Shown here: piece by piece, positions 1-64,000 of the stretch | How positions within the stretch are numbered: the stretch's first letter is position 1 | Layout: every line of letters begins with the position of its first letter | Source of the DNA: an uncultured Ignavibacteria bacterium | Lineage (GTDB): Bacteria > Zixibacteria > MSB-5A5 > DSPP01 | Assembly (NCBI GenBank): GCA_964607165.1 | Contig: CAZSIT010000002.1 | Coordinates: 46,063-110,062 of the forward strand | Length of the DNA: 64,000 nt | Direction of reading: 5' to 3' | Program-made: the position numbers and the translations under genes | Notes under the pieces: generated by a model | Told to the model about the DNA's origin: nothing | The model's input: the letters and a program-made list of their open reading frames with translations, nothing else | Databases searched by the model: none

Positions 1-164
1 CCTTCGACTCCGCTCAGGGTAAAAGGCCCCCGGCCAAACCCGTTAGGCATGATTTTACGTATAACCGACAACTGTGCGGGATACAAAGACCATCCCGCAC
101 TACGAAAATATTTTTTCACCGTAGTGCAGGTTGGTTTTAGTAACCTGCACGCATCTTCCCCGAA

Positions 165-1244
165 CTAATAATACCGAAGGATTTCGTACAACGTAGTGCG
201 CTGGGCGGGGCGGAAGCCGGCTTCTTTAATCAGCGTGACTACTTCATCGACGGTGATTTGATTGACGAAACCGGTCGCTTCGTGGACGTGCTCTTCAAAA
301 AGCGTTCCACCGAAGTCATCGGCGCCGAAATGCAGGGCCACCTGACCGGCTTTTTTCCCCTCCGAAAACCAGGAGGCCTGAATATGGTCGAAATTGTCAA
401 GATACAGGCGGGAAATAGCGAGCATTCTCAAATAGGCGTTGGCGCCGGCGTAAAAAGGAATATGCTTTTCCAGCTTGGTGTTCCCCGGCTTGAAACTCCA
501 GGGGATGAAAGCGGTAAAACCGCCGGTATCGTCTTGAAGCGAACGGATGGAATCGAGGTGGGTGATTACATCTTCCGGCGTTTCGATATGCCCGTACATC
601 ATCGTGGCGGTGGAACGGAACCCCAGCTCGTGCGCCTCGCGATGCACCTCCAGCCATTTATTGGAAACTCCTTTTTCACGCGAGAATTTCCGGCGCACCC
701 GGTCGGAAAGCATCTCCGCCCCGCCGCCGGGAAGCGTATACAGCCCGGCTTCTTTCAGCCGGGCCAAAACTTCGCGGGTGGAAAGGCCGGAAACCTCCGC
801 CATCCCCCAGATTTCGGGAGCGGAGAAAAAGTGGGGGGTCAGTTGAGGAAAAAGTTGGCGGGTCTTTTTCACCAGCCCGGTGTAGTATTCCAATGGCAGG
901 TCGGGATGAACGCCCCCCTGCAGCAAAACGGTGGTGGCCCCCTGCTCTACCGACCATCTGATTTTTTTCAAAACTTCGTCGTGATCGAGCGTGTAGGCAT
1001 CCGGCGCATCGGCGTGGCGGTAAAACGCGCAAAAGACGCAGTCATAGGTACAGACGTTGGTGTAGTTCGGGTTGCTATCTACTACGAAGGTGACGACATC
1101 ATCCGGCATCCGCTTGGTTTTCTGTTCCGCCGCCAGTTCTCCGAGTTCCAAGATTGGACCTTCTTTGTAAAGGAAAACTCCCTCGTCGAAGGTAAGCCGC
1201 TCGCCGGCACCGATTTTGTCTTTCAGATAATTAAACGACAGCAC
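165..1244 (-). CDS. radical SAM enzyme, MqnC/MqnE family (futalosine-route menaquinone biosynthesis)
   Basis: 359 aa; CxxxCxxC cluster 'CTYDCVFC'; 'LPGGGAEMLSD' motif typical of MqnC/MqnE/CofH-type radical SAM enzymes; GTG start preceded by GGAGGAGG; paralog of ORF 2004..3140; overlaps upstream mqnA-like gene by 14 nt. Confidence 0.75.
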   Translation of the reverse strand: MLSFNYLKDKIGAGERLTFDEGVFLYKEGPILELGELAAEQKTKRMPDDVVTFVVDSNPNYTNVCTYDCVFCAFYRHADAPDAYTLDHDEVLKKIRWSVEQGATTVLLQGGVHPDLPLEYYTGLVKKTRQLFPQLTPHFFSAPEIWGMAEVSGLSTREVLARLKEAGLYTLPGGGAEMLSDRVRRKFSREKGVSNKWLEVHREAHELGFRSTATMMYGHIETPEDVITHLDSIRSLQDDTGGFTAFIPWSFKPGNTKLEKHIPFYAGANAYLRMLAISRLYLDNFDHIQASWFSEGKKAGQVALHFGADDFGGTLFEEHVHEATGFVNQITVDEVVTLIKEAGFRPAQRTTLYEILRYY

Positions 1245-2007
1245 CAGCCTCCTCCAGCATTTTAGCTTTAATCAAAGCCGAGCGGAAATACTCCAACCCC
1301 CTTTTCTCCTCCGGCCCGAGACGGTAGGTAATCCCCTTCAGGTAGACGACCCGTTCTTCCAAATTTCCCAGCTCTTCCGAGGCGGAAGCGGCCACGCTTT
1401 CCAGATTAGCCAAGCTTTTTTCCAGCGAACGGTCCAACTGAATTTTGATTCGCTCCAAGATCGCGGGCGGAAGGGTTTTACGAAAAGCCCAGACCGCGAA
1501 AACAAACGGCAGGCCGGTCCAGAGGTGCCAGATTTCGGACAAATCGTACTGGTAACGAAAATCCTCTTGACACTTTTTCTTTTTCTCAAGGGCTTGATTT
1601 CCTATCAAAAGCAACCCCTCCGTTTTGGGCGTTGATTCCGGCACGTAGCGGATGCCGCTCTGTTTTTCTTTGGTCTCCAGAATCAACCGGAGCAAGCAGA
1701 AGGAAGTGGCGGTCTGGTCGGAAACGGCGATTACTTTTCCGTTCAAGTCCCAGAGCGGATGGTCGGAGAAAAGCAGGATGCTTTTGACCGGCCCGCGGGC
1801 AGTAATGCCCAAATCGAGGGCCACAAAGTCATCCTCTACGGTGAAATAATCGTAAAGTGAAAGCAGCCCACCATCAATTTTGCCCTGCCGGGCCAGTTCC
1901 CCCAGTTGTTTGGGATAGAGCTCCATCCAGTCGAAAGGGGCGTTTTCCCATCCATGGTGAAACGGAACGGCGTTCAGATATGGAATTTTACCGATTACGG
2001 TTTTCAT
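1231..2007 (-). CDS. MqnA-like chorismate dehydratase (futalosine pathway) / periplasmic-binding-fold Mqn protein
   Basis: 258 aa; N-terminal 'KIPYLNAVPF' motif characteristic of MqnA/MqnD family; ATGA start/stop overlap with next gene; sits between two MqnC/E paralogs. Confidence 0.6.
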   Translation of the reverse strand: MKTVIGKIPYLNAVPFHHGWENAPFDWMELYPKQLGELARQGKIDGGLLSLYDYFTVEDDFVALDLGITARGPVKSILLFSDHPLWDLNGKVIAVSDQTATSFCLLRLILETKEKQSGIRYVPESTPKTEGLLLIGNQALEKKKKCQEDFRYQYDLSEIWHLWTGLPFVFAVWAFRKTLPPAILERIKIQLDRSLEKSLANLESVAASASEELGNLEERVVYLKGITYRLGPEEKRGLEYFRSALIKAKMLEEAGAVV

Positions 2008-3140
2008 ACCGACTGTGGTGTTAGCTTTTCGGAAGGAACACGACCATTCTCATACACTTTCAGGATATTATAGCAGGCGTCCCGTTCCACCGGCACTCGA
2101 CCCGCTTCGCGTATCATCGCAATCAAACGGTCACGGGTTAAACCAACCGGGCTTTCCGCCAGCGCAAAATGCGCGATCTTTTCTTCGCCGATAGTGCCAT
2201 CGACATCATCCCCGCCAAAGTTCAGCCCAACCGAAGCGGTATGTTCTCCCAGCATCACCCAGTAGGATTTGATATGCGGGAAGTTGTCCAAGACCAGACG
2301 GCTGGTCGCCAGCGTGCGTAAATCGTCGATGGCGGAGGTAAAGCGGCTGGTGATGCCGGTATTCCCCGGTTGAAAAGCGAGCGGGATAAAAGTCAAAAAA
2401 CCACCGGAGCGCTCCTGCTGGGCACGCAGCTTGAGCAGGTGGTCCACCCGCTCTTCCAAAGTTTCGATATGGCCGTACAAAAGCGTGGCGTTTGACTTCA
2501 ACCCCAAACGATGCGCCGTATCGTGAATTTCCAGCCAGCGCTCTTCGCCGATTTTTTTGTCGAAAAGCTCTTTTTTTACCCGTTTCGAAAAAACCTCCGC
2601 CCCGCCGCCGGGGAGCGTGACCAGCCCGTGCTCCATCAGCTCTTTCAGAACGCCTTCGATGGAGAGCTTGGCGCGCTTGGCGAAAAAGTCGATTTCCACC
2701 GCCGTAAAAGCTTTTATTTGAGCGTTTGGAAAACGCTTTTGAATTTCAGTGAGCAGTTCCAAGCTGTGGTCCAAATCCCAATCCGGCCAGAGCCCGCCGA
2801 CGATGTGTACCTCGTGCAGTTCTTCATTGAGACTCCCCAGCGCCTCTTCGGTAGTCATATTGTAAGCATGGGCGTCGCCCGGTTTGGCGGCAAAATCGCA
2901 GAATTTGCAATCCAAAACGCAGAGGTTGGTGGGATTCAGCTGGGCGTTTAAAACGAAATAGACGAAGTTGCCGGATTTTTTTTCTTTAGCCCAGTTGGCC
3001 ATTTTCCCCAGCGAAAGGATATCCGGAGTCATTAGGCAGGCCAGCCCGTCTTCCATCTCCAGGTGTTTCCCTGAAATCACTTTTTCCCAGACCGGTTCCA
3101 GCTTATTGTCTTTGAATCTTATATCCGGTATTCGTTCCAT
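2004..3140 (-). CDS. radical SAM enzyme, MqnC/MqnE family (second paralog)
   Basis: 378 aa; 'CVLDCKFC' CxxxCxxC motif; 'LPGGGAEVFS' motif; clear paralog of 165..1244. Confidence 0.75.
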   Translation of the reverse strand: MERIPDIRFKDNKLEPVWEKVISGKHLEMEDGLACLMTPDILSLGKMANWAKEKKSGNFVYFVLNAQLNPTNLCVLDCKFCDFAAKPGDAHAYNMTTEEALGSLNEELHEVHIVGGLWPDWDLDHSLELLTEIQKRFPNAQIKAFTAVEIDFFAKRAKLSIEGVLKELMEHGLVTLPGGGAEVFSKRVKKELFDKKIGEERWLEIHDTAHRLGLKSNATLLYGHIETLEERVDHLLKLRAQQERSGGFLTFIPLAFQPGNTGITSRFTSAIDDLRTLATSRLVLDNFPHIKSYWVMLGEHTASVGLNFGGDDVDGTIGEEKIAHFALAESPVGLTRDRLIAMIREAGRVPVERDACYNILKVYENGRVPSEKLTPQSV

Positions 3141-4870
3141 CGGGCATCCACTTTTTTAATTATTTCTGCATCCATTTCGATTGGGGAAGGATAACCGCTT
3201 TTGAAAGTGGCGTCAATACCCAAAATACCCCGGTAAACAGGTGCCGCGCCGATCAATTTAACGGAAGTAAAAACGAGGTCGCGGGCGCAGTCGAATCGGG
3301 TGAAAATTCCCCAGAGCAGGTTCTCCTCGTCCTGTAAGTTCACATCCGGGCTGACGGCTGCGGCCATTTTCACTGGCGCACTAATTTTTTGCACCAGGTT
3401 TTCAACCAGTCTCCGTCCATCATTTTTGGTTTTGACCACAAGCAGACAATTTTCCAACAAAACAAAGTCATCCACCCCCGGTTCGTTTTTCAGCCAGTCG
3501 AGATTGGCTTTTTCTAAGGAAGGAACTGAACCGGTCTTGCGGGTGGCATCCAAAATCATTTTGCTGCCCAAGTTCATTTTGAAGCTGGTGAAATCGAGGG
3601 TATCCAAAGGCACGCCGGGCAAAAGCAAAAAATCCTCCGCTGGGTCGAAGTGGACGGTGATTTCCCGCAAGACGGCGCGGAAATTTTTTACGTCAATTCC
3701 ATCAGACACCAAAACAGCAACCTTCGTTAATCCAAGTTGCCCCTGCCCCAAAAGTGAAAGAGCCGTTTTTACAGCTTCCTTGGCAAAGCGGTTGACCACG
3801 CCGACAACCAAAAGATTGTGAAATCCGGCCTGATAGTAGCTCCACATATCCGAAATTTCCGGATGCATCACTTTTATCAACGGCCCCAAAATTTCCTGAA
3901 CCGCATCCCCCATCCAGCGGTCTTCCTGCGGCGGCTTGCCGACGACCGAGGCGGTGAAGATGGCATCTTTCCTTCGAGTGATTTTTTGGCAATGAAAAAC
4001 AGGAAAGGGTGCCGGATGGGAATAATGCCCAAAATGGTCGCCGAAGGGCCCTTCATCTTTTCGTTCCTGCGGCGGACAAATGCCTTCCAAAATCATTTCC
4101 GCTTCCGCCGGAATTTCTAAATTCAAAGTTTTCGCCCTCACCATCCGGGTTGGTTTTTGCCTCAAAAATCCTGCCAAGCGCACTTCATCGATTCCTTCCG
4201 GCAAGGGTGCTAGGGCGGCCAGAATCAAAGCCGGGTCGGCGCCGCAAACCACCGCCACTTCTTGCGGAACTCCGGCCTGCTCGCACTCGAAGAAGTGAAA
4301 CCCACCCCCTTTTTGAATCTGGTAATGCATTCCGGTCGTAGTGGAAGAATAAACCTGCATCCGGTAGATGCCAACGTTGCGCACCGCTGTTTTCGGGCTT
4401 TGCGTAAAAATCAGCCCCAAAGTGCCGAATCGCCCGCCATCCTTGGGCCAGCAGAAAAGAAAAGGGAGCTTGTCCAGATTTGGCTCTTCCACGATTTCCT
4501 GCACCGGCGCAAAAGAAGTTTTCTTCGTTCCGGTTTTCAGAAACCGTTTGATTGTAGGTCGGTTTTCAAAAAGTTTTTTGAAGGAAAAAGCGGGTAAATC
4601 CTGGGCCAATTTAACCAAGGAAGCTCCCAGCTCGGCGGGAGCGGTTCCCAGCGCCCATTCTATTCTTCTTTTGGCTCCGAGGATGTTCACCGCCAAAGGA
4701 AACGGGGAACCCTTGACATTCTCAAAGAGCAAGGCCGGCCCCTCCCCCTTCACCACCCGGGTGACGATTTCGGTGATTTCGAGATACGGGTCAACTTCCA
4801 CTTTGACGCGCCGCAAGTCCCCTTTTGTTTCCAAAAAGGAAAGAAACTGCCGCAGGGAGGTAAAGCTCAA
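3119..4870 (-). CDS. UbiD-family (prenylated-FMN dependent) decarboxylase, probably menaquinone late-step (MqnL-like)
   Basis: 583 aa; UbiD-like sequence throughout; operonic (overlapping stops/starts) with UbiX- and UbiA-like genes and Mqn genes. Confidence 0.75.
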   Translation of the reverse strand: MSFTSLRQFLSFLETKGDLRRVKVEVDPYLEITEIVTRVVKGEGPALLFENVKGSPFPLAVNILGAKRRIEWALGTAPAELGASLVKLAQDLPAFSFKKLFENRPTIKRFLKTGTKKTSFAPVQEIVEEPNLDKLPFLFCWPKDGGRFGTLGLIFTQSPKTAVRNVGIYRMQVYSSTTTGMHYQIQKGGGFHFFECEQAGVPQEVAVVCGADPALILAALAPLPEGIDEVRLAGFLRQKPTRMVRAKTLNLEIPAEAEMILEGICPPQERKDEGPFGDHFGHYSHPAPFPVFHCQKITRRKDAIFTASVVGKPPQEDRWMGDAVQEILGPLIKVMHPEISDMWSYYQAGFHNLLVVGVVNRFAKEAVKTALSLLGQGQLGLTKVAVLVSDGIDVKNFRAVLREITVHFDPAEDFLLLPGVPLDTLDFTSFKMNLGSKMILDATRKTGSVPSLEKANLDWLKNEPGVDDFVLLENCLLVVKTKNDGRRLVENLVQKISAPVKMAAAVSPDVNLQDEENLLWGIFTRFDCARDLVFTSVKLIGAAPVYRGILGIDATFKSGYPSPIEMDAEIIKKVDARWNEYRI

Positions 4871-5415
4871 AGCTCTTCTTCTCTCCAGCCGCCCGGAATT
4901 TCCACCCCCATCAACCGCAAAATCTTGTTGGAAAAATCGCGGTAATTATCCTCCAGCGTTTTGGGCTGGGTATAAAACGGAGGCGAAATCGGCATTATGA
5001 TTACCCCTTCGTGCGAAAGTTTGAGCGCATTTTCCAGGGCAATCGAAGAAAGCGGCGTTTCGCGCAAGGCCAGAATGATTCGGCGTCTTTCCTTTAACGC
5101 CACTTCGGCAATCCGGGTGATTAAGGTATCCGCAATTCCGGCGGCGATTTTCGCCATAGTGGAAACGGAACAAGGGTTGACCACAAACCAATCGAAAGGA
5201 TTGGAGCCGGAAGAAAAAGGAGCCGCCAGTTCTTTGTTGGAAAAAATCTTGGCGCAATGCCCGGCCAAATCTTCCAGAGTAAGCCCCGCTTCCATTTTCA
5301 AAACCGCCTTGCCCCAATCCGAAATTACCAGATATTTTTCTCCCGGGCAGCGTTTGAGGAACTCGACGCCGTAGATGATGCCGGAAGCACCGGTCATAGC
5401 GATAACGGTTCTCAA
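4867..5415 (-). CDS. UbiX-family flavin prenyltransferase (prFMN synthase; MqnM-like)
   Basis: 182 aa; 'VIAMTGASG' N-terminal flavoprotein motif; ATGA overlap with UbiD-like gene. Confidence 0.8.
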   Translation of the reverse strand: MRTVIAMTGASGIIYGVEFLKRCPGEKYLVISDWGKAVLKMEAGLTLEDLAGHCAKIFSNKELAAPFSSGSNPFDWFVVNPCSVSTMAKIAAGIADTLITRIAEVALKERRRIILALRETPLSSIALENALKLSHEGVIIMPISPPFYTQPKTLEDNYRDFSNKILRLMGVEIPGGWREEEL

Positions 5416-6257
5416 AATTCAACCTTTCCAAAGACCACCACTCCCAAAACCACAAACCCAACGGCGGCGTTAATTTTGAAGAATGCCAGCTCAATGTTTT
5501 CCACCGCCAGATGCTGCCAGATAAGCAGCGCGCCGACACCGGCCAAGAGAACCCCTGACCAGGTGTTGGGAAATTGCCACATTATCAAAGCTGCCAGTGA
5601 AGCAAAAGCCAGAACGTGAATCAAGCTCGAGGCCAAAAGCGCTTTTGCCTTTCCCAGCGCCACCACCAGCGAATGCAAATTCAGCTTTCGGTCAAATTCT
5701 TCGTCTCCAGCGGCGTAAATGATGTCAAAACCGGAGACCCAGAAAAAAGAGAACAGGCCGAGCAAAATGGCGGGAGCACAGCCGGAAAAACTGCCCGAAA
5801 CTGCCATCCAACCCCCCAGAGGAGCACAGGCGGAAGCGGCCCCCAGCCCAAAGTGGGCCAGCGGGGTGAACCGCTTCATATAGGGATAGGCCACAAAAAT
5901 GGCCAAAGGAAAAGGCGAGAGAATCAAGCACCAGGTATTGAGCATTGCCGCCGCCAGAACGTAAACCGCAGCGCTGACCAAAGTAAAAACCCAGGCCTCG
6001 GTGATTTTAACTTTGCCCGCCGGAATCTCGCGGCTTGCCGTGCGGGGGTTTAGAGCGTCAATCTTGGCATCGATGATTCGGTTCAGGGCAAAGGCGGTCG
6101 AGCGCGCTCCGGCGGCGGCCAACAGGATGAGCATACCTTCTTTAAGCGTTATAGAAAATCCTTTAGCCAAAAAAGCGCCGGCATAGACCATTGGCAAAGA
6201 GAAAAGCGTATGCTCCAACTTCACCAAACGGGCGTACTTCGAAAACATAGCCGCCAA
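5412..6257 (-). CDS. UbiA-family polyprenyltransferase (MqnP/MenA-like)
   Basis: 281 aa polytopic membrane protein with UbiA-type Asp-rich region 'DIIYAAGDEEFD'; start is either TTG 6257 or ATG 6248 (no strong RBS for either). Confidence 0.7.
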   Translation of the reverse strand: MAAMFSKYARLVKLEHTLFSLPMVYAGAFLAKGFSITLKEGMLILLAAAGARSTAFALNRIIDAKIDALNPRTASREIPAGKVKITEAWVFTLVSAAVYVLAAAMLNTWCLILSPFPLAIFVAYPYMKRFTPLAHFGLGAASACAPLGGWMAVSGSFSGCAPAILLGLFSFFWVSGFDIIYAAGDEEFDRKLNLHSLVVALGKAKALLASSLIHVLAFASLAALIMWQFPNTWSGVLLAGVGALLIWQHLAVENIELAFFKINAAVGFVVLGVVVFGKVEF

Positions 6258-6361
6258 AAAAGAGGCTTTGATGGGTTAGGTCAAGCCCCCTTATATAACT
6301 CTATGGTTTAAACCTATGAGTCAAAGGCAAAGAGTACAAAAAAAGTTCCTGCTGACGGAGA

Positions 6362-6394
6362 CAAAAAACCAAAGGGCGGGTTTGCACCCGCCCC
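6362..6394 (-). terminator. Rho-independent terminator after dockerin-like gene B1
   Basis: GGGCGGG-tttgca-CCCGCCC stem-loop; on minus strand followed by TTTGGTTTTTTGT. Confidence 0.7.
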
Positions 6395-6416
6395 TTGATT
6401 CGTCTTACTAATGGGG

Positions 6417-6893
6417 CTATGGTCCGCACCAGGGAGGAGCATTTAACCCCAAATAGGTCTTGTTCAGTTCCAAGACCACATCCGCGCTGGTCAAAATCCC
6501 ATCGCAGTTGACATCCGAAAAACAGGCGTCGCAGCTACCAAGTCCCAAATAAGTGCAGTTAAGCAGCAACACCACATCGGCGCTGGTGTAAATATCATCA
6601 AAGTTCATATCTCCTTTAAGCGCAGCACAGGTGGCCTGCCAAAAGCCGATGCCCAGGTTCAGGCCGCCGCCGCTTCCCGCTCCCGACACCGACTGGCCAA
6701 CCGTGTAGCCCAGTTTAAGCGGGCCGCCCGAGCCAAAGCTCGCGCCTCCGCCGTTGATGGAAATCCATTTGAGTTGTGGCAGGGCAAAAGCGGCTCCCGC
6801 CAGCCATACGGTCAGGAAAGCTACAAGAAGCGCAAAAAGGAACAGATGCTTCTTTCTACTTCCTATCAAAGTGGGAACACATTTAGTTGTCAT
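6417..6893 (-). CDS. small secreted protein B1: signal peptide, Gly-rich region, C-terminal Cys-containing dockerin-like double repeat
   Basis: 158 aa; hydrophobic N-terminus; 'DMNFDDIYTSADVVLLLNCTYLG' and 'DVNCDGILTSADVVLELNKTYLG' each fit the dockerin Ca-loop DxNxDGxxxxxD followed by hydrophobic helix; AGGAGG RBS; start overlaps upstream gene by 11 nt. Confidence 0.7.
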   Translation of the reverse strand: MTTKCVPTLIGSRKKHLFLFALLVAFLTVWLAGAAFALPQLKWISINGGGASFGSGGPLKLGYTVGQSVSGAGSGGGLNLGIGFWQATCAALKGDMNFDDIYTSADVVLLLNCTYLGLGSCDACFSDVNCDGILTSADVVLELNKTYLGLNAPPWCGP

Positions 6894-8298
6894 CTCCTCC
6901 TCCTGCGTTCTGGCCTTGTTTAGTCGCCTCTTCCAGCTTTTTCAGGCGGGCCTCTATTTCGGCCCGCTCGGCCCGTATCTGGGCCAGTTCTTCATCAAGG
7001 CGGGCCTGATTGGCGGCGATAGAGGCAGCGCGCTCCGCTTCCACATTGAACGCTCCCGATACCTGGGCATCTTCATTCGGATGTTGCGGGCTGGGGAAGG
7101 CAAAACCTCCATACGCCGTCGGGAAATAAAGAACGGTGATCTTAGCCAATCCAGCCGTTACTGCCCCGTTAAAAGGGACCTGGGACATAAGCAGAGTATA
7201 GGTAAAGGGACCCGCTGCCGGTATGGGCCGCGTGATTATTCTCACTTGGGTCTGGTCCGAAAACCCATCGGCGTCACCGGCATCCCAGCTCCAGGTTGCC
7301 ATTATGGGACCATTTTCAGTCAGTGCGCACGGTAAGGCATTGTTGGGGGCAGCGAGAGCAACGGAAAACTGCGCCTCACAGATTATTACGGCAAAGCCGG
7401 CCGCCGGGGCCACCAGCGTGATGCCAGCAAAAACTGGCCCAAATCCGCCTGGGACGGGAACACCTAACGGTCCAGCCGGACTGGCAACAAGCCCCGGTTC
7501 GTCAAACGATTCGATGGAAGAAATGGAACCTCCCGGAACCACCACGGCGCCGTTGCTGCTCGCATCGGCATCTATGCTGACGGTTACCGCATTGACGTCG
7601 TTTGTCATCGAAAGCAAAGAGCCGCCACCAGTCACCCCACCCTGCAAGCTGATTCCGGGGCTGCCGTTATCTTTTTTAAGCAGGAGGGTTCCTCCTGCAC
7701 CAATAACATCTCCGGCTAAGTCCACCGTTAAAACGTTACCGGCTGTATTATCCCTAAGCCAGATCTCTCCATAAAGCGTTCCACCCATCTCGACGTTCCG
7801 CTTTCCATCGGCACCAATGACATAAAGGTTGTTATTGGCTGCATCAGTCTTTATGGCTAGGGTTTCAGGAGCAAATGTGCTTCTGACCTCCAGACCGTTC
7901 GCCACGCGGCTATACGGTGCGCTGATTAACTGGGTGCGGGGACTTATGATGTTAAGATCCACTTCGACTTCCAAATAAACCGAGTCGTTGTTTATAAATA
8001 CATCTGTCGGTATGGGGTCAAGGATGGGGTCAACCGAACCCAATTGATGGGTAAACAAGCCGCCCGCATCGGGGGTAATGCTCTTGGTTTCATCCCAGAG
8101 AAGCCCTCCCGCCGCTGGCAGCGTGTAAAGACGGAAGATAAAAGTATGCGGCGAGCCACCCAGAGGATTGCCCAAAGCATCGGTCAGCTTCCCCTGAAAG
8201 TTGACCAGGTTGGGAACGGACGACACGTTCGCCGCCTGGGTGAATCCAACCAACAACGCAGCGGTCAAAACCACTGCCAAAAGAAAAATGCGTTTCAT
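6883..8298 (-). CDS. secreted Gly/Ala/Thr-rich protein A1 with conserved N-terminal 'NFQGKLTDxLGNPL' module and C-terminal coiled coil
   Basis: 471 aa; signal peptide; motif 'VNFQGKLTDALGNPL...FRLYTLPAAGG..LW' shared with A2 (9072..10478); C-terminal heptad-like 'LDEELAQIRAERAEIEARLKKLEE'; GGAGG RBS. Confidence 0.65.
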   Translation of the reverse strand: MKRIFLLAVVLTAALLVGFTQAANVSSVPNLVNFQGKLTDALGNPLGGSPHTFIFRLYTLPAAGGLLWDETKSITPDAGGLFTHQLGSVDPILDPIPTDVFINNDSVYLEVEVDLNIISPRTQLISAPYSRVANGLEVRSTFAPETLAIKTDAANNNLYVIGADGKRNVEMGGTLYGEIWLRDNTAGNVLTVDLAGDVIGAGGTLLLKKDNGSPGISLQGGVTGGGSLLSMTNDVNAVTVSIDADASSNGAVVVPGGSISSIESFDEPGLVASPAGPLGVPVPGGFGPVFAGITLVAPAAGFAVIICEAQFSVALAAPNNALPCALTENGPIMATWSWDAGDADGFSDQTQVRIITRPIPAAGPFTYTLLMSQVPFNGAVTAGLAKITVLYFPTAYGGFAFPSPQHPNEDAQVSGAFNVEAERAASIAANQARLDEELAQIRAERAEIEARLKKLEEATKQGQNAGGGDDN

Positions 8299-8530
8299 TG
8301 CTTATTCCTCCCGTTTTTTTGGGTTTTTTACTTGCTGTCCGCCTTTACGGCGGACAGCGTTTACGCTTGTGCCGTTAAATCAGAAGATTTGCTTTCCAGC
8401 GGTGCCTCCTTTCGTTGCCTGCCAATCCGAAAAAAGTCCTAAAAGCTATGTAACTACAAGTCACCCGGCAATCCCCCCACAGAACTGCCGTTTAAGAGCC
8501 ATATTCAAAATACCCCTTGGTCAGCCCTTA
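8299..8530 (-). promoter_or_regulatory. conserved ~230-nt leader/promoter region (copy 1) with perfect palindrome CTGTCCGCC-tttac-GGCGGACAG
   Basis: Near-identical to 10479..10715 over several blocks although downstream CDSs have diverged; palindrome at ~8337..8359. Confidence 0.55.
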
Positions 8531-8552
8531 GTCAAGCTTTTTCGGGGGCTGG

Positions 8553-8584
8553 AAAATAAAAAGGGGCGGGTTTTCACCCGCCCC
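8553..8584 (-). terminator. Rho-independent terminator after dockerin-like gene B2
   Basis: GGGGCGGG-ttttca-CCCGCCCC; minus strand followed by TTTTATTTTCC. Confidence 0.7.
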
Positions 8585-8606
8585 TTGGATGTTTTTGCGC
8601 TTGCCT

Positions 8607-9062
8607 TTACGGAGGTCCGCACCAGGGAGGAGCACTTAGCCCCAGAAAGGTCTTGTTCAGTTCCAAGACCACATCCGCACCGGTCAAAATATTGTCGCAG
8701 TTAACGTCGGCAAAGCAGACGTTGCAGTTGCCGAGTCCCAAAAAGGTGCAGTTAAGCAGCAACACCACGTCGGCGCCGGTGTAAATGGCGTCGTGGTTCA
8801 TATCCCCTTTACTGGAGCCGCAGGTTCCATACAAATATCCGGCATAGTTGTAGTAATTGGCGCTGTTTCCCACTCCAATCGGCGTGCTTTGAGCGGCGAT
8901 GGTCACCGGCTGCCGGCGGTTAGCCGAGCTCATCGCTCCCCCGGAGTTGGAAAAGGCCTGGCGCGGAATCTTATAGTTGGCGCTGGACATCTGGGCGGAG
9001 GTTTCTCCAGCTAACCAGCCGAACCCTAAAACTCCGCATAGAAAGATTAATACCTTTCGCAT
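8607..9062 (-). CDS. small secreted protein B2 (paralog of B1) with C-terminal Cys-containing dockerin-like double repeat
   Basis: 151 aa; 'DMNHDAIYTGADVVLLLNCTFLG...DVNCDNILTGADVVLELNKTFLG...PPWCGPP'; AGGAGG RBS 5 nt upstream of ATG. Confidence 0.7.
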   Translation of the reverse strand: MRKVLIFLCGVLGFGWLAGETSAQMSSANYKIPRQAFSNSGGAMSSANRRQPVTIAAQSTPIGVGNSANYYNYAGYLYGTCGSSKGDMNHDAIYTGADVVLLLNCTFLGLGNCNVCFADVNCDNILTGADVVLELNKTFLGLSAPPWCGPP

Positions 9063-9071
9063 TGTTTCCTC

Positions 9072-10478
9072 CTACTCTCTTGGCTGTCCAATTTGCGGCG
9101 TTTCCGGGCCAGGAGTGGCGACCGGCAGAGCAACAGGGACATAAAGGGCTGAAGCGATAGCACCGGGATACAAGTGGATTGCAAAGCCGCTCCCGGCATT
9201 ATCAGCGTTCAGATAAAAGGTAACCGCTCCAGGTCCTCCAACCGGAACCACCCGGACGAGCGAAAAACCGTGCGTGGAATTAAAGCCGCTGGTGGCATCG
9301 GCATCCTGATAATAGCGGTCGATATAAGTTCCGCCGCAGGTAGCACTGGAAGCGGGGGTAGTGCACAATCCCATATCAAAACTGACGGTTAAGGAAGCGA
9401 CACCAACGGCGTCCGCATCGTACCACCATTGGCCGGAGACGTTGAGCCATAGAACGCCAGCCGCCGGCACGGTCACGGTAAAAGAAGTGAGGGTGGCCGG
9501 TACGGGGCTTACGGTGAGGGGGGCAGGCAGCAGTACGGAACCGGCCGCCGCTTTTGCGTCGGGGCCGAGCTCAATGGCGCTGATGGCGTTCGCGGGCAGA
9601 ACGGCCGAAGCATTCCCAGCCACCCCGCCATCCAGAGTGATGGTGGTTGCACTGGCGCCGTTTGTCAGGTTGAGGGTGCCGCCACTACCGGTGGTGCCGC
9701 CATAGAGAGATGCCCCTGGGGTGCCACTCTCTTTGTTCAAATTTAAACTCCCTCCAACCGGGCAGGCAAGACAACCACCGTCGAGGGTGGCTGAAATGTT
9801 TCCCGCACCAGCTCCGTTCACGAAGTCCGCTCTCCCATTACCGAGCCCATTTGGGGTTAGAGCGATAACATTACCTGAGAATGAAAAATCCAAACCGAGC
9901 GTGCCATACATAACGTCCCCGGCCCTCTTAACGTAGTCGCCGCTGGTCAGCCCACCCAGCCGGTCGGCATTAATGGCATAGGCCACGCTGGTAATTTCCT
10001 GCCGGGGAGTCATTTCCAGCGCTTCCGTCGTGACCTTAACCCCCAGATAGCGGGGTATGCCATCAAACAGGTCGGCCGGGAAAGCCGGCCCCGTACCTAA
10101 CGGGACGTTGTAAAAGCCATCCGCATCCGGCGTTACAGGGGTGGATTGCGGCCCCCATAAAAGCAGCGCGCCTCCCCCCGGCCCGTCGTAGATTCTGAAT
10201 TCCAAGGTGGTCATCACGGTAATCGGCGCCCCCAATGTGTTGGTCAGTTTCCCCTGATAATTGATGGTGGCAGGCACCACCAAGCTGGCTCCCTGGCCTG
10301 TTCCGGCGGCAGGCGGCTGAATCACCACACCCGGCGGTAGGTCATTGACCCGCGAGGTGAGCGGCTGAACCACCCCACCCCGCGGTTGGTCCGCGGCCTG
10401 CAAACTGCCCCCTGCTGTCAGTAAAAAACTGAACGCTAAAACAGTTAGCGTTAAAGCTGGTAAAAAAGAACGTTTCAT
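9072..10478 (-). CDS. secreted Gly/Ala/Thr-rich protein A2 (paralog of A1) with N-terminal 'INYQGKLTNTLGAPI' module
   Basis: 468 aa; signal peptide; same N-terminal motif and compositional bias as A1; 9-nt gap to B2. Confidence 0.65.
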   Translation of the reverse strand: MKRSFLPALTLTVLAFSFLLTAGGSLQAADQPRGGVVQPLTSRVNDLPPGVVIQPPAAGTGQGASLVVPATINYQGKLTNTLGAPITVMTTLEFRIYDGPGGGALLLWGPQSTPVTPDADGFYNVPLGTGPAFPADLFDGIPRYLGVKVTTEALEMTPRQEITSVAYAINADRLGGLTSGDYVKRAGDVMYGTLGLDFSFSGNVIALTPNGLGNGRADFVNGAGAGNISATLDGGCLACPVGGSLNLNKESGTPGASLYGGTTGSGGTLNLTNGASATTITLDGGVAGNASAVLPANAISAIELGPDAKAAAGSVLLPAPLTVSPVPATLTSFTVTVPAAGVLWLNVSGQWWYDADAVGVASLTVSFDMGLCTTPASSATCGGTYIDRYYQDADATSGFNSTHGFSLVRVVPVGGPGAVTFYLNADNAGSGFAIHLYPGAIASALYVPVALPVATPGPETPQIGQPRE

Positions 10479-10715
10479 TGCTTACTCCTCCCGTTTTTTG
10501 GATTTTTTGATTTCCTGTCCGCCTTTACGGCGGACAGCGTTTACGTCTTTTGGTGATAAAATTAAAAGATTCGCTTCTCCAGCGCTTCCTCCTTTCGTTG
10601 CCTGCCAATCCGAAAAAAATCCTAAAAGCAAAGCTATGTAACTACAAGTCACCCGGCAATCCCCCCACAGAACTGCCGTTTAAAAGCCACTTAAAAAATA
10701 GGCAGGTTTCCTTTT
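10479..10715 (-). promoter_or_regulatory. conserved ~230-nt leader/promoter region (copy 2) with the same CTGTCCGCC-tttac-GGCGGACAG palindrome
   Basis: Blocks 'ttcctcctttcgttgcctgccaatccgaaaaaa' and 'ctatgtaactacaagtcacccggcaatccccccacagaactgccgtttaa' shared with copy 1. Confidence 0.55.
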
Positions 10716-10824
10716 ATTGTCAAGCAAAACTTTGACTTTTTTAACAAAAAAGGTTGCCAATTTCGGAGGAAACCCTATTTTATCCTGCCGGTTCTGATAA
10801 ACCCTGACGGAGGAGGGTAATAAG

Positions 10825-11280
10825 ATGAACAGAACGACTGATGTAATGGCAGCTTGGGGTCCAACGGTTTTGCGGCTGGGGGTAGGGGTGGTTTTTTTCG
10901 CCCATGGCGGCCAGCATATGTGGGGCTGGTACGATGGGCCGGGGCTTTCCAACTGGATGAACTTTTTGGCCGCCACCGGAACGCCCAAATTGCTGACCTT
11001 TCTGGCAGCTTTTTCCGAGTTTTTCGGCGGGGTGGGGCTCTTGCTCGGCCTTTTCACCCGCCTATCCGCCTTTGGAATCTTTTGCGTGATGCTGGTGGCG
11101 GTTTTCAAGGTTCATTTGGAAAGCGGGTTTTTTATGAACTGGGCGGTGGAAGCCGGAATCGGGCACGGGATTGAATTTTCGCTTACGCTTCTTTTCGCCG
11201 CTTTTTCGCTAATCTTGACCGGCTGCGGCCGTTTCGGGCTGGATAACCTGATTTGGAAGAAAAAGCCGATGGCCAATTAG
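10825..11280 (+). CDS. DoxX-family membrane protein
   Basis: 151 aa, four predicted TM helices, DoxX-like 'FFAHGGQHMWGWY' region; GGAGG RBS. Confidence 0.6.
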   Translation: MNRTTDVMAAWGPTVLRLGVGVVFFAHGGQHMWGWYDGPGLSNWMNFLAATGTPKLLTFLAAFSEFFGGVGLLLGLFTRLSAFGIFCVMLVAVFKVHLESGFFMNWAVEAGIGHGIEFSLTLLFAAFSLILTGCGRFGLDNLIWKKKPMAN

Positions 11281-11297
11281 CCGGTCGATAAATGTCA

Positions 11298-11328
11298 AAG
11301 GGGCGGGTTTTACCCGCCTTTTTCGCTT
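11298..11328 (+). terminator. Rho-independent terminator after DoxX gene
   Basis: GGGGCGGG-tttta-CCCGCC followed by TTTTTCGCTTT. Confidence 0.7.
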
Positions 11329-11420
11329 TGAGCTTTTCACGTTTGGATTTATATTCCCGCCTTAAAAAATGTTCAGAATCTGGAGTTTTTGTAGATAGCC
11401 GGTCACTAAAGGGAGGAATT

Positions 11421-14018
11421 ATGCGCGAATTTAAATTCGCCAGTCTTTTTCTTTTGACAACCTTTGCCGCCCTCTTTGCCCGCGGCCGCTGGGGAGACCA
11501 ATATTCCGACTTCCACTTCGCCCGCGACCGGGCCTTTGATTTAATCCACACCAGGCTGGAAATCTCCTTTAACGAAAAGGAGCGTTCGCTGGCCGGAAAG
11601 GTGACCCATACTTTCACTCCCCTTTTGCCGAATCAAAGATTTGTAGTTCTGGATGCCGTCGGTTTAAACATCGAAAAAATCTCGGATCCCACGGGCAATT
11701 CTTTGGCCTTTGACCAGTTTGACGGCAAGTTGAAAATAGATTTGGGGCTGCCCTTCCGGCCGCAGTTCGACACTTTCTTTGTGACCATCGACTACAACGG
11801 CAAGCCAAAGGAGGGAATTTATTTCGTTCAACCGGATTCAAGATACCCGCGCAAAAAGCATCAAATCTGGAGCCAGGGGGAAGACGAATACACCCGCTAC
11901 TGGATACCGATTTACGATTATCCGAATGACAAGGCTACTTCGGAGGTGCTGGTGACCGTGCCGGAAAAATACTTGGCGGTCTCCAACGGAGAGCTGGTTT
12001 CCGACACCCGCGCCAACGATATGCGCACTTTTCACTGGCGGGAAAACGTCCCCCACGTTACCTATCTGATTTCCCTTGTCGCCGGTGAACTGGAAATGTA
12101 TTCCGATACGGCCACCGTGTATGTGGATAACAAAATAAAAATCGTTCCAATGCTTTATTACCATCCTCCCGGCGAGAAGGAAAAATCGGTCCGCTCTTTC
12201 GGCAAAACCGGCAAGATGATTCGCTTCTTTTCGGAAAAAATTGGCGTGCCGTATCCCTACGAAAAGTATGCGCAGGCGGCGATTGACGAGTTTATGTGGG
12301 GCGGGATGGAAAACATCTCGGCCACCAGCCAGACCGAGCGCACGCTCCACGACCGGCTGGCGCATCAGGATTTTAAATCCGAGGGGCTGGTGGCGCATGA
12401 GCTGGCGCACCAATGGTGGGGGGATTTGCTCACCTGCCGGGACTGGTCGCACATCTGGCTGAACGAGGGGTTCGCCACCTACTTTGACGCTCTCTTTCAG
12501 GAATACGATTTAGGGTCGGATGAAATGCCGGTGGAAATGCGCGATAATCGGGACGGCTATTTGAATGAGGACAAAAGCTATCGCCGTCCCATCGTCACCA
12601 GCTATTACACCGACCCGTTCGATATGTTCGACCGGCACACCTATCCCAAGGGGGCCTGGGTTTTGCACATGCTGCGCACCTATCTCGGAGAAGAGTTCTG
12701 GTGGAAGGGAATCAACCATTACTGTCAAAAGCATTACGCCGACAACGTGGGAACATCCGACTTTGAGCGGGCGATGGAAGAAACGACCGGAAAAAACCTG
12801 GATTGGTTTTTCCAGCAGTGGGTCTATAAAGGCGGCTATCCGGAGTTTAAAATCCGAACCAGTTGGGACGATTCCGCCAAAGTGACCAAAATCAGTATTG
12901 AACAAATGCAGCCGACCGATTCGCTTACGCCGATTTTCCGGGTCAAACTGCCGGCGGTGGTCACCACTTCGAAAGAAGCCCTCCTTGATACGTTCTGGAT
13001 TGACCAGAAAGAAGAAGTTTTCTATATCGCCACTTCCGAGCGGCCCCAAATGGTGGAAATCGACCCGCGTTTGACGGTTCTGAAAACGGTTGACTTTGAG
13101 CGCTCAGAAGAAGCTCTGCGGTATCAATTGGTAAACAGCAAAGTTACCGAAAGCCGGCGGGAAGCGGCCGAGGCTTTGGCCAAGTTCAACTCGGATGAAA
13201 CCATCGAAGCTCTCTCAAACACCCTTAAATCCGAGCCTTTTTACGATGTTCGCCGACAGACCGCTTTGTCCCTGGGAGAAATTCGCGGAGAGAAAGCCAA
13301 AAAAGCCTTGTTTGTCGGTTTGGGGGATAAGGATTCACGCGTACGTCTGAACTGCGTGAAAGCTTTGGTTAAATTCAGAGACGATGCCGAGGTGGTGGCC
13401 AAACTCAAGCAGGTATTTTCCTCGGACACCAGCTACGCCACCGTGGCCGCCGTGATGACTACCATTGCCAAATTGGAACCGCCGGACGCCTTTGAATTTT
13501 TGCAAAAGGGGCTTTTGCGCTCTTCGCATAACGAAGTCATCTCCACTGCAACGCTGGCCGGATTGGCCGAGTTGAAAGACCCGCGTGCCGTTGATATTTT
13601 GATTGCCCACACGGCCTACGGCCGCCCCGAACCGATTCGCAACGCCGCCATCGCTGCTTTGGGAAAATTAGGCGGCATTTTGCGCGATGAAAAAGGAGTT
13701 TCCGCCTCCCGTATGCAAAAACAGATTCGCCAAACGTTAGTGGACTTACTTTCCGACTCAAAGTATACCAGCCGCCGCTCGGCTATTTCCGCCCTCGGCG
13801 CTTTCGGCGACCCGGAAACCATAAACGAACTAAAAAAAGTGGAAACCCGCGAAGTTTCCTACCAGTTGAAAAAAGGCGCCCGTCAGGCGATAGAATCCAT
13901 CCGCACGGCCAATAAGGAAGCGCTGACCCCGGACGAGCTCCGCGCCCGTTTGGAAGGGCTGGAAGATGATAACAAAGCCCTGCGTCAGCGGCTTGAGGCG
14001 TTGGAAAAGAAAAAGTAA
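11421..14018 (+). CDS. M1-family zinc aminopeptidase with C-terminal HEAT (PBS-lyase-like) repeats and terminal coiled coil
   Basis: 'GGMEN' exopeptidase motif and 'HELAHQWWGDLLTCRDW...WLNEGFATYF' HExxH-x18-E zinc site; repeated 'DxxVRxxAxxALGxxG' HEAT units at the C-terminus; annotated ORF start 11292 overlaps the terminator, so the GGAGG-preceded ATG at 11421 was chosen. Confidence 0.8.
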   Translation: MREFKFASLFLLTTFAALFARGRWGDQYSDFHFARDRAFDLIHTRLEISFNEKERSLAGKVTHTFTPLLPNQRFVVLDAVGLNIEKISDPTGNSLAFDQFDGKLKIDLGLPFRPQFDTFFVTIDYNGKPKEGIYFVQPDSRYPRKKHQIWSQGEDEYTRYWIPIYDYPNDKATSEVLVTVPEKYLAVSNGELVSDTRANDMRTFHWRENVPHVTYLISLVAGELEMYSDTATVYVDNKIKIVPMLYYHPPGEKEKSVRSFGKTGKMIRFFSEKIGVPYPYEKYAQAAIDEFMWGGMENISATSQTERTLHDRLAHQDFKSEGLVAHELAHQWWGDLLTCRDWSHIWLNEGFATYFDALFQEYDLGSDEMPVEMRDNRDGYLNEDKSYRRPIVTSYYTDPFDMFDRHTYPKGAWVLHMLRTYLGEEFWWKGINHYCQKHYADNVGTSDFERAMEETTGKNLDWFFQQWVYKGGYPEFKIRTSWDDSAKVTKISIEQMQPTDSLTPIFRVKLPAVVTTSKEALLDTFWIDQKEEVFYIATSERPQMVEIDPRLTVLKTVDFERSEEALRYQLVNSKVTESRREAAEALAKFNSDETIEALSNTLKSEPFYDVRRQTALSLGEIRGEKAKKALFVGLGDKDSRVRLNCVKALVKFRDDAEVVAKLKQVFSSDTSYATVAAVMTTIAKLEPPDAFEFLQKGLLRSSHNEVISTATLAGLAELKDPRAVDILIAHTAYGRPEPIRNAAIAALGKLGGILRDEKGVSASRMQKQIRQTLVDLLSDSKYTSRRSAISALGAFGDPETINELKKVETREVSYQLKKGARQAIESIRTANKEALTPDELRARLEGLEDDNKALRQRLEALEKKK

Positions 14019-14028
14019 GCCCCCTCAT

Positions 14029-14616
14029 ATGGTTGACAAGGATAATTCTTTATTGAAGTGGGACGAACTCATAAGTTTCCAGCTTCGAATTGCGGAAAGA
14101 TGGTTGAGACGGGGAAGAGAGACACAAGATTCGTTTGCTCAGTTCTTTTTTTTCTTTGCTGGGTTCAACGCCTTATACTTTTTGTGGCTAAAAATAGATG
14201 ACCTCAAAAACGAGGAAGGTAAATCAGCAAGAGAGGAAAAACAGATAGAAAATCTCTTGAAAAAGCTCGGCGAAGAAGCCGATGAAATTTTGACAGAACT
14301 TTCCACACATATCGATTTCTTCGCTAAACATACACCCATACAACGTATGGACAAAAGGACTGCTGAAAATCCTTACGAGGGAGATGAAGAAGAAGGGAAA
14401 AAAGCACTCCGAAAGCTTGCGAGAAATAGCACTCTCGTTGATCAGTTGGTAGGGCTTGGAAAAATAGTTTATCTTGTGAGGTCAAATTTATTTCATGGAA
14501 GTAAGGCTTTGGAGGGTGACGATAAAGATATTATTGAAAACAGTGTGCGACCATTAGAAATTTTCCTTGAAAGATCTATAAAAATGACGAAGCGTCAAAG
14601 TCCTTCGTATACGTGA
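14029..14616 (+). CDS. hypothetical protein with HEPN-like Rx4HG motif (AT-rich islet gene 1)
   Basis: 195 aa; 'VRSNLFHGSK' fits the HEPN R-x4-6-H motif; region visibly AT-richer than flanks; 3-nt gap to next gene. Confidence 0.35.
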   Translation: MVDKDNSLLKWDELISFQLRIAERWLRRGRETQDSFAQFFFFFAGFNALYFLWLKIDDLKNEEGKSAREEKQIENLLKKLGEEADEILTELSTHIDFFAKHTPIQRMDKRTAENPYEGDEEEGKKALRKLARNSTLVDQLVGLGKIVYLVRSNLFHGSKALEGDDKDIIENSVRPLEIFLERSIKMTKRQSPSYT

Positions 14617-14619
14617 AAA

Positions 14620-15075
14620 ATGCCCCTATATTTTGCCTACGGTTCAAACCTGGACACACAACGAATGATTTCAGCTAACGGCAGATGTCCAAACTCGGAA
14701 AAAATAGGTAGCGCTTGTCTTAAAGGTTACCGTTTGGTTTTTACTCGATATTCATCACTTTGGGGAGGGGGCGTCGCAGATGTGATTTCTGATCCCGAAA
14801 GCGAGGTTTGGGGAATAGTTTATGACGTGGCTGAAAAGGACTTTGAACGATTGGATTACTATGAAGGTTACCCCACTTTCTACGATCGATTTCAAGCTTC
14901 AATCAACACTGCCAACGGAGTGATTTCAAATGTTTGGGTTTATGCGGTGGTTGATAAAGGAGACTTTAGCCCACCTACTAAAAATTACTTGAAAATCATA
15001 CTGACCGCTGTTAAAGAAAATGAATTTCCAGAAGATTATCGATCTTTTCTCTCTACTATTAAAACTAAAGATTAG
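14620..15075 (+). CDS. gamma-glutamyl cyclotransferase (GGCT/AIG2-like) family protein (AT-rich islet gene 2)
   Basis: 151 aa; N-terminal 'YFAYGSNL' and 'YEGYP' motifs of the AIG2/GGCT fold. Confidence 0.6.
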   Translation: MPLYFAYGSNLDTQRMISANGRCPNSEKIGSACLKGYRLVFTRYSSLWGGGVADVISDPESEVWGIVYDVAEKDFERLDYYEGYPTFYDRFQASINTANGVISNVWVYAVVDKGDFSPPTKNYLKIILTAVKENEFPEDYRSFLSTIKTKD

Positions 15076-15081
15076 GCTAGC

Positions 15082-16038
15082 ATGATTAAAACGCTCGTTT
15101 TCGAGAACGGCTCTCTCCGCGAAGGGAAACTGGAGGAGCTCGAAAAACCTGGGGTCATCGGCTGGGTTGATTTGGAAAACCCGTCTGATGAAGAATTGGC
15201 ATCCGCTGCCAATCTGACTAAACTCGAGCCGAACGAGCTGAAGGACAACTTGGGCAAAGGGCAGGGGGCGATTACCAAAAACTATGAGCAATACTCTCTT
15301 TTGGTTTTCCGTTCCGCCTTAAAGGGTCAGCGGGAGACTTTCACCCAGCCTTTTGTAATCCTGGTCTCCAAGAAGAATAAGGATTTAATTACCATTCACC
15401 GTCACCCCTCCTCCAGCCTGGAACGGATTTACGCCTATCCCCAGCAAAGGCTAATTCCCCTTTTTTCCAAAGGGCCGACGATGCTGCTTTATGTCCTTTT
15501 GGGGGAGTTCATCGAAAGCTACCGCACTGCCTTGACCGCCGTTGAAGATGTGGTCGAAGAGGTGGAAGAAGCGGTAATAAGTGGCAGCTCCCGGGAAACG
15601 GTCTTAAAACAGGTTCTGGGACTGAAAAAAGCTTTGGTTTTCTACCGCAAAGATTTATCGGCCAATCGCGAAGTGGTTTCCTCAATTGAAAAAGAATACG
15701 CCGACCATCTGGATAAAAGTTTATTGCCCAAGTTTCGATTGCATTATGCCGATTTGTCCTCGCTGGTCGATAGCGTTTCGATTTACAACGATATTTTATC
15801 GACGGCAACCGAAGTGCATCTTTCTATCGTTTCCAATAATCTCAATTTAACAATGAAAAAAATGACTTCGTGGGGAGCGATTATTTTAGTCCCCTCATTG
15901 ATTGCGGGAATTTACGGAATGAATTTCGTTCACCTTCCTCTTTCCGGGATTAAAGGCGGCTTTTGGATTTTACTTGCCCTGATGGCCGCCTCGGTAGCCG
16001 GCTTGGTGCGTTATTTTAAAAAGCAGGATTGGCTGTAG
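15082..16038 (+). CDS. corA: CorA-family Mg2+/Co2+ transporter
   Basis: 318 aa; C-terminal two TM helices with 'YGMNF' signature. Confidence 0.8.
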   Translation: MIKTLVFENGSLREGKLEELEKPGVIGWVDLENPSDEELASAANLTKLEPNELKDNLGKGQGAITKNYEQYSLLVFRSALKGQRETFTQPFVILVSKKNKDLITIHRHPSSSLERIYAYPQQRLIPLFSKGPTMLLYVLLGEFIESYRTALTAVEDVVEEVEEAVISGSSRETVLKQVLGLKKALVFYRKDLSANREVVSSIEKEYADHLDKSLLPKFRLHYADLSSLVDSVSIYNDILSTATEVHLSIVSNNLNLTMKKMTSWGAIILVPSLIAGIYGMNFVHLPLSGIKGGFWILLALMAASVAGLVRYFKKQDWL

Positions 16039-16120
16039 GGGCACGTTGCCACGTGCCCTCATCGACGGCATTGACGCTGGCTCAAAATTTGCGGATATTT
16101 ACACTCGAGGAATTTAGCGT

Positions 16121-16486
16121 ATGTACGAAATTTCGGTAACTACGGGTTTTGCGGCGTCCCATCATATAAAGGGATACGACGGCGAATGTGCCCGCGACCA
16201 CGGCCACAACTGGAAAACCGAAGTGGTGGTGGGCGTACCGAATTTGGACGCCGCCGGAATGGCGATAGATTTTAAAAAAGTAAAAAACATTCTCGAAGAA
16301 ATCACCGCCCCGTTAGACCATCGCAACTTGAACGATTTGCACCCTTTCACCGAGCAAAATCCAACTTCGGAAAACATCGCTGCCTGGATTTTTTCCGAAC
16401 TGGAAAAAAGATTGCCGGCCGGCGCCAAGCCGGTGCGCGTGCGGGTCTGGGAAACCGATAGATATTCGGTCACTTATTCCAAATGA
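16121..16486 (+). CDS. queD: 6-carboxy-5,6,7,8-tetrahydropterin synthase
   Basis: 121 aa; 'CARDHGHNW' Cx3-HGH zinc motif. Confidence 0.85.
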   Translation: MYEISVTTGFAASHHIKGYDGECARDHGHNWKTEVVVGVPNLDAAGMAIDFKKVKNILEEITAPLDHRNLNDLHPFTEQNPTSENIAAWIFSELEKRLPAGAKPVRVRVWETDRYSVTYSK

Positions 16487-17124
16487 GCTTAAAAGTCAAC
16501 GAAATCTACCATTCCATTCAGGGCGAATCCTCCTATGCCGGGCTGCCCTGCGTATTCGTCCGCCTGACCGGCTGCAACCTGCGCTGTGTTTGGTGCGATA
16601 CGGAATATGCCTTTTACGAAGGGGAATGGAAAAGCTTGGACCAGATTGTGGCCGAAGTGGCGCAATTCGGCTGCAACCTGGTCGAGCTGACCGGCGGCGA
16701 GCCGCTTTTGCAAAAAGAAAGCTTCGCTTTGATCGATAAGCTCATCGAAGCTGGCTTCACGGTTCTGATTGAAACCAGCGGCTCAATTCCCCTGGAAAAA
16801 TTGAATCCCGAAGCGATTAAGATAATGGATATTAAATGCCCCGGCAGCAAAATGGAGCATAAAAATCACTGGCCGAACGTCGATTATCTTACACCGAAAG
16901 ACGAAGTCAAGTTCGTACTGGCCGACCGGGCTGATTACGACTGGGCCGTTGATATAATGCGCAAGTATCGACTCGACAAGAAAGCGACCGTGCTTTTTTC
17001 AACCGTTTTCGATAAACTTGAATCGATGAAAGTGGTGGAATGGATTTTGCAGGACAAGCTCCCCGTCCGCTTTCAATTGCAAATGCATAAGTATATCTGG
17101 CATCCGGAAACGAAGGGCGTATGA
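16483..17124 (+). CDS. queE: 7-carboxy-7-deazaguanine synthase (radical SAM)
   Basis: 213 aa; 'CNLRCVWCDT' cluster; ATGA overlap with queD. Confidence 0.85.
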   Translation: MSLKVNEIYHSIQGESSYAGLPCVFVRLTGCNLRCVWCDTEYAFYEGEWKSLDQIVAEVAQFGCNLVELTGGEPLLQKESFALIDKLIEAGFTVLIETSGSIPLEKLNPEAIKIMDIKCPGSKMEHKNHWPNVDYLTPKDEVKFVLADRADYDWAVDIMRKYRLDKKATVLFSTVFDKLESMKVVEWILQDKLPVRFQLQMHKYIWHPETKGV

Positions 17125-17813
17125 CCAAACCGCTGGCAGTTGTCTTAATAAGTGGCGGAATGGATTCAGCCGTCGCCCTCGGAATAACTTTGAAAGAAGG
17201 TTTTGAAGTCGCCGCACTCCATCTGAACTACGGTCAGAGAACCCAAGCGCAGGAAAAAAAGGCTTTTCACGACATCTGCAATTACTACGGTATATCAAAA
17301 AAGTTGGCAGTATCGTTACCCTATTTTAGCCAGATTGGCGGTTCAAGTTTGACCGATGAGAAAGTCCCGGTTTCGACTTCAGGAATTGACCCGAATGTTA
17401 TTCCAACCTCGTATGTCCCTTTCCGCAACGCTCACGGATTATCGATTGCCACTTCCTGGGCAGAAGTTTTGGGCGCGTCCCGAATCGTTATCGGCGCGGT
17501 GGAAGAAGACAGCTCCGGGTATCCCGACTGTCGGGAGATTTTTTATAAAGCTTTTGAAAAAGCTATCGATTTGGGCACCAAACCGGAAACGAAAATTGAG
17601 ATTTCGACGCCCGTTATTCGCCTCTCCAAAACCGCCATCGTCCGCAAAGGAACCGAGCTCGGTGCGCCTTTCCATTTGACCTGGTCTTGTTATCAAAGCG
17701 AGGACGTAGCCTGCGGCATTTGCGACAGCTGCCGCTTGCGGTCAAAAGGTTTTGCCGAAGCCGGCGTTCTCGACCCCATCCTCTATCGACAGAAGGCCGA
17801 AATCTATGCGTGA
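17121..17813 (+). CDS. queC: 7-cyano-7-deazaguanine (preQ0) synthase
   Basis: 230 aa; PP-loop 'LISGGMDS'; C-terminal Cys cluster 'CGICDSC'. Confidence 0.85.
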   Translation: MTKPLAVVLISGGMDSAVALGITLKEGFEVAALHLNYGQRTQAQEKKAFHDICNYYGISKKLAVSLPYFSQIGGSSLTDEKVPVSTSGIDPNVIPTSYVPFRNAHGLSIATSWAEVLGASRIVIGAVEEDSSGYPDCREIFYKAFEKAIDLGTKPETKIEISTPVIRLSKTAIVRKGTELGAPFHLTWSCYQSEDVACGICDSCRLRSKGFAEAGVLDPILYRQKAEIYA

Positions 17814-18642
17814 TTTGCAAAACGAAAAAGACCATCGAAACATTCCCTTAAACCGCGTAGGAATAAAAAATCTGCGTTACCCAGTGGAAGTTTTAGACCA
17901 AAAAGCGGGCCGGCAAAAAACGGTGGCCAACATCAGTATGTTCGTCGATTTGCCCGGCAACCTGCGCGGGACGCACCTTTCCCGCTTTGTGGAGCTGGTG
18001 CACAAATATAAAGACGAAATCGGCATCACCAACCTGGCAGGCATACTTGAAGAAGTGAAAAAAACTTTCGGCTCCAAAGACGCCTACCTGGAGCTATCTT
18101 TCCCTTACTTTATCGAAAAACAGGCGCCGGTCAGCGGGGAAAAGGGGCTTTTGGAATACCGCTGTTTTTTTGCCGCCTACCTGGCCGAAATCTACCGCGC
18201 CACGGTGGGCGTTTCCGTGCCGGTGACCATTCTTTGCCCCTGCTCCAAGGAAATCGCTTCCGCGGGGGCGCACAACCAGCGAAGTTTGGTCGGCGTTTGG
18301 GTGGAGGCCTCCCGCTTTATTTGGTTCGAGGATTTAATTACCATCGTAGAGGAAAAAGCTTCTTCTGAATTGTATTCCCTCTTGAAAAGGCCGGATGAGA
18401 AATTCGTAACTGAAAAAGCGTATGCCAATCCCCGCTTCGTGGAAGATTTGGTGCGGGAAATCAGTTTGGGGCTCGAAGCGGACGAAGAAATTACCGGCTA
18501 CCGCGTAGAAGTGGAATCTCTGGAGTCCATCCACAATCACAACGCTTATGCCTTGGTCGAACGCGGCTCCGTTTTAGGCCCCGCTACGGCGGTTCAATTC
18601 TGGTCCGCCTTAGGCGGAGAAAAAATCTCGGCCGCGTTTTAA
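17806..18642 (+). CDS. folE2: GTP cyclohydrolase FolE2/MptA family
   Basis: 'NIPLNRVGIKNLRYPV' signature of type-2 GTP cyclohydrolase I; start chosen at ATG 17806 overlapping queC by 8 nt. Confidence 0.75.
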   Translation: MRDLQNEKDHRNIPLNRVGIKNLRYPVEVLDQKAGRQKTVANISMFVDLPGNLRGTHLSRFVELVHKYKDEIGITNLAGILEEVKKTFGSKDAYLELSFPYFIEKQAPVSGEKGLLEYRCFFAAYLAEIYRATVGVSVPVTILCPCSKEIASAGAHNQRSLVGVWVEASRFIWFEDLITIVEEKASSELYSLLKRPDEKFVTEKAYANPRFVEDLVREISLGLEADEEITGYRVEVESLESIHNHNAYALVERGSVLGPATAVQFWSALGGEKISAAF

Positions 18643-18766
18643 AATTATGTAGTAGAAGTTAGAGCAACGGGTAGCCCCGGAGCCCCCGCTCCGGGGTTGT
18701 GGCAAAAAATGAAAGCAAAAAAGTTATTCTAATTGACGACCAACTCTTATTTTTTGTGAACATCTG

Positions 18767-19123
18767 ATGCCCAAACAGGCGCCACGAATCAAAAGCAAAA
18801 CTTCGGCCAACACCGGCTTATTTGCCCAAATCTATCAGTTGGTCAATTCCCTTCCCAAAGGAAAAGTTACTACATACGGAACGATTGCCCGAGCCTTGGG
18901 CAATCCTCGCCTCTCCCGCCGGGTCGGCTTTGCTCTGGCTTCTTTACCGGATGGCTCCCCCGTCCCCTGGCACCGGGTAGTGGGGAAAAATGGCATTTCG
19001 CTTCCCAATCCATACGGAGCTATCCAAAAATCGCTTTTGACCAAAGAAAAAGTCCGCTTTGCCGAAAACGGTAAACCGTTGGAGAAATATTTATGGCAAT
19101 TTCGAGCGGGAAAAAAACAATAA
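18767..19123 (+). CDS. alkyltransferase-like protein (ATL; MGMT DNA-binding domain lacking the active-site Cys)
   Basis: 118 aa; 'YGTIARALGNP' HTH and 'PWHRVV' where methyltransferases have PCHRV. Confidence 0.7.
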   Translation: MPKQAPRIKSKTSANTGLFAQIYQLVNSLPKGKVTTYGTIARALGNPRLSRRVGFALASLPDGSPVPWHRVVGKNGISLPNPYGAIQKSLLTKEKVRFAENGKPLEKYLWQFRAGKKQ

Positions 19124-19166
19124 AAGCCAACTAAACTACAAACTGTTTCGTATGTCTAATGAGTAA

Positions 19167-20336
19167 ATGAAAAGAAGAGTCGCTTATATACTTTTAGCCA
19201 GTCTATTAGGCTACACGCACGCACAGGCCAGCGACTGCACCCAAACCTCCAAGGGGTTTATCCCGCTGAACGACTTGGGCATCGGAACCTATCAAGGTTT
19301 TCAGGGTGGACTGTATCCCAATGGTCTAAACGTGCCGCCCCAGGGCCATCTGAACCCCGGTTTCGATATGGCCATCCAGATAAAGCCGCGGGATACCTCC
19401 GGGCAGGTCGACCCAAATGGTAAATATGTTCTTGTTTCGATTGGGATGTCCAATTGCACGCAGGAATTTTCAACATTTATTCCGCTGGCCAATGCCGATA
19501 CCTTCCGAAATCCCAAACTAACGATTGTTGACGGGGCCCAGGGAGGGCAAACTGCAGCGATAATTTCCAACCCCGCAGCCACTTTTTGGACGGTGGTTGA
19601 CCAACGCTTGGCCAATGCCGGGGTTACCCCAAAACAGGTGCAGATTGCCTGGTTGAAGGAAGCCAACGCCGGGCCGACCGGCCCCTTTTTACCGCATACG
19701 GAAACGCTGAAGGTTCAGCTGGGGAGAATCTGCCGGATTTTGAAGGATCGTTATCCCAACATCAAAATTTGCTATCTCGCTTCGCGGATTTACGCTGGCT
19801 ACGCTTCCACCGCCCTAAACCCGGAGCCCTATGCCTACGAGTCCGGTTTTGCAGTCAAATGGCTGATTGAACAACAGATTGACGGCGATTCGGCCTTGAA
19901 CTTCGACTCTGCCCAAAGCCCGGTGGAATCTCCTTATCTGGCCTGGGGGCCTTATTTGTGGGCGGATGGGTTGGCGCCAAGAAGCGATGGCTTAATCTGG
20001 GTATGCTCCGATTTTCAAACCGATGGAACCCATCCCGCCACTACGGGACGGGAAAAAGTGGCCAATATGCTTTTGAATTTTTTCAAAAGCGACCCGGCTG
20101 CTCAAGTTTGGTATCTCAAACAGCCCAAAGGACGGGGAGATTTAAACGGCGACGGCCTGCTTTCCGGCGCCGATGTGGTTTTGCTGTTGAATTTGACTTT
20201 CCTCGGCCTGCAGGCTCCCACCGGCGGACTGTTCGCTGTTGACTTGAACTGTTCCGGCTTCCCCGACTCACCGGACGTGGTAATACTTCTGAACGCCGCT
20301 TTTCTGGGAGACCCTCTGCCGGCACCTTGTAATTAA
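19167..20336 (+). CDS. secreted SGNH/GDSL-like hydrolase with C-terminal Cys-containing dockerin-like double repeat
   Basis: 389 aa; signal peptide; 'DGTHP' resembling SGNH block V; C-terminus 'GDLNGDGLLSGADVVLLLNLTFLG...VDLNCSGFPDSPDVVILLNAAFLG...PCN'. Confidence 0.55.
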   Translation: MKRRVAYILLASLLGYTHAQASDCTQTSKGFIPLNDLGIGTYQGFQGGLYPNGLNVPPQGHLNPGFDMAIQIKPRDTSGQVDPNGKYVLVSIGMSNCTQEFSTFIPLANADTFRNPKLTIVDGAQGGQTAAIISNPAATFWTVVDQRLANAGVTPKQVQIAWLKEANAGPTGPFLPHTETLKVQLGRICRILKDRYPNIKICYLASRIYAGYASTALNPEPYAYESGFAVKWLIEQQIDGDSALNFDSAQSPVESPYLAWGPYLWADGLAPRSDGLIWVCSDFQTDGTHPATTGREKVANMLLNFFKSDPAAQVWYLKQPKGRGDLNGDGLLSGADVVLLLNLTFLGLQAPTGGLFAVDLNCSGFPDSPDVVILLNAAFLGDPLPAPCN

Positions 20337-20399
20337 ACTACTTAGGGCGTCCTTCAAGCCTAAAACGCTCGCAAAGAACGATACAACTCTAACAAAAAA

Positions 20400-22763
20400 T
20401 TATGCCTGGAGCTGCGGCTTCGGAGTTGGTTTGGAGGGACCGAACTGGAAGGCGGCTAAAAATTCTTTCAAGTCGGCGGCCAGGTCACCTGCGCGCTGGT
20501 AGCGCTGGAGCGGGTCTTTGGAAATAGCCCGCATAGTTACCCGGTTCAAAACAACGGGTATATTTTCGTTTTTCTCTACAACTGGCGGTGGGTTATGGTT
20601 GATGATGTTGTAAATTAGCTGGCTCAAGTTTTCGCCTCGGAAAGGTTTCTCGCGGGTTAAAAATTCGTAGAGCACTACGCCCAGAGCGAAGATGTCGGAA
20701 CGGCGATCCACCGGCAGGCCTTGGAGCTGTTCGGGGGAAATATAATTAGGCGTGCCCATTGCGATTCCGGTTTGGGTCATCGAACTGGAAGTCTCCAAAC
20801 GGGCAATGCCAAAGTCCATCACCTTGACCTGGAAGTTGTTCAAGACCATGATGTTGGCCGGTTTGATGTCGCGATGGACGATGCCCCGGTCGTGGGCGTA
20901 GTCCAATGCGTCGCAGGCCTGAACGGTCAACTTGGCGACTATTTTGTAGTTCAAATCGACCTTGCGCTTGATTATCTCCTCCAAGGTGAAGCCTTCGAGA
21001 TACTCCATCGCAATATACTGTAAATCTCCCTCGTGCCCGACGTCATAGATGGTGACGATATTGGGGTGCGACAATTTTCCGGCTGCTTTCGCTTCGCGGA
21101 CCAAGCGTTCTTTTAATTCTTGAATTTCATCTTCATTAGCCACCGCGTCCAGGCGAATGGTTTTTAAGGCCACCAGGCGGTCAATGGCGGGGTCCAAACC
21201 TTTGTAAACGGTTCCCATCGCTCCTTTGCCCAGAACCTCCAGAATTTCGTAGCGGCCCAACATTTTGGGCTTATCGGCCGGCTGCGGAGGGGGCGTTTTG
21301 GGAGTAGGCGAAATATGTTCATATAAAGTTTGCCCGACGGCGATGATATCTGGTTCGGAAACCGCTTCGGTTCGCGTAAAAACTTCGGGAGTGGAAAGAC
21401 CTTCACGGCTGGCAATCGCCTCGGTTTGCTCTTCGGATTTTGCTTCTTCCGGTTTTTCTCCCAAGTGAGTGGTGGATTCCAGTTCCTGGTCTCTGTATAC
21501 CGGAGCGTAACCGGTTGCTTGCGCCTCTTGTTCTTGGCGTTTTGGTTTAAGTACGGGGCAGGCCCCGATAAAGCACAAAAGCTCCAAAACCGGATAGAAG
21601 GTCTTGGTTAAAACTCCGAAAGAACTAAAAAGGATAAAGCAGAGATTCAATAGCGCCACCAAAAAGACCCCCAAAATAATCAGCCGATAAGCCAGAGAAA
21701 CCTGCGGCAAAATTACCGCCGCCAGAACGCCAATCATTATCAAAATAAATAAATCCAGCATTCGGGAAAGACTCGAAGTTTTTATAAAGTGGTGATGAAT
21801 GATATTTTCCACCAAATTGGCGGTTAGCTCTGCCTGCGGCAGACTCCCATCCACGGGAGTGGCAAATGTGCGTGCCAGTCCAAAGGAAGGCTGGCTTAAA
21901 ATCACCACTTTACCGGCCAGGCCGTTTGGATCAATTTTTCCCTCCAGAACCTCCGAAAGGGCAAAGGTTTTAAAGCTGCCGGAGGGACCGGAGTAGTTGA
22001 CAAAAAGATGCCCCTTCGAGTCGGTTGGAATAAGGGTATTCCCCAACTTTACGCCTTTACCCGGAATCATTTTTAACTGGGTCAAATCCAATCCCCAGAA
22101 CAGCCGCGCCGCCGTGAGAGCTAAAGCGGGGTAGTAAGAACCCTCAAAATTTACGAGAAGTGGATGCCAACGAACTTTGGCATCTATGTCGACCGTCTGG
22201 CTATTATGTCCTGCTCCGGCAGCCTTTTCCAAAAACCAGCGGTCGGGATAAGTTAATGCCCGCGCGGGCACGGCCATCCTGGACTTAAAATTATCCTCAA
22301 AATCAATTGACGATAAAGCGTGCCGGGTCAAATAAACCGGAGCTGTGGAAGCGCTTGAAACCTCCCCGGCAGGAGAAAACGTAAAAGGCGCTACCACATT
22401 TTTGTTGCGCTCCAAAACTTCGGCTAAAAGATACATTCCCCGCGCGGTGGTATCGGTCTCGTCCACCAGGGGTTGGATCAAATCCAAGGTTATAACCCGC
22501 GGGTGATACAAAGACAAGGCATTCAAGATTCCCGCCCAGCGCTCCCGGCTCCAGGGGTAATGCCCCAAAAAGTCGGCGGCACGGCTGTCGATGGTAACCA
22601 GCACGACTTCCTGGCCCACCGATTGGCTACCACGAAGACGGAACATTTGGTCGGAAATCTTTAGGTCCCATTTTTCCAAAAGCGTGTGGTGATCCAAGTA
22701 TAAAGCGACCACAAAACCAGCTATTAGAATGTAAAGTATGAAACCCTGAAATTTTTTCAGCAT
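20400..22763 (-). CDS. CHASE2 sensor domain - transmembrane - Ser/Thr protein kinase
   Basis: 787 aa; N-terminal extracytoplasmic CHASE2-like domain, TM cluster, Hanks kinase motifs 'LGKGAMGTVYKG', 'HRDIKPANIM', 'DFGIA'. Confidence 0.8.
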   Translation of the reverse strand: MLKKFQGFILYILIAGFVVALYLDHHTLLEKWDLKISDQMFRLRGSQSVGQEVVLVTIDSRAADFLGHYPWSRERWAGILNALSLYHPRVITLDLIQPLVDETDTTARGMYLLAEVLERNKNVVAPFTFSPAGEVSSASTAPVYLTRHALSSIDFEDNFKSRMAVPARALTYPDRWFLEKAAGAGHNSQTVDIDAKVRWHPLLVNFEGSYYPALALTAARLFWGLDLTQLKMIPGKGVKLGNTLIPTDSKGHLFVNYSGPSGSFKTFALSEVLEGKIDPNGLAGKVVILSQPSFGLARTFATPVDGSLPQAELTANLVENIIHHHFIKTSSLSRMLDLFILIMIGVLAAVILPQVSLAYRLIILGVFLVALLNLCFILFSSFGVLTKTFYPVLELLCFIGACPVLKPKRQEQEAQATGYAPVYRDQELESTTHLGEKPEEAKSEEQTEAIASREGLSTPEVFTRTEAVSEPDIIAVGQTLYEHISPTPKTPPPQPADKPKMLGRYEILEVLGKGAMGTVYKGLDPAIDRLVALKTIRLDAVANEDEIQELKERLVREAKAAGKLSHPNIVTIYDVGHEGDLQYIAMEYLEGFTLEEIIKRKVDLNYKIVAKLTVQACDALDYAHDRGIVHRDIKPANIMVLNNFQVKVMDFGIARLETSSSMTQTGIAMGTPNYISPEQLQGLPVDRRSDIFALGVVLYEFLTREKPFRGENLSQLIYNIINHNPPPVVEKNENIPVVLNRVTMRAISKDPLQRYQRAGDLAADLKEFLAAFQFGPSKPTPKPQLQA

Positions 22764-23492
22764 TTAGCGTCCCGCCGAAATCCGTTCAATCAAATATTCC
22801 GGCAAGCTCAAAGCCTTCATTTTTCTTTGGGCCGTGCCCACATCGTAGGGCACCCGCCGCAAAACCGCCTCTTGCGAAACGGAATCATAAAGCAAATAAC
22901 AAGCCTTGGGGTTGCCGTCGCGCGGCTGCCCCACCGAGCCGATATTGATGATGTAGCGCCAATCCGGCTCCAAAACAATCAAGTTTTCGGGGTACAGGGA
23001 AGCCTGCTCCTCCTTGAATTTGCGAATTATCAAAGGTTTATGCGAATGGCCGATTAAACAGACTTGACTTTCAAAAAACTTGAAATTTTCTTCGGCATCG
23101 TCCAGATCCAAAAGGTATTCCCATTCCAGGGGGTCTTTGGGGGTGGCATGCACCAAATGTAAGTTGTCTATATTATCCTGAACTTTAAACCGAGAAAGTA
23201 AATCGATGGATTCGGCGCTTAGCACCTCTTTGGTCCATTCTATCGAAAGACGGGCGTATTGATTGAACTGCAGGGTATCCAGCTGTCCCAGAGCGGCATA
23301 GTCATGATTGCCCATAAGCCTGACAGGTGTTGCTTTACAAATTTCTTTTACGCACAAATTGGGGTCGGCGCCGTAGCCGACCGCATCGCCTAAAAAATAG
23401 GAGCGCTCAACTTTTTCCCTGGAAAAATCGGCCAAAACGGCCGACAGCGCTTCCCAGTTGGCGTGGACGTCCGAATAGAACGCCAGCTTCAT
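22764..23492 (-). CDS. metallophosphoesterase (calcineurin-like phosphoesterase) family protein
   Basis: 242 aa; 'YSDVH', 'GDAVGYG', 'GNHD' motifs; directly abuts kinase gene. Confidence 0.7.
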   Translation of the reverse strand: MKLAFYSDVHANWEALSAVLADFSREKVERSYFLGDAVGYGADPNLCVKEICKATPVRLMGNHDYAALGQLDTLQFNQYARLSIEWTKEVLSAESIDLLSRFKVQDNIDNLHLVHATPKDPLEWEYLLDLDDAEENFKFFESQVCLIGHSHKPLIIRKFKEEQASLYPENLIVLEPDWRYIINIGSVGQPRDGNPKACYLLYDSVSQEAVLRRVPYDVGTAQRKMKALSLPEYLIERISAGR

Positions 23493-24184
23493 CTATTTTG
23501 TCCTTCAATAAACCGAAAAATCGATTTGCCTACCTGAATGATATCGTCGTTGCGCAAAACGTAGCGGTCCACGGCCTCACCGTTCACTTTTACCCGGCCG
23601 GCCCGGCCGACGTTGACCAAAACCCAGCGCCCCTCTTCCGAAACTAATTTGGCCTGAATGCCGGAAAGGAAAAAGCCTTTGGCTTTCACGTTGACAAATT
23701 TTGACTTTCCAATGGTAACAACATCGCGCTCCAGCCTAAACTCTTTGGTTTCGGTATTCAGTTCCCCTTTCAGAATCGGGCCGCCAAATTTTTCCACCAG
23801 AGCCCGCTCGCGGGCATCCCGCTCAACCAGTTCCTTATGGCGCCTGGTTTTTAGAACCATCGTGCCATCCAAGTGTTCCGGTCTCATGGCTTTTTCGGCG
23901 GTGTTGTGGAACACCAGCGAGTACTTACCAATGGTAATCACGTCGTTGTCTTTCAACAACTCCTCGCTAACCTTGCGATTGTTGACAAAAGTGCCGTTTA
24001 AGCTGTCGTTGTCGATGATAATTGCGTTGGGGCCGTTGAATTCAATCTGGGCGTGGCGGCGGGAAACTCCGCGATTATCCAAAATTATATCGTTGTCGGA
24101 CGTCCGCCCGATGGTAATCCGCTTTTTTTCGGTCACCACCCGCTCAATAACCTTGTTTTCGTATTTTACGATAATCTCCGGCAT
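23489..24184 (-). CDS. tandem FHA-domain protein
   Basis: Two FHA cores ('ITIGRTSDNDIILDNRGVSRRHAQIEF' and 'VTIGKSKFVNV..'); ATG 24184 has AAGGAG RBS, annotated upstream ATG 24220 does not; ATGA overlap with phosphoesterase gene. Confidence 0.75.
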   Translation of the reverse strand: MPEIIVKYENKVIERVVTEKKRITIGRTSDNDIILDNRGVSRRHAQIEFNGPNAIIIDNDSLNGTFVNNRKVSEELLKDNDVITIGKYSLVFHNTAEKAMRPEHLDGTMVLKTRRHKELVERDARERALVEKFGGPILKGELNTETKEFRLERDVVTIGKSKFVNVKAKGFFLSGIQAKLVSEEGRWVLVNVGRAGRVKVNGEAVDRYVLRNDDIIQVGKSIFRFIEGQNR

Positions 24185-24288
24185 ATCCGGCTCTCCTTTC
24201 CCGCTTTCTGGAAATCCCACGCCCTTGTTAAAACAATTTCAGAAATCCGCAGCTTGTCGGGCAGGACAAGCTCACTTATATTTGTCGG

Positions 24289-25273
24289 TATGAAGGTGGG
24301 TAACTTGAGCATACAGGGGAAAGTCCTCCTTTCCCCTATGGCGGGGGTGACAGATATCACCTTCCGGATGCTGGCCAAGCGCTTGGGGGCCTCTATGGTC
24401 TATTCCGAAATGATATCCGCTGACGGGCTTTCACGCGGAAATGCCAAAACCGAGCGGTATATGGAGTTTCACGAAAGCGAGCGCCCCATCGGCTTCCAGC
24501 TTTTTGGCTGCGACCCGTATGTTATGGGGGAAGCGGCGCGCAAAGCTTCCGCCCTTAAACCGGATATTATGGATATCAATTTCGGTTGCCCGGTGCACAA
24601 GGTGACCAAAAAAAACGGCGGCTCTTCGCTTTTGCGTGATTTGAAGCTGTTTGCGCAAATCATCAAGGCAGTAATCAAAGGTTCCTCCGTGCCGGTGACG
24701 GTCAAAATCCGTTCCGGCTGGGACCATAGCTCCATCATCGCTCCGGAAGCGGCCCGAATCGCCGAAGATTTGGGAGCGGTAGCTTTGACCATCCATCCCC
24801 GCACCCGCCAGCAGATGTTTGAAGGCAAAGCGGACTGGTCGGTGATTGCCCGGGTGAAAGAAGCGGTAAATATTCCGGTGGTGGGGAACGGGGATATTAA
24901 TTCTGTGGAGGATGCCCAAAGGATGTTAGACCAAACCGGCTGCGATGCGGTGATGATTGCCCGCGCCGCTTTGGGAAACCCCTGGATTTTGGGGCAGATT
25001 CACCACTACCTTGAAACTAAAGAAAAAATCGCCGAAGCTTCCGTGGCGGAAAAAGCGGCAGTCTGTTTGGAGCACGCCGAACAGTTATGCGCCCGAGTGG
25101 GCGAAGGGTTGGGAATGAAAGAGATGCGCAAGCACATCGCCTGGTATATTAAAGGTTTCCCAAAGGCCTCCGAACTGCGCCAGAAAATTAATACCCTGGA
25201 GACTTTTGAACAATTAAAAGGATTACTTTTGCCCTACTGCGAACCGGCAGAGAAGGTTGATGAGGCGGCGTGA
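24289..25273 (+). CDS. dusB: tRNA-dihydrouridine synthase
   Basis: 'LSPMAGVTD' N-terminal motif, TIM-barrel Dus family; start chosen at ATG 24289. Confidence 0.8.
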
Positions 25274-26061
25274 AGAATTCCAATCACAAAACCGGGGGGT
25301 TACAATGGCCCGCGTTGGAAAAAGTTCTGGGAGAACTTTCGCGCGGACGGCTCTCCCTGCCGGATGCCTACCAGCGGCTTAAGACCCTCCCATTTGAAGA
25401 CTTAGGTTTCGCCAAGTTAGACCACCACCGCAAACTGCGCAAAGGCTTCCCGGAAGTGGTCTGGGCTGCCGGCAAAACTTTTCCTCAGCTGAAAAAGATT
25501 GTCGAAGCGCTTGCCCGCCAGGATTGCGGCGTTCTTATCACCCGGCTCGAGCCGGCGGTTGCAGCCAAACTGAAAAGAACCTTTGCGAAAGCCATTCATA
25601 ACTCCAGCGCCAAAGCTCTCTTTCTTCCGGCTACTCAAAGGCCGTTTCGCTTGGGCCAAATCGGCGTTCTTTCCGCCGGTACCTCCGACCAGCCGGTGGC
25701 GGAAGAAGCGGCTTTTACCGCCGAAAGTTTGGGGGCGGAAGTGGAGCGAATCTACGACGTCGGCATAGCGGGAATTCATCGCCTGTTGGCGCATCTGCCA
25801 AAGTTGGAAGACGCTTCCGTTTTAATCGTGGTGGCTGGAATGGAAGGGGCCCTGCCCTCGGTTGTAGCAGGCCTGGTAGACAAGCCGGTAATTGCCGTGC
25901 CAACTTCGGTCGGTTATGGCACACACTTGGGAGGTCTGACGCCGCTTTTAGCTATGCTCAACTCTTGCGCTACCGGCGTAGTGGTGGTCAACGTGGACAA
26001 CGGATTCGGAGCGGGATATGCGGCGGCCACCTTTGCCCGGCAGGTCAAAAAGCAAAGATGA
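25270..26061 (+). CDS. larB: LarB-like (PurE/AIR-carboxylase fold) nickel-pincer cofactor biosynthesis protein
   Basis: 263 aa; PurE-like 'VLSAGTSDQPVAEEA' and C-terminal LarB-type region; ATGA overlap with larC. Confidence 0.65.
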   Translation: MKNSNHKTGGLQWPALEKVLGELSRGRLSLPDAYQRLKTLPFEDLGFAKLDHHRKLRKGFPEVVWAAGKTFPQLKKIVEALARQDCGVLITRLEPAVAAKLKRTFAKAIHNSSAKALFLPATQRPFRLGQIGVLSAGTSDQPVAEEAAFTAESLGAEVERIYDVGIAGIHRLLAHLPKLEDASVLIVVAGMEGALPSVVAGLVDKPVIAVPTSVGYGTHLGGLTPLLAMLNSCATGVVVVNVDNGFGAGYAAATFARQVKKQR

Positions 26062-27221
26062 AAATTTTGTATTTCGACTTGGTCGGCGGCGCCTCTGGGG
26101 ATATGATTCTGGGAGGACTCGTCGATTTGGGCCTGTCGCTCGACCATTTGAAAAACGAATGGGGCAAACTGGGGCTTTCCGGCTGGAAAGTCGAAGTCGA
26201 AAAAACCGAACGGCAACATATCGGCGCTACGCGTTTGAAAATTGAAATCCCGGAAGAAAAAAGCCACCGGCATTTGAGCCACTTTAAGAAACTTTTAGAC
26301 GATTCGTCCCTTTCCGAAAAGGTAAAAGCGCAGGCCTATTCGATTTTTCTGCGTTTGGCGGAAGCGGAAGCCACGGTGCACCGCACTACCATCGAGAAAG
26401 TGCATTTTCACGAAGTGGGCGGGTTGGATACGCTTTTGGACGTGACCGGTGCAGTTATCGGATTCGATTATTTCGGAATCGAGAAGTTTTACACTTCTCC
26501 TTTCCCTATTGGCAAGGGGAGCATCACAGCTTCACACGGGACAATGCCGGTGCCGCCTCCCGCCGTTGCCGAACTGGTCTCCGGCTTTCCGGTGCGGCAG
26601 ACTGAAGTCGAAGGTGAGCAGGTAACCCCGACCGGTTCAGCCATTATCACAGCTCTGGCGACTTATGAGCCGAAGCTTTCGTTCGAAGCCGGAAAGGTCG
26701 GCTATGGTGCGGGAAAATCAGATTTCAAAGAAGCGCCAAATCTATTGCGGCTCTGGCTTGGCGAGCAAAAGGAAACTTTCGCCGGGGACGAAGTGACGGT
26801 CTTGGAAACGCAAATCGACAACACCGCGCCGGAGCTTTTGGGATTCCTTTCCGAAAACTTGATGAGTTTAGGTGCCTTGGATGCTTACTTCACCCCGATT
26901 TTGATGAAAAAAAACCGCCCGGCCCAGCTTTTGACCGTTTTGTGTCTGCCGAAAAATGAGGCCATTCTGACTCAAGCGATTTTTGCCGAGACCGGCTCGA
27001 TTGGCATTCGCTACAAAAGTGCTCACCGGCATAAACTGCAACGCGAAGCAGTAGAAATCGACACAGTTTTCGGCAAACTGAAAGCCAAACGGGCCTGGGC
27101 AGATGGAACCGAGAAAATTTCACCTGAATTTGAGGATTGCGCCCGCGTGGCGCGGGAAAGAAACATTCCTCTCCGCGAGATTTACGAAGCGGTTTTGGTC
27201 GCCTGGAAAAAGAAAAACTAA
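26058..27221 (+). CDS. larC: LarC-like nickel insertion protein (DUF111)
   Basis: 388 aa; N-terminal 'MKILYFDLVGGASGDM' hallmark of DUF111/LarC. Confidence 0.7.
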   Translation: MKILYFDLVGGASGDMILGGLVDLGLSLDHLKNEWGKLGLSGWKVEVEKTERQHIGATRLKIEIPEEKSHRHLSHFKKLLDDSSLSEKVKAQAYSIFLRLAEAEATVHRTTIEKVHFHEVGGLDTLLDVTGAVIGFDYFGIEKFYTSPFPIGKGSITASHGTMPVPPPAVAELVSGFPVRQTEVEGEQVTPTGSAIITALATYEPKLSFEAGKVGYGAGKSDFKEAPNLLRLWLGEQKETFAGDEVTVLETQIDNTAPELLGFLSENLMSLGALDAYFTPILMKKNRPAQLLTVLCLPKNEAILTQAIFAETGSIGIRYKSAHRHKLQREAVEIDTVFGKLKAKRAWADGTEKISPEFEDCARVARERNIPLREIYEAVLVAWKKKN

Positions 27222-27226
27222 AAAAA

Positions 27227-28195
27227 ATGAAAACATTGATTTTTACGGAAACCAAAGAAAATAAATTGGCTTCAACCGCCGCCGAGCTTTTCACGTTTGC
27301 TCAAAATCTGGGCGCCTCCGAAATCTACGCCGTAGTGCTGGGAGAAAGCGTCGAGGCCGCCGCCGGTGAGCTGGGACAGCTTGGGGCTAAAACCGTCTAT
27401 GCTTTCTCCGACCCGAAATTAAAATACTTCGTCGATGAAGCATATACCGGAATCGTTGCCGGAGTGCTTACCGAAGCAAAGCCGGAATTGATTTTGGGGG
27501 CGGCGACTTTTACCGGCAAGGCGCTTCTCCCCCGTTTAGCGGCAAATTTGAAAATGCCTTTAGTCACCGATATTGTGAAGGTTGATTCCAACTCTCCCCT
27601 CACCGTTACCCGCCCTTCGCACGGCGGAAACGTTTATCAGAAAATAAAATTAGGAAGCGGGCCGATTCTTTTGACCGCAAGGCCCAAATCGTTTGCCGCT
27701 GCCAAAGCGGATGCTTCGCGTAAAGCTGAAGTTAAAACCGGTGCGGTGGATTGGGCGGCTTTAAATGTGCGCACACAAGTTCTGGAGCGGGTCAAAGAAG
27801 AAGCACAGACGGTTAATTTAGGCGATGCCGACATTATTGTTTCCGGTGGGCGGGGCCTGCGCGAGCCGGTCAATTTCAAACTCGTCCGCGAACTTGCCCA
27901 AGTCGTTGGCGGCGCGGTCGGTGCGTCGCGCGCGGTGGTGGATGCCGGCTGGATTCCGTATGCCCATCAGGTCGGCCAGACCGGGCGGACGGTGAACCCC
28001 AAGCTCTATTTCGCCTGCGGCATTTCCGGCGCCATTCAGCATTTAGTCGGAATGCAGTCATCCAGCATCATCGTGGCAATCAACCGCGACAAAGACGCGC
28101 CGATTTTTGGCGTCGCCACCTACGGCATCGTCGGTGACCTGTTCGAAATCATCCCGGCCTTGACCAAGGTTTTCAAAGAAAAATTGGGGGGGTAA
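27227..28195 (+). CDS. electron transfer flavoprotein alpha-subunit-like protein (no adjacent beta subunit)
   Basis: 322 aa; C-terminal ETF-alpha FAD-binding signature 'PKLYFACGISGAIQHLVGM'. Confidence 0.7.
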   Translation: MKTLIFTETKENKLASTAAELFTFAQNLGASEIYAVVLGESVEAAAGELGQLGAKTVYAFSDPKLKYFVDEAYTGIVAGVLTEAKPELILGAATFTGKALLPRLAANLKMPLVTDIVKVDSNSPLTVTRPSHGGNVYQKIKLGSGPILLTARPKSFAAAKADASRKAEVKTGAVDWAALNVRTQVLERVKEEAQTVNLGDADIIVSGGRGLREPVNFKLVRELAQVVGGAVGASRAVVDAGWIPYAHQVGQTGRTVNPKLYFACGISGAIQHLVGMQSSSIIVAINRDKDAPIFGVATYGIVGDLFEIIPALTKVFKEKLGG

Positions 28196-28277
28196 ATACC
28201 CCCCAGCAGGAGCTGGGGTTTATCCCGACACTAAAGTGTCGTCTACCATTAAGAAAAAAACGTATGTGTATTTCCGT

Positions 28278-28318
28278 AGGGGCGTATGGCATACGCCCTG
28301 TTTTGATTTGTTTTTTTG
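28278..28318 (+). terminator. Rho-independent terminator downstream of etfA-like gene
   Basis: GGGGCGTAT-ggc-ATACGCCC followed by TGTTTTGATTTGTTTTTTTG. Confidence 0.7.
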
Positions 28319-28380
28319 TTTCTTGTAGGGGCACAACATGTTGTGCCCTTCCCCAATCGAATTCGTATATTCCCTCCGTT

Positions 28381-28453
28381 TGGGGCGTAGCCAAGCTGGT
28401 AAGGCACGGGACTTTGGATCCCGCACGCCCAGGTTCGAATCCTGGCGCCCCAG
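28381..28453 (+). tRNA. tRNA-Gln (anticodon TTG)
   Basis: TGGGGCGTAGCCAAGCTGGTAAGGCACGGGACTTTGGATCCCG...GGTTCGAATCCTGGCGCCCCAG; closely parallels bacterial tRNA-Gln (5' U1, D-loop AGCTGGTAAGG, anticodon loop CUUUGGA); CCA not encoded. Confidence 0.8.
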
Positions 28454-28461
28454 TTAAAACA

Positions 28462-28490
28462 GTGATTAGAGATTAGTGATTGGTGATTAG
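28462..28490. repeat. short heptamer tandem repeat (GATTAGT/GATTGGT x4) just 3' of tRNA-Gln
   Basis: gtgattagaGATTAGTGATTGGTGATTAGT. Confidence 0.6.
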
Positions 28491-28499
28491 TAAAAACGC

Positions 28500-28615
28500 A
28501 GGTTCGCCTGCCCGAGCCCCTGGCCGGTGAGAGGAGCGGGGAGAACGGGCAGGCGTGGCCTCTTGCTTCGGCCAGGGAATCCTGGCCCCCCTGTTATTAT
28601 TTTTCTTGGGCAATA
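28500..28615 (+). other. structured intergenic segment: 10-bp stem CGCCTGCCCG...CGGGCAGGCG enclosing a 40-nt motif also present inside msrBA, then a GGCCAGG-gaat-CCTGGCC hairpin with T-rich tail
   Basis: Read directly from sequence; the second hairpin resembles both an intrinsic terminator and a degraded tRNA T-arm/acceptor 3' end. Confidence 0.4.
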
Positions 28616-28700
28616 CGAAAATACGGCGCGGAACTTTTTTTGCTGCCGTTGAGGTTTAATAAACCGCAAACCAATAACCCAAAACCAGAGGAGGTTCAAA

Positions 28701-29267
28701 ATGAAACAAACATATCTCAAACCGAGCGGAACGATGGCGATGCTTCTGCTCGTCCTGGCAGCTGCCGTTCTGGCCGGCTGCTCGAACAACAACGCCGAGC
28801 TGCAGACCCAGTTGAAGCAGTTCACCGATGAGCGGGCAATGGTGGAAACGCATCTGGTCCGCTTCGACTCGTTGGACTTTGACATATTCAGCCACGAGAA
28901 ATGGGATTTGCTGAACGTCAGCCACAGCGACGATATCGTGGTCAACTGGCCCGACGGTCATCATACCAACGGCATTGCCACACACATCGAAGACCTGAAA
29001 GCGATGTTCGTCTATGCGCCGGATACCAAAATCGAGACGCACCCCATCCGCTTTGGCTCGGGCGACTGGACTTGCGTAACCGGCACGATGACCGGAACCT
29101 TTTCCAAGCCGATGCCCATCGGCGGCGGCAAGACCATCCCGCCGACCGGCAAAAAGTTCAGCGTCCCGATGTGCACGGTGGGGCACTGGAAAGACGGGAA
29201 AATGATAGAGGAATCGCTCTATTGGGACAACCAGACCTTTATGAAACAGATTGGGCTGGCAAAATAA
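28701..29267 (+). CDS. lipoprotein with SnoaL-like / NTF2-like (predicted ester cyclase) domain
   Basis: 188 aa; lipobox 'LAGCS'; NTF2-like fold signature; GGAGG RBS. Confidence 0.5.
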   Translation: MKQTYLKPSGTMAMLLLVLAAAVLAGCSNNNAELQTQLKQFTDERAMVETHLVRFDSLDFDIFSHEKWDLLNVSHSDDIVVNWPDGHHTNGIATHIEDLKAMFVYAPDTKIETHPIRFGSGDWTCVTGTMTGTFSKPMPIGGGKTIPPTGKKFSVPMCTVGHWKDGKMIEESLYWDNQTFMKQIGLAK

Positions 29268-29805
29268 GTTTGGCGTGAACAAATCTCTGGCTGCCCGCCC
29301 GATTGACCCCGGCACTGACATTGGCCACGTGCATTTGAAAGTCGCCGATTTGGAGCGGGCGCTCGATTTTTACTGCGGGGTGCTCGGTTTTGAACTGACC
29401 ACGCGCTACGGCGCGGAGGCGGCCTTCGTTTCCGCCGGGGGATATCATCACCACATCGGGTTGAACACCTGGGAATCGCGCGGCGGCTCTCCGCCGCCCC
29501 CCGGTTCCACCGGGCTGTATCATTTTGCCATCCGCTATCCCGACCGCGCCGCCCTTGCAGATGCCCTGCACCGTTTGCGTCAGGCCAAAATCCCCCTCGA
29601 AGGGGCGGCCGACCACGGCGTCAGCGAAGCTTTATATCTGCGCGACCCGGACGGCAACGGCATTGAACTTTACTGGGACCGCCCGCGCGAAAAATGGCCG
29701 AAAACGCCGGACGGAAAAATCGAAATGTACACCCGGCCGTTGAAAACCCTGAGCGTCAAAGACCACGTCATAGACCCTGAGCGAAGCCGAAGGGAACGCA
29801 GTTGA
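29251..29805 (+). CDS. VOC (glyoxalase/bleomycin-resistance/dioxygenase) family protein
   Basis: 'IGHVHLKVADLERALDFYCGVLGFEL' glyoxalase-type beta-alpha-beta-beta-beta module; exact start uncertain. Confidence 0.65.
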   Translation: MGWQNKFGVNKSLAARPIDPGTDIGHVHLKVADLERALDFYCGVLGFELTTRYGAEAAFVSAGGYHHHIGLNTWESRGGSPPPPGSTGLYHFAIRYPDRAALADALHRLRQAKIPLEGAADHGVSEALYLRDPDGNGIELYWDRPREKWPKTPDGKIEMYTRPLKTLSVKDHVIDPERSRRERS

Positions 29806-29888
29806 AGGGTAGCCGAAGGGTTGGATTTGGAAAACTTGCTGGCGGAAGCTCCCAAAGAGCGCTAAATTGCTCCTTCGAGGAATTCAAG

Positions 29889-30680
29889 ATGAAAATGTTG
29901 AACGTGGTGCGGGCGGCGGCAAAACTTTTTTTAGCTTTTAGCCTTCTGGCGTCATCGAGCGCTCTTAAAGCGCAGGGTTTGACGGGGAAAAGCTTTACCG
30001 GACAAAGTTTCAAAACGAGTGCTTTTGTACTTCGCCTCGATTACGGGCGCGACGACTCGGATAGCGAAAATTCCCCGCAAGCACCGGCGCCGGCCGTCAA
30101 AAAGATTAAAACACTTTCTTTTAAAGGCGGGCCAAGAACTTCCTGCAAGTGGTTCTTAATAACTGAGAACGGTTTCGCAGCTATAACGGGCCAGCGCCCC
30201 GAATTATCGCTGCAGCGGAGTACCCGTGTTCACTGGGAGTGGGGGTTGATGAAAAACGCTGGCGAGCGGTATGCTGTGGGGGGCGCTTTTTACGTCAGTT
30301 TTGAGGCGGAAGATGACCGGGGATTTTTATTTGGCTTCAAGCCGAGATTTCGATACTGGCTCACCCGCCGCTTCACCGCCGACTTTGCCCCGGGGCTGCT
30401 TTTTGCCCAGTCCGGAAACGTCCAAACTTCCTACAAGGCGAGCTTTCCCGGTTTTGAAGGGCACGTTGGGCTTGGCTTCGCGGATTGGGTAAGTTTGAGC
30501 CTTCATTTGGAATTACTCCATCTGGAGCCGAAGTTCAGCTATCAAAGTTACGCCCCTCCAATACCAACTCAAAAAAATTGGTATATAGGAATAACTTTCG
30601 GCTCATATCCCGGCGCAATTTTAAGCCCGATTAGCGGCGCTTTGGCTGTGTTGGCACACGCAATTGCCTTAGCCGATTGA
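29889..30680 (+). CDS. hypothetical secreted protein
   Basis: Signal peptide 'MKMLNVVRAAAKLFLAFSLLASSSALKAQ'; beta-rich; no recognisable domain. Confidence 0.4.
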   Translation: MKMLNVVRAAAKLFLAFSLLASSSALKAQGLTGKSFTGQSFKTSAFVLRLDYGRDDSDSENSPQAPAPAVKKIKTLSFKGGPRTSCKWFLITENGFAAITGQRPELSLQRSTRVHWEWGLMKNAGERYAVGGAFYVSFEAEDDRGFLFGFKPRFRYWLTRRFTADFAPGLLFAQSGNVQTSYKASFPGFEGHVGLGFADWVSLSLHLELLHLEPKFSYQSYAPPIPTQKNWYIGITFGSYPGAILSPISGALAVLAHAIALAD

Positions 30681-30740
30681 TATTCAGCAAGTCCCTTCTC
30701 GCTACTACCCCAACAACTGGGAAAAGGGGATGTTAACCAT

Positions 30741-30795
30741 TGGAAATCTTTCTAAAATACTTGGAACAACCTTTGCCCCTTTCCGGTTATTGGCG
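30741..30795. repeat. ~50-nt repeat copy 1 (shared with 34335..34390)
   Basis: 'ggaaatctttctaaaatacttggaacaacctttgcccctttccggttattgg' vs 'gataaatttcttcaaaaaacttggaacaacctttacctatttccggttattgccgg'. Confidence 0.6.
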
Positions 30796-30803
30796 CGGAG
30801 AAA

Positions 30804-32663
30804 TCAGGATTTGCTATCTTTTGTCTTTTTGACCCAATCTCTGACCATTTGTTCAAGGATATTCAAAGGCACCGCCCCGCTGCCCAAAACCAAATCGTGA
30901 AAAGCGCGAAGGTCAAACTTCTCCCCCAAATCCTTTTGCGCCGCCTCGCGTAATTCCTTGATTTTCAACTGGCCGATTTTATAGGCCAAGGCCTGCCCGG
31001 GCCAAACAATGTAACGGTCCACCTCCACCGTAATGTCGTGTTCGGCCTTGCCGACGTTTTGCGTAAAGTAATCGATCGCCTGCTGGCGGCTCCAGCCCTT
31101 CCAGTGCATCCCCACGTCCACCACCAGGCGGATGGCCCGCCACATTTCGTAGCTCAACTGCCCAAATTTGGAATAAGGGTCTTGATAAAAGCCCATTTCG
31201 TATCCCAAACCTTCGGCATACAACCCCCACCCTTCTCCGTAGGCGGTGTACCAGCCCCAGCGCCGGAATTCCGGCAGGTTTTCCAACTCCTGCGCTATGG
31301 AGCCCTGCAGATGGTGACCGGGAACGGCTTCGTGCAGGGTTAAAGGTTCCATTTCCCATTTGGGGCGGGATTTCAAATCATAGGTGTTGGCATAAAAGTA
31401 TCCGGGACGGCCGGCTGCCAGCGAGCCGGGCTGGTAATAGGCGGTGGTCTGCGATTTTTCCATATACTCCGGCACCGGCTTCACCCCGTACGGCAGGCGG
31501 GGCAGATGCCCGAACAGCTTGATTAACTCCGGGTCGGCCCGCTTGCAAATATCGCGATAGGATTCCAAAAGGTCCTCCGCTTTCGAAAAGAAAAACTGCG
31601 GGTCAGTGCGCAAAAAGTCGCAAAATTCGGAAAAACTCCCTTTGAAAGCGGTTTCGGCAATTACCTTGTCCATTTCCCCGCGTATGCGCTTAACTTCGCT
31701 TTCCCCCAGGTCGAAAATTTGTTCCGGGGTCATCGCCGTGGTGGTGTAGGATTTGGCCTGATAGGCGTACCATTTTTTCCCGTTGGGAATATCCGACAGG
31801 CCGATGCTGGTCCGGCAGCCGGGGAGATAGGTCTTTTCGAGATAGGCGGCCAGCGCTTCAAAAGCTGGGACGATTTGGCCGGTGTATAGCGAATGCGCTT
31901 CCTTGCGCAACTCCTCCTGCTTCGCCGTTGGAATGGTGTTTGGAAAGGTTTTGAAAGGGGTCAGCATCGGCGCTTCGGCCGGGTCCTTTACGATTTGATC
32001 TCTGACCTGCTGGGGAACGTCCCGCAGGGTAATCTGCGGCGGCGTAATCCCCTCTTTCAAACCGCGCTCCAAAAGCACCCGCACCTGGCCGGTCAAAGCG
32101 GGAACCGCTTTCAGCCGGGCCAGAATATCCTGATAATCCTTCACGGTGCCAGACGGCATAACGGCGACCAACTGGGGGATATCCTGCTGCACGCCGTTCA
32201 ATTGCGTAAGGGGGGTCAGTTCGGCGGGAAATTCCGCCCCTTCGATGTCAAGCGAGGTTTTGTCCTTGAAAAGGTCGTAATTGAGTTGGTCTTGGCTGGA
32301 AAGTTTCTCTTTGGAAATAGAGTTTAAAACCTCGATAATCAGGGGGGATTCTTTTTTGCGTCTTTCTATGGCGGCAAACGACATATCGGTCAATTTGTCG
32401 TTTAAGCCGGGATAGCCGATGAAGGTGGCGAACTCCGGACTTTCCTCCATCCCATGCTTCCAGCACAAATCAAAAAGCTGGTAGAGCCGCGCGGAGTCGG
32501 CGACTTTTCCTTTGGATTGGGCGAGGTTGGCACAGCTTTTTTGGAAACTGGTCATCTGGTTTTGGGCGGAAGCCGATAGAGGGAGTACCAACATTGAGCT
32601 AAGCAATGCTACTGCGATTCGTTTTTTCGATGGCCATTTCATTCCAGCCCGCAAAGTATACAA
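30804..32663 (-). CDS. DUF885-family secreted putative metallopeptidase
   Basis: 619 aa; signal peptide; 'LHEAVPGHHLQ' HExxxGH motif typical of DUF885. Confidence 0.6.
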   Translation of the reverse strand: MYTLRAGMKWPSKKRIAVALLSSMLVLPLSASAQNQMTSFQKSCANLAQSKGKVADSARLYQLFDLCWKHGMEESPEFATFIGYPGLNDKLTDMSFAAIERRKKESPLIIEVLNSISKEKLSSQDQLNYDLFKDKTSLDIEGAEFPAELTPLTQLNGVQQDIPQLVAVMPSGTVKDYQDILARLKAVPALTGQVRVLLERGLKEGITPPQITLRDVPQQVRDQIVKDPAEAPMLTPFKTFPNTIPTAKQEELRKEAHSLYTGQIVPAFEALAAYLEKTYLPGCRTSIGLSDIPNGKKWYAYQAKSYTTTAMTPEQIFDLGESEVKRIRGEMDKVIAETAFKGSFSEFCDFLRTDPQFFFSKAEDLLESYRDICKRADPELIKLFGHLPRLPYGVKPVPEYMEKSQTTAYYQPGSLAAGRPGYFYANTYDLKSRPKWEMEPLTLHEAVPGHHLQGSIAQELENLPEFRRWGWYTAYGEGWGLYAEGLGYEMGFYQDPYSKFGQLSYEMWRAIRLVVDVGMHWKGWSRQQAIDYFTQNVGKAEHDITVEVDRYIVWPGQALAYKIGQLKIKELREAAQKDLGEKFDLRAFHDLVLGSGAVPLNILEQMVRDWVKKTKDSKS

Positions 32664-32766
32664 CTATTTGCGCCGCTTGCGCAAGGCCAAAATCGCCTTG
32701 GAAGAAGCCAGTGACCCTGACCGGTCAGGGAGTCCTGGCACCCCGGAAATTTTTTGAAAACTGGGC

Positions 32767-32795
32767 TTGACAAAACCGAAAGCCCCGGCTATACT
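32767..32795 (+). promoter_or_regulatory. near-consensus sigma-70 promoter (TTGACA-17 nt-TATACT) for AT-rich gene 32999..34171
   Basis: cTTGACAaaaccgaaagccccggcTATACTgac; downstream 5'UTR contains hairpin gggatgtgaggattcgcatccc and an AGGAGG RBS. Confidence 0.55.
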
Positions 32796-32998
32796 GACCC
32801 CGAAAGATAAGCCCGTGGATTCGGGCTGAATGAAACCGCAGGTGCGGGAAGAAAGGAGAGATGAAATGGATTTTACATGATTTTAGTTTTAGCGGCTGCA
32901 ATGAAATTTATGCAGCTTTTTTTATTTGACGAAAACGGGATGTGAGGATTCGCATCCCATAAACTGAAAACCGAAACTCCATTAGGAGGAAGGAAAAA

Positions 32999-34171
32999 AT
33001 GAAATCTATATTCTTAAGAACCGAATTTAACCGTCGTTTCCCTGATCCTCTAAACAAGTCCGACCAAGATGAGCCCACAAGCATCGAGCACTATATTTTA
33101 CTTTGCAGAGCTGTAGATATACCGCCAGGTATTCCGACGGCTCCAAATCCAAGGGAACAAGACACAGATAAAACAATCTACCAGGAAGTCAAAAAAAGCC
33201 TTCTGAGCGAAGCCGATCCTACTTTTCATCTTAAGAACAAGGGGATTACAATTATCGCTCACAAGGTGGACTATAGCAACCATAAAGATGGTTTAGAAGT
33301 TTTCTTCAATGAAGACGATGGTATAGTCGATGGTGCCCACACCTATACAATCATAGTCGACAACAAGGATGAGTGCCCGCACAATCAATTTGTTAAACTG
33401 GAAATATTGACAGCCATTCCGAGGTCCTTTGTCGAACCCATTGCGCAGGGTCTAAATACTGCTGTGCAGGTACAAACTATGAGTCTGGCCAATCTTGGCA
33501 AAAGGTTCGAATGGATCAAAGAAATCTTGAATAAAACACCATACGCTTCAGAAATTGCCTACAAAGAAAACGAGGACGGTGAATTTACCATTAGAGATAT
33601 CATCAGCTTAATGACTCTTTTTAATATTGAGTCATATCCTGATGGTTCTACCCATCCTAAGGTTGCTTATGTTAGCAAAGCGAAAGCATTGGAAGATTAT
33701 TTAAAAAGCCAAAATTCATTTGAAAAATTGTCGCTGATACTAAAGGACATCTTAGAACTTCATGATTATGTCCATTTAAAAGGACGGGGGCTCTATAACG
33801 AAAAATATAAAGGGAAAGGTGGAAGGTTGGCATTCTACCAAACTCGGAAGAAAGGATATAGGCTCGTATTCACAAGAAAGGAAACACCAAGCATGCTGTA
33901 TGACGGTGCACTTTATCCCATTTTGGGTGCATTCAGATACCTCGTGGGACAAAAACCCGGCAACGGCCATTTTTCTTGGAAGGTCGGCTCTTTTGAGGAG
34001 GTCAAAAAAATATTTGACAAGGTTGGAGCTGACATGATTAACTCAACTAAAGGCAAAAGCGATAGCACTGGCAGAAATCCAAATGCTATCGGCAAAGATG
34101 ATGGCCATTGGGAAAATCTGTACAAAACTGTTGCCCTTGCTTACTTTGAAAATAACAGAGCTAAAAACTAA
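32999..34171 (+). CDS. hypothetical 390-aa protein in AT-rich islet (possible abortive-infection/defence-type gene; no confident family)
   Basis: Low-GC gene flanked by high-GC core genes, own strong promoter and terminator; weak resemblance of 'GIVDGAHTYTI' to AIPR-type motifs is not sufficient for assignment. Confidence 0.3.
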   Translation: MKSIFLRTEFNRRFPDPLNKSDQDEPTSIEHYILLCRAVDIPPGIPTAPNPREQDTDKTIYQEVKKSLLSEADPTFHLKNKGITIIAHKVDYSNHKDGLEVFFNEDDGIVDGAHTYTIIVDNKDECPHNQFVKLEILTAIPRSFVEPIAQGLNTAVQVQTMSLANLGKRFEWIKEILNKTPYASEIAYKENEDGEFTIRDIISLMTLFNIESYPDGSTHPKVAYVSKAKALEDYLKSQNSFEKLSLILKDILELHDYVHLKGRGLYNEKYKGKGGRLAFYQTRKKGYRLVFTRKETPSMLYDGALYPILGAFRYLVGQKPGNGHFSWKVGSFEEVKKIFDKVGADMINSTKGKSDSTGRNPNAIGKDDGHWENLYKTVALAYFENNRAKN

Positions 34172-34186
34172 TAAAAACGCAATTAA

Positions 34187-34225
34187 TAAGAAGCCCCGCC
34201 TGGAATGGGCGGGGCTTCTTATTCT
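34187..34225 (+). terminator. terminator-like hairpin after islet gene
   Basis: AAGAAGCCCCGCC-tggaat-GGGCGGGGCTTCTT followed by ATTCTGG (weak U-tract). Confidence 0.5.
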
Positions 34226-34332
34226 GGAACAAAAGCGACTCGCGTTCAGTTAAAAATAGAAACGGCGCGAATGTCGGTAAGCAAGGAATAACATTAGCGG
34301 GGTAATTTTTGCCCTATGTAAAGGAGAAAAAA

Positions 34333-34395
34333 ATGATAAATTTCTTCAAAAAACTTGGAACAACCTTTACCTATTTCCGGTTATTGCCGGTATGA
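34333..34395 (+). other. 20-codon upstream ORF (MINFFKKLGTTFTYFRLLPV) with AAGGAG RBS, stop overlapping msrBA start (ATGA); lies within repeat copy 2
   Basis: aaggagaaaaaaATGataaat...ccggtATGAaaaca; the uORF TGA overlaps the ATG of the 34392 gene. Confidence 0.35.
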
Positions 34396-35408
34396 AAACA
34401 ACAATTATACTATTGGCGTTGGTGGTAGGTATTATAGGGGTTTTTGGGTTGGTTTTGTCGCAAGGAACAAAGAAGAAGGAGGATAGTAACAAAGTGACTT
34501 ACAATAAGTTGACCCCCGAGGAGGAGCGGGTAATCGTGCGCAAGGGCACGGAGATGCCCTATACCGGCAAGTATTACGATTCCCACGACAAGGGAACCTA
34601 CACCTGCAAACGCTGCGGGGCGGTGCTCTACCGTTCGGACGACAAGTTCGATTCCCACTGCGGCTGGCCCAGCTTTGACGACGCCGTTCCGGGGGCGGTC
34701 AAGCAGGTGCCGGACGCCGATGGCCAGCGCACGGAGATTTTGTGCAACCACTGCGGCGCGCACCTGGGGCACGTTTTTACCGGGGAAGGTCTCACTTCCA
34801 AAGACACGCGCTATTGCGTAAATTCAATTTCTATGAGCTTTATCCCGGCCGGAGCCGGCGTATCCCCTGGCCGAGGAGTGGAGCGGGGAGAACGGGCAGG
34901 CGAAACGAACGGTAAGAGTCAAACCAAGACGCAAAAGGCCTATTTTGCCGGCGGATGCTTTTGGGGAACGGAGTATTATTTAAAGCAGGTCAAAGGGGTA
35001 ACGGACGTGAAGGTCGGCTATATGGGTGGGAAGAAGAAAAACCCGACCTACCGGGAGGTCTGCAACGGGAACACCGGGCACATTGAGGCCAACGAGGTGA
35101 CTTTTGATCCGACCAAGACCAGCTACGAGGAAGTGGCCAAGTTATTTTTCGAAATCCACGACCCGGCGCAGGTGAACCGCCAGGGGCCTGACGTCGGGGA
35201 ACAGTATAAGTCGGTGGTTTTCTACGCTAACGATGAGCAGAAACATACGGCGGAAAAGCTGATTGGAATTCTGAAGAGCAAGAGAATACCGGTGGCGACG
35301 GAGCTGCGCCCGGCAACCGAGTTCTGGGTGGCGGAGGATTATCATCAGGATTACTACGCCAAAACCGGCAAGGAGCCGTACTGCCATCATCGGGTGAAGC
35401 GGTTTTAA
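34392..35408 (+). CDS. msrBA: bifunctional peptide-methionine sulfoxide reductase MsrB-MsrA fusion with N-terminal TM helix
   Basis: MsrB zinc CxxC pairs ('CKRCGAVLY','CNHCGAHLGHVF') and 'RYCVNS'; MsrA 'FAGGCFWGTEYY'; linker contains the 40-nt motif shared with 28511..28560. Confidence 0.85.
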   Translation: MKTTIILLALVVGIIGVFGLVLSQGTKKKEDSNKVTYNKLTPEEERVIVRKGTEMPYTGKYYDSHDKGTYTCKRCGAVLYRSDDKFDSHCGWPSFDDAVPGAVKQVPDADGQRTEILCNHCGAHLGHVFTGEGLTSKDTRYCVNSISMSFIPAGAGVSPGRGVERGERAGETNGKSQTKTQKAYFAGGCFWGTEYYLKQVKGVTDVKVGYMGGKKKNPTYREVCNGNTGHIEANEVTFDPTKTSYEEVAKLFFEIHDPAQVNRQGPDVGEQYKSVVFYANDEQKHTAEKLIGILKSKRIPVATELRPATEFWVAEDYHQDYYAKTGKEPYCHHRVKRF

Positions 35409-35419
35409 GCTACTCTAAC

Positions 35420-35516
35420 TGTCATTCTGAGCGTTAGCGAAGAATCTGGGATGAGATGAGGGGCGGTTTTTCCCTCACCTTCCCCGCCCAGATCCTTCAC
35501 TTCGTTCAGGATGACA
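35420..35516. repeat. MITE/REP-like palindromic element (30-bp inverted arms TGTCATTCTGAGCGTTAGCGAAGAATCTGGG / CCCAGATCCTTCACTTCGTTCAGGATGACA)
   Basis: Perfect-ish inverted repeat with nested hairpin; second family member at 58035..58177. Confidence 0.7.
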
Positions 35517-35622
35517 ACATTTGAACCAGCTGAGCGTCAAGAAGGGCGGCTCTTTTTTTTCAATTTAAAGCCTAATACTAAAATTTGACTTTTCTCCTCT
35601 TATCTGCCAATATGTCACTCCT

Positions 35623-37851
35623 ATGAGCACTCATTTAACTGTAGAGGAAATGGTAAAAAAGATTAAAGAAGCCCTTGCGCAGGCCGGGTCGCATCCGCCC
35701 CGCGTGCGGGAGTTAGCTCGGAAGTTGTCAATTCCGGAAACCCAGTATCACCAATTCCGGCGTTTACTGAAAGAGATGATGCGCAATGGCGATTTGGCCA
35801 AGGGCCGGGGCGGTAAATTAGCTCTGTCAGAAAGGCAGGGCCGGATTACTGGCATTTTTACCCCCGCTCGCGCCGGGTTCGGTTTCGTCAAACCGGAAGA
35901 TGGCTCTGAGGATATTTACATTTCGCGCGAGCGGATTGCTGGAATTCTGCTTCCCGGCGATAAAGTCGAAGTTACTTTGCTTCGGAAAGGGTGGAAGGAC
36001 TTAAAGCGCGAAGGGGAAGTGATTAGGGTTTTAGAGCGGCAGACCAACCAGCTGGTTGGCACCTTCCATTCCATTCACTCAGACGCTTCGTTTACGCTGC
36101 GCTCAACGCAAGCGGAACGAGCCAACCGTGCCAACTACGTGATACCGGACGGCTTGGGGGAACGCTGGGAAGTTTTCATCCCGCAGGAAAAGACACACAA
36201 AGCGCAGGCGGGTCAGAAAGTGCTGGTACAGCTTCTCCCGCAAAAACCGGGCGTTTGGGGCCTGGAAGGAGAAATCGCCGAGGTTCTGGGAGATGCCGGT
36301 AACTCCCAAGCTATAATTCAAGGATTGGTTTACACCTATCGAATTTCGGTCGATTTTCCACACGAGGTTGAAAAAGAGCTGACCAGCCTGCCTGCAAAAG
36401 TGGCCGCTTCCGAAATCAAAAAACGCTGGGACTTTCGCAAGAAAATATGCTTTACCATTGACCCGATTGACGCCAAAGACCACGACGACGCCGTCACTTT
36501 GGAAAAACTGCCGGACAAAAATTGGCTTTTGGGAGTGCACATCGCCGACGTTTCCCACTACGTGCGCGAGGGTTCGGCCATCGACAAAGAAGCGGTCAAA
36601 CGCGGCAACTCGGTTTATCTCCCCGGACGAGTGATTCCAATGCTGCCGCACGCGCTCTCGTCCAATCTTTGCTCGCTTCTGCCGGAAAAAGTGCGCCTGA
36701 CTTACTCCTGTATGATGGAGCTTTCGCCCGATGGGCAGGTGAAAAAGTACGAAGTCGGCCGCTCGGTCATCCATTCCGCCGCCAAGTTGAACTACGAAGA
36801 GGTGCAGGAGGCGTTCGACGGCGGCGCGGCGCGCAAGAAATTGTCGAAATTTCTGGAGCCGCTGGAGGATATGCATCAGTTATCCAAAATTCTTTTGCAA
36901 AATAGGATGAAAAAAGGGAGTTTGGATTTCGATTTACCGGAGGATGAAATAATTTTGGACGCTGCAGGAAAAGTCGTCGACCTCAAACGCTCCGTGCGGC
37001 TTGATTCGCACCGGCTGATTGAAGAGTTTATGCTCCTGGCCAATCAAACAGTCGCCCGCTTTACGACGGCCTACAACTTGCCGGTTTTATACCGCGTCCA
37101 CGCCCCGCCGGATGAGGAAAAAATCGAGGCCTTCTTTTCGATTTTGAACGAACTGGGGTACAAATTTTCGCACAAGGGAGAAATCACCCCCCTGCGGCTT
37201 TCCAAAGTTCTTTCGCACATCGCCGGCAAACCGGAAGAGGAGCTGATTAACGAAATTCTTTTGCGCTCCTTGAAAAAAGCGATCTATCAGGATGAAAATA
37301 TCGGCCATTTCGGTTTGGCCTTTGACCGTTATTTGCATTTCACCTCTCCCATTCGGCGCTATCCTGATTTGCTCGTGCACCGGATTTTGCACGAATACCA
37401 ATCCGGCGGCCTCACCGCTAACCGTTATCAAACCATGCGCAAGCAGGCCGTGCATTTGGGGCAGCATTGCTCGGCCACAGAGCGCACCGCCAACGAGCTG
37501 GAACGAGAGGCGGTGAAAGTCAAACAGCTGGAGTTTATGGAAGACAAAGTCGGTGAGCATTACAAAGGCGCGGTCTCAGGCGTCACTAACTTCGGCGTTT
37601 TCGTCCGCTTGGGTCAGATGGGGGTGGAAGGAATGATTCGCCTGCGGGATTTGACCGACGACTACTACATTCTGGACGAGCGGGGGCATCGCTTAATCGG
37701 CCGAAAAACCAAAAGGAAAATTCATCTGGGCGACCCGATTACGGTCTTCGTGGTGCGGGTAGATAGGGAAGCCGGAAGAATCGAATTGGTTCCCGACTGG
37801 GGGAAGCCAAAAGATGAAAACCGGTATGCCAAAAAAAGGCAATTGAAATGA
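35623..37851 (+). CDS. rnr: ribonuclease R
   Basis: 742 aa; N-terminal HTH, cold-shock/OB, RNB catalytic domain, C-terminal S1 domain. Confidence 0.85.
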   Translation: MSTHLTVEEMVKKIKEALAQAGSHPPRVRELARKLSIPETQYHQFRRLLKEMMRNGDLAKGRGGKLALSERQGRITGIFTPARAGFGFVKPEDGSEDIYISRERIAGILLPGDKVEVTLLRKGWKDLKREGEVIRVLERQTNQLVGTFHSIHSDASFTLRSTQAERANRANYVIPDGLGERWEVFIPQEKTHKAQAGQKVLVQLLPQKPGVWGLEGEIAEVLGDAGNSQAIIQGLVYTYRISVDFPHEVEKELTSLPAKVAASEIKKRWDFRKKICFTIDPIDAKDHDDAVTLEKLPDKNWLLGVHIADVSHYVREGSAIDKEAVKRGNSVYLPGRVIPMLPHALSSNLCSLLPEKVRLTYSCMMELSPDGQVKKYEVGRSVIHSAAKLNYEEVQEAFDGGAARKKLSKFLEPLEDMHQLSKILLQNRMKKGSLDFDLPEDEIILDAAGKVVDLKRSVRLDSHRLIEEFMLLANQTVARFTTAYNLPVLYRVHAPPDEEKIEAFFSILNELGYKFSHKGEITPLRLSKVLSHIAGKPEEELINEILLRSLKKAIYQDENIGHFGLAFDRYLHFTSPIRRYPDLLVHRILHEYQSGGLTANRYQTMRKQAVHLGQHCSATERTANELEREAVKVKQLEFMEDKVGEHYKGAVSGVTNFGVFVRLGQMGVEGMIRLRDLTDDYYILDERGHRLIGRKTKRKIHLGDPITVFVVRVDREAGRIELVPDWGKPKDENRYAKKRQLK

Positions 37852-39329
37852 AATTCCTGATTGTATCGCCGACATCCGAACTCTGCGATAAACTAACCGC
37901 CGCCGCTCACCCATCCGAATGGGAATTTGTCTTTGCTTTTAGAGCGGCCGAAGCGCTGGGGGCTTTAAGGTCGGAAAAATTTGCGGCGGTGATATTCGAC
38001 GCCGCCGTTCCCGATTTGGATCCGCCGCGGCTGATGAAGAAAATTCTGCAAAAAGAGCCGGGCATAATACTTGTCGCAGTCGCCCCGGCCCAGCAGCTTT
38101 CCCTTTTTCAGCAGGGGCTCTTCTTTCAGTCCGTCGAAGCATTTCCCAAAGAAGGGAGCGGCGAAGAATTAGTAGCCCTCTTGGAAGAGTCGCTCAAAAT
38201 CCAATCGGTTTTAGAAAAGGCCGGCATCGTCGGCAAATCCCGCGCGCTGAAAAAAGTTGCCCTCGAAATTTTGGCCGTCGGCCCGACCGATTTGACCGTT
38301 TTAATCAGCGGCGAGAGCGGCACCGGCAAGGAATTGGTGGCAAAGGCAATCGCTGAAAATTCCCCGCGCGCAAGTAAGCCGTTTTTAGCCTTCAACTGCG
38401 GCGCTTTTGCCGAGGGGGTTTTGGAATCGGAACTCTTCGGCCACGAGCGCGGCGCTTTCACCGGCGCGGTAGCGCAGAAAAAGGGAGTGTTCGAGCTTGC
38501 TTCCGGCGGTACGATATTTCTGGACGAAATCGGCGAAATCTCCGCCGCCACGCAGGTCAAGTTGTTGCGCGTACTTGAAGAAAAGGCCTTCTTCCGCGTC
38601 GGCGGCAAGGAGCAGATTACCGTGGATGTACGGGTCCTTGCCGCCACCAACCGGGATTTGTCCGCCGCCGTCGCCGAAGGAAAATTTCGTTCCGATTTGT
38701 ATTACCGGCTCGGCGTGGTGAAAATCGAGCTGCCTCCGCTGCGGGAACGTCCCGAAGACATTTCGCTTCTAATTTTCCACTTCTTGAATCAACTGAAAGC
38801 GCAAAATCCAAATTTGAAAACCGAAGTTTCCGAAGGAGCGTTGGAAGAGCTTTCGCGCGCGCTGTGGCAGGGAAACGTGCGTGAGTTAAAAAACTTCATC
38901 GAAAGCCGGGCTTTGCTTTCCCCTTCGCGTACTATCACCGCCGAAGAGGTGCGGGAGCATCTGGCCCGCGCCAGTGCCGCCGACCGCAAGTTGCCGGTGA
39001 CGACCGGTAAGACGGTGGAGACCGCCGAGCGGGAGCTTATCTTTCAGGCCTTAGTCCGGCTTTCGCAGGAAGTCCGGGAATTGAAAGAGTTGTTTTTGGC
39101 GCGCGGCTCCGCCCCGGCGGAATGGCGCTTCGACCGGGGAGGCGAAGTTTTGCCGGGGAAGGAAGTTACCCCGGGAACGCAATCACTGGAAAGGATGGAA
39201 AAAGAAGTTATCGAGCGCGCTTTGCGCGAGGTCGGCGGCAACCGCAAAAAAGCCGCCGAAGTTTTAGGCATCGGCGAACGCACCCTCTACCGTAAAATCG
39301 ACCAGTATGGGTTGAGGAAAAATCGATAG
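37848..39329 (+). CDS. sigma-54-dependent Fis-family transcriptional activator (receiver-like N-domain, AAA+ core, C-terminal HTH)
   Basis: Walker A 'GESGTGKE', 'ESELFGHERGAFTGA' GAFTGA motif, C-terminal 'AAEVLGIGERTLYRKIDQYGL'. Confidence 0.85.
   Translation: MKFLIVSPTSELCDKLTAAAHPSEWEFVFAFRAAEALGALRSEKFAAVIFDAAVPDLDPPRLMKKILQKEPGIILVAVAPAQQLSLFQQGLFFQSVEAFPKEGSGEELVALLEESLKIQSVLEKAGIVGKSRALKKVALEILAVGPTDLTVLISGESGTGKELVAKAIAENSPRASKPFLAFNCGAFAEGVLESELFGHERGAFTGAVAQKKGVFELASGGTIFLDEIGEISAATQVKLLRVLEEKAFFRVGGKEQITVDVRVLAATNRDLSAAVAEGKFRSDLYYRLGVVKIELPPLRERPEDISLLIFHFLNQLKAQNPNLKTEVSEGALEELSRALWQGNVRELKNFIESRALLSPSRTITAEEVREHLARASAADRKLPVTTGKTVETAERELIFQALVRLSQEVRELKELFLARGSAPAEWRFDRGGEVLPGKEVTPGTQSLERMEKEVIERALREVGGNRKKAAEVLGIGERTLYRKIDQYGLRKNR
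39264..39320 (+). repeat. direct repeat copy 1 (3' end of sigma-54 activator gene)
   Basis: ttaggcatcggcgaacgcaccctctaccgtaaaatcgaccagtatgggttgaggaaa; copy 2 at 39559..39624 differs by 2 substitutions plus a 9-nt insertion. Confidence 0.75.
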
Positions 39330-39330
39330 T

Positions 39331-39633
39331 ATGAAATCGAATACTATTCGGAAGAATAAAAGCGGAACGGCCCGAGCCAAGGAACATTCCGGCTTGCTTC
39401 CTTTTACCTGCCTTTTCAAAAAAGAGAAAGGCGGCTATGTTGTCCGCTGCGTGGAATTGGACATCACCTCGCAGGGCGATACCTTGAAACAGGCCAAGGA
39501 AAACATCAGAGAAGCCATAAATCTGTATTTGGAATGTTACAAACCTCCGGCCAAAAGTTTGGGCATCGGCCCGCCGCAGGCGGGCACCCTCTACCGCAAA
39601 ATCGACCAGTATGGGTTGAGGAAGGGAAGATAA
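39331..39633 (+). CDS. HicB-like (UPF0150) antitoxin-fold protein whose last 18 codons duplicate the C-terminal HTH tail of the upstream sigma-54 activator
   Basis: 'YVVRCVELDITSQGDTLKQAKENIREAINLYLE' matches the HicB/UPF0150 core; C-terminus 'LGIGPPQAGTLYRKIDQYGLRKGR' encoded by repeat copy 2; no hicA-like ORF adjacent. Confidence 0.55.
   Translation: MKSNTIRKNKSGTARAKEHSGLLPFTCLFKKEKGGYVVRCVELDITSQGDTLKQAKENIREAINLYLECYKPPAKSLGIGPPQAGTLYRKIDQYGLRKGR
39559..39624 (+). repeat. direct repeat copy 2
   Basis: ttgggcatcggcccgccgcaggcgggcaccctctaccgcaaaatcgaccagtatgggttgaggaag. Confidence 0.75.
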
Positions 39634-39640
39634 AAAAGCT

Positions 39641-40495
39641 ATGGATAAAATTACAAAAATTGAGGCAATTGAAAGAATCGAGGAGTTAATTCAGGAGGTC
39701 GATGGGTTCGAGGATAAACTCAAAGGCTTAGACGTGTCGGTATTAAACTTGGGGCCTTGGCAGAAAGATGTAGAAAAGGCTCTAAAGCTTATATTTCCTG
39801 ACAAAGCTGACCACATTGAGAAATTCAAAAAGATCAAGTTTGAACCGGTACCCACGGCAGGAGGATACATTCCAATTTTGGAGATAACCCGAAGGAGGGA
39901 GGCCTACCAAACCGACTTAAAACGAGCGCGTCTATTTCTTAAGTCAAGGATTGAAGAGATAAAGGAATATTGGAAGAATGAAAACGTTTCTGATTCTGTT
40001 GGTTCAAAAGCCTTGGCAAAACCAAGCGAAACGAGAATAGTGGGAAACAAAATCTTTATTGTTCATGGCCATGATGAAAGATTAAAGAATCAACTCGAGA
40101 TATTTCTTACCGAAATTAAATTGGAGTCCGTTGTGTTACATCGAAAAGCCGATGAGGGTCTCACTATAATCGAGAAAATTGAAAAACATAGCGACGTTGG
40201 ATATGCCTTCATTCTCCTGACACCTGATGATATTGGCTATCCGATTTCGGAAGATAGCAAACCTGACCAGCAGAGAGCAAAAGAAAAAAGAGCGCGCCAG
40301 AATGTAATTTTTGAATTTGGTTATTTTGTAGGCAAGCTTGGACGGAACAGAGTTTGCTGTTTGTACAAAAAAGGTGTTGCGCTTCCAGCTGATATTGTAG
40401 GCATGATTTATAAGCAAGTCAGCGAAAATGTAGAAGAAGTGGCTTTTTCAATACAAAAAGACCTAAAAACTGCTGGCTATTCAGTAAATATATAA
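39641..40495 (+). CDS. TIR-like domain protein (PF10137 / COG4271 'predicted nucleotide-binding protein containing TIR-like domain', as in CBASS Cap12 / Pycsar PycTIR effectors) with N-terminal helical domain
   Basis: AT-rich gene; C-terminal half 'IFIVHGHDERLKNQLEIFL...TIIEKIEKHSDVGYAFILLTPDDIG...RARQNVIFEFGYFVGKLGRNRVCCLYKKGVALPADIVG' matches the remembered PF10137 consensus blocks (hGhD, TiIEKfE, LLTPDD, RARQNVifE.GyF, LGR.RV, PSD..G). Confidence 0.6.
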   Translation: MDKITKIEAIERIEELIQEVDGFEDKLKGLDVSVLNLGPWQKDVEKALKLIFPDKADHIEKFKKIKFEPVPTAGGYIPILEITRRREAYQTDLKRARLFLKSRIEEIKEYWKNENVSDSVGSKALAKPSETRIVGNKIFIVHGHDERLKNQLEIFLTEIKLESVVLHRKADEGLTIIEKIEKHSDVGYAFILLTPDDIGYPISEDSKPDQQRAKEKRARQNVIFEFGYFVGKLGRNRVCCLYKKGVALPADIVGMIYKQVSENVEEVAFSIQKDLKTAGYSVNI

Positions 40496-40499
40496 ATCT

Positions 40500-42035
40500 G
40501 TGAAGCTACAAATCCTTTTCTTTTTAGGCATAGTTTTCATTTCAAACAATGCTTTTCCTCAATCGGGCTCCCTTCTCTCCGTTGACGAACTTTCAGAAAA
40601 GCTCCGCAGCGGGGAGATTTCGATAGAGACTTTTGAGGAGGCGCTTTTGGCGGCGGAGAGAAGCGGGGCAAAGCTTTCTTTTGTGGCGCAGGAGGAGCTA
40701 AAAATTGACTCGGTTTCGGAATTTCAGCTGCCGCTTTATTTCAATTTGGGCAGCCAGTATTCGCTAATGCCGGAAAGGGCAAGCCGCAACTATTTTACCT
40801 TTAAAAGCCCGGCCAAAAACTCTTTCGGCTTTTTTGCCGAGGGAGTGAAAACGCCTACGAGCAATGAGCTTACCTTCCGCCGCCGGGGTTTATGGTTTGC
40901 GCAAGCGGGCTGGGAGGCCAGAGCTGGAAATTTTGATTACGAATGGGGCGACGGGCTGATTTTGGGAAGGGGGTTTTACCCGCTTTCGTCAGCTTCCAAG
41001 CCGGATGAATTTGGAAACTCGATTGCCTTTCCCGATTTCAGCCGCTACAACGGAATTTTGGGACGGAGAAACGCCAAAAACTTTTCGGCGGAGGCGTTCG
41101 GCTCTTTTGACCGGAGTGAATCGCATCAAGATTTCTTGGGAGCGGGAGGCTTTAGTTATTTTCGGCCGAATTTTCAGTTTGGGTTACTAGCCGGAGGCGA
41201 AGAACTGAAGAATCGGGAAAACCGAACCCAAAAATCGTTCCAGTTTGCCTCTCTGCAGGGGCGTTACAAACGCAAAGAAGCCGAACTTTCAGGTGAAGTG
41301 GGGTATCTGGACGAAAAACCTGCCGGGTATATTCTTTCCGCAATGGCTAAGCACGGCTTTTGGGCTTCGCAAATTTCCTTTTGGAACTACAACTCCAATC
41401 TGTTTATCCACTCCGGCGGGCCGTCGTTTGGGGATTACCGGACGCAGGAAATCGAAGATGTTGATTTTTCCTACCGCACACCGCGCAGCCAAACCAAAGG
41501 ATTTATCGCAAGCGAAAGCTGGCGGCCGAGTGCACGCTGGAGTCTTGATTCCAAAGTCGGCTTTTGGGGGCCTTTGGGAGAAAAGTTGAATCGGAACCGG
41601 TTTAACTTTTCCGGCCGCTATCGGCCTCTCCAAAAATTCAGTGTCTCCGGAAGCTGGACTAAAAGCGATTTTTCCGACACACTGGAAGCTCGCCAAAGAT
41701 GGCAGGGAAGAATTACGACCGATTACGAGTGTAGCAAACAGTTGGATTTGCGGCTTTCGGGCGAAATATTGAAAGGCTTTTTAGGTTTTCGAGGTAAGAC
41801 GCTTGCCGCAAGGTTGCACTGGAGCCAGAAACGGACGGCTTTTAGCTTCTGGGGAAAAATCGGGGAACGAACCGATAGAGCAACCGAGCGATTTTATTAT
41901 ATCTTCTATATCGAAGAAAGAATGAAAATTTTCCCGGAGCTTGAGTTTATGTCGCGACTATCGAAGGATTTTAACCGCTCGCTGTCAAACAAGGCATCTA
42001 CATTTCTAAGAGTTGAGCTGGGGCATCCTTTCTAA
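40500..42035 (+). CDS. hypothetical outer-membrane beta-barrel-like secreted protein
   Basis: 511 aa; signal peptide; beta-rich, ends in ...GHPF (C-terminal Phe typical of OMPs); GTG start; stop/start overlap with next gene. Confidence 0.4.
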   Translation: MKLQILFFLGIVFISNNAFPQSGSLLSVDELSEKLRSGEISIETFEEALLAAERSGAKLSFVAQEELKIDSVSEFQLPLYFNLGSQYSLMPERASRNYFTFKSPAKNSFGFFAEGVKTPTSNELTFRRRGLWFAQAGWEARAGNFDYEWGDGLILGRGFYPLSSASKPDEFGNSIAFPDFSRYNGILGRRNAKNFSAEAFGSFDRSESHQDFLGAGGFSYFRPNFQFGLLAGGEELKNRENRTQKSFQFASLQGRYKRKEAELSGEVGYLDEKPAGYILSAMAKHGFWASQISFWNYNSNLFIHSGGPSFGDYRTQEIEDVDFSYRTPRSQTKGFIASESWRPSARWSLDSKVGFWGPLGEKLNRNRFNFSGRYRPLQKFSVSGSWTKSDFSDTLEARQRWQGRITTDYECSKQLDLRLSGEILKGFLGFRGKTLAARLHWSQKRTAFSFWGKIGERTDRATERFYYIFYIEERMKIFPELEFMSRLSKDFNRSLSNKASTFLRVELGHPF

Positions 42036-43720
42036 TGCGAAAAGCCTCAATTACACTCTTAGTCATTTTCTTATCTGTTCCTGCTTTTGCACAGGCACCA
42101 AAGGTTGTGGTGAACGAAGTTTTGGCAAACGAGCCGGGGGCCTTCACCAGTTTGGAGTGGATTGAGCTTTACAATGCCGATTTAAACGCGGTTCCGTTGA
42201 CGGATTTTTCCATCATTGAAGGCGCCGACACTTCGCGTCTTGATTCCGGTTCGGTGGTACTGCCGGCAGGCGGTTTTGCAATAGTTTCCCGCAAGCCGGT
42301 TGCGGAAACTGAAACGGAAAATTCTTTTGAAAAGCACTGGGGCAATAACTCCGGTTTCTGGGGAGATGATCCCACAGAGAATTATCCCTTATTGAAAGGG
42401 AAGTTTTCTCTAAGTAATGGCTCCGGTCGAATTCTTCTACTCTATAAAAACTCGCCTGTGGATTCTTTAATCTGGTCTTTCGATGCAGGCGATGGCAAAT
42501 CGTGGGAGCGGATTTCCGTTGCGATGCCAGCCACGGGTGGGAATTTAAGTATTTCGACTGCTACATCCGGCTCAACGCCGGGGAAAATCAACTCGGTCGC
42601 GCCAGTATCAAACGATTTAGCTGTTGAGCAATTTGCCGTGCAAAATCCCTCCGGCAACTTCATGATAATTTCTGGCTCCGTTAAAAATGTGGGACTGGAC
42701 ACAACCACAGCTCGATATCTGTTTTTCTCCTCTGGAATTTTAGGTGATACAACTTACACAATCGTTCAAAAGCTCGATTCAATTTTGGTCTCATCTTTAG
42801 CACCGCAAGCATTTGACAACTTTACCATTGCCCTGACTCTACCAAATGGCTACCGGCGTTTGATTCTTTCTTTGCCGCCTGACGGAAGAAATGAAAATAA
42901 CTTTGCGGCGTTGACCGTTCGAGTTGGAACTTCTTCGCCAACTTTACTCATCAATGAATTTCTCCCCGACCCGGAAAACCCTCTGGAATCAGAATGGATT
43001 GAATTGTATAACGCCGCCGACACGGCCGTGCAGCTTTTTGGCTGGAAAATTGGAGATGCAAAAAGTCAGGTTCAGATAAGCATCGATTCGATTTCCGTAC
43101 CACCGGGGAATTTTGTTGTTGTGGTACAGAATAAAGTGAGCTTTCAGAGTTTTTACCCAAATATTTCCGTCCAAGTATTTGAGCCTTCAAGCTGGCCCTC
43201 CCTAAATAACGATGGCGATACCATAAAGCTGGTAAGTCCGTTTGGGTTGGTAGAGGATTCTATTGGGTTCAATAAAGGATATGGCAACAACGTATCGTGG
43301 GAGAAAAAAGACCCGGCGCTTCCATCCGATAATCCGGCCAACTGGTGGCGCTCGGTGGATGCCAAAGGAGCAACACCTGGAGGGCCGAATTCCATCGCCG
43401 CAGCTTATTCGGAAAACTTACAAGTCGATATTTCTCCCAACCCATTTTCGCCCGATGGCGATGGTTTTGATGATGAGGTCTCAATAAACTTTACCCTGCC
43501 TTTTCAAGCCAACTTAACGGCACGCATTTACGACGTGAACGGCCGGGAAGTGAAAACGCTTTTGGACAATTCACCGACTGTCACGGGAAAGATTACTTGG
43601 GATGGTAAGGGAAATAACGGAAAAACCTTGCGCTCCGGTATTTACGTTCTATTCATGGAAACATCTGGCTCTGCCCGCTTGACTAAAAAGGGGACTCTTG
43701 TTCTGGTTAAGAAAAAGTAG
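42035..43720 (+). CDS. secreted protein with two lamin-tail domains (LTD) and a C-terminal FlgD-Ig-like / T9SS-type sorting domain
   Basis: 'VVNEVLANEPG...EWIELYN' and 'LINEFLPDPENPLESEWIELYN' LTD signatures; C-terminus 'ISPNPFSPDGDGFDDEVSINFTL...RIYDVNGREVKTL...WDGKGNNGK...SGIYVLFMET' matches FlgD Ig-like/T9SS C-terminal domains. Confidence 0.65.
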   Translation: MRKASITLLVIFLSVPAFAQAPKVVVNEVLANEPGAFTSLEWIELYNADLNAVPLTDFSIIEGADTSRLDSGSVVLPAGGFAIVSRKPVAETETENSFEKHWGNNSGFWGDDPTENYPLLKGKFSLSNGSGRILLLYKNSPVDSLIWSFDAGDGKSWERISVAMPATGGNLSISTATSGSTPGKINSVAPVSNDLAVEQFAVQNPSGNFMIISGSVKNVGLDTTTARYLFFSSGILGDTTYTIVQKLDSILVSSLAPQAFDNFTIALTLPNGYRRLILSLPPDGRNENNFAALTVRVGTSSPTLLINEFLPDPENPLESEWIELYNAADTAVQLFGWKIGDAKSQVQISIDSISVPPGNFVVVVQNKVSFQSFYPNISVQVFEPSSWPSLNNDGDTIKLVSPFGLVEDSIGFNKGYGNNVSWEKKDPALPSDNPANWWRSVDAKGATPGGPNSIAAAYSENLQVDISPNPFSPDGDGFDDEVSINFTLPFQANLTARIYDVNGREVKTLLDNSPTVTGKITWDGKGNNGKTLRSGIYVLFMETSGSARLTKKGTLVLVKKK

Positions 43721-44504
43721 CTGGATTGTTCTTTTTCTTTTTTCAACCGCCGAAGCCAGCTTTGAGCGGGCCGGTTTTAGCCCAGCCGCAGCTGCCTTGG
43801 GTGGAATATATTTTCACCCTGAACCGGAAGCAGTTTTCTACAATCCATCCCTTTTGAATCTGCTTTCAAAAAGAGAAGTTGGCTTTTGCCATCAGCGGTT
43901 ATTCGGATTGGACGAGCTTTCCTCCAATCAAGGCGCCGCCGCTTTTCGGGTGCGGAATATTGTCCTCGGAGTTGGTTTTTATTCTTTCGGCAAAAACGAT
44001 TACTACCTTGAAAACGGCATCTGGCTCTCTGCGGCTTATCCGCTTTCAACGTTTATCCTCGGCGGTTCATTGAAAGGGCTTCTGGTTTCTTACGGCGGAA
44101 ATTATTCTTCCGACAAAGCCGTTGCCGCTGATTTGTCTTTGCTTGCCGAGGTTAAACGAGTTCGTTTGGGAGCCGTGGTTCAAAACATTCCATTTACGCC
44201 CGGCCAAAATAACTCTCCATTAGCTCCAGTTTTGCTCACTATCGGCGCTTCAGCTCAAGCGACTGAAAAAGTGGATTTGTTTGCAGGAGGAACAACACAG
44301 AAGGATGGAAAAGAGGGTATAAATCTTGGCCAGGAGTATCGCCCGGCACAATATCTGTCTTTGCGGGCCGGTTTTCGTACCGCTCCGGCGCGTTACAGCT
44401 TCGGCTTTGGAGCGCTTTACAAAGTTTTCGAATTTGACTACAGTTACACCAGCCACCCGGTGCTGGGGGGTGAAAATAGTTTTGGAGTGAGAATCAAATG
44501 GTAA
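43698..44504 (+). CDS. hypothetical outer-membrane beta-barrel protein (PorP/PorQ-like?)
   Basis: 268 aa; signal peptide; alternating beta pattern; ends ...VRIKW; operonic with LTD/T9SS-CTD gene. Confidence 0.35.
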   Translation: MFWLRKSSWIVLFLFSTAEASFERAGFSPAAAALGGIYFHPEPEAVFYNPSLLNLLSKREVGFCHQRLFGLDELSSNQGAAAFRVRNIVLGVGFYSFGKNDYYLENGIWLSAAYPLSTFILGGSLKGLLVSYGGNYSSDKAVAADLSLLAEVKRVRLGAVVQNIPFTPGQNNSPLAPVLLTIGASAQATEKVDLFAGGTTQKDGKEGINLGQEYRPAQYLSLRAGFRTAPARYSFGFGALYKVFEFDYSYTSHPVLGGENSFGVRIKW

Positions 44505-45643
44505 AACCTTTAATATTCCCCGAAGAAAAAATCCTGGCTTCTTATGCCGCGCGGTCATCGGAAAGCCGCGGGAGAGTTCATCCTGAAACGGAGCACGCCT
44601 ACCGCTCTGCCTTCCAGCGCGACCGGGAACGCATCGTCCATTCCACCGCTTTCCGGCGGTTGGAATATAAAACGCAAGTGTTCGTGAATCAGGAAGGGGA
44701 CTTATACCGCACCCGGTTGACGCATACCATCGAAGTTTCCCAAATCGCCCGCTCGGCGGCGCGGGCGATGGGGTTAAACGAGGATTTGGCGGAAGCGATT
44801 GCCTTGGTGCACGATTTGGGGCATACGCCTTTCGGTCACACCGGCGAGGAGATTCTGGACGAATTGACTAAGGATGTGGGCGGTTTTTCCCACAACCGTC
44901 AGTCGTTGAGGGTAGTGGATTTTTTGGAACAAAAATACCCAAATTTCTCCGGGCTGAACTTAACCTACGAAGTACGCGAAGGAATCGTCAAGCACCAAAC
45001 CGCTACAAAGCTGCCAATACCCAAAGAGTTTCATCCTAATGAGCGGCCGACCTTGGAATCGGATTTGGTCGATTTGGCGGATGAAATTGCCTATAACTGT
45101 CATGACATTGACGATGGCTTGACCTCTGGAATCCTAACGCCAGAGCAGGTGCGAATACTTTCAATCTGGAAAAAGCTGGGGGCCTCCGCCGTCCGGAAAT
45201 TCAGGGATTTGCCCTTTGCCCGTCTGCAGAGCCAAATCGTGCGGGAGATGATAAATCGGGAAGTGAACGATTTGGTCACCACTACGCTTTCTCGCATTGA
45301 AAAACTGAAAATCAAAAGTCTAACGGACGTGCGCAAAGTTAAAGAAAGTCCGTTGGGTTTTTCCGCTGCACTAAAAAAAGAAAACGCCGAGTTGAAGAAA
45401 TTTTTAAACGAAAATTTTTACCGCCATCACCGGCTGGTGCGGATGGCGGACAAAGCCAAGCGGATTATCGCCGAGCTTTTTGGCGCCTATACGCGCAATC
45501 CCGATTTACTTCCCCCCACAAGCCGCGCACGCCTGAAAAGAGAACCACCCAAACGAGTGGTGGCCGATTACATCGCCGGAATGACCGACCGGTATGCGAT
45601 TTTAGAGTATCAAAGATTGTTCGACCCGGCGGAAAGGGTGTGA
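44498..45643 (+). CDS. dgt: dGTP triphosphohydrolase-like HD-domain protein
   Basis: 'RLTHTIEVSQIAR...HDLGHTPFGH' HD motif; C-terminal 'DYIAGMTDRYA'. Confidence 0.8.
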   Translation: MVKPLIFPEEKILASYAARSSESRGRVHPETEHAYRSAFQRDRERIVHSTAFRRLEYKTQVFVNQEGDLYRTRLTHTIEVSQIARSAARAMGLNEDLAEAIALVHDLGHTPFGHTGEEILDELTKDVGGFSHNRQSLRVVDFLEQKYPNFSGLNLTYEVREGIVKHQTATKLPIPKEFHPNERPTLESDLVDLADEIAYNCHDIDDGLTSGILTPEQVRILSIWKKLGASAVRKFRDLPFARLQSQIVREMINREVNDLVTTTLSRIEKLKIKSLTDVRKVKESPLGFSAALKKENAELKKFLNENFYRHHRLVRMADKAKRIIAELFGAYTRNPDLLPPTSRARLKREPPKRVVADYIAGMTDRYAILEYQRLFDPAERV

Positions 45644-45645
45644 AA

Positions 45646-47073
45646 TTACTGGAGAGCAATGCGGGAGAGGTTAATTCCGTAATCCTGCGAATTCAAAAGC
45701 CGCTTGATGTTCCGGCTGAACTGCCCGCTGGCCTGGTCCCGCTCGCTTAAATCCACCAGCGTGAACTCGGTTTTTTGACCTGCGGCATCGACGATGACCC
45801 GCACTTTGGGCCGGTAGATATTATCCGGATTGGTTTTGTACACGATTCCGATTTCGTTGGTATCCAAAAGCACCAGCGAGCCGACCGGAAAAACGCCGAT
45901 GGTGGAAACAAAAATTTTCAAGAGCAAAGGGTCATACATCGTCCCCATCCCGCCTATAAGTTTCTGCAGCACCTCATCGGGAGTAAAGGGAGTTTTGAAG
46001 TAAACCCGCCCGCTGGTCAAAGCCTCGTACGTGTCGCAGATTTTTACAATCATCGGAAAAATTCCTGGCACGCGTTTCATAGAGAGAACGGGATACCCCT
46101 TGGTGTCGTAATTGATATGGTGCATAAAGGCGACTTCGGCCGCCCGGGCGGTGAACTCATCCGTCCCGCGGGTTAACATCAAGGTTTTAGCCCCCAAAAC
46201 CGGATGGCGCCGCATCTGCTTCCAATCCTCTTCGTCGAAATCATCCGGTTTGTTGAGCAACTCGAGAGGCAACTTGACTTTACCAATGTCGTGAAAAAGC
46301 GCCGCGAAGCCCAAAAGCGCCAGAGTCTTTTTGTCCAACCCCAGGCGGGTGCCCAAGGTAACCGAAAGAACCGCTACGTTGACCGAATGGGCATAGGTAT
46401 AATCGTCGAAGTGTAAAAGAGCCGCCAGTTCCATCAAAGCCGCTTCATCCTCCACGACCTGGTCAACCAGTTCCTGCACCACCCGCTTGGCCGACGGCAA
46501 GTTAAATCTCTTGCCCGCCCGGACAGCACTCATGGCTGTCTCTACCAAAGCTACCGCCGTGGTAAAAGTCTTGCGCGCTGCCTCGCGCGAGGTTTGATGC
46601 TCGACAAGGTTTTCTTCCTTTTTCGTCTTCGGAACAATATGCTCAACTTTTTCCTGTTCGAACAGCTCCAGCAAAGCGGCGGGGTCTTCCGGGGCTTTTT
46701 TGAAAATAAAAACAAAGCGGTTCAACTCCTCCTGGGTTAACCTCGGTTCAAAGGAGAGCCCGCCCAAATGGTGGCTGGCTAAGACTCCGATTAAAAACTT
46801 GCCGGCGGTGTAACCTTCTAAATCGAATTTTAAGCGAAGGTCGTTGACAAAAAGGTGCCCATCGAGGGTCTCTAAATCGACTTTTCCCTCTCCGTCCTGC
46901 AGGCGGGAAATTACTGAAAACAGCTGTTGAGCCGGGTTTTGGAAGGAGGGATGGCTGGAATCGTACAATTCCGCCGTGCGAAACAGAACAAAAAGCCCGT
47001 TCACCAACTCTTTTTTCAAGTCCGGAGCGGAAGTTTGAATGCTGCGCTGTTCTTTAACCGCTGCGGTGCTCAT
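45646..47073 (-). CDS. HD-GYP domain c-di-GMP phosphodiesterase-like protein
   Basis: 'HDIGK', 'HH..YDTKGYP' HD-GYP signature. Confidence 0.75.
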   Translation of the reverse strand: MSTAAVKEQRSIQTSAPDLKKELVNGLFVLFRTAELYDSSHPSFQNPAQQLFSVISRLQDGEGKVDLETLDGHLFVNDLRLKFDLEGYTAGKFLIGVLASHHLGGLSFEPRLTQEELNRFVFIFKKAPEDPAALLELFEQEKVEHIVPKTKKEENLVEHQTSREAARKTFTTAVALVETAMSAVRAGKRFNLPSAKRVVQELVDQVVEDEAALMELAALLHFDDYTYAHSVNVAVLSVTLGTRLGLDKKTLALLGFAALFHDIGKVKLPLELLNKPDDFDEEDWKQMRRHPVLGAKTLMLTRGTDEFTARAAEVAFMHHINYDTKGYPVLSMKRVPGIFPMIVKICDTYEALTSGRVYFKTPFTPDEVLQKLIGGMGTMYDPLLLKIFVSTIGVFPVGSLVLLDTNEIGIVYKTNPDNIYRPKVRVIVDAAGQKTEFTLVDLSERDQASGQFSRNIKRLLNSQDYGINLSRIALQ

Positions 47074-48911
47074 TTTTCTTGCTCCCTTTTTGATTCATAA
47101 GGCGGAGCGGCAAATCCTATCCGCCCCAGCGCTTCTTGCGCCTTGTGCGCCATTTCCCGATCCTTTTTCCCTGCCAAGCTGGACAAAAAAGAGGCCGCAG
47201 CGTTGCCACAGAAGCCCAAAGCTTCCACCGCCAAAAGCTTTTCATTGTGCAGCTCTCTACGCTCAAAAAATGAAAATTGTTTTATCTTGTTTACGAGCGG
47301 CAACACCGCCTCTTCCTGACCGGTTTTTGCCGCGGCCAGAAACCAGGCCCTCTTCTCTTCGTCCGATTTCTTGGAAAAATTTTTCTCCTCCATGCCTTCC
47401 GCCAGAGGAGTCAAAAGTTCCTTTTTGCGGCATTGCGCCAAATATTTCAAAACCATAATGCGCACTTTTTCATCATCATCTCTTAACGCCTCCGCCATCA
47501 AAAGGTAGGCTTTCGGAGTGCCGACGTGAGCCAGAGCGGTCAGGGCTTCTTTTTTAACTCGAGGATCGGGGTGAATTAACGGTTTTTTCAGATAGTCAAT
47601 CGCCCGCTCACCGCCGATTTTCCCCAGAACGGCGGTGACGTTGCGCACCACAAACCAGCGCTTGTCGTACACGGCGTTGCCGACAAGGTCCAAAACTTCA
47701 ATTCCCCGGGCCTCCAGTACCCGGCAGACGGCTCTTCGGAAAGCGAAGCTTTCCAAGTCTCCCAGCATTCCGACCATATGCGTAAAAGCGGTGCGCCCCA
47801 GGCCGGAAAGGTAGACTTCAAACTGCTCGGCAGAGGCATCGGGAATGGTGTTGGCGGCTTTGACCGCTGAAGCAATCCGGTTGCGGTCACCGGCCCTTTG
47901 ATGAAGTTCCAAAAGTTTTTCTCTTTTCCGGGGCGATTCTTCACCTACCATATCCCCAACCTCACGCGCCGTCGTCAAAATTTTGTGGCAGCCGGAAAAG
48001 TCTCCCTTTTCCAGCCGCTCGTCGAAAAGCCTTCTTAAAATGGAAACCGTTTCATCAAACTCCGCTTTCTGGTTTTCCTGCAGAAGAATCTCTTTCAAAA
48101 TGAACAGCTCTTGAGAAAATGGGTCAAAGCCGGCTTCCGCCGCCAGGCAGCCTTTAATTCCTTCTATTTCTTCTTTTTCTAACTCTTCCGGATTTCCTAA
48201 AAGCTCGACTAAGTCCCGAACGTGCGGATGGTGGGATTGTTTCGGGTCTTTTTTCTCTTCCTCGGTGAGGGAAACGACGACCGGCTTAGTTTCATCGAAG
48301 GCGATTTGGCCATATTCGATGCGGGCCGTATCTTCAAACTCGGGCACAAAGGGGGTCAAATCCAAACTTTGCGTTACCGGAGATTCCACCACTTGAAAAC
48401 GGATGTGCACCAACTCTTTTTCCCAGAGTTTGGTCACCAAATCATCCGGCGCTTCCTCGGTTTTGACGGAGTCGGCCGGTTTTTCCCCTCTAAACTGCGC
48501 CACTTCCCGAAAGGCTTCAAGAAAAGAGAGAATTTCATCCGCCGTCGTTTCGGCGTCAAAAGTTACCTCCCGGATTCCATCCATATGCATGCGCGTGGCG
48601 ATCGATTCTTCCCGACTGCTTTCCACAAAGACTTTTTCCCCCTCGAACCAGAATTCTCCCGGCTTAACAGCCAAAAAGACCCTCCCTTGGCAGGACAAAA
48701 ACTGGCAAAATTTTTCGGAGAAATTCTTCTTGAATTCCTTGGGGAGGGGATTATCCGGTGGATACAGTACTACAATCTTGACCGTTTTGGAAAACAAGCC
48801 GAATAGAAATTTCAGCTCTTCGATTTTGGCTTTATCGCCAACGATTTTTTCTTCAGTCAAACAGGCTCCCCTTAAAAGAATAAAACCGAGCCGCCCCCCT
48901 CTGCGGCTCAC
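47070..48911 (-). CDS. HEAT-repeat protein (PBS-lyase-like repeats), co-transcribed with HD-GYP gene
   Basis: 613 aa; repeated 'D..VR..A..ALG.IG' units; 4-nt overlap with downstream gene. Confidence 0.55.
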   Translation of the reverse strand: MSRRGGRLGFILLRGACLTEEKIVGDKAKIEELKFLFGLFSKTVKIVVLYPPDNPLPKEFKKNFSEKFCQFLSCQGRVFLAVKPGEFWFEGEKVFVESSREESIATRMHMDGIREVTFDAETTADEILSFLEAFREVAQFRGEKPADSVKTEEAPDDLVTKLWEKELVHIRFQVVESPVTQSLDLTPFVPEFEDTARIEYGQIAFDETKPVVVSLTEEEKKDPKQSHHPHVRDLVELLGNPEELEKEEIEGIKGCLAAEAGFDPFSQELFILKEILLQENQKAEFDETVSILRRLFDERLEKGDFSGCHKILTTAREVGDMVGEESPRKREKLLELHQRAGDRNRIASAVKAANTIPDASAEQFEVYLSGLGRTAFTHMVGMLGDLESFAFRRAVCRVLEARGIEVLDLVGNAVYDKRWFVVRNVTAVLGKIGGERAIDYLKKPLIHPDPRVKKEALTALAHVGTPKAYLLMAEALRDDDEKVRIMVLKYLAQCRKKELLTPLAEGMEEKNFSKKSDEEKRAWFLAAAKTGQEEAVLPLVNKIKQFSFFERRELHNEKLLAVEALGFCGNAAASFLSSLAGKKDREMAHKAQEALGRIGFAAPPYESKREQEK

Positions 48912-48959
48912 ATCTATATTTGTCGGTATAACCGGCGGTTTCTAAAGCGAACGGCAAGA

Positions 48960-49478
48960 TTAAGAGTTGCTTCTCTTTATCCTGTTTTGGACTACTAAAT
49001 AAAATCCCAAAAGCGCCATTGCCGCCAAAAGCAGATTCAAATACAGCCGCGAAAAGGCTTCCTTGCCGGTGGAAATGCCCCAAAGACTGCCCCCAATCCG
49101 GTCAAAAATCAGGTTGCCGAACAGAAAGTTGACCGCCGCCAACAAAAAAATCACCCCGCCCGCGATGATAGCCCGCTGCTCCGGTTTGCGGGATAAAAGA
49201 AAAAGCGCAAAAAAGCCCCCCGCCAAGCCACACAAAGCCGGCACGAAAGCAAAGAAAGGAGAGTTAATGGCTAAGCCGGTGATAAACAGCCAGATAACCG
49301 AACCGAGCGCACCGCCCATAATGCCGATAGCCGCTCCGATATTGAACGTCTTTTCCACTTGTGGTAAACCTTGTTGAACCATAACATTATTATCGGCAAC
49401 CGTAAAAGCGGATTTTAGGGGAATTTGCACTTCCCTGAAATGTGAAAGGTCATACCTTGACGGATAAGAGAGAAACAA
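48960..49478 (-). CDS. hypothetical membrane protein
   Basis: 4 predicted TM helices; true start may be the internal ATG (~49370). Confidence 0.35.
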   Translation of the reverse strand: MFLSYPSRYDLSHFREVQIPLKSAFTVADNNVMVQQGLPQVEKTFNIGAAIGIMGGALGSVIWLFITGLAINSPFFAFVPALCGLAGGFFALFLLSRKPEQRAIIAGGVIFLLAAVNFLFGNLIFDRIGGSLWGISTGKEAFSRLYLNLLLAAMALLGFYLVVQNRIKRSNS

Positions 49479-49517
49479 TTTTATTGTGCATGTTGGGAGG
49501 AGAATTTAAAACTTAAG

Positions 49518-49994
49518 ATGCCACTTCTTCAAGCCGAGGCGGATGCTCTTCTTCAAATGACAAAAGAATTTGTGGATGATGACCCAATTGAATTCCATCG
49601 GAATCAGCCGATGAACGCCGACCGCTTACTTCGGTCCGTCGATAGGCGAGAAGAATTTATATTGGACATTGAACGTGGAAATCGTAAACGTATTAGATTA
49701 AAGTTTCAAACAAGAGCGCGAAAAGTAATTGTATTAGCTCGATTTGAATTAAGCGGTCCGCCCCACAAAAACCCGCCCAATTCACCATATAGGCCAGGAG
49801 AATGGCTTAGCGAAAGCCATTTACATTTATACAAAGAAGGTTTTGAAGATAGGATTGCCTATGAACTTGCTGACGTGCCAAGCTTAGGAATCTCAGAAGT
49901 CCTTGCCGATAATCCGGGAGTAGAATACTTAGAGCATTTCATGAAGTTCTGTGGAATAAAATCTTGGCCTCCTATTCAAATGGTTCTTTTATGA
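49518..49994 (+). CDS. hypothetical protein (AT-rich islet, gene 1 of 2)
   Basis: 158 aa; low-GC; no recognisable domain; ATGA overlap with next gene. Confidence 0.35.
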   Translation: MPLLQAEADALLQMTKEFVDDDPIEFHRNQPMNADRLLRSVDRREEFILDIERGNRKRIRLKFQTRARKVIVLARFELSGPPHKNPPNSPYRPGEWLSESHLHLYKEGFEDRIAYELADVPSLGISEVLADNPGVEYLEHFMKFCGIKSWPPIQMVLL

Positions 49995-50767
49995 AAAAGA
50001 ATGAATGCGAAAAATTAATTAAAAGTTATATGGATTGGCTAAAAGAAGGGATAAGCATCAAGGAAATGGAAAAATCTTGCCAGATTACTACTCCTTTCTT
50101 AGATCGGCACAATGATGCGCTTCAAATCTACGTTGAAAAACATGATGGCAGTTTGCGCCTAACTGATGATGGGTATACCATTATGGATCTCCGGGCAAGC
50201 GGATTAGAACTATCTGGGGAGAAAAGAATTGGACATCTGCAAGCTATCCTAAATGGGTTTGGTGTTCATTTGGATAAGGATGAAATTTTTGTAGTTACTA
50301 CACCCCGTGATTTTCCTCAAAAGAAACATAATCTTGTTCAGGCTATTCTGGAAATAAACGACATGTTTGTAATGGCACGAGAATACGTTTCCTCATTATT
50401 TAAGGAAGATGTGACGAAATTTTTACAACAGAATCAAGTCCCTATATTTGCGGACCTAAAACTGAGCGGTAAAACTGGGCTTGATCACAAATTCGATTTT
50501 GGATTGCCCAAAACCGCTACAAGGCCTGAACGGGTTCTTCAAGCCATTAATAACTTGACAAAAGAGCAGACTTTTTCATTTGCTTTTTCTATTGCCGATG
50601 TAAACGCGATAAGGCACGAACCTTTAGGAGCGTACACTTTTCTTAACGATATTGAGCATTCTCCGCCAGAGGAATTTATGGCTGCGTTAAGAGCCTACTC
50701 TGTAGTGCCACTTCTTTGGAGTAAGCGTGAAGGCACGCTATCACAACTAAACGGAGGAAAAGAATAG
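49991..50767 (+). CDS. hypothetical protein (AT-rich islet, gene 2 of 2)
   Basis: 258 aa; low-GC; no recognisable domain. Confidence 0.35.
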   Translation: MKKNECEKLIKSYMDWLKEGISIKEMEKSCQITTPFLDRHNDALQIYVEKHDGSLRLTDDGYTIMDLRASGLELSGEKRIGHLQAILNGFGVHLDKDEIFVVTTPRDFPQKKHNLVQAILEINDMFVMAREYVSSLFKEDVTKFLQQNQVPIFADLKLSGKTGLDHKFDFGLPKTATRPERVLQAINNLTKEQTFSFAFSIADVNAIRHEPLGAYTFLNDIEHSPPEEFMAALRAYSVVPLLWSKREGTLSQLNGGKE

Positions 50768-50809
50768 ATTTTCACTATTCTTAACAGTAGGTGGAGTTAC
50801 TCTAAAGTT

Positions 50810-52636
50810 TTATTCCACCGTAACGCTTTTGGCCAAGTTGCGGGGCTGGTCCACGTTGCAGCCGCGCAGAACGGCGATGTGGTAGGCCAAAAGCTGAAGC
50901 GGAATGACCGAAAGCATCGGCGTTAAAGCCGGAAGGGTGGCGGGAATATGAATGACGTGGTCGGCCAAATTACCAATTTCCGTGTCCCCATCGGTCGCCA
51001 CGGCAATCACCTGCCCCCGGCGGGCTTTGATTTCCTGAATGCTGGAGACCACCTTGTCGTAAATCGGGTCTTTCAGGGCAATCACCACCACCGGCATATT
51101 TTCGTCGATTAAGGCAATCGGGCCATGCTTCATTTCCGCCGCCGGATACCCTTCGGCATGGATGTAGGAGATTTCTTTCAGTTTCAAAGCCCCTTCCAAA
51201 GCCACCGGAAAGTTGATGCCGCGACCGAGATAGAGGAAATTGTTTTTGGTATGATATTTTTCAGCCAATTCCTTAATCTGGTCTTCATTTTCCAATATCT
51301 TTTTGACCAATGCGGGGATTTTTTCCAGCTCGGTGATGAACTCCTTGCCCCGTTCCAAGGACAAGGTGCGCATCCGGCCTAAAAGCAAAGTAATCAAAGC
51401 CAAAGTCATCACCTGCCCGGTGAAAGCCTTGGTGGAGGCGACCCCGATTTCCGGCCCGGCGTGAATATACAGACCGCCGGAGGCCTCGCGGGCGATGGTG
51501 GAGCCGACCACATTGCAGATGGCGAGTACTTTTGCTCCTCTGCGTTTGGCTTCGCGTTGGGCGGCCAACGTGTCTGCCGTTTCGCCCGATTGCGAAATGG
51601 CAAAAACAATCGTTCCCGGATTGATAACCGGCGAGCGGTAGCGAAACTCGGAGGCATATTCCACTTCCACCGGAATCTGGGCCGTCTCTTCAATCATATA
51701 CTCCCCCACCAGCCCGGCATGCCAGGAAGTTCCGCAGGCGGTGATGATGATTCTATCCACGGTGGACAAATCTTGTGGAGTTAGACGTAAACCGGACAGT
51801 CGCGCCGTCCCTTCGGTAAAATTCAGGCGTCCGCGCAGGCAATTTTCGAGCGTGTTGGGCTGCTCGGAAATCTCTTTTTGCATAAAGTGAGAAAAACCCT
51901 CTTTTTCCGCCTCTTCCAAATTCCAGGAAATTTCTTCCAGTTTGGGAGTCACTTCCACTTTGTCTATGGTGGAAACCGCAAAACCATCTTTGCGAATGCG
52001 GGCGATTTCCTTGTCTTCCATATATACCACCTGATTGGTGTAGCGCAAAATGGCGGCTACGTCGGAAGCAACGAAGTTCTCATTTTCTCCGCGCCCGATA
52101 AGGATGGGAGAGCCGCGGCGGGCAGCGACGATTTCGTCCGGATTATCTTCGTGCAAGCAGGCTATGCCGTAAGTCCCTTCCACCTGTGACAGCGCCTCGC
52201 GCGTGGCATCCAACAGATCGCCATCGTAATGTTCTTCTATCAGATGCACCAGCACTTCCGTGTCCGTCTCGGTGCGGAAGATATGCCCCTTTTCGGCCAA
52301 AACTTCGCGCAAGGTTTTATAGTTTTCGATGATACCATTATGAATGAGCGCCAGCTTGCCTTTGCAATCGGTGTGGGGGTGGGCGTTTTTATCGGACGGC
52401 TCGCCGTGAGTAGCCCAGCGGGTGTGGGCGATGCCAATGCCGGCGGAGAACTTATTTCCTTCCAAAATCTGGTCCAAAACGGAGATTTTTCCGGCCGCCT
52501 TTTTGACCACCATCGCGCCCTTTTCGAGAATGGCGATTCCGGCCGAATCGTACCCGCGATATTCGAGGCGGTGAATCCCCTCCATCAAAATGGGAACCGC
52601 TTTTTTCTCCCCCACGTAACCGACTATGCCGCACAT
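50810..52636 (-). CDS. glmS: glutamine--fructose-6-phosphate aminotransferase
   Basis: 'MCGIVGYVG' N-terminal nucleophile Cys; two SIS domains; C-terminal '...KSVTVE'. Confidence 0.9.
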   Translation of the reverse strand: MCGIVGYVGEKKAVPILMEGIHRLEYRGYDSAGIAILEKGAMVVKKAAGKISVLDQILEGNKFSAGIGIAHTRWATHGEPSDKNAHPHTDCKGKLALIHNGIIENYKTLREVLAEKGHIFRTETDTEVLVHLIEEHYDGDLLDATREALSQVEGTYGIACLHEDNPDEIVAARRGSPILIGRGENENFVASDVAAILRYTNQVVYMEDKEIARIRKDGFAVSTIDKVEVTPKLEEISWNLEEAEKEGFSHFMQKEISEQPNTLENCLRGRLNFTEGTARLSGLRLTPQDLSTVDRIIITACGTSWHAGLVGEYMIEETAQIPVEVEYASEFRYRSPVINPGTIVFAISQSGETADTLAAQREAKRRGAKVLAICNVVGSTIAREASGGLYIHAGPEIGVASTKAFTGQVMTLALITLLLGRMRTLSLERGKEFITELEKIPALVKKILENEDQIKELAEKYHTKNNFLYLGRGINFPVALEGALKLKEISYIHAEGYPAAEMKHGPIALIDENMPVVVIALKDPIYDKVVSSIQEIKARRGQVIAVATDGDTEIGNLADHVIHIPATLPALTPMLSVIPLQLLAYHIAVLRGCNVDQPRNLAKSVTVE

Positions 52637-52645
52637 AATTTTTCC

Positions 52646-53998
52646 TTAACGAGTTAGAAGTTCTTTAAGTTCAACCGCTTTAGCTTCCGCCCAGCCGGGC
52701 TTTCCCTCCACGCTCAGACGCCAGATCGGTTCGGTGTTGGAAAGGCGAACCTGAAACCAGCCTTCCGGCAGGCCGACCCACAATCCGTCCCGTTTATCTT
52801 TTCCGCTTTTGGGATGCATTTTTTCAATTTTCCTCAATATCCCCTTTATATCCGCTCGGGCAGATAAAGTTCCCTTGCTTTTAATAAAGCTAAATTTTGG
52901 GAGGGAGTCAACCAATTCCCCCAGCGTTTTCCCCGAAGTGGCCAGATGGGAAAGCACCAAAGCCGCGCCAATTAAGGCATCCCGGCCTGCATGCAGCTGC
53001 GGTAGTATGACACCGCCGTTTCCTTCCCCGCCAATAACTCCTTTATACTTTTTCAGACCGAGCGATACGTGCGCTTCTCCCACCGGGGTGCGATGGCAGG
53101 GCTGACCCTGTTTTTTGGCCACATCGGCATTCATTTGCGAAGTGGAGAGGTTGATGACCACCGGCCCGGGCATTCGCGATAAAACATAATCAACGACTAA
53201 GGCCAGGGTATATTCTTCACCCACCGCCTTGCCCTTTTCGGAAACTAACGCCAGCCGATCGGCATCGGGGTCAACCGCCATTCCCAAATCAGCCCTGGTC
53301 TCGGAAACTTTGGCTTCAAGCTGGCCCAAATTCTCCGGTATCGGCTCGGGATTGTGGGGAAAAAGCCCGTTGGGAGTTGTGTTTAAGCCAATAACATTGC
53401 AACCCAACTTCTTTAAGAGTAAAGGCAAAGCAGAGTAGCCGGCGCCATTCACGCAATCGACGACAACTTTGAAGCACCGGGATGCTACCACTTCTTTGTT
53501 GACCAATGATAAGGCCAAAATTTTCTCGATATGGGAATCTACGGCGGTGTCCCACTTATCTTTCTTCCCCAACTGATCGAATTTTTTCCAATCGCCGGTC
53601 GATTTTGCCAGTTTCTTTAATTTCTCGACTTCTCGAGGAGTTAAAAACGTACTGTCGCTACGGAAAAACTTTAGTGCATTCCAGGGAGCCGGATTATGAC
53701 TGGCGGTGACCATTACGCCGCCGGCCAGTTTTTTCTCCAAGATGGCCATCGCAAGAGTTGGTGTTGGAACAATTCCAAGGGTCAACACATCAATGCCGGC
53801 AGCCAGCAAATTTCCGACAACTAAATTTTCAATCGCTTCGCCGGAGGGGCGGGTATCGCGCCCGACAGCTACCGTGCCTTTTTTAATCAGCCGGGCAAAG
53901 GCGGAAACATAGATGGTTACAATTTCCGGGGTGAGCGATTCCCCCACAATTCCCCGAATGCCGGAAACGGAAACGAGCGGCTCTTTTCTCCCTTTCAC
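52646..53998 (-). CDS. alpha-D-phosphohexomutase family (phosphomannomutase/phosphoglucosamine mutase-like)
   Basis: 'SGIRG' and active-site 'TASHNP'; adjacent to glmS suggests GlmM-like role but motif is PMM/PGM-type. Confidence 0.7.
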   Translation of the reverse strand: MKGRKEPLVSVSGIRGIVGESLTPEIVTIYVSAFARLIKKGTVAVGRDTRPSGEAIENLVVGNLLAAGIDVLTLGIVPTPTLAMAILEKKLAGGVMVTASHNPAPWNALKFFRSDSTFLTPREVEKLKKLAKSTGDWKKFDQLGKKDKWDTAVDSHIEKILALSLVNKEVVASRCFKVVVDCVNGAGYSALPLLLKKLGCNVIGLNTTPNGLFPHNPEPIPENLGQLEAKVSETRADLGMAVDPDADRLALVSEKGKAVGEEYTLALVVDYVLSRMPGPVVINLSTSQMNADVAKKQGQPCHRTPVGEAHVSLGLKKYKGVIGGEGNGGVILPQLHAGRDALIGAALVLSHLATSGKTLGELVDSLPKFSFIKSKGTLSARADIKGILRKIEKMHPKSGKDKRDGLWVGLPEGWFQVRLSNTEPIWRLSVEGKPGWAEAKAVELKELLTR

Positions 53999-54076
53999 GC
54001 CGAGAAATTAGAGCCGTTAGCTGGTTTTGTCAAAGAATGTAACGTACGAGAGTAAAAGACTAAATGGTAAAAGATA

Positions 54077-54880
54077 TTAGTCTTTTAGTGCCTGCTCCAA
54101 AAGCTCGGCCAGGCGCACGCCGGCCCTGGAAAGTTGTTCGCGGGCGACGGGACGCATTTTATTCTGATAGCTTTTTCCCAATTTTTCTCCCTCATGGTCC
54201 CGGTAGTGAGGATAAATTACATCTTTTGCGATACCCCAACTCTCGATCGTCCAATTTGCGACGTTACCCTTTTTCCAATCCGCAACTTCCTGGCCGCTAA
54301 TTTTGTCTTCCAGTTTGCGGGCCAAAGCAATCGGGTCTTCTGTGTCGGAGCGCTCGATTACGCCATCCCAGAGGGCGTGAAGTTTTACTTTACGTTTGAA
54401 AAAGCGGACTTTTTTGTCGTTGCCTCCCTTATCATTGTCATCGGAACAGTGCAAAGGCTGGTGCAAGTCGCCTACCAAATGGACGATGAATTTTAAAGCT
54501 TCTTCGCGCTGCGGCTGGGAGTTATGCGGGTTTTTCAAAATTTTTATCCATTCCCCAATCTGATTGGTAACGCAATTGCCGCTCGGGCAGTAGAGGGAGA
54601 GATCGGTGGGATTCGGGTTTTCGTGGATATTGATGTCGATGAAGTGCCAAGGGCGGGTTTTTGGGCGTCCCCTTTTGATTTCATCCGCCCACATCGCCAC
54701 ATCGGCCAGATGCACATCTTCCCCCAGAATTTCGGCAATTTTGTCCAGCGCCTTGTCGCTTAGCCGGTCTTCAGCAATCTGGGCCACGGTTTGATGCCCC
54801 AACCGCCCCCAAGGCCAAGCTGTGGTGGTAAATGTTAAAACGGCAAGTAATGATATTAAGTATCTATTTTTCTGATTCAT
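54077..54880 (-). CDS. S1/P1-family secreted nuclease
   Basis: Signal peptide then 'WPWGRLGHQTVAQIAEDRL' N-terminal Trp/His zinc ligands; 'HFIDINI', 'HLVGDLHQPLH'. Confidence 0.7.
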   Translation of the reverse strand: MNQKNRYLISLLAVLTFTTTAWPWGRLGHQTVAQIAEDRLSDKALDKIAEILGEDVHLADVAMWADEIKRGRPKTRPWHFIDINIHENPNPTDLSLYCPSGNCVTNQIGEWIKILKNPHNSQPQREEALKFIVHLVGDLHQPLHCSDDNDKGGNDKKVRFFKRKVKLHALWDGVIERSDTEDPIALARKLEDKISGQEVADWKKGNVANWTIESWGIAKDVIYPHYRDHEGEKLGKSYQNKMRPVAREQLSRAGVRLAELLEQALKD

Positions 54881-54915
54881 AGTTTACCCTTCATTTTTGC
54901 AAGGTTAGATATAAT

Positions 54916-56280
54916 CTACTTCCCAATACAAAACTTCGAAAAAATCCGGCCTAAAATATCTTCGGTGACGATTTGGCCGGTGATTTCGCCGAGCGAATCC
55001 ACCGCGCGGCGGAGTTCGAAGGCGACCAGCTCCAAGCCCTTCCCCCGCTCCAGGCCCCTTCTGGCGCGCAAGAGATAGACGAAGCCTTTGGCCAGCGCTT
55101 CTTTATGGCGGGCGGAGGTGACCAAAACCGATTCGGTGCCGGAAGAAGGAAGCGCCAGCTTGGCGATTTTTTCTTTCAGCCCGTCCAGGCCGATACCTAA
55201 AGTGGCGGAGATATAGAGGGCACCATTGGATTCAGCTAATGATGGATTTTCGGGCACCAAGTCGACCTTGTTATAGAGTAAAAGTTTCTTGCGGTTTTGA
55301 TACTGGGACAAAAGGCGCTGGTCTTCATCAGTCGGTTTTTGGGAAGCATCCAGCATCAATAAAACCAAATCACTTTTTTCTATCGCTTCTTCGGTACGGC
55401 GCATTCCCTCTTTTTCGATTTTTCCTCCCTTTTCGCGCAGGCCGGCGGTATCGACCAGGCGGACGGGAACGCCGGAAAAGATGGCCCATTCTTCAATTGT
55501 GTCGCGCGTCGTCCCTGGCACCGGCGTGACTATGGCGCGCTCTTTTTGCAGAAGCGCATTCAGCAAGCTCGATTTGCCGACATTTGGGCGACCGGCGATG
55601 ACGACCGAATATCCTTCACGCAGGACTTTCCCTTCTTTGAAACTTTTGGCTAAAGTGCGGACTTGGGCAATTACATCGGAGAGCGTTTTCGTAATCTGAC
55701 CTGCGCGCTGGGGTTCGATACCTTCTTCCGGGAAGTCCAGATTAGCTTCCACTTCGGCTAAGACATCCAAAAGCGATTCGCGCAGTTGATTAACTTTTTT
55801 GGACAAAGTCCCTTCGAGTTGCTCCAGGCTGGCGCGGCGGGAAGCGTCCGATTGAGCGGAAATTAAATCCGCCACTGCCTCGGCCTGGGCCAAGTCGATG
55901 CGGCCGTTCAAAAAGGCACGCTGGGTGAACTCGCCGGGATGGGCAGGTCTTGCCCCTGCTCGAACCAGCAACTCCACAATGGCAGAAACGACCGGCCGGC
56001 CGCCGTGGCAGGAGATTTCGACCGAATCTTCGGCAGTGTAGGATTTGGGGGCGCGGAAAACGGAGGCAAGAACCTCGTCCACTTTCTCTTTGGTAGCCGG
56101 GTCAATTATAAAGCCGTGGTGGATGGTATGGGAGGGAGCGTCGGAGATCTTGGTGCCACAGAAAACCGAGTCGGCAATGACAAAAGCTCTTTTGCCGGAA
56201 AGGCGGATGATGGCCAAAGCCGCTTCGCCCGGAGCGGTTGCTGGAGCGACTATCGTATCTTCGGACAGAAAATCGGTCAT
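54916..56280 (-). CDS. mnmE: tRNA modification GTPase MnmE
   Basis: 'GRPNVGKSSLLNAL' G1, C-terminal 'CIGK'. Confidence 0.9.
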   Translation of the reverse strand: MTDFLSEDTIVAPATAPGEAALAIIRLSGKRAFVIADSVFCGTKISDAPSHTIHHGFIIDPATKEKVDEVLASVFRAPKSYTAEDSVEISCHGGRPVVSAIVELLVRAGARPAHPGEFTQRAFLNGRIDLAQAEAVADLISAQSDASRRASLEQLEGTLSKKVNQLRESLLDVLAEVEANLDFPEEGIEPQRAGQITKTLSDVIAQVRTLAKSFKEGKVLREGYSVVIAGRPNVGKSSLLNALLQKERAIVTPVPGTTRDTIEEWAIFSGVPVRLVDTAGLREKGGKIEKEGMRRTEEAIEKSDLVLLMLDASQKPTDEDQRLLSQYQNRKKLLLYNKVDLVPENPSLAESNGALYISATLGIGLDGLKEKIAKLALPSSGTESVLVTSARHKEALAKGFVYLLRARRGLERGKGLELVAFELRRAVDSLGEITGQIVTEDILGRIFSKFCIGK

Positions 56281-57158
56281 ACCAAACTGCGGACTACTAA
56301 ATCAATTTCTTCTTCGCGGGTCAAAGGAATCGCCTCGGCCGGGAAATTGGCGTCATCACCTGAATTGAAAACAAAAATCGGCCTACCTTGCTGCACGGCC
56401 AGCTCAACGGCGGCTTCAGTCAGCCCATCTCCGCCTGTGGTGCCGATGACCAAAACGGCTTGCGCCAAAGCCACAACCAGGCGGCGGCCGGCGGCTTCCC
56501 GTTCGGGCGATTTTTTTGTAAGCGGAGAATATTCCGAAATCAGGGCGCCTTTCTTCTCGACCTGAACGCCCAAGGTAATTTCCTCTTCGGTCAAATCAGC
56601 TTCATAACCGCAGGAAAGTATCAAGCAGCTTGGATTTCCGGTAACCACCGCTCCGACCTGCGCAGAAGCCTCTACTCCTTTGCCCAAACCGGTGATAACA
56701 GAAATACCCCGCTCGGCCAACCCCCTACCCAACCGGACGGCTTGGCCGACTGATTCTTGGTTGGCTGCAACCGGGCCGACAACGGCTACCGATTTTCCGT
56801 TGTTGGAGGAGAAATCCCCGCGGTAGAAAAGTAAAGGCGGCGGGTCGCCCAACGCGCGCAGCAAAGAAGGGTAATTTTCGTCTAAAAACGAGCGGGTGAA
56901 AATTTTCTTAGCCGCCAGGCTGTTCGTGTCAGTTTGCATTGAAGCGTAATTTCTTCTCGCCTTGCCGATTGCTTTGGCCAGTTTGCTGCCGATATGCGGA
57001 TTTTCGGCCAATTCGGCCTCGGAAACGTCAAAAATCTCCGAAGGAGAGCCAAACAAAAGCAAAAGTTTTTGAAACTGTCGGGCGGAAACGCCGGCGGTTT
57101 CGCAAAGCAGACGGGTGTAGACAATTTCCTCGGCCATCGTCATAGTAAAATCCCGCAT
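56277..57158 (-). CDS. dprA: DNA-processing protein DprA/Smf family
   Basis: Rossmann-like 'VAVVG...GISVITGLGKG' DprA core; overlaps mnmE by 4 nt. Confidence 0.65.
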   Translation of the reverse strand: MRDFTMTMAEEIVYTRLLCETAGVSARQFQKLLLLFGSPSEIFDVSEAELAENPHIGSKLAKAIGKARRNYASMQTDTNSLAAKKIFTRSFLDENYPSLLRALGDPPPLLFYRGDFSSNNGKSVAVVGPVAANQESVGQAVRLGRGLAERGISVITGLGKGVEASAQVGAVVTGNPSCLILSCGYEADLTEEEITLGVQVEKKGALISEYSPLTKKSPEREAAGRRLVVALAQAVLVIGTTGGDGLTEAAVELAVQQGRPIFVFNSGDDANFPAEAIPLTREEEIDLVVRSLV

Positions 57159-57228
57159 TTAATCTAACCAAATTCCGCTATTCGGTAAAGCCGCCTTTGG
57201 TCTTGCCTCGCGACAAGCCGGCGCTATC

Positions 57229-57996
57229 TTGCTTCCAGTGGTTAAAAGAATCTTAGTTCTTAATTGCCTTGCTGTCCTTGCTTTAAGTTTTTCCCCGCTT
57301 TTTGCCCAATCCGATTCAACTAAAGCAGAGCCCAAAGCCAAACGCTACGCAAAATATTTCCTGCAAGATGCTTTGCGTATAGGCGCGGCGCCAGTCTGGT
57401 GGCAAGGAAAAGACTGGCTCCAATTCGGGGCGCTGGCAGCGGGGACGGGACTTCTGGTTTGGCAGGATTTGAACATCCGGCAGGTTTTTCAACGAAACAG
57501 GACGCGAACTACGAATCGGGTAGCCAGCGCGGTCACCCCCTTCGGCTCGCCCGCTTTAGCCCAGCCGGTCTTAATTGGTGCATTCGGGATTAGCACGGTT
57601 TTAAAGCAGAAGAAACTGCAGGCGGTGGCGCTGGACGGTTGGGAGGCCTCCAATTTTGCGTTGAGCTGGGCAGGATTTATTAAAATGGCCACCAGCCGCG
57701 CCCGGCCGTTTGAAAACAAAGGCCGCTGGAAACGAGAGGGCTTTTTGGCCAATTCCTCTTTCCCCTCCGGCCACACCACCCAGGCCTTTGTTTTGGCAAC
57801 CGTGGTGAGCAGCCATTTTCCAAAAACGTGGGTGAAAATTTTAAGTTACGGTTTTGCCACCGGTGTCGGCTTGGCAAGGATGAACGATGATCGCCACTTC
57901 GCCTCGGACATTTTTGTAGGCGCCGCTATGGGCACCGCCATCGCCAGAACCATTTTCAAGCGCAACGAGACCCGACGGATGCGGTCGGTAAAATAG
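57229..57996 (+). CDS. PAP2-family phosphatase (membrane)
   Basis: 'KMATSRARP', 'SFPSGHTT', 'ARMNDDRHFASD' tripartite PAP2 motifs. Confidence 0.8.
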   Translation: MLPVVKRILVLNCLAVLALSFSPLFAQSDSTKAEPKAKRYAKYFLQDALRIGAAPVWWQGKDWLQFGALAAGTGLLVWQDLNIRQVFQRNRTRTTNRVASAVTPFGSPALAQPVLIGAFGISTVLKQKKLQAVALDGWEASNFALSWAGFIKMATSRARPFENKGRWKREGFLANSSFPSGHTTQAFVLATVVSSHFPKTWVKILSYGFATGVGLARMNDDRHFASDIFVGAAMGTAIARTIFKRNETRRMRSVK

Positions 57997-58034
57997 CGGA
58001 GGGCTAAATGTGAGGAAACCCACCGCCCCTCCAC

Positions 58035-58177
58035 CCAGATTCTTCACTTCGTTCAGAATGACAGTTGAGCAGTTTTTAGTTACTGAATCGGATAAAGAAC
58101 CCCCTTTTTGTCATGCTGAGCGTAGCGAAGCATCTGGGTGGGGTAAAGGCGGGATTTTCGCTTTGTTCGGAACGACA
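58035..58177. repeat. MITE/REP-like palindromic element cluster (arms CCCAGATTCTTCACTTCGTTCAGAATGACA / TGTCATGCTGAGCGTAGCGAAGCATCTGGG + partial third arm)
   Basis: Same arm family as 35420..35516, arranged in alternating orientation. Confidence 0.7.
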
Positions 58178-58231
58178 ATCTTGAGAATTATTTCTTGACG
58201 TTAAAGAAAATAAACCTAAACTGAAGGGTTA

Positions 58232-59035
58232 ATGGAAACCTATCAAATTTTCTTTTTGGCGGTTTTGCAGGGAGCGACGGAGTTTTTGCCGGTTTCCAGC
58301 TCGGCGCATCTGGCGCTGTTTCAGCACGTTTTTGAATCCAAGTTAGATAATGTTGCTTTTGATGTCGTTTTGCATCTCGGGACACTTGTCTCGGTTTTGG
58401 TATTTTATCGAAAAGAATTGATTCGATTTGTTCAAGCCTTTTTTCTGAAAATTTCAAGCAAGCTGCCCGAAGAAAAACAGGAAGACTGGCGGATGGTTTT
58501 ATTTGTCATCTGGGGTTCGATACCGGCGGCGGTGATTGGCGGGGGATTTCATAAGTTTTTTGAGGAGGCGTTCGACCAACCGCTCTGGATTTCCAGTTTT
58601 CTTCTGGTAACCGGAACTTTTCTTTATCTGTCTAAATTTTCAAAGCCAAAAGGAGCCGCGCTGAACTTCAAAAACACGCTGACAATTGGTTTGGCGCAGG
58701 CGGTGGCGATTTTGCCGGGAATTTCCCGTTCCGGCTCGACGATTACAACCGGACTCTTTTGGGGATTGGAAAGGAAAAAGGCGGCGGACTTTTCTTTTTT
58801 GCTTTCCATTCCGGCGGTGGCGGGGGCGGCGATTTTGGAGATTCCAAAATTGGTGAAAAGTCAAAATCCGGCCAATAACTGGGAGCTTTTTATTGCCGCC
58901 GCAATCGTATCTTTTCTGACCGGACTTCTGGCGATTTATTTTTTGTTAAAGATTTTGCGAAAACACTCGCTGGAAGGATTTTCTTATTACTGCTGGGCGG
59001 CAGGATTATTCTTTTTGTGGTATAACTGGCATTAG
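58232..59035 (+). CDS. uppP: undecaprenyl-diphosphatase
   Basis: 'LQGATEFLPVSSSAHL' BacA/UppP signature. Confidence 0.9.
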   Translation: METYQIFFLAVLQGATEFLPVSSSAHLALFQHVFESKLDNVAFDVVLHLGTLVSVLVFYRKELIRFVQAFFLKISSKLPEEKQEDWRMVLFVIWGSIPAAVIGGGFHKFFEEAFDQPLWISSFLLVTGTFLYLSKFSKPKGAALNFKNTLTIGLAQAVAILPGISRSGSTITTGLFWGLERKKAADFSFLLSIPAVAGAAILEIPKLVKSQNPANNWELFIAAAIVSFLTGLLAIYFLLKILRKHSLEGFSYYCWAAGLFFLWYNWH

Positions 59036-59057
59036 AACAAATACCAATTATGGTATT

Positions 59058-60374
59058 TTACTCGTAGCGCAAGGCTTCAATAGGTTCCAAACTCGCCGCT
59101 TTACGGGCCGGATACAGCCCAAAAAAGATTCCGACCGTGGCGGAAAACAAAAAGGCCAGTATTATTGAACCGGAAGAGATTAAAGTCGTCCAGCCGGCCA
59201 ATTTTGACAGCAAAAGCGTTGCGCCCACTCCCAGGCCGATACCGATTAAACCGCCAACCAACGAAAGGGTAACCGCCTCGGTCAAAAATTGAGAAAGCAC
59301 GTCCCGCTTGCGCGCCCCCAGAGCCCGGCGCACGCCGATTTCGCGCGTCCGCTCGGTGACCGAAACCAACATTATGTTCATAATTCCGATGCCGCCCACC
59401 AAAAGCGATACCAAAGCGACCGACGCCAAAAGCCAGGTCAAAGTCTTGGCCGTCTCCGTGCGCGTGGCCATAATGTCGGCCTGGTTGCGGATGGCAAAAT
59501 CGTTTTCATCCGCCCCGGTCAGCTTGTGCGAGCGGCGCAAAACCTGCTCAATATCCATCGAAACCTGGTTCATCTGGGCTTCATCGACCACCCGCACGTT
59601 GATGTTGGTGAAAAAATCCAACCCCAAAAGCCGCTTTTGGGCGGTCTCTAAGGGAACGATGACGATGTCGTCCTGATTGAACCAGCCCTGCTGGCCTTTG
59701 ACTTTGAGCACACCGGTAATCTCGAAGGGGATATTGTTGATTTTAATCTGCCTGCCGAGCGGATCCTCCTCCGGGCCGAACAGGTTATCGACCACGGTCT
59801 GGCCGATGACCGCCACGCGCTTGCGCGAAGCGCCATCCTGCCGGGTAAAGTAAGCTCCTTTGTCAACCGGAGCGTTACGCACAAAATCATATTCCGGCGT
59901 GGTGCCGATAACCTGCGAATTCCAGTTCTTGTTGCCGTATTTTAACTGGCCGAAACGGGACTGCTCGGGGGCAATCGCCTCAATGCCGGAAACTTTCTTT
60001 TTGACAGCATCCAAGTCCTGCTCGTTTAAGCGCACGGAAGAACCGGCCCCCAAACGAACCATCCCTTGCCGGGCCGAGCCGGGACGAATCATCAATAAAT
60101 TGGTGCCCAAAGCTTGAATTGAATCCTCCACCGCCTTTTTGGCCCCTTGGCCCAGGGCAATCATAGCGATAACGGCCGCCACACCGATGATGATGCCGAG
60201 CATGGTCAAAAAAGAGCGGATTTTGTTGGCGCGCAAAGCCGCCAGCGAAACCGAAAAACTTTCCAGAAAGTTGATGTTGGAGCGGGCAAAAACCGGCGCT
60301 TTGGGAGTGAATGGATGGGTTTGAACTTGAGCGGGAGCTTCCAGCCCGCCTGTAGTGCTGGCGGGCGGGTTCAT
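59058..60374 (-). CDS. ABC transporter permease, FtsX/MacB-type (no fused ATPase)
   Basis: 438 aa; N-terminal TM, large periplasmic domain, C-terminal FtsX 4-TM bundle. Confidence 0.75.
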   Translation of the reverse strand: MNPPASTTGGLEAPAQVQTHPFTPKAPVFARSNINFLESFSVSLAALRANKIRSFLTMLGIIIGVAAVIAMIALGQGAKKAVEDSIQALGTNLLMIRPGSARQGMVRLGAGSSVRLNEQDLDAVKKKVSGIEAIAPEQSRFGQLKYGNKNWNSQVIGTTPEYDFVRNAPVDKGAYFTRQDGASRKRVAVIGQTVVDNLFGPEEDPLGRQIKINNIPFEITGVLKVKGQQGWFNQDDIVIVPLETAQKRLLGLDFFTNINVRVVDEAQMNQVSMDIEQVLRRSHKLTGADENDFAIRNQADIMATRTETAKTLTWLLASVALVSLLVGGIGIMNIMLVSVTERTREIGVRRALGARKRDVLSQFLTEAVTLSLVGGLIGIGLGVGATLLLSKLAGWTTLISSGSIILAFLFSATVGIFFGLYPARKAASLEPIEALRYE

Positions 60375-61864
60375 CGCCGGCCGCCTCCACCACTGCCGCC
60401 CATCCCGGGGATGCCGCCGAAAGAGCGCATCCGCTTTTGCATCTCCTCCCGGTCTTTGGCCAACATTGAAGTCGGTTGAGCAATCACTTCATCCCCTTCG
60501 GCCAGGCCGGAGATAATCTCGGTATTATCGAGATTGGAAATCCCCGCCATCACCTGTTTCGGTTTAATTTCATTCCCTTTTTTGACTAATACCCAGCGGG
60601 GATGTCCCAAGTTTTCGCTCGAATCCCCCTTTTTCTCTCTCTGCCGTCCGCCTGTGGCGGACCAGCGTTTTATACGCTCCCTTGCTTCCGGATCCAGCTT
60701 GGACAAATCGATTTTAGAGGGATCAAAATTTCTCCGCATCCCGCCGCCAGACCGACCGCCACGCGAAGCACCCCCAGCCGCTCCGCCCGGCCCGCCCTGC
60801 ATAACTACAACCTGCTGTCCGCCACTTCCCATCCCGGAGGAAGAGCCGCTCGTATGCGCCATCGCGCCGCCGCCATTGCCTCCCATTGTAAAGCCGGCAA
60901 ATTTCTTTTTCTCTTCGTCGGAAAAATAGGACATAACTTCGGAAAGCTCTTTCACCGCTTCGTTGGGCACCAGCAAAACGTCGTGCTTTTCGGCCGTGAG
61001 AATTTCGACGTTGGCGTTCATCCCCGATTTCAAAAGACGCTCGGGGTTATCCACTTCGGCGGTGACCTCAAAGGTGGTGACGTTCTGCGCCACTTTGGCC
61101 AGAGGGGCGATTTTCAAAACCCGGCCGGCAAATTCCTGGTCGGGGAAGGCATCCGCCACGGTTTTGACGGTCTGCCCCAGGTTCACCTTTCCGATGTCGG
61201 TTTCATCCACATCCGCCACCACATCCACCTTGTTCAAATCGGCCAAAAGGGCAATGGTGGTTCCGCCGGAAACCGACGAAATGCCGGAAGAAATCACCTG
61301 CCCCTGATCGACGTTGCGCTTAAGAATGATTCCGTCGATTGGAGCCTGCAGTTCGGTGTCGGCCAGTTGGTCGGCGGCGGTGGACAAAGCCGCCTCGGCC
61401 CGCACCTTCTGCGAATGGGCTTTTTGAAAGTTCAATTCGGCATTGTCCCGGTCTGATTCCGAAACCAGCTTCCTGTCGAACAGTTCCTTGACGCGATTAA
61501 ATTCCTTTTGCTGCTGCTTTTCGGTCGCCACCGCCACCTCGTAATCCGCCTTGGACTGCTCGTAATAATTCTTGGCGGTCGTTTGGTCCAGTTTGCAGAT
61601 TAAATCACCTTTTTTGACGTAGCTCCCCTCTTCGATGGGCAACTGAATGATTTCGCCGGAAGCCTTGCACTTTAGCTCAACGGTTTGAATCGGGCGGACG
61701 ACGCCGGTGGCGTTAATCGATGCCAAGAGATTCCCGCGCGCGACCTTGCTGGTTTTCAGCTCGGTTCCGTTGGCTTCCTCCTTTCTGTCCGCGCGGGTAA
61801 AAGCGAAAAGAACCCCCGCCCCGATTACCGCCAATAATCCCCAAAACCAAAGTTTACGAAACAT
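60371..61864 (-). CDS. efflux periplasmic adaptor (HlyD/MacA family) with Gly-rich C-terminal extension
   Basis: 497 aa; N-terminal TM, coiled-coil hairpin, beta-barrel/MP domains; tail 'GGIPGMGGSGGGGRR'; 4-nt overlap with permease. Confidence 0.75.
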   Translation of the reverse strand: MFRKLWFWGLLAVIGAGVLFAFTRADRKEEANGTELKTSKVARGNLLASINATGVVRPIQTVELKCKASGEIIQLPIEEGSYVKKGDLICKLDQTTAKNYYEQSKADYEVAVATEKQQQKEFNRVKELFDRKLVSESDRDNAELNFQKAHSQKVRAEAALSTAADQLADTELQAPIDGIILKRNVDQGQVISSGISSVSGGTTIALLADLNKVDVVADVDETDIGKVNLGQTVKTVADAFPDQEFAGRVLKIAPLAKVAQNVTTFEVTAEVDNPERLLKSGMNANVEILTAEKHDVLLVPNEAVKELSEVMSYFSDEEKKKFAGFTMGGNGGGAMAHTSGSSSGMGSGGQQVVVMQGGPGGAAGGASRGGRSGGGMRRNFDPSKIDLSKLDPEARERIKRWSATGGRQREKKGDSSENLGHPRWVLVKKGNEIKPKQVMAGISNLDNTEIISGLAEGDEVIAQPTSMLAKDREEMQKRMRSFGGIPGMGGSGGGGRR

Positions 61865-61967
61865 CAGCCAAGTCCTTTATTTTCTCCACTGGTAATATAA
61901 CATCAAATCCCACAATCATTCTACAAATAATGACTGAAAAGGTTTAATCCCAGCCCGGTTGATATCA

Positions 61968-62002
61968 AATAAAAAACCCGGCCCTGTGGCGAAAGGGCCG
62001 GG
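61968..62002 (-). terminator. Rho-independent terminator after large dockerin-tailed surface protein
   Basis: CCCGGCCCT-ttcgccac-AGGGCCGGG followed (minus strand) by TTTTTTAT. Confidence 0.7.
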
Positions 62003-62019
62003 TAAAAAGATCTGGGACG

Positions 62020-63987
62020 TCAACAAGCAGGGAGCGGTATGCCCAAGAACGTTGCATTCAAAAGCAAAACCACGTCCGAAGCGCTGGCTCCATTACCGTC
62101 AAAGTCACAGTTGTCGCAATTGGAGGAAACCGGCGGGGGAATTCCCAGAAAGGCGCAGTTCAACTCCAAAACCACATCCGCTGAGGTCAGTATTCCATTC
62201 CCGCTCAAATCCCCTTTCGGGAGCACATTAATTGTAAGCGCAACTGAAGTGGTGTCCTCTCCGTCCGTGGCTTTTATGTAGTTTACAAGCGTAATAATGT
62301 CCGCACTTGTAATGTTGTTGAGGCAGAGGGAGGCTTTTCCCCCACCCGAATCGGTTAGGGTTGCAAAACTGGGGAGCGACTCGGCAAAAATGACCAAGGG
62401 GAAAGGCCCGCTATCGGCATCGCTAGCAGTAATTGAAACGCAGGTACTGCAGCATTCATAGACCGTGACCGTATCCGGAGGGGTTATGCTCAAAGCCGGC
62501 GCGGCGTTTTTCTCATTCACTACAATCTCCACAAACTCCGTGTCGGCAGCTAACGGCACGGCGTTGTCGGTGGCGCGCAGCTTGACCGTGTCCGTTCCGG
62601 AATCGGTAAAACTTGGAGACAGGGTCAAAACCCCCCGCCCCCCCCCGATGTTGACAAAAGTGGCGTAAGCCGGTTTTAAGAGGGCAGTAAAAGAAGCGAT
62701 TGCCTCTCCATCCGACTCGGTGACCGGGATGGTATCGACCCGCGTTTCCCCCTCATTCATAATTATGGGGGTGGGATTGGCAATATCCGGTTTGTGATTT
62801 AAGAGGGTGGTAAACCCGCACCAGGTGGACCAGGCGTTGACGGCGGAAGCGAAATTGCTGAAAAACCAGACCCGCCGAGGAAAAACCGGGTCCTGGGCGC
62901 TGCCGGAGTAATCTCCCCAGCGGTTGCGGCCGGCGCCGTCTATCTGAACATAGGTGGCCACGCCGGCTTTGAGCACTCCCTGGGTCAAATCGGCCGGGAA
63001 GTTACCGGCGTAGCGGCCGGAAACAAAGGAAGCCGGGCTGGAATGGGAGTATCCCATCGCCACGTTGCCGCTGTTGACCGGTATGGGCGCCGGATAGAAA
63101 AAGTTTTCCAAATCGGCCCCATAGGTAATGTTTTGATGAATGACGGTTCCGGTGGTATCCATTTCCACGTAGCGGATGGCCGCCACCGTGCCGCTGCCAA
63201 AGTTAAACCCCGTGCAAAGCGCGAAGTAAATGCGGCCGTTGCGGTAATAGACGTCCCCGGATATGCGCGCGTCCAGCGTGTTAATCGGCGTAGCGCCGCC
63301 CGGCTGGGTGGCGTTGGGGGGCACGGAATAAGCACCAATGTTCACGTTCATTCGCAGAGGAACCGAAGGGGAAGTCACCGGATTGTTTATACGATACAGT
63401 TGTATAATGCTGCCCCCTCCGGATGACGAGCTGACAGCAAAGTTGCCGCCACCATCAATGGAACCGAAAGTATGGGCCACGCGCAAAGTAAAGCCGCCGA
63501 TTCCCGTAACATTGGTGAAGGTTAAAGCCGGAGCCAAAGAATCGGTGCGATACATTTCCGATTTTTTCAAAATCTGTAGGTTGGTACCCAAAAAGCCGCC
63601 CCCAGTCAAGGAAAACTGATTGGAAGTCATATAAACCGCATCGCTGGAATCGTAACCGAGCGCCGGATAATCCGGAAAATCGGAGCCAAAAACAGTTCCG
63701 TTGGTTTTCCACTTATACCAAAAACCATTGGGGTCGGAATCATCCGAGACGGCCACAAAGTAAGCCCCCACCGGATTGCCGGCACTTCCATACCCTATAA
63801 CCATTACAATCCAGCGCCCGGCATATTGGTCGTAGGTCACCCGCGGGTCGGAAAGATTCAAAGCCGACGGGTTGATCGAGCTAAAAAAGGAGCCGAAGCT
63901 CGTGGTGAATTGATTGGTGCCGGTTTTGGAAAAAATGGTGAAACGCAAATTCACCGCCACGATTACCTGGTTTGGACCAGCCGCCAT
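62020..63987 (-). CDS. large secreted Ig-like/cadherin-like repeat protein with C-terminal Cys-containing dockerin-like double repeat (N-terminus may extend beyond window)
   Basis: C-terminus 'GDLSGNGILTSADVVLELNCAFLG...CDFDGNGASASDVVLLLNATFLGIPLPAC'; upstream beta-sandwich-like repeats; ORF reaches window edge. Confidence 0.55.
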   Translation of the reverse strand: MAAGPNQVIVAVNLRFTIFSKTGTNQFTTSFGSFFSSINPSALNLSDPRVTYDQYAGRWIVMVIGYGSAGNPVGAYFVAVSDDSDPNGFWYKWKTNGTVFGSDFPDYPALGYDSSDAVYMTSNQFSLTGGGFLGTNLQILKKSEMYRTDSLAPALTFTNVTGIGGFTLRVAHTFGSIDGGGNFAVSSSSGGGSIIQLYRINNPVTSPSVPLRMNVNIGAYSVPPNATQPGGATPINTLDARISGDVYYRNGRIYFALCTGFNFGSGTVAAIRYVEMDTTGTVIHQNITYGADLENFFYPAPIPVNSGNVAMGYSHSSPASFVSGRYAGNFPADLTQGVLKAGVATYVQIDGAGRNRWGDYSGSAQDPVFPRRVWFFSNFASAVNAWSTWCGFTTLLNHKPDIANPTPIIMNEGETRVDTIPVTESDGEAIASFTALLKPAYATFVNIGGGRGVLTLSPSFTDSGTDTVKLRATDNAVPLAADTEFVEIVVNEKNAAPALSITPPDTVTVYECCSTCVSITASDADSGPFPLVIFAESLPSFATLTDSGGGKASLCLNNITSADIITLVNYIKATDGEDTTSVALTINVLPKGDLSGNGILTSADVVLELNCAFLGIPPPVSSNCDNCDFDGNGASASDVVLLLNATFLGIPLPAC

Positions 63988-64000
63988 AATCGGGTCAGCC

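Follow-up and report, generated by a model that had tools for sequence, protein, structure and literature searches.

A horizontally acquired short AIPR gene and its conserved leader RNA: a candidate leader-gated defence effector in Zixibacteria

The window analysed here, a stretch of 64,000 nucleotides from a Zixibacteria contig, contains a single-gene cassette that encodes a short AIPR protein of 390 amino acids and is transcribed through a structured leader. Judging from alignment and covariation, this leader is a conserved, previously uncatalogued RNA element that travels with the AIPR gene across more than 15 phyla. Taken as a whole, the evidence makes it reasonably probable, if well short of certain, that the mobile short AIPR gene is a leader-gated, stand-alone and costly effector against phages or mobile elements.

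The AIPR protein

A preliminary description of this locus could name no family for the gene product with confidence. This has been superseded, as the protein belongs to AIPR (PF10592), the Pfam profile matching residues 49–342 with 90.6 bits against a cut-off of 25 (E=2e-25; profile positions 3–283 of 308), and homologues are annotated as 'AIPR family protein' by NCBI. AIPR was the only family found; NCBIfam gave no match, and no housekeeping enzyme appeared in the profile search, in keeping with the earlier suggestion of a defence locus. A weak match to the PADLOC AbiU model lies in the C-terminal half of that model (positions 255–357 of 537).

In the AlphaFold2 model of the protein (pLDDT 90.5), the N-terminal half adopts a predicted ParB/sulfiredoxin (DndB/DUF262-like) fold, and the C-terminal half is helical with no clear relatives. 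The predicted fold agrees with the placement of AbiU1/AIPR/COG1479 in the ParB superfamily (Makarova et al., 2013; PMC3632139). Neither a sequence-profile search of the PDB nor Foldseek against the PDB found relatives. The motifs KNKG (79–82) and DGAHT (D111, G112, H114 and T115) are invariant, the latter carrying threonine where the canonical DGQ(Q/H)R has arginine. By analogy, the N-terminal module with DGAHT would be nucleotide-binding or nucleic-acid-acting; NTP binding by the short AIPR protein is not assured, given the loss of this arginine. The short protein shows no recognisable nuclease or other effector domain; its AIPR domain begins at residue 49, the N-terminal region of AbiU-type proteins being absent. 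N-terminally extended relatives contain no informative extra Pfam domain, with the exception of a C-terminal DksA/TraR zinc finger that may represent a gene-calling fusion.

Insertion and distribution of the cassette

The features of the locus are listed in Table 1. As the preliminary description had it, the gene is a single AT-rich one between DUF885 and msrBA, with a G+C content of 40.4% compared to 51.4% in the remaining window. The borders of the cassette were determined by blastn of three empty msrBA–DUF885 junctions (L251, L252 and L253), probably from Zixibacteria, against the window. In these, msrBA directly adjoins DUF885 (76–83% identical) with 84–200 nt between them, and homology with the window ends at about 32664–32679 on the left and restarts at about 34337–34348 on the right. 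In the closest relative (L250, DUF885 89% identical), the same slot is occupied by a Ser/Thr kinase instead of the AIPR gene, and the kinase domain matches the PADLOC PD-T4-6 model (2e-93). Conservation of the AIPR gene in syntenic position was thus not found in these relatives. No target-site duplication was detected at the borders, and a 12-nt inverted repeat near them (32747–58 / 34345–56) is too weak to interpret; borders of the transposon type were rejected for these reasons. In this lineage the msrBA–DUF885 junction has the appearance of a variable slot that accommodates defence-type genes, and the other side of DUF885 is possibly another. A weak SIR2-like gene was observed on that other side in L251.

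Table 1. Coordinates of the AIPR cassette, its leader elements and the neighbouring genes in the window.
Feature	Position	Strand	Details and basis
DUF885 gene	30804..32663	-	neighbour; Pfam labels on identical JGI contig
Inserted cassette (promoter, leader, AIPR gene, terminator, ~110 nt tail)	32680..34336 (approximate)		blastn of empty junctions
Sigma-70-type promoter	32767..32795	+	TTGACA-17-TATACT; 11/12 consensus positions
Leader unit 1 (hairpin A, hairpin B, Shine-Dalgarno, ATG)	32803..32868	+	covariance model R1, 34.3 bits, E=4.7e-6
Hairpin 1 (hpA)	32810..32827	+	AGCCCG-UGGAUU-CGGGCU, GGA inside hexaloop; leader fold, alignment
Hairpin 2 (hpB)	32836..32847	+	CCGC-AGGU-GCGG; leader fold, alignment
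Mini-ORF Shine-Dalgarno	32852-32858	+	AAAGGAG; read from sequence
Mini-ORF	32866-32880	+	ATG GAT TTT ACA TGA (MDFT*); sequence; R1 aligns ATG to 32866-32868
Internal intrinsic terminator/attenuator	32894..32923	+	GGCUGCA...UGCAGCU then U7; leader fold, hairpin scan
Leader unit 2 (more diverged hairpin/Shine-Dalgarno/ATG copy abutting AIPR start)	32932..33001	+	R1, 23.6 bits, E=3.3e-3
Hairpin 3	32937..32958	+	9-bp stem, GGAU tetraloop, gggatgtgaggattcgcatccc; in minimum-free-energy leader fold
Hairpin masking AIPR Shine-Dalgarno	32977..32989	+	CUCC-AUUA-GGAG; predicted fold
AIPR Shine-Dalgarno	32984..32989	+	AGGAGG; sequence
AIPR gene (390 aa)	32999..34171	+	open reading frame
Downstream terminator hairpin	34185..34223		16-bp stem, perfect inverted repeat; repeat and terminator scans
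msrBA (SelR+PMSR fusion)	34392..35408	+	neighbour; Pfam labels on identical JGI contig

Relatives of the protein occur in more than 15 phyla at 30–63% identity and form 1636 clusters at 50% identity, the best-scoring 150 of which are almost all 380–430 aa long. Identity between phyla reaches 50–60% and the distribution is extremely patchy. The gene is lower in G+C than its flanks in 66/66 loci, by a mean of 9.2 points. An all-against-all comparison of neighbours revealed no conserved partner (largest cluster, 4 of about 73 loci): the gene contexts are unrelated housekeeping genes, and the ~73 loci show no linkage to restriction-modification or other defence genes. Only seven distant relatives were seen on viral contigs and PHROGs gave no match, so that a phage-borne cassette is not obvious. 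The earlier proposal of a horizontally acquired, autonomously expressed single gene agrees with the low G+C, the lack of a conserved neighbour and the gene's own promoter and terminator. These comparisons of sequence identify the AIPR cassette of ~1.66 kb as a horizontally acquired, single-gene and recent insertion.

Transcription signals and leader in the window

The near-consensus promoter described before is present and is the sole site with 11/12 consensus positions within 2.4 kb, about 0.03 such sites being expected by chance according to our own estimate. Transcription is inferred to start near 32802. In other phyla, many homologous loci have a comparable promoter 34–52 nt ahead of the first hairpin. 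The gene's own downstream terminator was likewise recovered, and the scan scored it on the minus strand. Since a U-rich tail (CUUAUUCU) also follows the GC core on the plus strand, this terminator is probably bidirectional.

The leader folds with a minimum free energy of -60.1 kcal/mol (z = -4.24 against shuffles). The single hairpin first noted in the 5' UTR is real and corresponds to hairpin 3; the leader, however, is not one hairpin, being a multi-element structure of about 200 nt with an internal terminator. The loop of hpB in the window is without the usual GGAU. An alternative in-frame start codon of the mini-ORF (ATG at 32861) would give 22 codons, and the internal terminator starts 13 nt past the mini-ORF stop codon. 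The AGGAGG Shine-Dalgarno sequence reported earlier is present, with a predicted unpaired probability of its core of 0.00, compared to 1.00 for that of the mini-ORF. The predicted fold of this leader shows no alternative helix that could serve as an antiterminator.

Conservation of the leader RNA

The same order of elements, i.e., promoter, GGA-loop hairpin, second hairpin, Shine-Dalgarno sequence, mini-ORF of 2–6 codons, intrinsic terminator, second hairpin/Shine-Dalgarno unit and AIPR start, can be recognised by eye in loci of distant phyla. A leader together with an AIPR gene is present in, among others, Plesiocystis pacifica SIR-1 (L051). The loop of hpA has an invariant GGA (42/42 aligned units), conservation extends beyond it to GUGGAYUC, and the inner three base pairs of hpA are 100% paired with compensatory changes. 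GGAU or GGAC is the commonest loop of hpB and is also found in hp3 and hp4; the Shine-Dalgarno sequence is AGGAG. Both hpA and hpB share one design: an inner stem of 5 bp, closed by a UGGAYN loop, is set on an outer stem, with a bulged A on the 3' side. Paired cells make up 76.6% of the leader alignment, compared with 55.4% in shuffles and 31–45% when partners were slid, and the covariation score is 0.535 (against 0.19); the result was reproduced on 67 sequences.

Two forms of the leader can be distinguished. In the long form, which contains the internal terminator, a hairpin scan found a stem plus U-run in 23/23 loci, 71–121 nt upstream of the AIPR ATG, with stem sequences that differ between loci. 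Mini-ORFs of 2–6 codons, often with a full AAGGAGGUGAU as Shine-Dalgarno sequence, occur in 15 of the 16 long-form loci scored, in which the position of the stop codon ranges from 22 nt ahead of the terminator stem to 2 nt within it. The internal terminator is missing from short-form loci, whose Shine-Dalgarno sequences are mostly predicted to be accessible (median unpaired probability 0.64). Sequestration of the Shine-Dalgarno sequence was rejected as a family-wide mechanism on account of this mixed accessibility, and fits the AIPR Shine-Dalgarno sequence of the window. In a distant, mostly alphaproteobacterial clade (L070–L082) the GGA hairpin B is replaced; leaders of the GGA type are present in Alphaproteobacteria, Chloroflexota and Solirubrobacterales.

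The covariance model R1, run over both strands of 880 kb, found 67 matches; every one is on the gene strand, and 65 lie upstream of an AIPR gene. In metagenomes, an AIPR gene followed 14 of 15 testable high-scoring leaders. The leader of L198, on a contig of 1.1 kb, precedes an unrelated 71-aa ORF and no AIPR gene, so the leader is not strictly AIPR-specific. The 18 high-scoring metagenomic leaders reach at least 34 bits; 48 other loci that match the search pattern exactly but are without leader context reach at most 24.4 bits, and all except L239, which sits inside a membrane-protein gene, stay at or below 16 bits (47/48). As a negative control, the loose leader pattern was searched against viral contigs and gave 85 matches, about the chance expectation; these were rejected as true leaders, as all of them fall within GC-rich coding sequence and lack a second stem. 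Rfam 15 yielded no plus-strand match at E≤10 in the window leader, no gathering-level match in the leaders of 14 loci and just noise in those of L031 and L052, and with the scans of the window leader and 16 other loci empty a known RNA family was dismissed.

The hairpins might alternatively be chance or DNA-level features, such as operator palindromes or transcription-factor sites, and they do lie near the promoter (about +8 to +45), in the usual operator region. Nevertheless, covarying stems with conserved loops are the signature of an RNA and not of a double-stranded palindrome read by sequence, the matches to R1 are all on the sense strand (67/67), and chance matches to the pattern in viral and metagenomic sequences lack a second stem and, with the exception of L239 (24.4 bits), score no more than 16 bits. 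We regard this explanation as highly improbable.

Proposed regulation and alternative explanations

The leader most likely keeps the AIPR gene off until needed. The strong promoter would fire constitutively, and expression would be controlled after transcription start by the conserved leader, whose first 120 nt would offer two hairpins with GGA (or GG) loops, a strong Shine-Dalgarno sequence and a mini-ORF of four codons. If the mini-ORF is not translated, the terminator would form and most transcripts would stop at about 32923; a ribosome on the mini-ORF would cover the 5' arm of the terminator and permit read-through, such ribosome-dependent antitermination being suggested by the spacing alone. 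Hairpin 3 and the CUCC/GGAG hairpin that masks the AIPR Shine-Dalgarno sequence would form a second lock. Because the loop sequence is conserved while the stems covary, the GGA loops are presumably read by a trans-acting factor; likewise, RNA structure alone would be insufficient for repression in short-form leaders, since the Shine-Dalgarno sequence is mostly predicted to be accessible there. In hosts that have a CsrA/Rsm-type repressor, the reader is possibly, though tentatively, this protein; it is rather unlikely to be the AIPR protein itself, and the remaining probability falls to another factor or to the RNA alone. Released from the leader, the AIPR gene would act as a stand-alone anti-phage or anti-mobile-element effector that is costly to the cell, a defence activity suggested by the family name and the mobility pattern.

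Control by host CsrA/Rsm is a possibility to be taken seriously, albeit one we hold with reserve. The GGA hairpins and GGA-containing Shine-Dalgarno sequences would be candidate sites for CsrA/RsmA dimers, with release upon titration of CsrA or a change in physiology; a dimer bridging hairpin and Shine-Dalgarno sequence would block initiation at the mini-ORF and the AIPR gene and so favour termination too, and the terminated long-form product of ~120 nt could serve as a small RsmY/Z-like sponge. CsrA binds GGA-containing hairpin loops, represses translation and is common in Planctomycetota and Pseudomonadota (PMC13443453), which accords with the invariant GGA of hpA (42/42), the GGAU/GGAC loops most common in hpB, the two to four GGA hairpins accompanied by AGGAG Shine-Dalgarno sequences and the ~17 nt from the hpB loop to the Shine-Dalgarno sequence. 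The accessible Shine-Dalgarno sequence in most short-form leaders implies that a protein is needed for repression, the L198 leader before an unrelated ORF fits a general host factor, and the L070–L082 clade, mostly alphaproteobacterial, has replaced GGA hairpin B. On the other hand, csrA is found in ~30% of bacterial genomes and within Pseudomonadota is scarce outside Gammaproteobacteria (PMC13443453), yet Alphaproteobacteria, Chloroflexota and Solirubrobacterales have leaders of the GGA type. Moreover, hpA conserves GUGGAYUC, more than GGA. The classical CsrA site is an A-N-GGA-N hexaloop, unlike the register N-GGA-NN observed here. Neither the window nor the fetched loci contain a csrA gene, which says little, as the loci are not whole genomes. 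The other candidate, binding of the twin hairpins by the AIPR protein encoded downstream, would amount to translational autoregulation or to a protein kept inactive as in a type III toxin-antitoxin system; the terminator would ensure an excess of leader RNA over protein, and infection would upset the balance and release the effector. It could explain why leader and gene have spread as a pair through more than 15 phyla, unaccompanied by any other conserved partner, why an AIPR gene follows 14 of 15 testable metagenomic leaders, and how the leader functions in hosts without CsrA, as no host factor is needed. ParB-family proteins act as dimers, and hpA and hpB, as copies of one design, would suit a symmetric dimer. 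The order of promoter, RNA, terminator and effector is that of ToxIN, which this locus parallels. We know of no precedent, however, for RNA-hairpin binding by a protein of the ParB/Srx fold; the L198 leader on its 1.1-kb contig is without an AIPR gene; short-form loci without an internal terminator imply that an excess of leader RNA is not general; and there is no sign of RNase activity or processing sites. On balance this explanation appears unlikely, and its fullest version is more doubtful still, in which short AIPR protein and leader would form an RNA-protein defence module, the twin hairpins acting by analogy as an RNA-level 'parS', the leader doubling as autoregulator and antitoxin, and the effector being set free when infection alters transcription, translation or RNA turnover. 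If true, the protein would be the first of the ParB superfamily to bind an RNA hairpin, and the module a new architecture of toxin-antitoxin type, spread over more than 15 phyla.

The AIPR protein may also have no part in immunity and be a DndB- or ParB-like regulator, a nucleoid-associated protein or selfish or addiction cargo, the pattern reflecting selfish spread. Its lack of a recognisable effector domain and of the AbiU-type N-terminal region, its relationship to DndB, which is a regulator, the absence of restriction-modification or other defence genes nearby in ~73 loci, and the scarcity in viruses (seven distant relatives on viral contigs, no PHROGs match) all favour such a role, and low G+C and patchiness equally fit non-defensive selfish or addiction elements. 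Nevertheless, the variable slot holds a PD-T4-6-like kinase in a sister genome and a weak SIR2-like gene lies nearby in L251, the distribution is extremely patchy with 50–60% identity between phyla, elaborate double-lock repression is typical of toxic effectors, and a regulator should have a conserved adjacent target operon, none of which was found. A role outside defence is judged somewhat unlikely.

Relation to known systems

Compared with known systems, the locus resembles type III toxin-antitoxin and abortive-infection loci (ToxIN, AbiQ) in its strong promoter, repeated structured RNA units, terminator and effector, and both are single-effector mobile modules. It differs in having two diverged units (34.3 and 23.6 bits) and no tandem array of identical repeats, in short-form loci without a terminator, and in a ParB-like effector that is unrelated to the ToxN/AbiQ endoribonuclease. 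With AbiU1/AIPR (PF10592, COG1479; named after Lactococcus lactis AbiU1) it shares the Pfam match and the ParB-superfamily core. The short AIPR protein, however, is without the N-terminal region of ~250 residues of AbiU-type proteins, which has been described as a HEPN domain, i.e., an RNase (PMC3506569); it belongs to a length-uniform clade of 380–430 aa (best 150 clusters) with a dedicated conserved RNA leader, and restriction-modification operon linkage, frequent in the canonical family, is absent from the ~73 loci. The phenotype behind the name 'AIPR' is that of Lactococcus AbiU1 alone, a longer protein than those of the short subfamily, and in the literature searched the family is named, with no experimental test beyond naming found. 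In contrast to DndB (DGQHR domain) and the DUF262 domains of GmrSD, BrxU, SspE and DndI, the motif arginine is threonine here, neither a DUF1524/HNH nuclease or partner domain nor a dnd/ssp context is present, and comparison with PDB chains detects no similarity at the sequence level.

As regards the RNA, CsrA/RsmA-regulated leaders (glgC, hcnA) and sponge RNAs likewise have multiple loop GGAs, one in the Shine-Dalgarno sequence, at a spacing that a dimer can bridge, and the terminated leader (~120 nt, two hairpins, Shine-Dalgarno sequence, terminator) resembles a miniature version of RsmY/Z. Unlike those leaders, the present one moves with a mobile gene across phyla, many of which seldom encode CsrA, differs from the classical site in register and by GUGGAYUC, and has a mini-ORF-coupled terminator, its CsrA site being putative. 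Leader-peptide attenuators of the trp type and the erm/cat type also place a short ORF directly before an intrinsic terminator, ahead of the regulated gene, but the mini-ORF here, with its 2–6 codons, shows neither a conserved peptide nor regulatory codons, no antiterminator helix was identified, and the mechanism proposed would be plain ribosome occlusion.

Implications

AIPR is among the oldest "Abi" annotation labels and has essentially no mechanism attached. As the subfamily is reduced to the ParB-like core and moves alone, it is the simplest system for asking what the AIPR domain does. The leader is a strong candidate for a new, widespread class of cis-regulatory RNA absent from Rfam 15, with an unusual design of twin GGA-loop hairpins and a mini-ORF-coupled terminator. 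It offers a mutable handle on how a mobile, probably toxic gene is silenced in very different hosts, and separates two ideas, that of control by host CsrA and that of a self-contained RNA-protein switch.

Gene Context and Insertion

A 390-aa ORF of 40.4% G+C, against 51.4% in the remaining window, lies between DUF885 on the minus strand and msrBA (a SelR+PMSR fusion), as the preliminary description had stated, and beyond msrBA follow RNase R and then a sigma-54 activator. The near-consensus promoter, quoted 5'UTR hairpin (hp3), Shine-Dalgarno sequence (SD) and downstream terminator described earlier were all located (see table); no other 11/12 promoter site occurs within the 2.4 kb scanned. 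The leader (32802-33015) is indeed structured, folding at -60.1 kcal/mol with z = -4.24 relative to dinucleotide-preserving shuffles.

The closest DUF885 homologues carry the name Zixibacteria. Comparison with sister genomes, proposed earlier as a check, revealed that the AIPR gene is missing at the msrBA/DUF885 junction in four loci (L250 to L253), the slot being vacant or differently filled. The kinase domain found there in L250 matches the PADLOC PD-T4-6 models (2e-93) and mad6, models which may match Hanks-type kinases generally. These data suggest that the junction is a variable slot for defence-type genes. Gene G+C was below that of the flanks in 66/66 AIPR loci (mean difference 9.2 points), and together with the slot this bears out the claim of horizontal acquisition. 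Homology by blastn ends at ~32664-32679 on the left and ~34337-34348 on the right; the insert is therefore ~1.66 kb and comprises the gene with its promoter, leader and terminator. A search for a target-site duplication was negative. The earlier interpretation as an acquired, autonomously expressed single-gene locus stands, with a putative defence role.

Coordinates of features in the window and in comparison loci
Feature	Locus	Coordinates	Details
Promoter	window	32767..32795	TTGACA-17-TATACT, 11/12 positions matched
hp1	window leader	32810-32827	
hp2	window leader	32836-32847	
SD of mini-ORF	window leader	32852-32858	
Mini-ORF	window leader	32866-32880	MDFT, then stop
Internal terminator	window leader	32894-32923	
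hp3	window leader	32937-32958	9-bp stem, GGAU loop
CUCC/GGAG hairpin masking AIPR SD	window leader	32977-32988	
AIPR SD	window	32984..32989	AGGAGG
AIPR gene	window	32999..34171 (+)	
Downstream terminator	window	34185..34223	perfect 16-bp inverted repeat
Ser/Thr kinase in slot	L250 (ENA ERZ27267903 k141_469086)	4981-6609	542 aa; DUF885 89%, closest
msrBA-DUF885 gap	L251		84 nt, no AIPR gene; DUF885 83% identity
msrBA-DUF885 gap	L252		200 nt, no AIPR gene; DUF885 79% identity
msrBA-DUF885 gap	L253		196 nt, no AIPR gene; DUF885 76% identity
tRNA gene near cassette	L021	6465-6540	
tRNA gene near cassette	L047	4455-4531	
tRNA gene near cassette	L049	7116-7190	
tRNA gene near cassette	L063	4622-4697	
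tRNA gene near cassette	L065	4540-4616	
tRNA gene near cassette	L067	4087-4162	
tRNA gene near cassette	L071	200-277	

Several other observations concern this region. A 12-nt inverted repeat, AAATTTTTTGAA / TTCAAAAAACTT (92% complementary; 32747-32758 and 34345-34356), lies near both estimated borders and is too short for an integration signature; empty sites hold one TTTTCAAAAAAA copy. A 19-codon ORF, MINFFKKLGTTFTYFRLLPV (34334-34393), has its own AAAGGAG SD, and its terminal ATGA overlaps the msrBA start. Around its SD and ATG it resembles the region of the AIPR start (74% over 23 nt; repeat D1), and a portion of the ORF is conserved in the sister genomes, where it forms the 5' region of msrBA. 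The far side of DUF885 differs as well: a weak SIR2_2/SIR2-like ORF in L251 (5782-6786), an Asp-protease-like ORF in L253, and unrelated ORFs lacking a Pfam match in the window (29802-30680) and L250 (8864-10240). Both DUF885 flanks may thus be variable.

Protein Family and Predicted Fold

The preliminary description could name no family, a view now superseded: residues 49-342 match AIPR in Pfam (PF10592, E=2e-25), which by profile places the gene in this family. PADLOC returned a weak AbiU match confined to the C-terminal half of the AbiU model, and NCBIfam and PHROGs searches gave no match. An exhaustive profile search yielded 1636 clusters at 50% identity (538 with E<=1e-30), and nearly all of the best 150 are 380-430 aa; judged from sequence, "short AIPR" is a large clade of uniform length.

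AbiU1/AIPR/COG1479 proteins are described as containing a ParB-superfamily nuclease domain akin to the DndB N-terminus and as often restriction-modification-linked (Makarova et al.; PMC3632139; PMC3506569; PMC2292703). The window protein departs from the canonical AbiU-type form in lacking the typical N-terminal region of ~250 residues, described as HEPN (PMC3506569), and restriction-modification linkage is not seen in the ~73 loci compared. Fold relatives listed for the protein include PadC (6.0), KorB (5.1) and sulfiredoxin (5.0), besides the DUF262 proteins BrxU, DndI and SspE (4.3-4.5). Searches of the PDB, by structure with Foldseek and by sequence profile, found nothing; the predicted ParB/Srx-type fold, which agrees with the literature, is therefore assigned with only moderate confidence. 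Invariant residues include KNKG (79-82) and D111-G112-x-H114-T115; the latter motif occupies the DGQHR/DGQQR position of DndB and DUF262, with the arginine absent. By analogy with ParB/DUF262/DndB modules, the protein would be expected to bind or cut nucleic acid in a nucleotide-dependent manner.

Architecture and Conservation of the Leader

A long upstream intergenic region with a common architecture was present in every homologous locus inspected. The short form consists of promoter, hairpin A, hairpin B, SD and AIPR ATG, with a UGGAYU loop on hairpin A at the extreme 5' end of the transcript and a loop on hairpin B that is usually GGAU or GGAC. The long form, found in the window, carries after the first SD an extra mini-ORF of 2-6 codons, followed by an intrinsic terminator and then another hairpin/SD unit. 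Among long-form loci the mini-ORF SD is usually very strong, often a complete AAGGAGGUGAU, and the peptide is unconserved; the stop falls from 2 nt inside to 22 nt before the terminator stem (13 nt before it in the window).

In an alignment of 42 units, the GGA of the hairpin A loop is invariant and the stems are variable. The specified structure pairs 76.6% of cells vs 55.4% in shuffles (0/500 reach it), dropping to 31-45% with sliding partners as a control, and the covariation score is 0.535 vs 0.19. At the inner three positions of the hairpin A stem, pairing is 100% and each pair shows 3-11 double changes. The result repeats with 67 sequences aligned to R1, the covariance model of the unit, an alignment that is itself structure-fitted. 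Across 880 kb searched on both strands (87 loci plus the window), R1 gave 67 matches at E<=1, all on the gene strand and 65 of them upstream of an AIPR gene as first or second unit; the 64 kb of the window contain only two, both in the leader (34.3 and 23.6 bits). No Rfam 15 family matched the leaders of the window and 16 other loci.

An exact-pattern metagenome scan returned 66 loci, 18 above 34 bits, and an AIPR gene was present in 14 of the 15 high-scoring leaders with sufficient downstream sequence. The exception, L198 (JGI Ga0114920_10278667, 229-545), holds a full promoter and leader unit with the top score of the set (58.2 bits), driving an unrelated basic 71-aa ORF, MGRKEDDEKAYTTYDG..., which replaces mini-ORF, terminator and AIPR gene and has no match in PHROGs. 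This locus suggests that the leader might itself be a portable regulatory cassette. The other 48 metagenome loci were dismissed as chance matches, 47 at <=16 bits or without an R1 match and L239 (24.4 bits) within a membrane-protein gene, and a looser pattern gave only chance matches in viral contigs.

The most distant AIPR clade (L070-L082; 30-36% identity; mostly Alphaproteobacteria, with Verrucomicrobiota and Gammaproteobacteria) has a second leader type, located ~70 nt before the AIPR starts. Its first hairpin stays GGAUUCG/GGGUUCG-type, and the GGA hairpin B is swapped for a different conserved hairpin, GGYCGCYNAGCGRCAC, directly before the SD. R1 is essentially blind to these leaders (one marginal match, L074, 21.2 bits, E=0.015). 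In Trueperaceae (L009/L021), 727 nt upstream of the AIPR gene (5274-6000) are unannotated by gene callers and resemble coding sequence on the opposite strand; the true leader is the short form in the final 100 nt before the gene.

Distribution and Genomic Contexts

Relatives of the protein span >15 phyla at 30-63% identity and are lone genes amid unrelated housekeeping genes in every locus inspected for context. All-against-all neighbour comparison found no recurrent partner gene, the largest cluster covering 4 of ~73 loci. Only 7 relatives, all distant, occur on viral contigs. A tRNA gene lies ~0.2-1 kb from the cassette in 6-7 of 60 loci scanned, with a rough chance expectation of <2, consistent with insertion at tRNA-linked hotspots.

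Two individual contexts deserve description. In a Phycisphaerales MAG (L006/L014, 5151-7795), the cassette is flanked by rpmE/prfA and dnaN-dciA-gyrB, a position at which one would normally expect dnaA or oriC; the upstream spacer (850 nt) is AT-rich with repeated TTGATAATTGA-like words, and the downstream spacer (600 nt) bears a GC-rich hairpin series (CCCCCGG...CCGGGGG, then CTAA). In the cultured myxobacterium Plesiocystis pacifica SIR-1 (NZ_ABCS01000140.1; L051, 3080-4870), a leader scoring 35.9 bits precedes a degenerate truncated AIPR-like frame of ~190 aa and then a full-length AIPR gene, which looks like a partial tandem duplication. This strain is a possible experimental handle.

Proposed Regulation

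A ribosome on the mini-ORF would shield the terminator's 5' arm and so permit read-through; if the mini-ORF were untranslated, the terminator would form and most transcripts would stop at ~120 nt. In the window, the predicted probability of being unpaired is 0.00 for the AIPR SD and 1.00 for the mini-ORF SD. Predicted SD accessibility is mixed across the family (median 0.64), and RNA structure alone is therefore insufficient to account for repression. The double lock suggests that the AIPR product may harm the cell on expression.

Sequence-conserved loops on covarying stems imply that the GGA loops are probably read by some factor. In the textbook case, GGA hairpin loops are read by CsrA/RsmA (PMC13443453), and a CsrA-type protein is a tentative candidate; however, only ~30% of genomes encode CsrA, and few non-gamma Pseudomonadota do (PMC13443453), although GGA-type leaders occur there too. 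The AIPR protein itself is the only protein always present, and we regard it as a somewhat less likely reader than a CsrA-type protein. What remains of our expectation falls to another factor, or to the RNA alone.

Relation to Known Systems

The leader shares its GGA loops and SD with CsrA-controlled leaders and its order of promoter, RNA, terminator and effector with type III toxin-antitoxin loci, and it also resembles leader-ORF attenuators; the available tests do not place it in any of the three groups. No description of a short AIPR gene with a portable, covarying, Rfam-absent leader was found in the literature and databases searched. Among annotated AIPR proteins this one is ordinary, and the apparent novelty lies in the logic of the cassette, not in the protein family.

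Follow-up and report, generated by a model that had tools for sequence, protein, structure and literature searches.

Tandem GGAAC-N18-GTT motifs in front of msrBA in a Zixibacteria-like genome: a candidate ECF-type promoter inside an upstream open reading frame

The window, the whole 64-kb stretch of DNA analysed here, carries msrBA, a gene in which the methionine sulfoxide reductases MsrB and MsrA are fused, together with a short upstream open reading frame (uORF) and a repeat of which one copy (copy 2) lies within the uORF and the other (copy 1) lies 3.6 kb upstream. The features of this region are listed below; P1 and P2 denote the two GGAAC-N18-GTT motifs in front of msrBA.

28380-28454: tRNA-Gln gene, followed in order by a SnoaL-like lipoprotein gene, a glyoxalase-family gene, a 292-aa gene without known function (end at 30680) and copy 1
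30741-30795, plus strand: copy 1, a partial duplicate of the msrBA leader covering uORF codons ~3-18
30804-32663, minus strand: DUF885 gene (Pfam DUF885, E=4e-183), with its stop codon abutting copy 1
32999-34171, plus strand: AIPR-family gene (Pfam AIPR) in a segment of 38-42% GC
34185-34223: strong hairpin terminator with a 16-bp stem, closing the AIPR gene
34226-34251, plus strand: P1, the second GGAAC-N18-GTT, directly after the AIPR terminator, recognised from the motif match and from relatives
34321-34326, plus strand: Shine-Dalgarno sequence AAGGAG of the uORF, 6 nt before its ATG
34333-34395, plus strand: uORF of 20 codons, MINFFKKLGTTFTYFRLLPV, with ATG at 34333 and TGA at 34393-34395
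34357-34382, plus strand: P2, the GGAAC-N18-GTT inside the uORF, with GGAAC at -35 to -31 and GTT at -12 to -10 from the A of the msrBA ATG
34392-35408, plus strand: msrBA (MsrB-MsrA fusion; Pfam SelR and PMSR), followed on its 3' side by an RNase R gene and then by a sigma-54 activator gene

The SelR (MsrB) and PMSR (MsrA) matches confirm the assignment of the downstream gene as msrBA, which the preliminary description of this DNA had made from the sequence alone. The RNase R protein has its best named relatives in candidate division Zixibacteria, with 77% identity. Close relatives of the locus were gathered by exact-protein look-ups of the closest MsrBA homologues having upstream DNA. The comparison set consists of the window and eight further lineages in which msrBA is not fused to upstream sequence (L004, L008, L010 and L092 to L096), and L011, in which it is fused, is treated apart. 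The eight related metagenomic lineages are probably Zixibacteria. MsrBA identity to the window is 87% in L004, 80% in L008/L009, 79% in L094, 78% in L093, 77% in L092, 76% in both L095 and L011, 74% in L010 and 65% in L096.

In the common layout, a minus-strand DUF885 gene is oriented divergently from msrBA; L004, L008, L010 and the P0003 contig have it annotated. L092 and L094 have partial minus-strand genes upstream of msrBA with the same intergenic DNA, and these are probably DUF885 genes too. The DUF885 gene of the window lies between the two repeat copies, unlike that of the relatives, which is the conserved divergent neighbour of msrBA. A low-GC insert at 32670-34225, carrying the AIPR gene and its terminator, lies between the DUF885 promoter region and P1; homology to the relatives ends at about 32670 and resumes at about 34320. 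The hairpin at 34185-34223 insulates the msrBA control region. The AIPR family is abortive-infection-like. Its site is occupied by a Ser/Thr kinase gene in L004 and by nothing in L008 and L010; insertion at this spot may have happened repeatedly. The divergent intergenic space of L004 measures 71 nt in all, with P2 inside it.

The N-terminal transmembrane anchor of MsrBA (..GVFGLVLSQG) is conserved in the relatives, and the first 22 codons of msrBA show coding periodicity across them. Since the anchor is conserved with this periodicity, the ATG at 34392 is, on comparative grounds, the real start of msrBA and the long form of the protein is real. A public NCBI record starts msrBA at the GTG at 34494 (304 aa, P0001), thereby dropping the membrane anchor (34392-34496), and the msrBA genes of several relatives have been shortened likewise by gene callers.

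The uORF stop overlaps the msrBA ATG as ATGA, and there is no Shine-Dalgarno sequence before 34392. The 20-codon uORF with its AAGGAG and its ATGA overlap is thus present as the preliminary description had read it. Its own Shine-Dalgarno sequence and ATG, the overlap and the missing Shine-Dalgarno sequence of msrBA are the sequence features of a coupled uORF. As for the repeat, a 33-nt core, CTTGGAACAACCTTTnCCnnTTTCCGGTTATTG, matches the plus strand of the window at 30760-30792 and 34354-34386. Two matches were found against 0 expected by chance (none in 100 shuffles), so the earlier report of a repeat pair 3.6 kb apart holds for both copies; a third match with up to 3 mismatches was not found in the 64-kb window. 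Ungapped similarity between the copies extends over 63 nt (30744-30806 against 34338-34400) with 78% identity, and the final ~10 nt of it are native DUF885 3' flank, which is found in the relatives too.

The preliminary description had centred on the uORF peptide. The repeat core at its heart is real, but the part of it that is conserved is GGAAC-N18-GTT at -35/-12 and not the peptide. When the upstream regions are aligned without gaps and anchored on the msrBA ATG, the position of P2 and the 18-nt length of its spacer are fixed in all nine non-fused lineages, with the letters of the spacer varying freely; these lineages are related, and the count does not stand for nine independent events. 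The only invariant blocks in the eight closest lineages are GGAAC.A.C and GGTTAT.G.CG.TATG, and the 13 columns between them contain no conserved position. L096 keeps GGAAC at -35 and GTT at -12 in upstream DNA that is otherwise about 50% identical. The start codon of msrBA is ATG, never GTG or TTG, and lies exactly 9 nt after GTT in 9/9 lineages, the 5' end of the mRNA at this position being a prediction. GGAAC-N18-GTT has three matches in the window, which are P1, P2 and copy 1, and the longer GGAAC-N18-GTTA has 3 matches against 0.34 expected. The motif outlives the uORF: it is present where the uORF is interrupted by two stop codons (L092) and where it is startless (L093, L094 and L095).

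A homologous frame with the identical ATGA overlap is found 5' of msrBA in the relatives, but an ATG with a Shine-Dalgarno sequence at the homologous position is present in only three of the nine lineages, namely the window, L008 and L010, and the peptide is not conserved. The Shine-Dalgarno equivalents of L008 (AAGGAAA) and L010 (AAGGAAGGG) are purine-rich. The start position reads GGT in L093, AAG in L094 and AAA in L095; the frame of L092 is broken by two stops; that of L004 opens at a different ATG, which has no Shine-Dalgarno sequence; and L096 has the ATG without a Shine-Dalgarno sequence, and its stop comes earlier. Entropy by codon position is 0.69/0.70/0.77 in the uORF frame as against 0.41/0.23/0.77 in the first 22 codons of msrBA, and differences by codon position number 189/181/202 in the uORF as against 128/69/233 in msrBA. 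Consistently, synonymous and nonsynonymous codon differences among the window, L008 and L010 stand at 5:24 in the uORF and at 17:16 in the msrBA anchor. The uORF peptide evidently evolves without coding constraint and has no conserved sequence of its own. As the substitution pattern shows, the apparent ..GT....LL.. conservation of the peptide is that of the GGAAC and GTTATTG blocks of the putative promoter, translated in frame.

These observations bear on the suggestion in the preliminary description that the uORF is a leader-peptide attenuator. The uORF shares with the trp, thr and his leader attenuators a short ORF 5' of the regulated gene, but it has no run of regulatory codons, no space, no alternative hairpins and no conserved structure. 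Its stop overlaps the start of msrBA and so leaves no room for terminator and antiterminator hairpins, its peptide is unconserved, and in most relatives it is startless or interrupted. A search of the leader for conserved RNA structure found none (consensus -3.8 kcal/mol, no covariation, fold z = -0.53). An Rfam scan of 30400-34800 gave no match on either repeat copy; 13 weak matches were all below threshold, and 8 of these 13 lie on or beside the terminator at 34185-34223. The sub-threshold matches to leader families (Thr_leader and others) all fall on the AIPR terminator hairpin and not on the uORF. The attenuator interpretation was therefore abandoned.

The second motif, P1, has a homologue, GGGAACAAAA(A/G)C...GTT, at -129 to -135 in L008, L010, L092, L094 and L095. 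The spacer is exactly 18 nt and GTT is invariant in every P1 and P2, and the base 9 positions after the GTT of P1 is a purine in all six lineages that have P1. Corynebacteria prefer a C directly before GTT, where the motifs here have G or T. With respect to P1 and to the means of translating msrBA, the nine lineages fall into three groups.

Group 1 (window, L008, L010): P1 present; uORF with Shine-Dalgarno sequence and ATG present; GGAGG before msrBA absent
Group 2 (L092, L094, L095): P1 present; uORF with Shine-Dalgarno sequence and ATG absent; GGAGG before msrBA present
Group 3 (L004, L093, L096): P1 absent; uORF with Shine-Dalgarno sequence and ATG absent; GGAGG before msrBA absent

All six lineages with P1, and no others, carry either a uORF with a Shine-Dalgarno sequence or GGAGG in front of msrBA. 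The GGAGG of L092, L094 and L095 lies 11 nt before the msrBA ATG in just those lineages that have lost the start or the frame of the uORF, so that loss of the uORF correlates with gain of GGAGG; the switch from uORF to direct Shine-Dalgarno sequence was probably a single event. The six lineages without GGAGG are also without a Shine-Dalgarno sequence for msrBA. From this distribution we infer that the P1-capable lineages each have a means to translate msrBA from a long transcript and that the lineages with P2 alone have none; the latter would need no Shine-Dalgarno sequence because their mRNA would be leaderless, if P2 acts as predicted. Since the P1 lineages alone carry the uORF with a Shine-Dalgarno sequence or GGAGG, the uORF is probably a coupling device for the longer transcript, and it probably operates as such in the genome of the window. 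What would matter is the existence of the uORF, not the sequence of its peptide. Thus, of the roles proposed in the preliminary description, that of a coupling device fits the pattern of Shine-Dalgarno sequence, ATG and GGAGG across the lineages, but the repeated and conserved part is the motif rather than the peptide.

The reading that we favour, with a probability of roughly 0.6, is that the repeated core is a proximal promoter of msrBA of the type recognised by ECF sigma factors, that P1 is a second promoter of the same kind and that the uORF provides coupling for the P1 mRNA. In Corynebacterium and mycobacteria, the sigma E/sigma H consensus has been defined experimentally as GGAAC-N18-19-GTT with C at -31, and this promoter class includes transcripts with leaders of 0 and 1 nt (PMC10012870). 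P2 has the GGAAC at -35 and the N18-19-GTT of this ECF class. The core letters and the 18-nt spacing are the same as in the sigma E/H/R-type promoters of Corynebacterium, Mycobacterium and Streptomyces (GGAAC or GGAAT - N18-19 - GTT), and placing C at -31 puts GTT at -12 to -10 and the transcription start 9 nt later, at the A of the msrBA ATG. In contrast to the actinobacterial promoters, the host here is Zixibacteria-like, the base before GTT is G or T and not C, and no cognate sigma or anti-sigma factor was found. The sigma E/H/R regulons of these actinobacterial genera are stress or redox regulons that include msr genes. To our knowledge, the promoters of Zixibacteria are uncharacterised.

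According to the favoured reading, transcription from P2, with GGAAC at -35, an 18-nt spacer and GTT at -10, would begin at the A of the msrBA ATG. This promoter geometry therefore predicts a leaderless mRNA for the membrane-anchored methionine sulfoxide reductase. P1, of the same type and about 130 nt further upstream, would yield a longer mRNA with a predicted start near 34261 and a leader of about 72 nt containing the uORF. On this longer mRNA msrBA would have no Shine-Dalgarno sequence, and ribosomes would be delivered to it by the uORF, stopping on the msrBA start as ATGA. The arrangement resembles coupled overlapping ORFs that work by termination and reinitiation in its Shine-Dalgarno sequence, its ATGA overlap and its downstream gene without a Shine-Dalgarno sequence. 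It differs from them in that the uORF has only 20 codons, its peptide is unconserved, relatives have swapped it for a direct Shine-Dalgarno sequence, and it holds a second predicted promoter, so that only part of the mRNAs would carry the uORF.

A parallel for ECF control of such a gene is known from Neisseria, where msrA/msrB are under ECF sigma control, as is also mentioned for Caulobacter; in Neisseria an envelope-associated fused Msr is a principal target of sigma E, which has a very small regulon (PMC2893595). The window has in common with the Neisseria system a membrane- or envelope-associated fused methionine sulfoxide reductase, but the Neisseria promoter motifs, GTMAGBWTT and CGTCTAAH with a spacer of 12-13 nt, are unlike GGAAC-N18-GTT, and a uORF is not described there. 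A tblastn search of the window found no ECF sigma gene. The one ECF sigma gene near msrBA in L010, 5 kb away from it, has no GGAAC-N18-GTT upstream.

Other promoter types were also considered. A sigma-54 promoter (TGGCAC-N5-TTGC) was rejected: copy 1 alone fits TGGNAC-N5-TTGC, for which 0.66 matches are expected by chance, and the -12 position reads TTAC in copy 2 and CCGG, TAAT or GGTC in the relatives. A sigma-70 scan gave a single weak match (9/12), overlapping the msrBA start. The sole other near-match to the ECF-type motif in the window is GGAACTTTTTTTGCTGCCGTTGAGGTT (GGAAC-N19-GTT) at 28630-28656, some 45 nt upstream of the SnoaL-like lipoprotein gene. The orthologous region of L011 does not preserve it, and it may be a chance occurrence. 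The motif matches in the window and the ECF sigma locus of L010 do not outline a regulon.

The same data can be viewed with the uORF itself as the functional unit: transcription of msrBA would depend on an upstream promoter alone and its translation on termination-reinitiation alone, and the conserved blocks would constrain reinitiation or the nascent peptide. The strong Shine-Dalgarno sequence, the ATGA overlap and the lack of a Shine-Dalgarno sequence for msrBA all agree with this, as do the retention of the uORF ATG and Shine-Dalgarno sequence in L008 and L010, the occurrence of GGAGG in exactly those lineages that lost the uORF start, and the fusion of the same peptide to MsrBA in L011 with mostly third-position differences over 12 codons. 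However, GGAAC, 35 nt before the ATG, plays no part in reinitiation but is nevertheless invariant, even at synonymous positions, and the peptide changes freely while GGAAC stays. Furthermore, L004, L093 and L096 keep the motif with neither a credible uORF start and Shine-Dalgarno sequence nor a Shine-Dalgarno sequence for msrBA, and L092 keeps it despite two stops in frame. We therefore regard the uORF as sole functional unit as improbable.

Decidedly less probable still is that the bipartite motif is an operator, with AAC...GTT half-sites for a DNA-binding regulator that overlaps the msrBA start. AAC-N18-GTT is palindromic, and P1 in the relatives is a longer imperfect inverted repeat (GAACAAA-N12-TTTGTTC in L092), as would be expected of such a site. 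The two arms are nevertheless unequal: the left one is always GGAAC, and the right one is GTTAT in P2 or GTT(T/C/A)N in P1, never GTTCC. In a hand analysis, moreover, the axis of symmetry of the longer inverted repeat in P1 is offset by 1.5 nt from that in P2, and the fixed -35/-12 position relative to the start codon is what a promoter predicts.

The promoter reading may also be set against the fused form of the gene. In L011 (1324-1423), MsrBA carries the counterpart of the uORF in frame as a positively charged N-terminal tail, MRNFLKKLGTNFRLSDL..., MRNFLKKLGTNFRLSDLMGGLKR..., and GGAAC and GTT have decayed. The differences between L011 and the window in the first 12 codons are mostly at third positions (0:2:6 in a hand count), as would be expected of a segment that has become coding. 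The uORF could also be what a frameshift has left of an ancestral N-terminal cytoplasmic tail of MsrBA, with no function of its own, and both its conservation and the existence of copy 1 would then be accidental; L011 encodes MRNFLKKLGTNFRLSDL-MGGLKR... as a single protein, and other relatives have N-terminal tails before the membrane anchor. A neutral remnant, however, would not fix GGAAC and GTT in nine lineages amid a changing spacer, which makes this account very unlikely. Since the more distant L096 is already split and motif-bearing, the fusion in L011 is more likely the derived state, in which the uORF was captured as an N-terminal tail, a polarity that rests on few lineages. A word-indexed search with the fused N-terminus of L011 gave no candidates.

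Beyond the close relatives, a metagenome scan by N-terminal MsrBA alignment yielded, among the matches listed, only distant relatives with 62% identity or less. None of the distant msrBA loci among these matches had the uORF peptide, and one (L047) of the 80 more distant loci had GGAAC-N18-GTT upstream. The motif of L047 (1099-1124) is accompanied by a normal 22-nt leader containing AGAGAAAGG, and its identity over the N-terminal query is 64%.

Copy 1 comes immediately after the DUF885 stop codon and is oriented so as to read into DUF885 in antisense. It keeps an intact GGAAC-N18-GTTATTG at 30763-30792, and the nine positions at which it differs from copy 2 all lie outside the GGAAC and GTTAT blocks, with one of them in another invariant column. 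It is open in the frame of the uORF, within an ORF at 30730-30900 (...NLSKILGTTFAPFRLLA...) that runs antisense into the 3' end of DUF885, and has a possible degenerate Shine-Dalgarno sequence, AAAGGGG. Its minus strand has a weak terminator-like hairpin directly after DUF885. Copy 1 shares 82% identity with copy 2 and just as much with the leader of L093, so that it is an old duplicate or else the leader of a related allele. The DUF885 3' flanks of L004, L008 and L010 contain no equivalent of copy 1. Since the gene content to the left of DUF885 is different in each lineage, copy 1 stands at a synteny breakpoint; this position and its absence from the relatives mark it as a duplicated promoter fragment, that is, by sequence comparison, a lineage-specific piece of the leader at a rearrangement breakpoint.

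A chimeric assembly was considered as the source of copy 1 and rejected, since copy 1 and DUF885 do not join at a shared repeat; the same arrangement is also seen in a JGI contig that is stored independently (sample 3300010391, the same or a related sample). The tRNA-Gln, SnoaL and msrBA genes are adjacent in L011, suggesting that copy 1 marks a former junction of the SnoaL-side genes with an msrBA leader. It is plausible that the DUF885...msrBA block later recombined in at this junction. The promoter motif in copy 1 may or may not fire antisense to DUF885; if it does, transcripts would begin near 30798 and cover the 3' end of DUF885 in antisense.

The preliminary description had also offered the view that the repeat is a small dispersed one that created the uORF by accident. 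A more explicit form, not part of that description, has the copies as ends of a mobile element flanking an inserted 3.6-kb block. The copies are indeed direct repeats that flank DUF885 and the low-GC AIPR gene, and other short duplicated segments occur at gene junctions in the window. The copy number, however, is two per 64 kb in the window and one per relative locus, always in front of msrBA, and the adjacency of DUF885 and msrBA is ancestral rather than the result of an insertion. A wider search for the repeat found one chance-like match, in Ulvibacter, among 185,579 species genomes, and 16 matches among viral contigs, no more than we roughly estimate for chance; the flanks of these 16 are random beyond the letters that the query fixes. 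There are no terminal inverted repeats, no structure and no integrase, and a REP, a MITE and an att site were each rejected. This view did not survive and is now scarcely credible. Most likely, judging from the sequences, the repeat pair consists of a promoter-bearing msrBA control region and one stray extra copy. The repeated element is of an ordinary kind and neither a new repeat family nor a sensing leader peptide.

An extended form of the promoter reading would link all of these features: the tandem ECF-type motif would give rise to a leaderless and a uORF-dependent msrBA mRNA, the lineages would swap among coupling, a Shine-Dalgarno sequence, promoter-only expression and the fusion of L011, and copy 1 would act as an antisense promoter switched on by stress, so that induction of msrBA goes along with a lowering of the DUF885 peptidase. 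Taken as a whole, this extension is speculative and doubtful. The element does not represent a new class and joins known kinds, namely an ECF-type promoter, a leaderless start and ATGA coupling. If the favoured reading is correct, the locus gives a first view, at sequence level, of alternative-sigma promoters and leaderless expression in the uncultured phylum Zixibacteria, and adds to the cases in which an envelope methionine sulfoxide reductase is under ECF control. The locus would also illustrate how initiation devices, including uORF coupling, a Shine-Dalgarno sequence, a leaderless start and an N-terminal fusion, are exchanged over short evolutionary distances. The main value of the locus lies in its clean comparative pattern and in a caution about conserved uORFs: what looks like a conserved uORF peptide can be an in-frame promoter, and codon-position statistics across relatives tell the two apart.

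The window contains several other repeats. A 39-nt repeat with 92% identity and a 23-nt exact core (0 expected) occurs at 28517-28555, just downstream of tRNA-Gln, and at 34864-34902, in the MsrB-MsrA linker of msrBA. The latter copy is an in-frame extra segment (GAGVSPGRGVERGERAG) that is missing from a relative, P0002, which is 87% identical. A 40-nt direct repeat with 98% identity lies at 39280-39319 and 39584-39623. The next ORF, which encodes 100 aa (39331-39633), ends with the same codons as the sigma-54 activator (..GTLYRKIDQYGLRKNR), and it looks as if an insertion of about 300 bp has duplicated the 3' end of the sigma-54 activator, its target gene. At 6363-10700, three tandem units about 2.19 kb apart have intergenic and terminator segments that are 80-94% identical, and these units are probably tandemly duplicated gene pairs with conserved control regions.

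What the first reader, a model, noticed from the sequence alone, without database searches (positions are those of the whole stretch)
39264..40495. HicB-like ORF inserted between 57-nt direct repeats of the sigma-54 activator 3' end, followed by an AT-rich TIR-like (Cap12/PycTIR-type) domain gene
The last ~57 nt of the NtrC-like gene (39264..39320, encoding ...LGIGERTLYRKIDQYGLRK) recur at 39559..39624 with 2 substitutions and a 9-nt insertion. The second copy now encodes the C-terminus of a 100-aa HicB/UPF0150-like protein, so a ~300-bp module appears to have inserted with target duplication and captured the HTH tail in frame. Immediately downstream is an AT-rich gene whose C-terminal half matches the PF10137/COG4271 TIR-like fold used by CBASS Cap12 and Pycsar PycTIR effectors, including the conserved Glu in 'NVIFEFGYF'. 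It carries an unfamiliar N-terminal coiled-coil/helical domain. No HicA toxin, cyclase or CD-NTase is adjacent. This is a candidate stand-alone or novel TIR-like defence/toxin module with an antitoxin-like partner.
Basis: partly seen in the sequence, partly recalled or inferred. Interest (0 to 1): 0.8.

Follow-up and report, generated by a model that had tools for sequence, protein, structure and literature searches.

The report
TIR-like defence gene in variable hotspot
The gap between a sigma-54 activator gene and its downstream operon in this Zixibacteria-like genome holds different foreign defence genes in each relative; here it holds a single-gene TIR-like candidate defence protein of a catalogued but untested family, plus the leftover front half of a HicB antitoxin gene fused to a duplicated end of the activator gene.

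Summary
A 40-nt stretch of the activator's 3' end recurs 304 nt downstream with one mismatch, and two further assemblies show the same arrangement.

The 284-aa AT-rich gene matches PF10137 (E 5.5e-35). It also matches the PADLOC candidate family PDC-S35 over its full length (E 7e-73), so its N-terminal domain is not unfamiliar. That helical module also occurs fused to HEPN, restriction-nuclease, kinase and canonical TIR domains.

Eight related loci show the activator/p511 junction is a hypervariable hotspot. Relatives carry an Mrr-like nuclease, a type II R-M pair, hicBA plus unknown genes, the TIR-like gene alone (L174), the HicB chimera alone (L089), or nothing (L004, Ignavibacteria).

The HicB-like ORF is the 5' three-quarters of a hicB whose intact form sits next to a canonical hicA in L091. 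It is joined at a GCCGAA microhomology to a second copy of the activator tail. That copy runs colinearly into the TIR gene, as in L174.

The two genes are therefore independent cargo, not a toxin–antitoxin pair. The repeat is best read as a recombination scar (inferred), not a transposition target duplication. The chimera is under purifying selection (dN/dS 0.13).

Verdict: new member of known kinds, moderate interest.

The parts
37848..39329 (+). Intact sigma-54-dependent activator (NtrC/AtoC-like, 493 aa) with a complete Fis-type HTH. It forms the conserved left flank of the hotspot.
   Evidence: PF00158 E 9e-68; PF02954 HTH_8 residues 446-487, E 8e-16. Orthologues at 73-94% aa identity in L174, L090, L092, L091, L003, L093 and (last 33 aa only) L089; 49% in L004.
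39255..39319 (+). Repeat copy 1: the functional 3' end of the activator gene (…AAEVLGIGERTLYRKIDQYGLRK).
39331..39633 (+). Chimeric 100-aa ORF. It consists of hicB-derived codons 1-~74 fused in frame to a copy of the activator's last ~26 codons. It starts 1 nt after the activator stop.
   Evidence: ORF. PHROG 497 HicB-like E 8.5e-6. Same chimera in L089 (P0122, 66% id). Native 92-aa hicB followed by hicA in L091. dN/dS for the core, window vs L089, is 0.13 (Fisher p 8e-7); for the tail 0.20 (p 0.009).
39547..39556 (+). Junction between hicB-derived and activator-derived sequence, at a GCCGAA-type microhomology.
   Evidence: In the three-way alignment, window, L089 and L091 are homologous up to …TTACAAACCTCCGGCCRAA. 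L091 then continues with native hicB, while window and L089 switch to the activator tail.
39550..39623 (+). Repeat copy 2: a displaced activator 3' end. Its right 40 nt (39584-39623) are 98% identical to copy 1 and 100% identical to the L091 activator tail. It runs colinearly into the TIR-like gene, as the activator tail does in L174.
39569..39585 (+). Perfect 17-nt palindrome (7-bp GC stem, 3-nt loop) inside copy 2. It results from an in-frame 6->15 nt replacement that is absent from copy 1, L089 and all relatives.
   Evidence: unique in the window; 0 expected.
39641..40495 (+). 284-aa TIR-like candidate defence gene of the PDC-S35 family. N-terminal four-helix module aa 1-121 (39641-40003). 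Disordered linker aa 117-130. PF10137 TIR-like domain aa 137-277 (40049-40471). Predicted catalytic Glu225 at 40313-40315.
   Evidence: PF10137 E 5.5e-35. PADLOC PDC-S35 E 7e-73 over residues 11-283. AF2 pLDDT 85.9. Foldseek top hits are the Cap12/TIR-STING structures 9lmq and 7un8, E 5e-7 to 5e-5. E225 invariant. GC 39%.
40500..42035 (+). p511, a conserved signal-peptide protein with no Pfam match. It is the first gene of the conserved right flank (p511, LTD/T9SS protein p561, p268). Homology among relatives resumes only at ~40548, inside the signal-peptide coding region.

Best explanation
The activator->p511 junction is a core-gene-flanked hotspot into which this Zixibacteria-like clade repeatedly receives low-GC defence or toxin-antitoxin cargo. 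The window carries two separate cargo items.

(1) The TIR-like gene (39641-40495). It is a stand-alone, single-polypeptide abortive-infection-type candidate of the PDC-S35 family. An N-terminal four-helix sensor/regulator module is shared with proteins carrying HEPN, REase, kinase or canonical TIR effectors. It is linked to a Cap12/PycTIR-type TIR-like domain.

Inferred mechanism: the N-module holds the TIR-like domain inactive until an infection cue allows oligomerisation. Glu225 then hydrolyses NAD+, stopping growth or killing the infected cell.

(2) The HicB chimera (39331-39633). It is what remains of a hicBA module that once sat directly after the activator. An illegitimate join at a GCCGAA microhomology linked hicB codon ~74 to codon ~468 of a second activator copy. 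This removed the hicB 3' end and hicA. It also left the activator tail duplicated.

The most economical route is recombination with DNA from a relative, with one homologous anchor in a flanking core gene and one illegitimate end (homology-facilitated illegitimate recombination). The downstream copy is the activator tail that preceded the TIR cargo, as in L174.

The chimera has been kept as an ORF under purifying selection in two lineages. It probably still works as an orphan HicB-type antitoxin or small regulator, independently of the TIR-like gene.

Shown: anatomy, family memberships, hotspot variability, independence of the two genes, the junction, and purifying selection. Inferred: NADase/abortive-infection activity, the trigger, the recombination pathway, and the order of events.
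For: Hotspot:
- L174: activator->TIR-like->p511 start.
- L090: activator->Mrr_cat protein->p511.
- L092: activator->type II MTase (PADLOC E 3e-149) + 352-aa gene->p511.
- L091: activator->313 aa->tail remnant->hicB->hicA->380 aa->p511.
- L089: activator->HicB chimera->~200 nt->p511.
- L004: activator->p540 homologue, 2 nt apart.
- Cargo GC is 37-41% for the defence-type genes and 46-50% for the hicB(A) sequences, against 55-59% for the activator flank.

TIR-like gene:
- PF10137 E 5.5e-35 and PDC-S35 E 7e-73 over the full length.
- Aligned to the R-x-N-V-x-F-E-F-G motif of solved Cap12 structures.
- Foldseek top 10 hits are all TIR-STING.
- E225 and 26 other residues are invariant.
- Homologues are stand-alone, beside NACHT, methylase and helicase genes, and are present in 134 viral contigs.
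- The N-module is fused to PF10137 (24 of 55), Ymh-HEPN (3), AbiJ_NTD4 (2), DpnII/MboI REase, a protein kinase and TIR_2.
- CAP12/Pycsar-clade TIRs are oligomerisation-activated NADases with a catalytic Glu (10.64898/2026.04.30.722052, read).

HicB chimera:
- Junction alignment.
- Native hicB-hicA in L091.
- Same junction in L089.
- dN/dS 0.13.
- The 9-nt change keeps the frame.
- Copy 2->TIR is colinear with the L174 tail->TIR.
- L091 has a second, independent tail duplication with a different boundary.
- No integrase, transposase or tRNA lies at the site.
Against: - No experiment exists for PDC-S35. It is a guilt-by-embedding prediction (10.1101/2024.01.29.577857).
- NADase activity is extrapolated from Cap12/TirC at about 22% identity.
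- DNPH1, a nucleotide N-glycosidase, is also a weak fold match (rank 11), so the substrate could differ.
- The recombination route cannot be observed. The order of events is unresolved: hicB' inserted into an activator-TIR locus, or TIR cargo recombined into an activator-hicBA locus.
- Window copies 1 and 2 are 97% identical, but the L089 copies only 68%. This requires extra gene conversion or a later cargo swap.
- The relatives are metagenomic contigs, and L089 may be chimeric downstream.
- No promoter-like site was found upstream of either gene, so expression depends on read-through from the activator. That is untested.
- The AF2 model of the chimera was unusable (pLDDT 44.5).
Confidence: 0.7

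Rival explanations
1. Two-gene toxin-antitoxin-like defence module. The HicB-like protein is the dedicated antitoxin or regulator of the TIR-like toxin, and both arrived together.
For: The genes are adjacent on the same strand with a 7-nt gap and no terminator between them. The HicB ORF is under purifying selection. CAP12/Pycsar-clade TIR NADases can be highly toxic when unregulated.
Against: L174 has the TIR-like gene without the HicB ORF. L089 has the HicB chimera without the TIR gene. The native partner of this hicB is a canonical hicA. There is no HicB relative within 3 kb of 86 homologous loci, nor in three further genomic contexts. PDC-S35 is modelled as a single-gene system. GC differs: 46% for the hicB part, 39% for TIR.
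Confidence: 0.07
2. Site-specific integration. The activator tail is an attB site for a tyrosine or serine recombinase. The repeats are attL/attR of a miniature or decayed integrative element, or of accreted cis-mobilisable elements.
For: Direct repeats of a gene's 3' end flanking foreign DNA are the classic signature of integrative elements. The pattern occurs twice (window/L089 and L091).
Against: No integrase lies in any of the eight loci or within 9 kb in the window. The left ends of the duplicated segment differ: about 75 nt before the stop in the window and about 40 nt in L091. The junction falls inside a truncated gene at a microhomology. L090, L092 and L174 have cargo with no second repeat.
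Confidence: 0.1
3. Transposition-type insertion of a ~300-bp mobile module with a long target-site duplication.
For: Relative to L174, the extra DNA is ~304 bp and is bounded by direct repeats.
Against: A duplication of 57-66 nt is far longer than known transposase target duplications (general knowledge). No terminal inverted repeats flank the ~300-bp insert. The module exists at only this one locus among 5.8 billion proteins. Its content is a truncated gene.
Confidence: 0.02
4. Orphaned effector. The TIR-like protein is a signal-activated effector of a CBASS, Pycsar or Thoeris-like system whose cyclase is encoded elsewhere.
For: PF10137 is the TIR of Cap12 and PycTIR.
Against: It scores far below the Cap12 equivalog cutoffs (39 bits against a cutoff of 450). 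PycTIR gives only E 1e-5 over a partial stretch. It has no STING or cNMP-binding domain; instead it has a helical module shared with Abi-type single-chain proteins. No cyclase lies within 9 kb here or beside homologues.
Confidence: 0.08
5. Assembly artefact. The duplicated tail comes from mis-joining strain variants.
For: L001 begins exactly at the start of copy 1, which suggests an assembly-graph branch there.
Against: Both the 223-kb source contig and the Logan contig L002 span both copies. A diverged relative (L089, 74% nt identity) has the same architecture.
Confidence: 0.02

Closest known systems
PADLOC phage-defence candidate PDC-S35 (single-gene candidate; Payne et al. 2024 preprint, 10.1101/2024.01.29.577857)
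   Same: Full-length match to the family HMMs (E 7e-73 to 1e-43 on five models), with the same two-domain layout of a helical N-module and a PF10137 domain.
   Different: It occurs in an uncultivated Zixibacteria-like lineage. It is a mosaic: the N-module is about 70% identical to the L174 protein, while the TIR half is 70-76% identical to a different, very conserved subfamily. The family itself is predicted by embedding in BREX, DISARM or type I R-M loci and was not tested.
Cap12 / TIR-STING (CBASS effector; PDB 7UN8, 9LMQ) and PycTIR (Pycsar effector; PDB 8JSJ)
   Same: Same TIR subfamily (PF10137). The R-x-N-V-x-F-E-F-G motif with the Glu is shared. These are the best structural matches.
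   Different: There is no STING or cyclic-nucleotide-binding sensor and no cyclase. Domain order is reversed relative to TIR-STING, with the TIR C-terminal. Identity is about 22%, and the scores are far below the NCBIfam Cap12 cutoffs.
AbiJ-NTD-type single-chain abortive-infection architectures (Anantharaman et al. 2013, PMC3710099)
   Same: A ~120-aa, mostly helical N-terminal module is combined with interchangeable effector domains (HEPN/Ymh, REase, S/T kinase, TIR). The fusion spectrum found here mirrors that described for AbiJ-NTD1.
   Different: No Pfam AbiJ_NTD model hits this protein. Identity with AbiJ-NTD1 was not tested by profile comparison.
HicAB type II toxin-antitoxin systems
   Same: The ORF's first ~74 codons are orthologous (73% aa) to a hicB that directly precedes a canonical hicA in L091.
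   Different: There is no hicA in the window. The native C-terminus is replaced by the recognition helix of a Fis-type HTH from the neighbouring activator. Pfam HicB scores are below threshold.
Core-gene-flanked defence hotspots (e.g. cDHS1/2 of Pseudomonas aeruginosa, PMC10250203)
   Same: Conserved core genes flank a slot that holds different defence systems in different strains.
   Different: The slot is very small, holding 1-4 genes. It sits inside an apparent operon, and its borders cut into the coding ends of both flanking genes.
Orphan immunity-gene arrays of Vibrio cholerae T6SS and Rhs/CDI loci, formed by effector displacement (PMC5361080)
   Same: Incoming modules displace the toxin gene but leave the protective gene. 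Duplicated fragments of the conserved upstream gene are left behind. Homology-facilitated illegitimate recombination was proposed there as the mechanism.
   Different: Here the retained gene is a truncated antitoxin of a TA pair, and the anchor is a transcription-factor gene rather than an effector or VgrG gene.

Membership tests
PF10137 CAP12/Pycsar-type TIR-like domain | Profile match above Pfam's gathering score | tested here: met
   120.4 bits against a cutoff of 24.7; E 5.5e-35; profile positions 1-118 of 119.
PF10137 CAP12/Pycsar-type TIR-like domain | TIR/flavodoxin-like fold closest to the solved Cap12 TIR | tested here: met
   AF2 pLDDT 85.9. Foldseek PDB top 10 hits are all TIR-STING (9lmq, 9lmr, 7un8), E 5e-7 to 9e-5, prob 1.00.
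PF10137 CAP12/Pycsar-type TIR-like domain | Conserved catalytic glutamate in the F-E-F-G motif | tested here: met
   E225 aligns with the Glu of NVVFEFG in the 9lmq and 7un8 chains and is invariant in 40 homologues. That this Glu is the catalytic residue comes from the literature.
PF10137 CAP12/Pycsar-type TIR-like domain | NAD+ glycohydrolase activity on oligomerisation | not testable with these tools
   Requires biochemistry.
PADLOC PDC-S35 | Full-length match to the family HMM, as a single-gene system | tested here: met
   PDLC05005 E 7e-73, residues 11-283 against profile positions 5-258 of 264. Homologues are stand-alone in varied contexts.
PADLOC PDC-S35 | Demonstrated anti-phage activity | not testable with these tools
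   The family is a prediction only. No paper in the searchable library mentions PDC-S35.
CBASS Cap12 (TIR-STING) equivalog | NCBIfam equivalog score at or above the cutoff, plus a STING domain and a neighbouring CD-NTase | tested here: not met
   39 and 34.5 bits against a cutoff of 450, matching only the FEFG region. No STING domain. No CD-NTase within 9 kb.
Pycsar PycTIR | Cyclic-nucleotide-binding domain plus a neighbouring pyrimidine cyclase | tested here: not met
   PADLOC PycTIR gives only E 1.3e-5 over residues 184-261. No cNMP-binding domain. No cyclase nearby.
HicB antitoxin (HicAB type II TA) | HicB N-terminal fold or profile match | tested here: inconclusive
   Pfam PF15919 E 0.016, 15.8 bits against a cutoff of 27. 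PHROG 497 HicB-like E 8.5e-6. No PDB sequence hit. AF2 model unusable, pLDDT 44.5.
HicB antitoxin (HicAB type II TA) | Adjacent cognate HicA toxin gene | tested here: not met
   No HicA in the 64-kb window (tblastn best E 0.21). The orthologous hicB in L091 does have an adjacent HicA (PF07927, E 2.6e-18). The window ORF is therefore a derived orphan.
Integrative element with att duplication | Recombinase gene, and identical core end points in independent insertions | tested here: not met
   No recombinase in any locus. Duplication boundaries differ between the window/L089 and L091.
Core-gene-flanked defence hotspot | The same flanking core genes with different defence cargo in related genomes | tested here: met
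   Six different occupancies plus one empty site among eight loci.
AbiJ-NTD1-like sensor module | Sequence or profile homology to AbiJ-NTD1 | not tested
   Only the fusion spectrum was compared. The Pfam copy used has no AbiJ-NTD1 model that hits.

The most novel reading that the evidence does not exclude
The HicB::Fis-helix chimera is not debris but a neofunctionalised small protein. It could be a DNA- or RNA-binding regulator, or a broad anti-HicA 'anti-addiction' factor, created by exon-shuffling-like capture of the activator's recognition helix.

Separately, the ~40-60-nt tail repeats that bracket it may act as recombinase-free handles. These would let relatives gain, lose or swap cassettes at this slot by plain homologous recombination. 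Recombination between copy 1 and copy 2 would precisely restore the L174 state.
Probability: 0.15. Interest if true: 0.55.

Novelty: new member of a known kind. Interest (0 to 1): 0.35.

Why it matters
It adds a clean natural example, from an uncultivated phylum, of how tiny defence cassettes are exchanged at a slot defined by two core genes. The recombination scars (a duplicated gene tail, a truncated antitoxin, a microhomology junction) are still legible at nucleotide resolution.

It also flags an untested but very widespread single-gene family: more than 6,500 homologues, with the TIR half about 70% identical across phyla, and also carried on viral contigs. Its sensor module is shared with HEPN, REase and kinase effectors. 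That makes the family a good target for finding what such modules sense.

It does not reveal a new kind of system. The proposed HicB-TIR partnership is not real.

Tried and rejected
1. HicB as partner of the TIR-like gene. Rejected by presence/absence in L174 and L089, and by a scan of 86 homologous loci with a HicB profile.

2. Remnant of a TIR gene in the ~200 nt that replace it in L089. Only non-significant blastx hits (E >= 0.18), so inconclusive.

3. Integrase/att or transposon origin. No recombinase, no terminal inverted repeats flanking the insert, and different boundaries.

4. Structured RNA or tRNA at the site. Rfam and ARAGORN found only tRNA-Gln 11 kb upstream.

5. Promoter and terminator scan of 38900-40800. 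Nothing upstream of either gene and no terminator.

6. The palindrome as a dispersed repeat (REP-like). It is unique in the window.

7. AF2 model of the 100-aa chimera from a 2-sequence alignment. pLDDT 44.5, not usable. A PDB sequence search with it found nothing.

8. Using the last three codons to decide which tail copy is 'resident'. KNR*, KGR*, KR* and KK* all occur as natural activator termini among relatives, so this is not informative.

9. Literature search for PDC-S35 and COG4271. No functional study was found in the searchable library.

10. L003, the closest named genome (Zixibacteria MAG PMV_8.32). The site is rearranged there, with convergent DUF58/MoxR genes, so it gives no empty site.

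Full report
**1. Observation**

The region reads as five tightly packed + strand genes:
- a sigma-54 activator (37848-39329);
- a 100-aa ORF (39331-39633);
- a 284-aa ORF (39641-40495);
- a 511-aa gene (40500-42035), called p511 here;
- a 561-aa LTD/T9SS-signal protein gene (42035-43720).

The repeat is real. Positions 39280-39319 and 39584-39623 are 40 nt with one mismatch, and 39255-39275 versus 39550-39570 are 81% identical. The 40-mer occurs twice, against 0 expected by chance.

Between the two homologous blocks, GAACGC in copy 1 is replaced by CCGCCGCAGGCGGGC in copy 2. The change is +9 nt and in frame. It creates a perfect 17-nt palindrome that is unique in the window.

The description is otherwise accurate.

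A Logan contig (L002, 100% identical) spans both copies and the TIR gene. A JGI contig (L001, 99.87%) runs from the start of copy 1 into p561. So this is not a one-assembly artefact.

The 284-aa gene has 39% GC, against 56% for the activator.

**2. The TIR-like gene**

Sequence and structure evidence:
- It matches PF10137 at E 5.5e-35.
- It matches the PADLOC candidate family PDC-S35 over residues 11-283 at E 7e-73. The N-terminal domain therefore belongs to a catalogued family.
- NCBIfam Cap12 equivalogs hit only the FEFG region, far below cutoff. PycTIR is a weak partial hit.
- An AF2 model (pLDDT 85.9) shows four N-terminal helices (6-29, 38-51, 56-63, 79-121), a disordered linker and an alpha/beta domain at 137-277.
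- The Foldseek PDB top ten hits are all TIR-STING/Cap12 structures.
- phmmer aligns RARQNVIFEFGYF to the NVVFEFG motif of the 9lmq and 7un8 chains.
- E225 and 26 other positions are invariant in 40 homologues.

Distribution and context:
- The family is large: at least 6,539 proteins at E <= 1e-5. The TIR half is about 70% identical across Firmicutes, Proteobacteria and others.
- It is carried on at least 134 viral contigs and matches PHROG 16442.
- In three sampled contexts the homologues are stand-alone genes. Their neighbours include a NACHT protein, a DNA methylase with reverse-transcriptase genes, and a large DEAD-helicase gene.

The N-module:
- A whole-library search with residues 1-130 found 54 representatives.
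- Of the 55 proteins scanned (these 54 plus the query protein itself), 24 carry PF10137. Others carry Ymh-type HEPN (3), AbiJ_NTD4 (2), a DpnII/MboI REase, a protein kinase or a canonical TIR_2.
- This fusion spectrum is the one described for the helical AbiJ-NTD modules, especially NTD1, which were proposed as sensors that restrain a suicidal effector (PMC3710099).

Mechanism by analogy. CAP12/Pycsar-clade TIRs are NADases activated by oligomerisation and depend on the conserved Glu (10.64898/2026.04.30.722052). I therefore infer a single-chain sensor-effector abortive-infection protein that depletes NAD+. This is inference only. PDC systems are predictions from genetic embedding and were not tested. 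No paper on PDC-S35 was found.

**3. The locus in relatives**

The closest named genome is a Zixibacteria MAG (L003; activator 81% identical), but the site is rearranged there.

An Ignavibacteria MAG (L004) keeps RNase R -> activator -> p511 homologue -> LTD protein -> p264. Only 2 nt separate the activator stop from the next start. This is the empty arrangement.

A degenerate DNA pattern for the activator tail, together with protein look-ups, retrieved closer relatives. Their content between the activator and p511 is listed below.

| Locus | Activator aa identity | Content between activator and p511 |
|---|---|---|
| L174 | 93.6% | A TIR-like gene directly after the activator; the probable p511 start overlaps the TIR stop |
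| L090 | 91.7% | A 391-aa Mrr_cat protein |
| L092 | 86% (over the 51 aa present) | A type II methyltransferase (PADLOC E 3e-149) plus a 352-aa gene, on the opposite strand |
| L091 | 83% | A 313-aa gene, a tail remnant, hicB (92 aa), hicA (PF07927, E 2.6e-18), a 380-aa gene and ~1 kb more |
| L089 | 94% (over the 33 aa present) | The same HicB chimera (97 aa), then ~200 nt with no TIR gene |

The defence-type cargo genes have 37-41% GC and the hicB(A) sequences 46-50%, against 55-59% for the activator flank. Homology resumes on the right only at about 40548, inside the p511 signal-peptide region. It ends on the left at …GAGGAA, three codons before the activator stop.

This is a small, always-occupied, core-gene-flanked defence hotspot of the kind described as cDHS in Pseudomonas (PMC10250203).

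**4. The HicB-like ORF and the repeat**

- Only two proteins among 5.8 billion resemble its first 76 residues: the protein itself and the L089 protein.
- The three-way DNA alignment shows window, L089 and L091 homologous up to …TTACAAACCTCCGGCCRAA. L091 then continues as native hicB, followed by hicA. Window and L089 switch to the activator tail.
- The native hicB (CCGGCCGAATTG) and the activator (GCCGCCGAAGTT) share GCCGAA at that point.
- The ORF is therefore the 5' three-quarters of a hicB that lost its 3' end and its toxin gene. The junction is shared by two lineages that are only 74% identical in DNA.
- Since that junction formed, the hicB core has evolved with dN/dS 0.13 (18 synonymous versus 13 non-synonymous changes; Fisher p 8e-7). 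The captured tail has dN/dS 0.20 (p 0.009). The 9-nt change keeps the frame. The chimera therefore looks like a maintained gene.
- Copy 2, the short spacer and the first ~335 nt of the TIR gene are colinear with the activator tail -> TIR gene of L174, at 75.5% identity over 396 nt. Copy 2 is therefore the activator tail that preceded the TIR cargo.
- L091 carries an independent partial tail copy (7652-7693) just after its 313-aa cargo gene, with a different left boundary.
- L090, L092 and L174 have no second copy.
- No recombinase, transposase or tRNA is present at the site.

The simplest reading has two parts. Cargo is normally swapped by homologous recombination in both flanking genes. Occasionally only one end is homologous and the other joins illegitimately. 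That leaves a duplicated tail and, here, an orphaned antitoxin gene. The same logic was proposed for orphan immunity arrays in Vibrio T6SS and Rhs loci (PMC5361080).

Which partner was resident cannot be decided from the data.

The 97% identity of the two window copies, against 68% in L089, implies later gene conversion or a more recent cargo swap. The palindrome may mark that tract's edge, but this is speculative.

**5. Independence of the two genes**

- L174 has the TIR gene without HicB', and L089 has HicB' without the TIR gene.
- 86 homologous TIR-like loci have no relative of this HicB within 3 kb.
- The hicB's native partner is hicA.
- PDC-S35 is modelled as a single-gene system.

The 'antitoxin-like partner' idea is therefore not supported.

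No HicA, cyclase or CD-NTase lies in the neighbourhood. No promoter-like site lies upstream of either gene, and there is no terminator-like site in the region. This suggests read-through transcription within the activator-p511 unit.

**6. Verdict**

The TIR-like gene is a new member of a known, untested candidate family. The locus is an ordinary defence hotspot that is unusually easy to read. The HicB::Fis-tail chimera under purifying selection is the one mildly surprising element.

Interest is 0.35. Novelty: new member of a known kind.

Noticed in passing
window 32999-34171 (+); wider segment 29268-35698: An AIPR abortive-infection protein (PF10592, E 2e-25) lies in a second variable segment. 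The window has 6.4 kb where the Zixibacteria MAG L003 has 1.3 kb. The segment starts shortly after tRNA-Gln (28380-28454). It may be another defence islet.
   Followed up: partly
window 44498-45643 (+): An HD-domain dGTPase-like protein matches the PADLOC dGTPase model at E 2.5e-99. It could be a housekeeping Dgt rather than a defence gene.
   Followed up: no
window 39641-40003 (aa 1-121 of the TIR-like protein); proteins P0123-P0175: The N-terminal four-helix module has no Pfam model. It recurs fused to PF10137, TIR_2, Ymh-HEPN, AbiJ_NTD4, a DpnII/MboI REase and a protein kinase. W40, F52, F62 and W111 are nearly invariant.
   Followed up: partly
window 39641-40495 vs L174 1134-1979: The TIR-like gene is a mosaic. 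Its N-module is about 70% identical to the L174 protein (DNA similarity stops near 39976). The TIR half is only about 40% identical to L174, but 70-76% identical to a subfamily spread across many phyla. This suggests an effector-domain swap at the linker.
   Followed up: partly
L091 7652-7693: This is a second, independent partial copy of the activator tail, directly after a 313-aa cargo gene and upstream of hicB-hicA. It shows the tail duplication is recurrent.
   Followed up: yes
L091 9513-10510: About 1 kb of normal-GC (51%) sequence lies between the 380-aa cargo gene and p511. It has no convincing ORF and no Rfam match above the gathering thresholds.
   Followed up: no
L089 800-1583: The p511 homologue breaks off after about 70 codons and an unrelated gene follows. 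This is either a rearrangement or a chimeric Logan contig.
   Followed up: no
L093 361-1539: In this relative the activator is followed by sequence homologous to window 44415-44840. The p511/p561/p268 cluster is therefore absent at that position.
   Followed up: no
L001 position 1 = window 39254: The JGI contig starts exactly where repeat copy 1 begins. This may be an assembly-graph branch caused by co-existing alleles with and without the hicB' insert.
   Followed up: no
window 39331-39393 (aa 1-21 of the chimera): The N-terminal ~20 residues of the HicB-type proteins are poorly conserved in sequence but strongly basic in all three orthologues. Their function is unknown.
   Followed up: no
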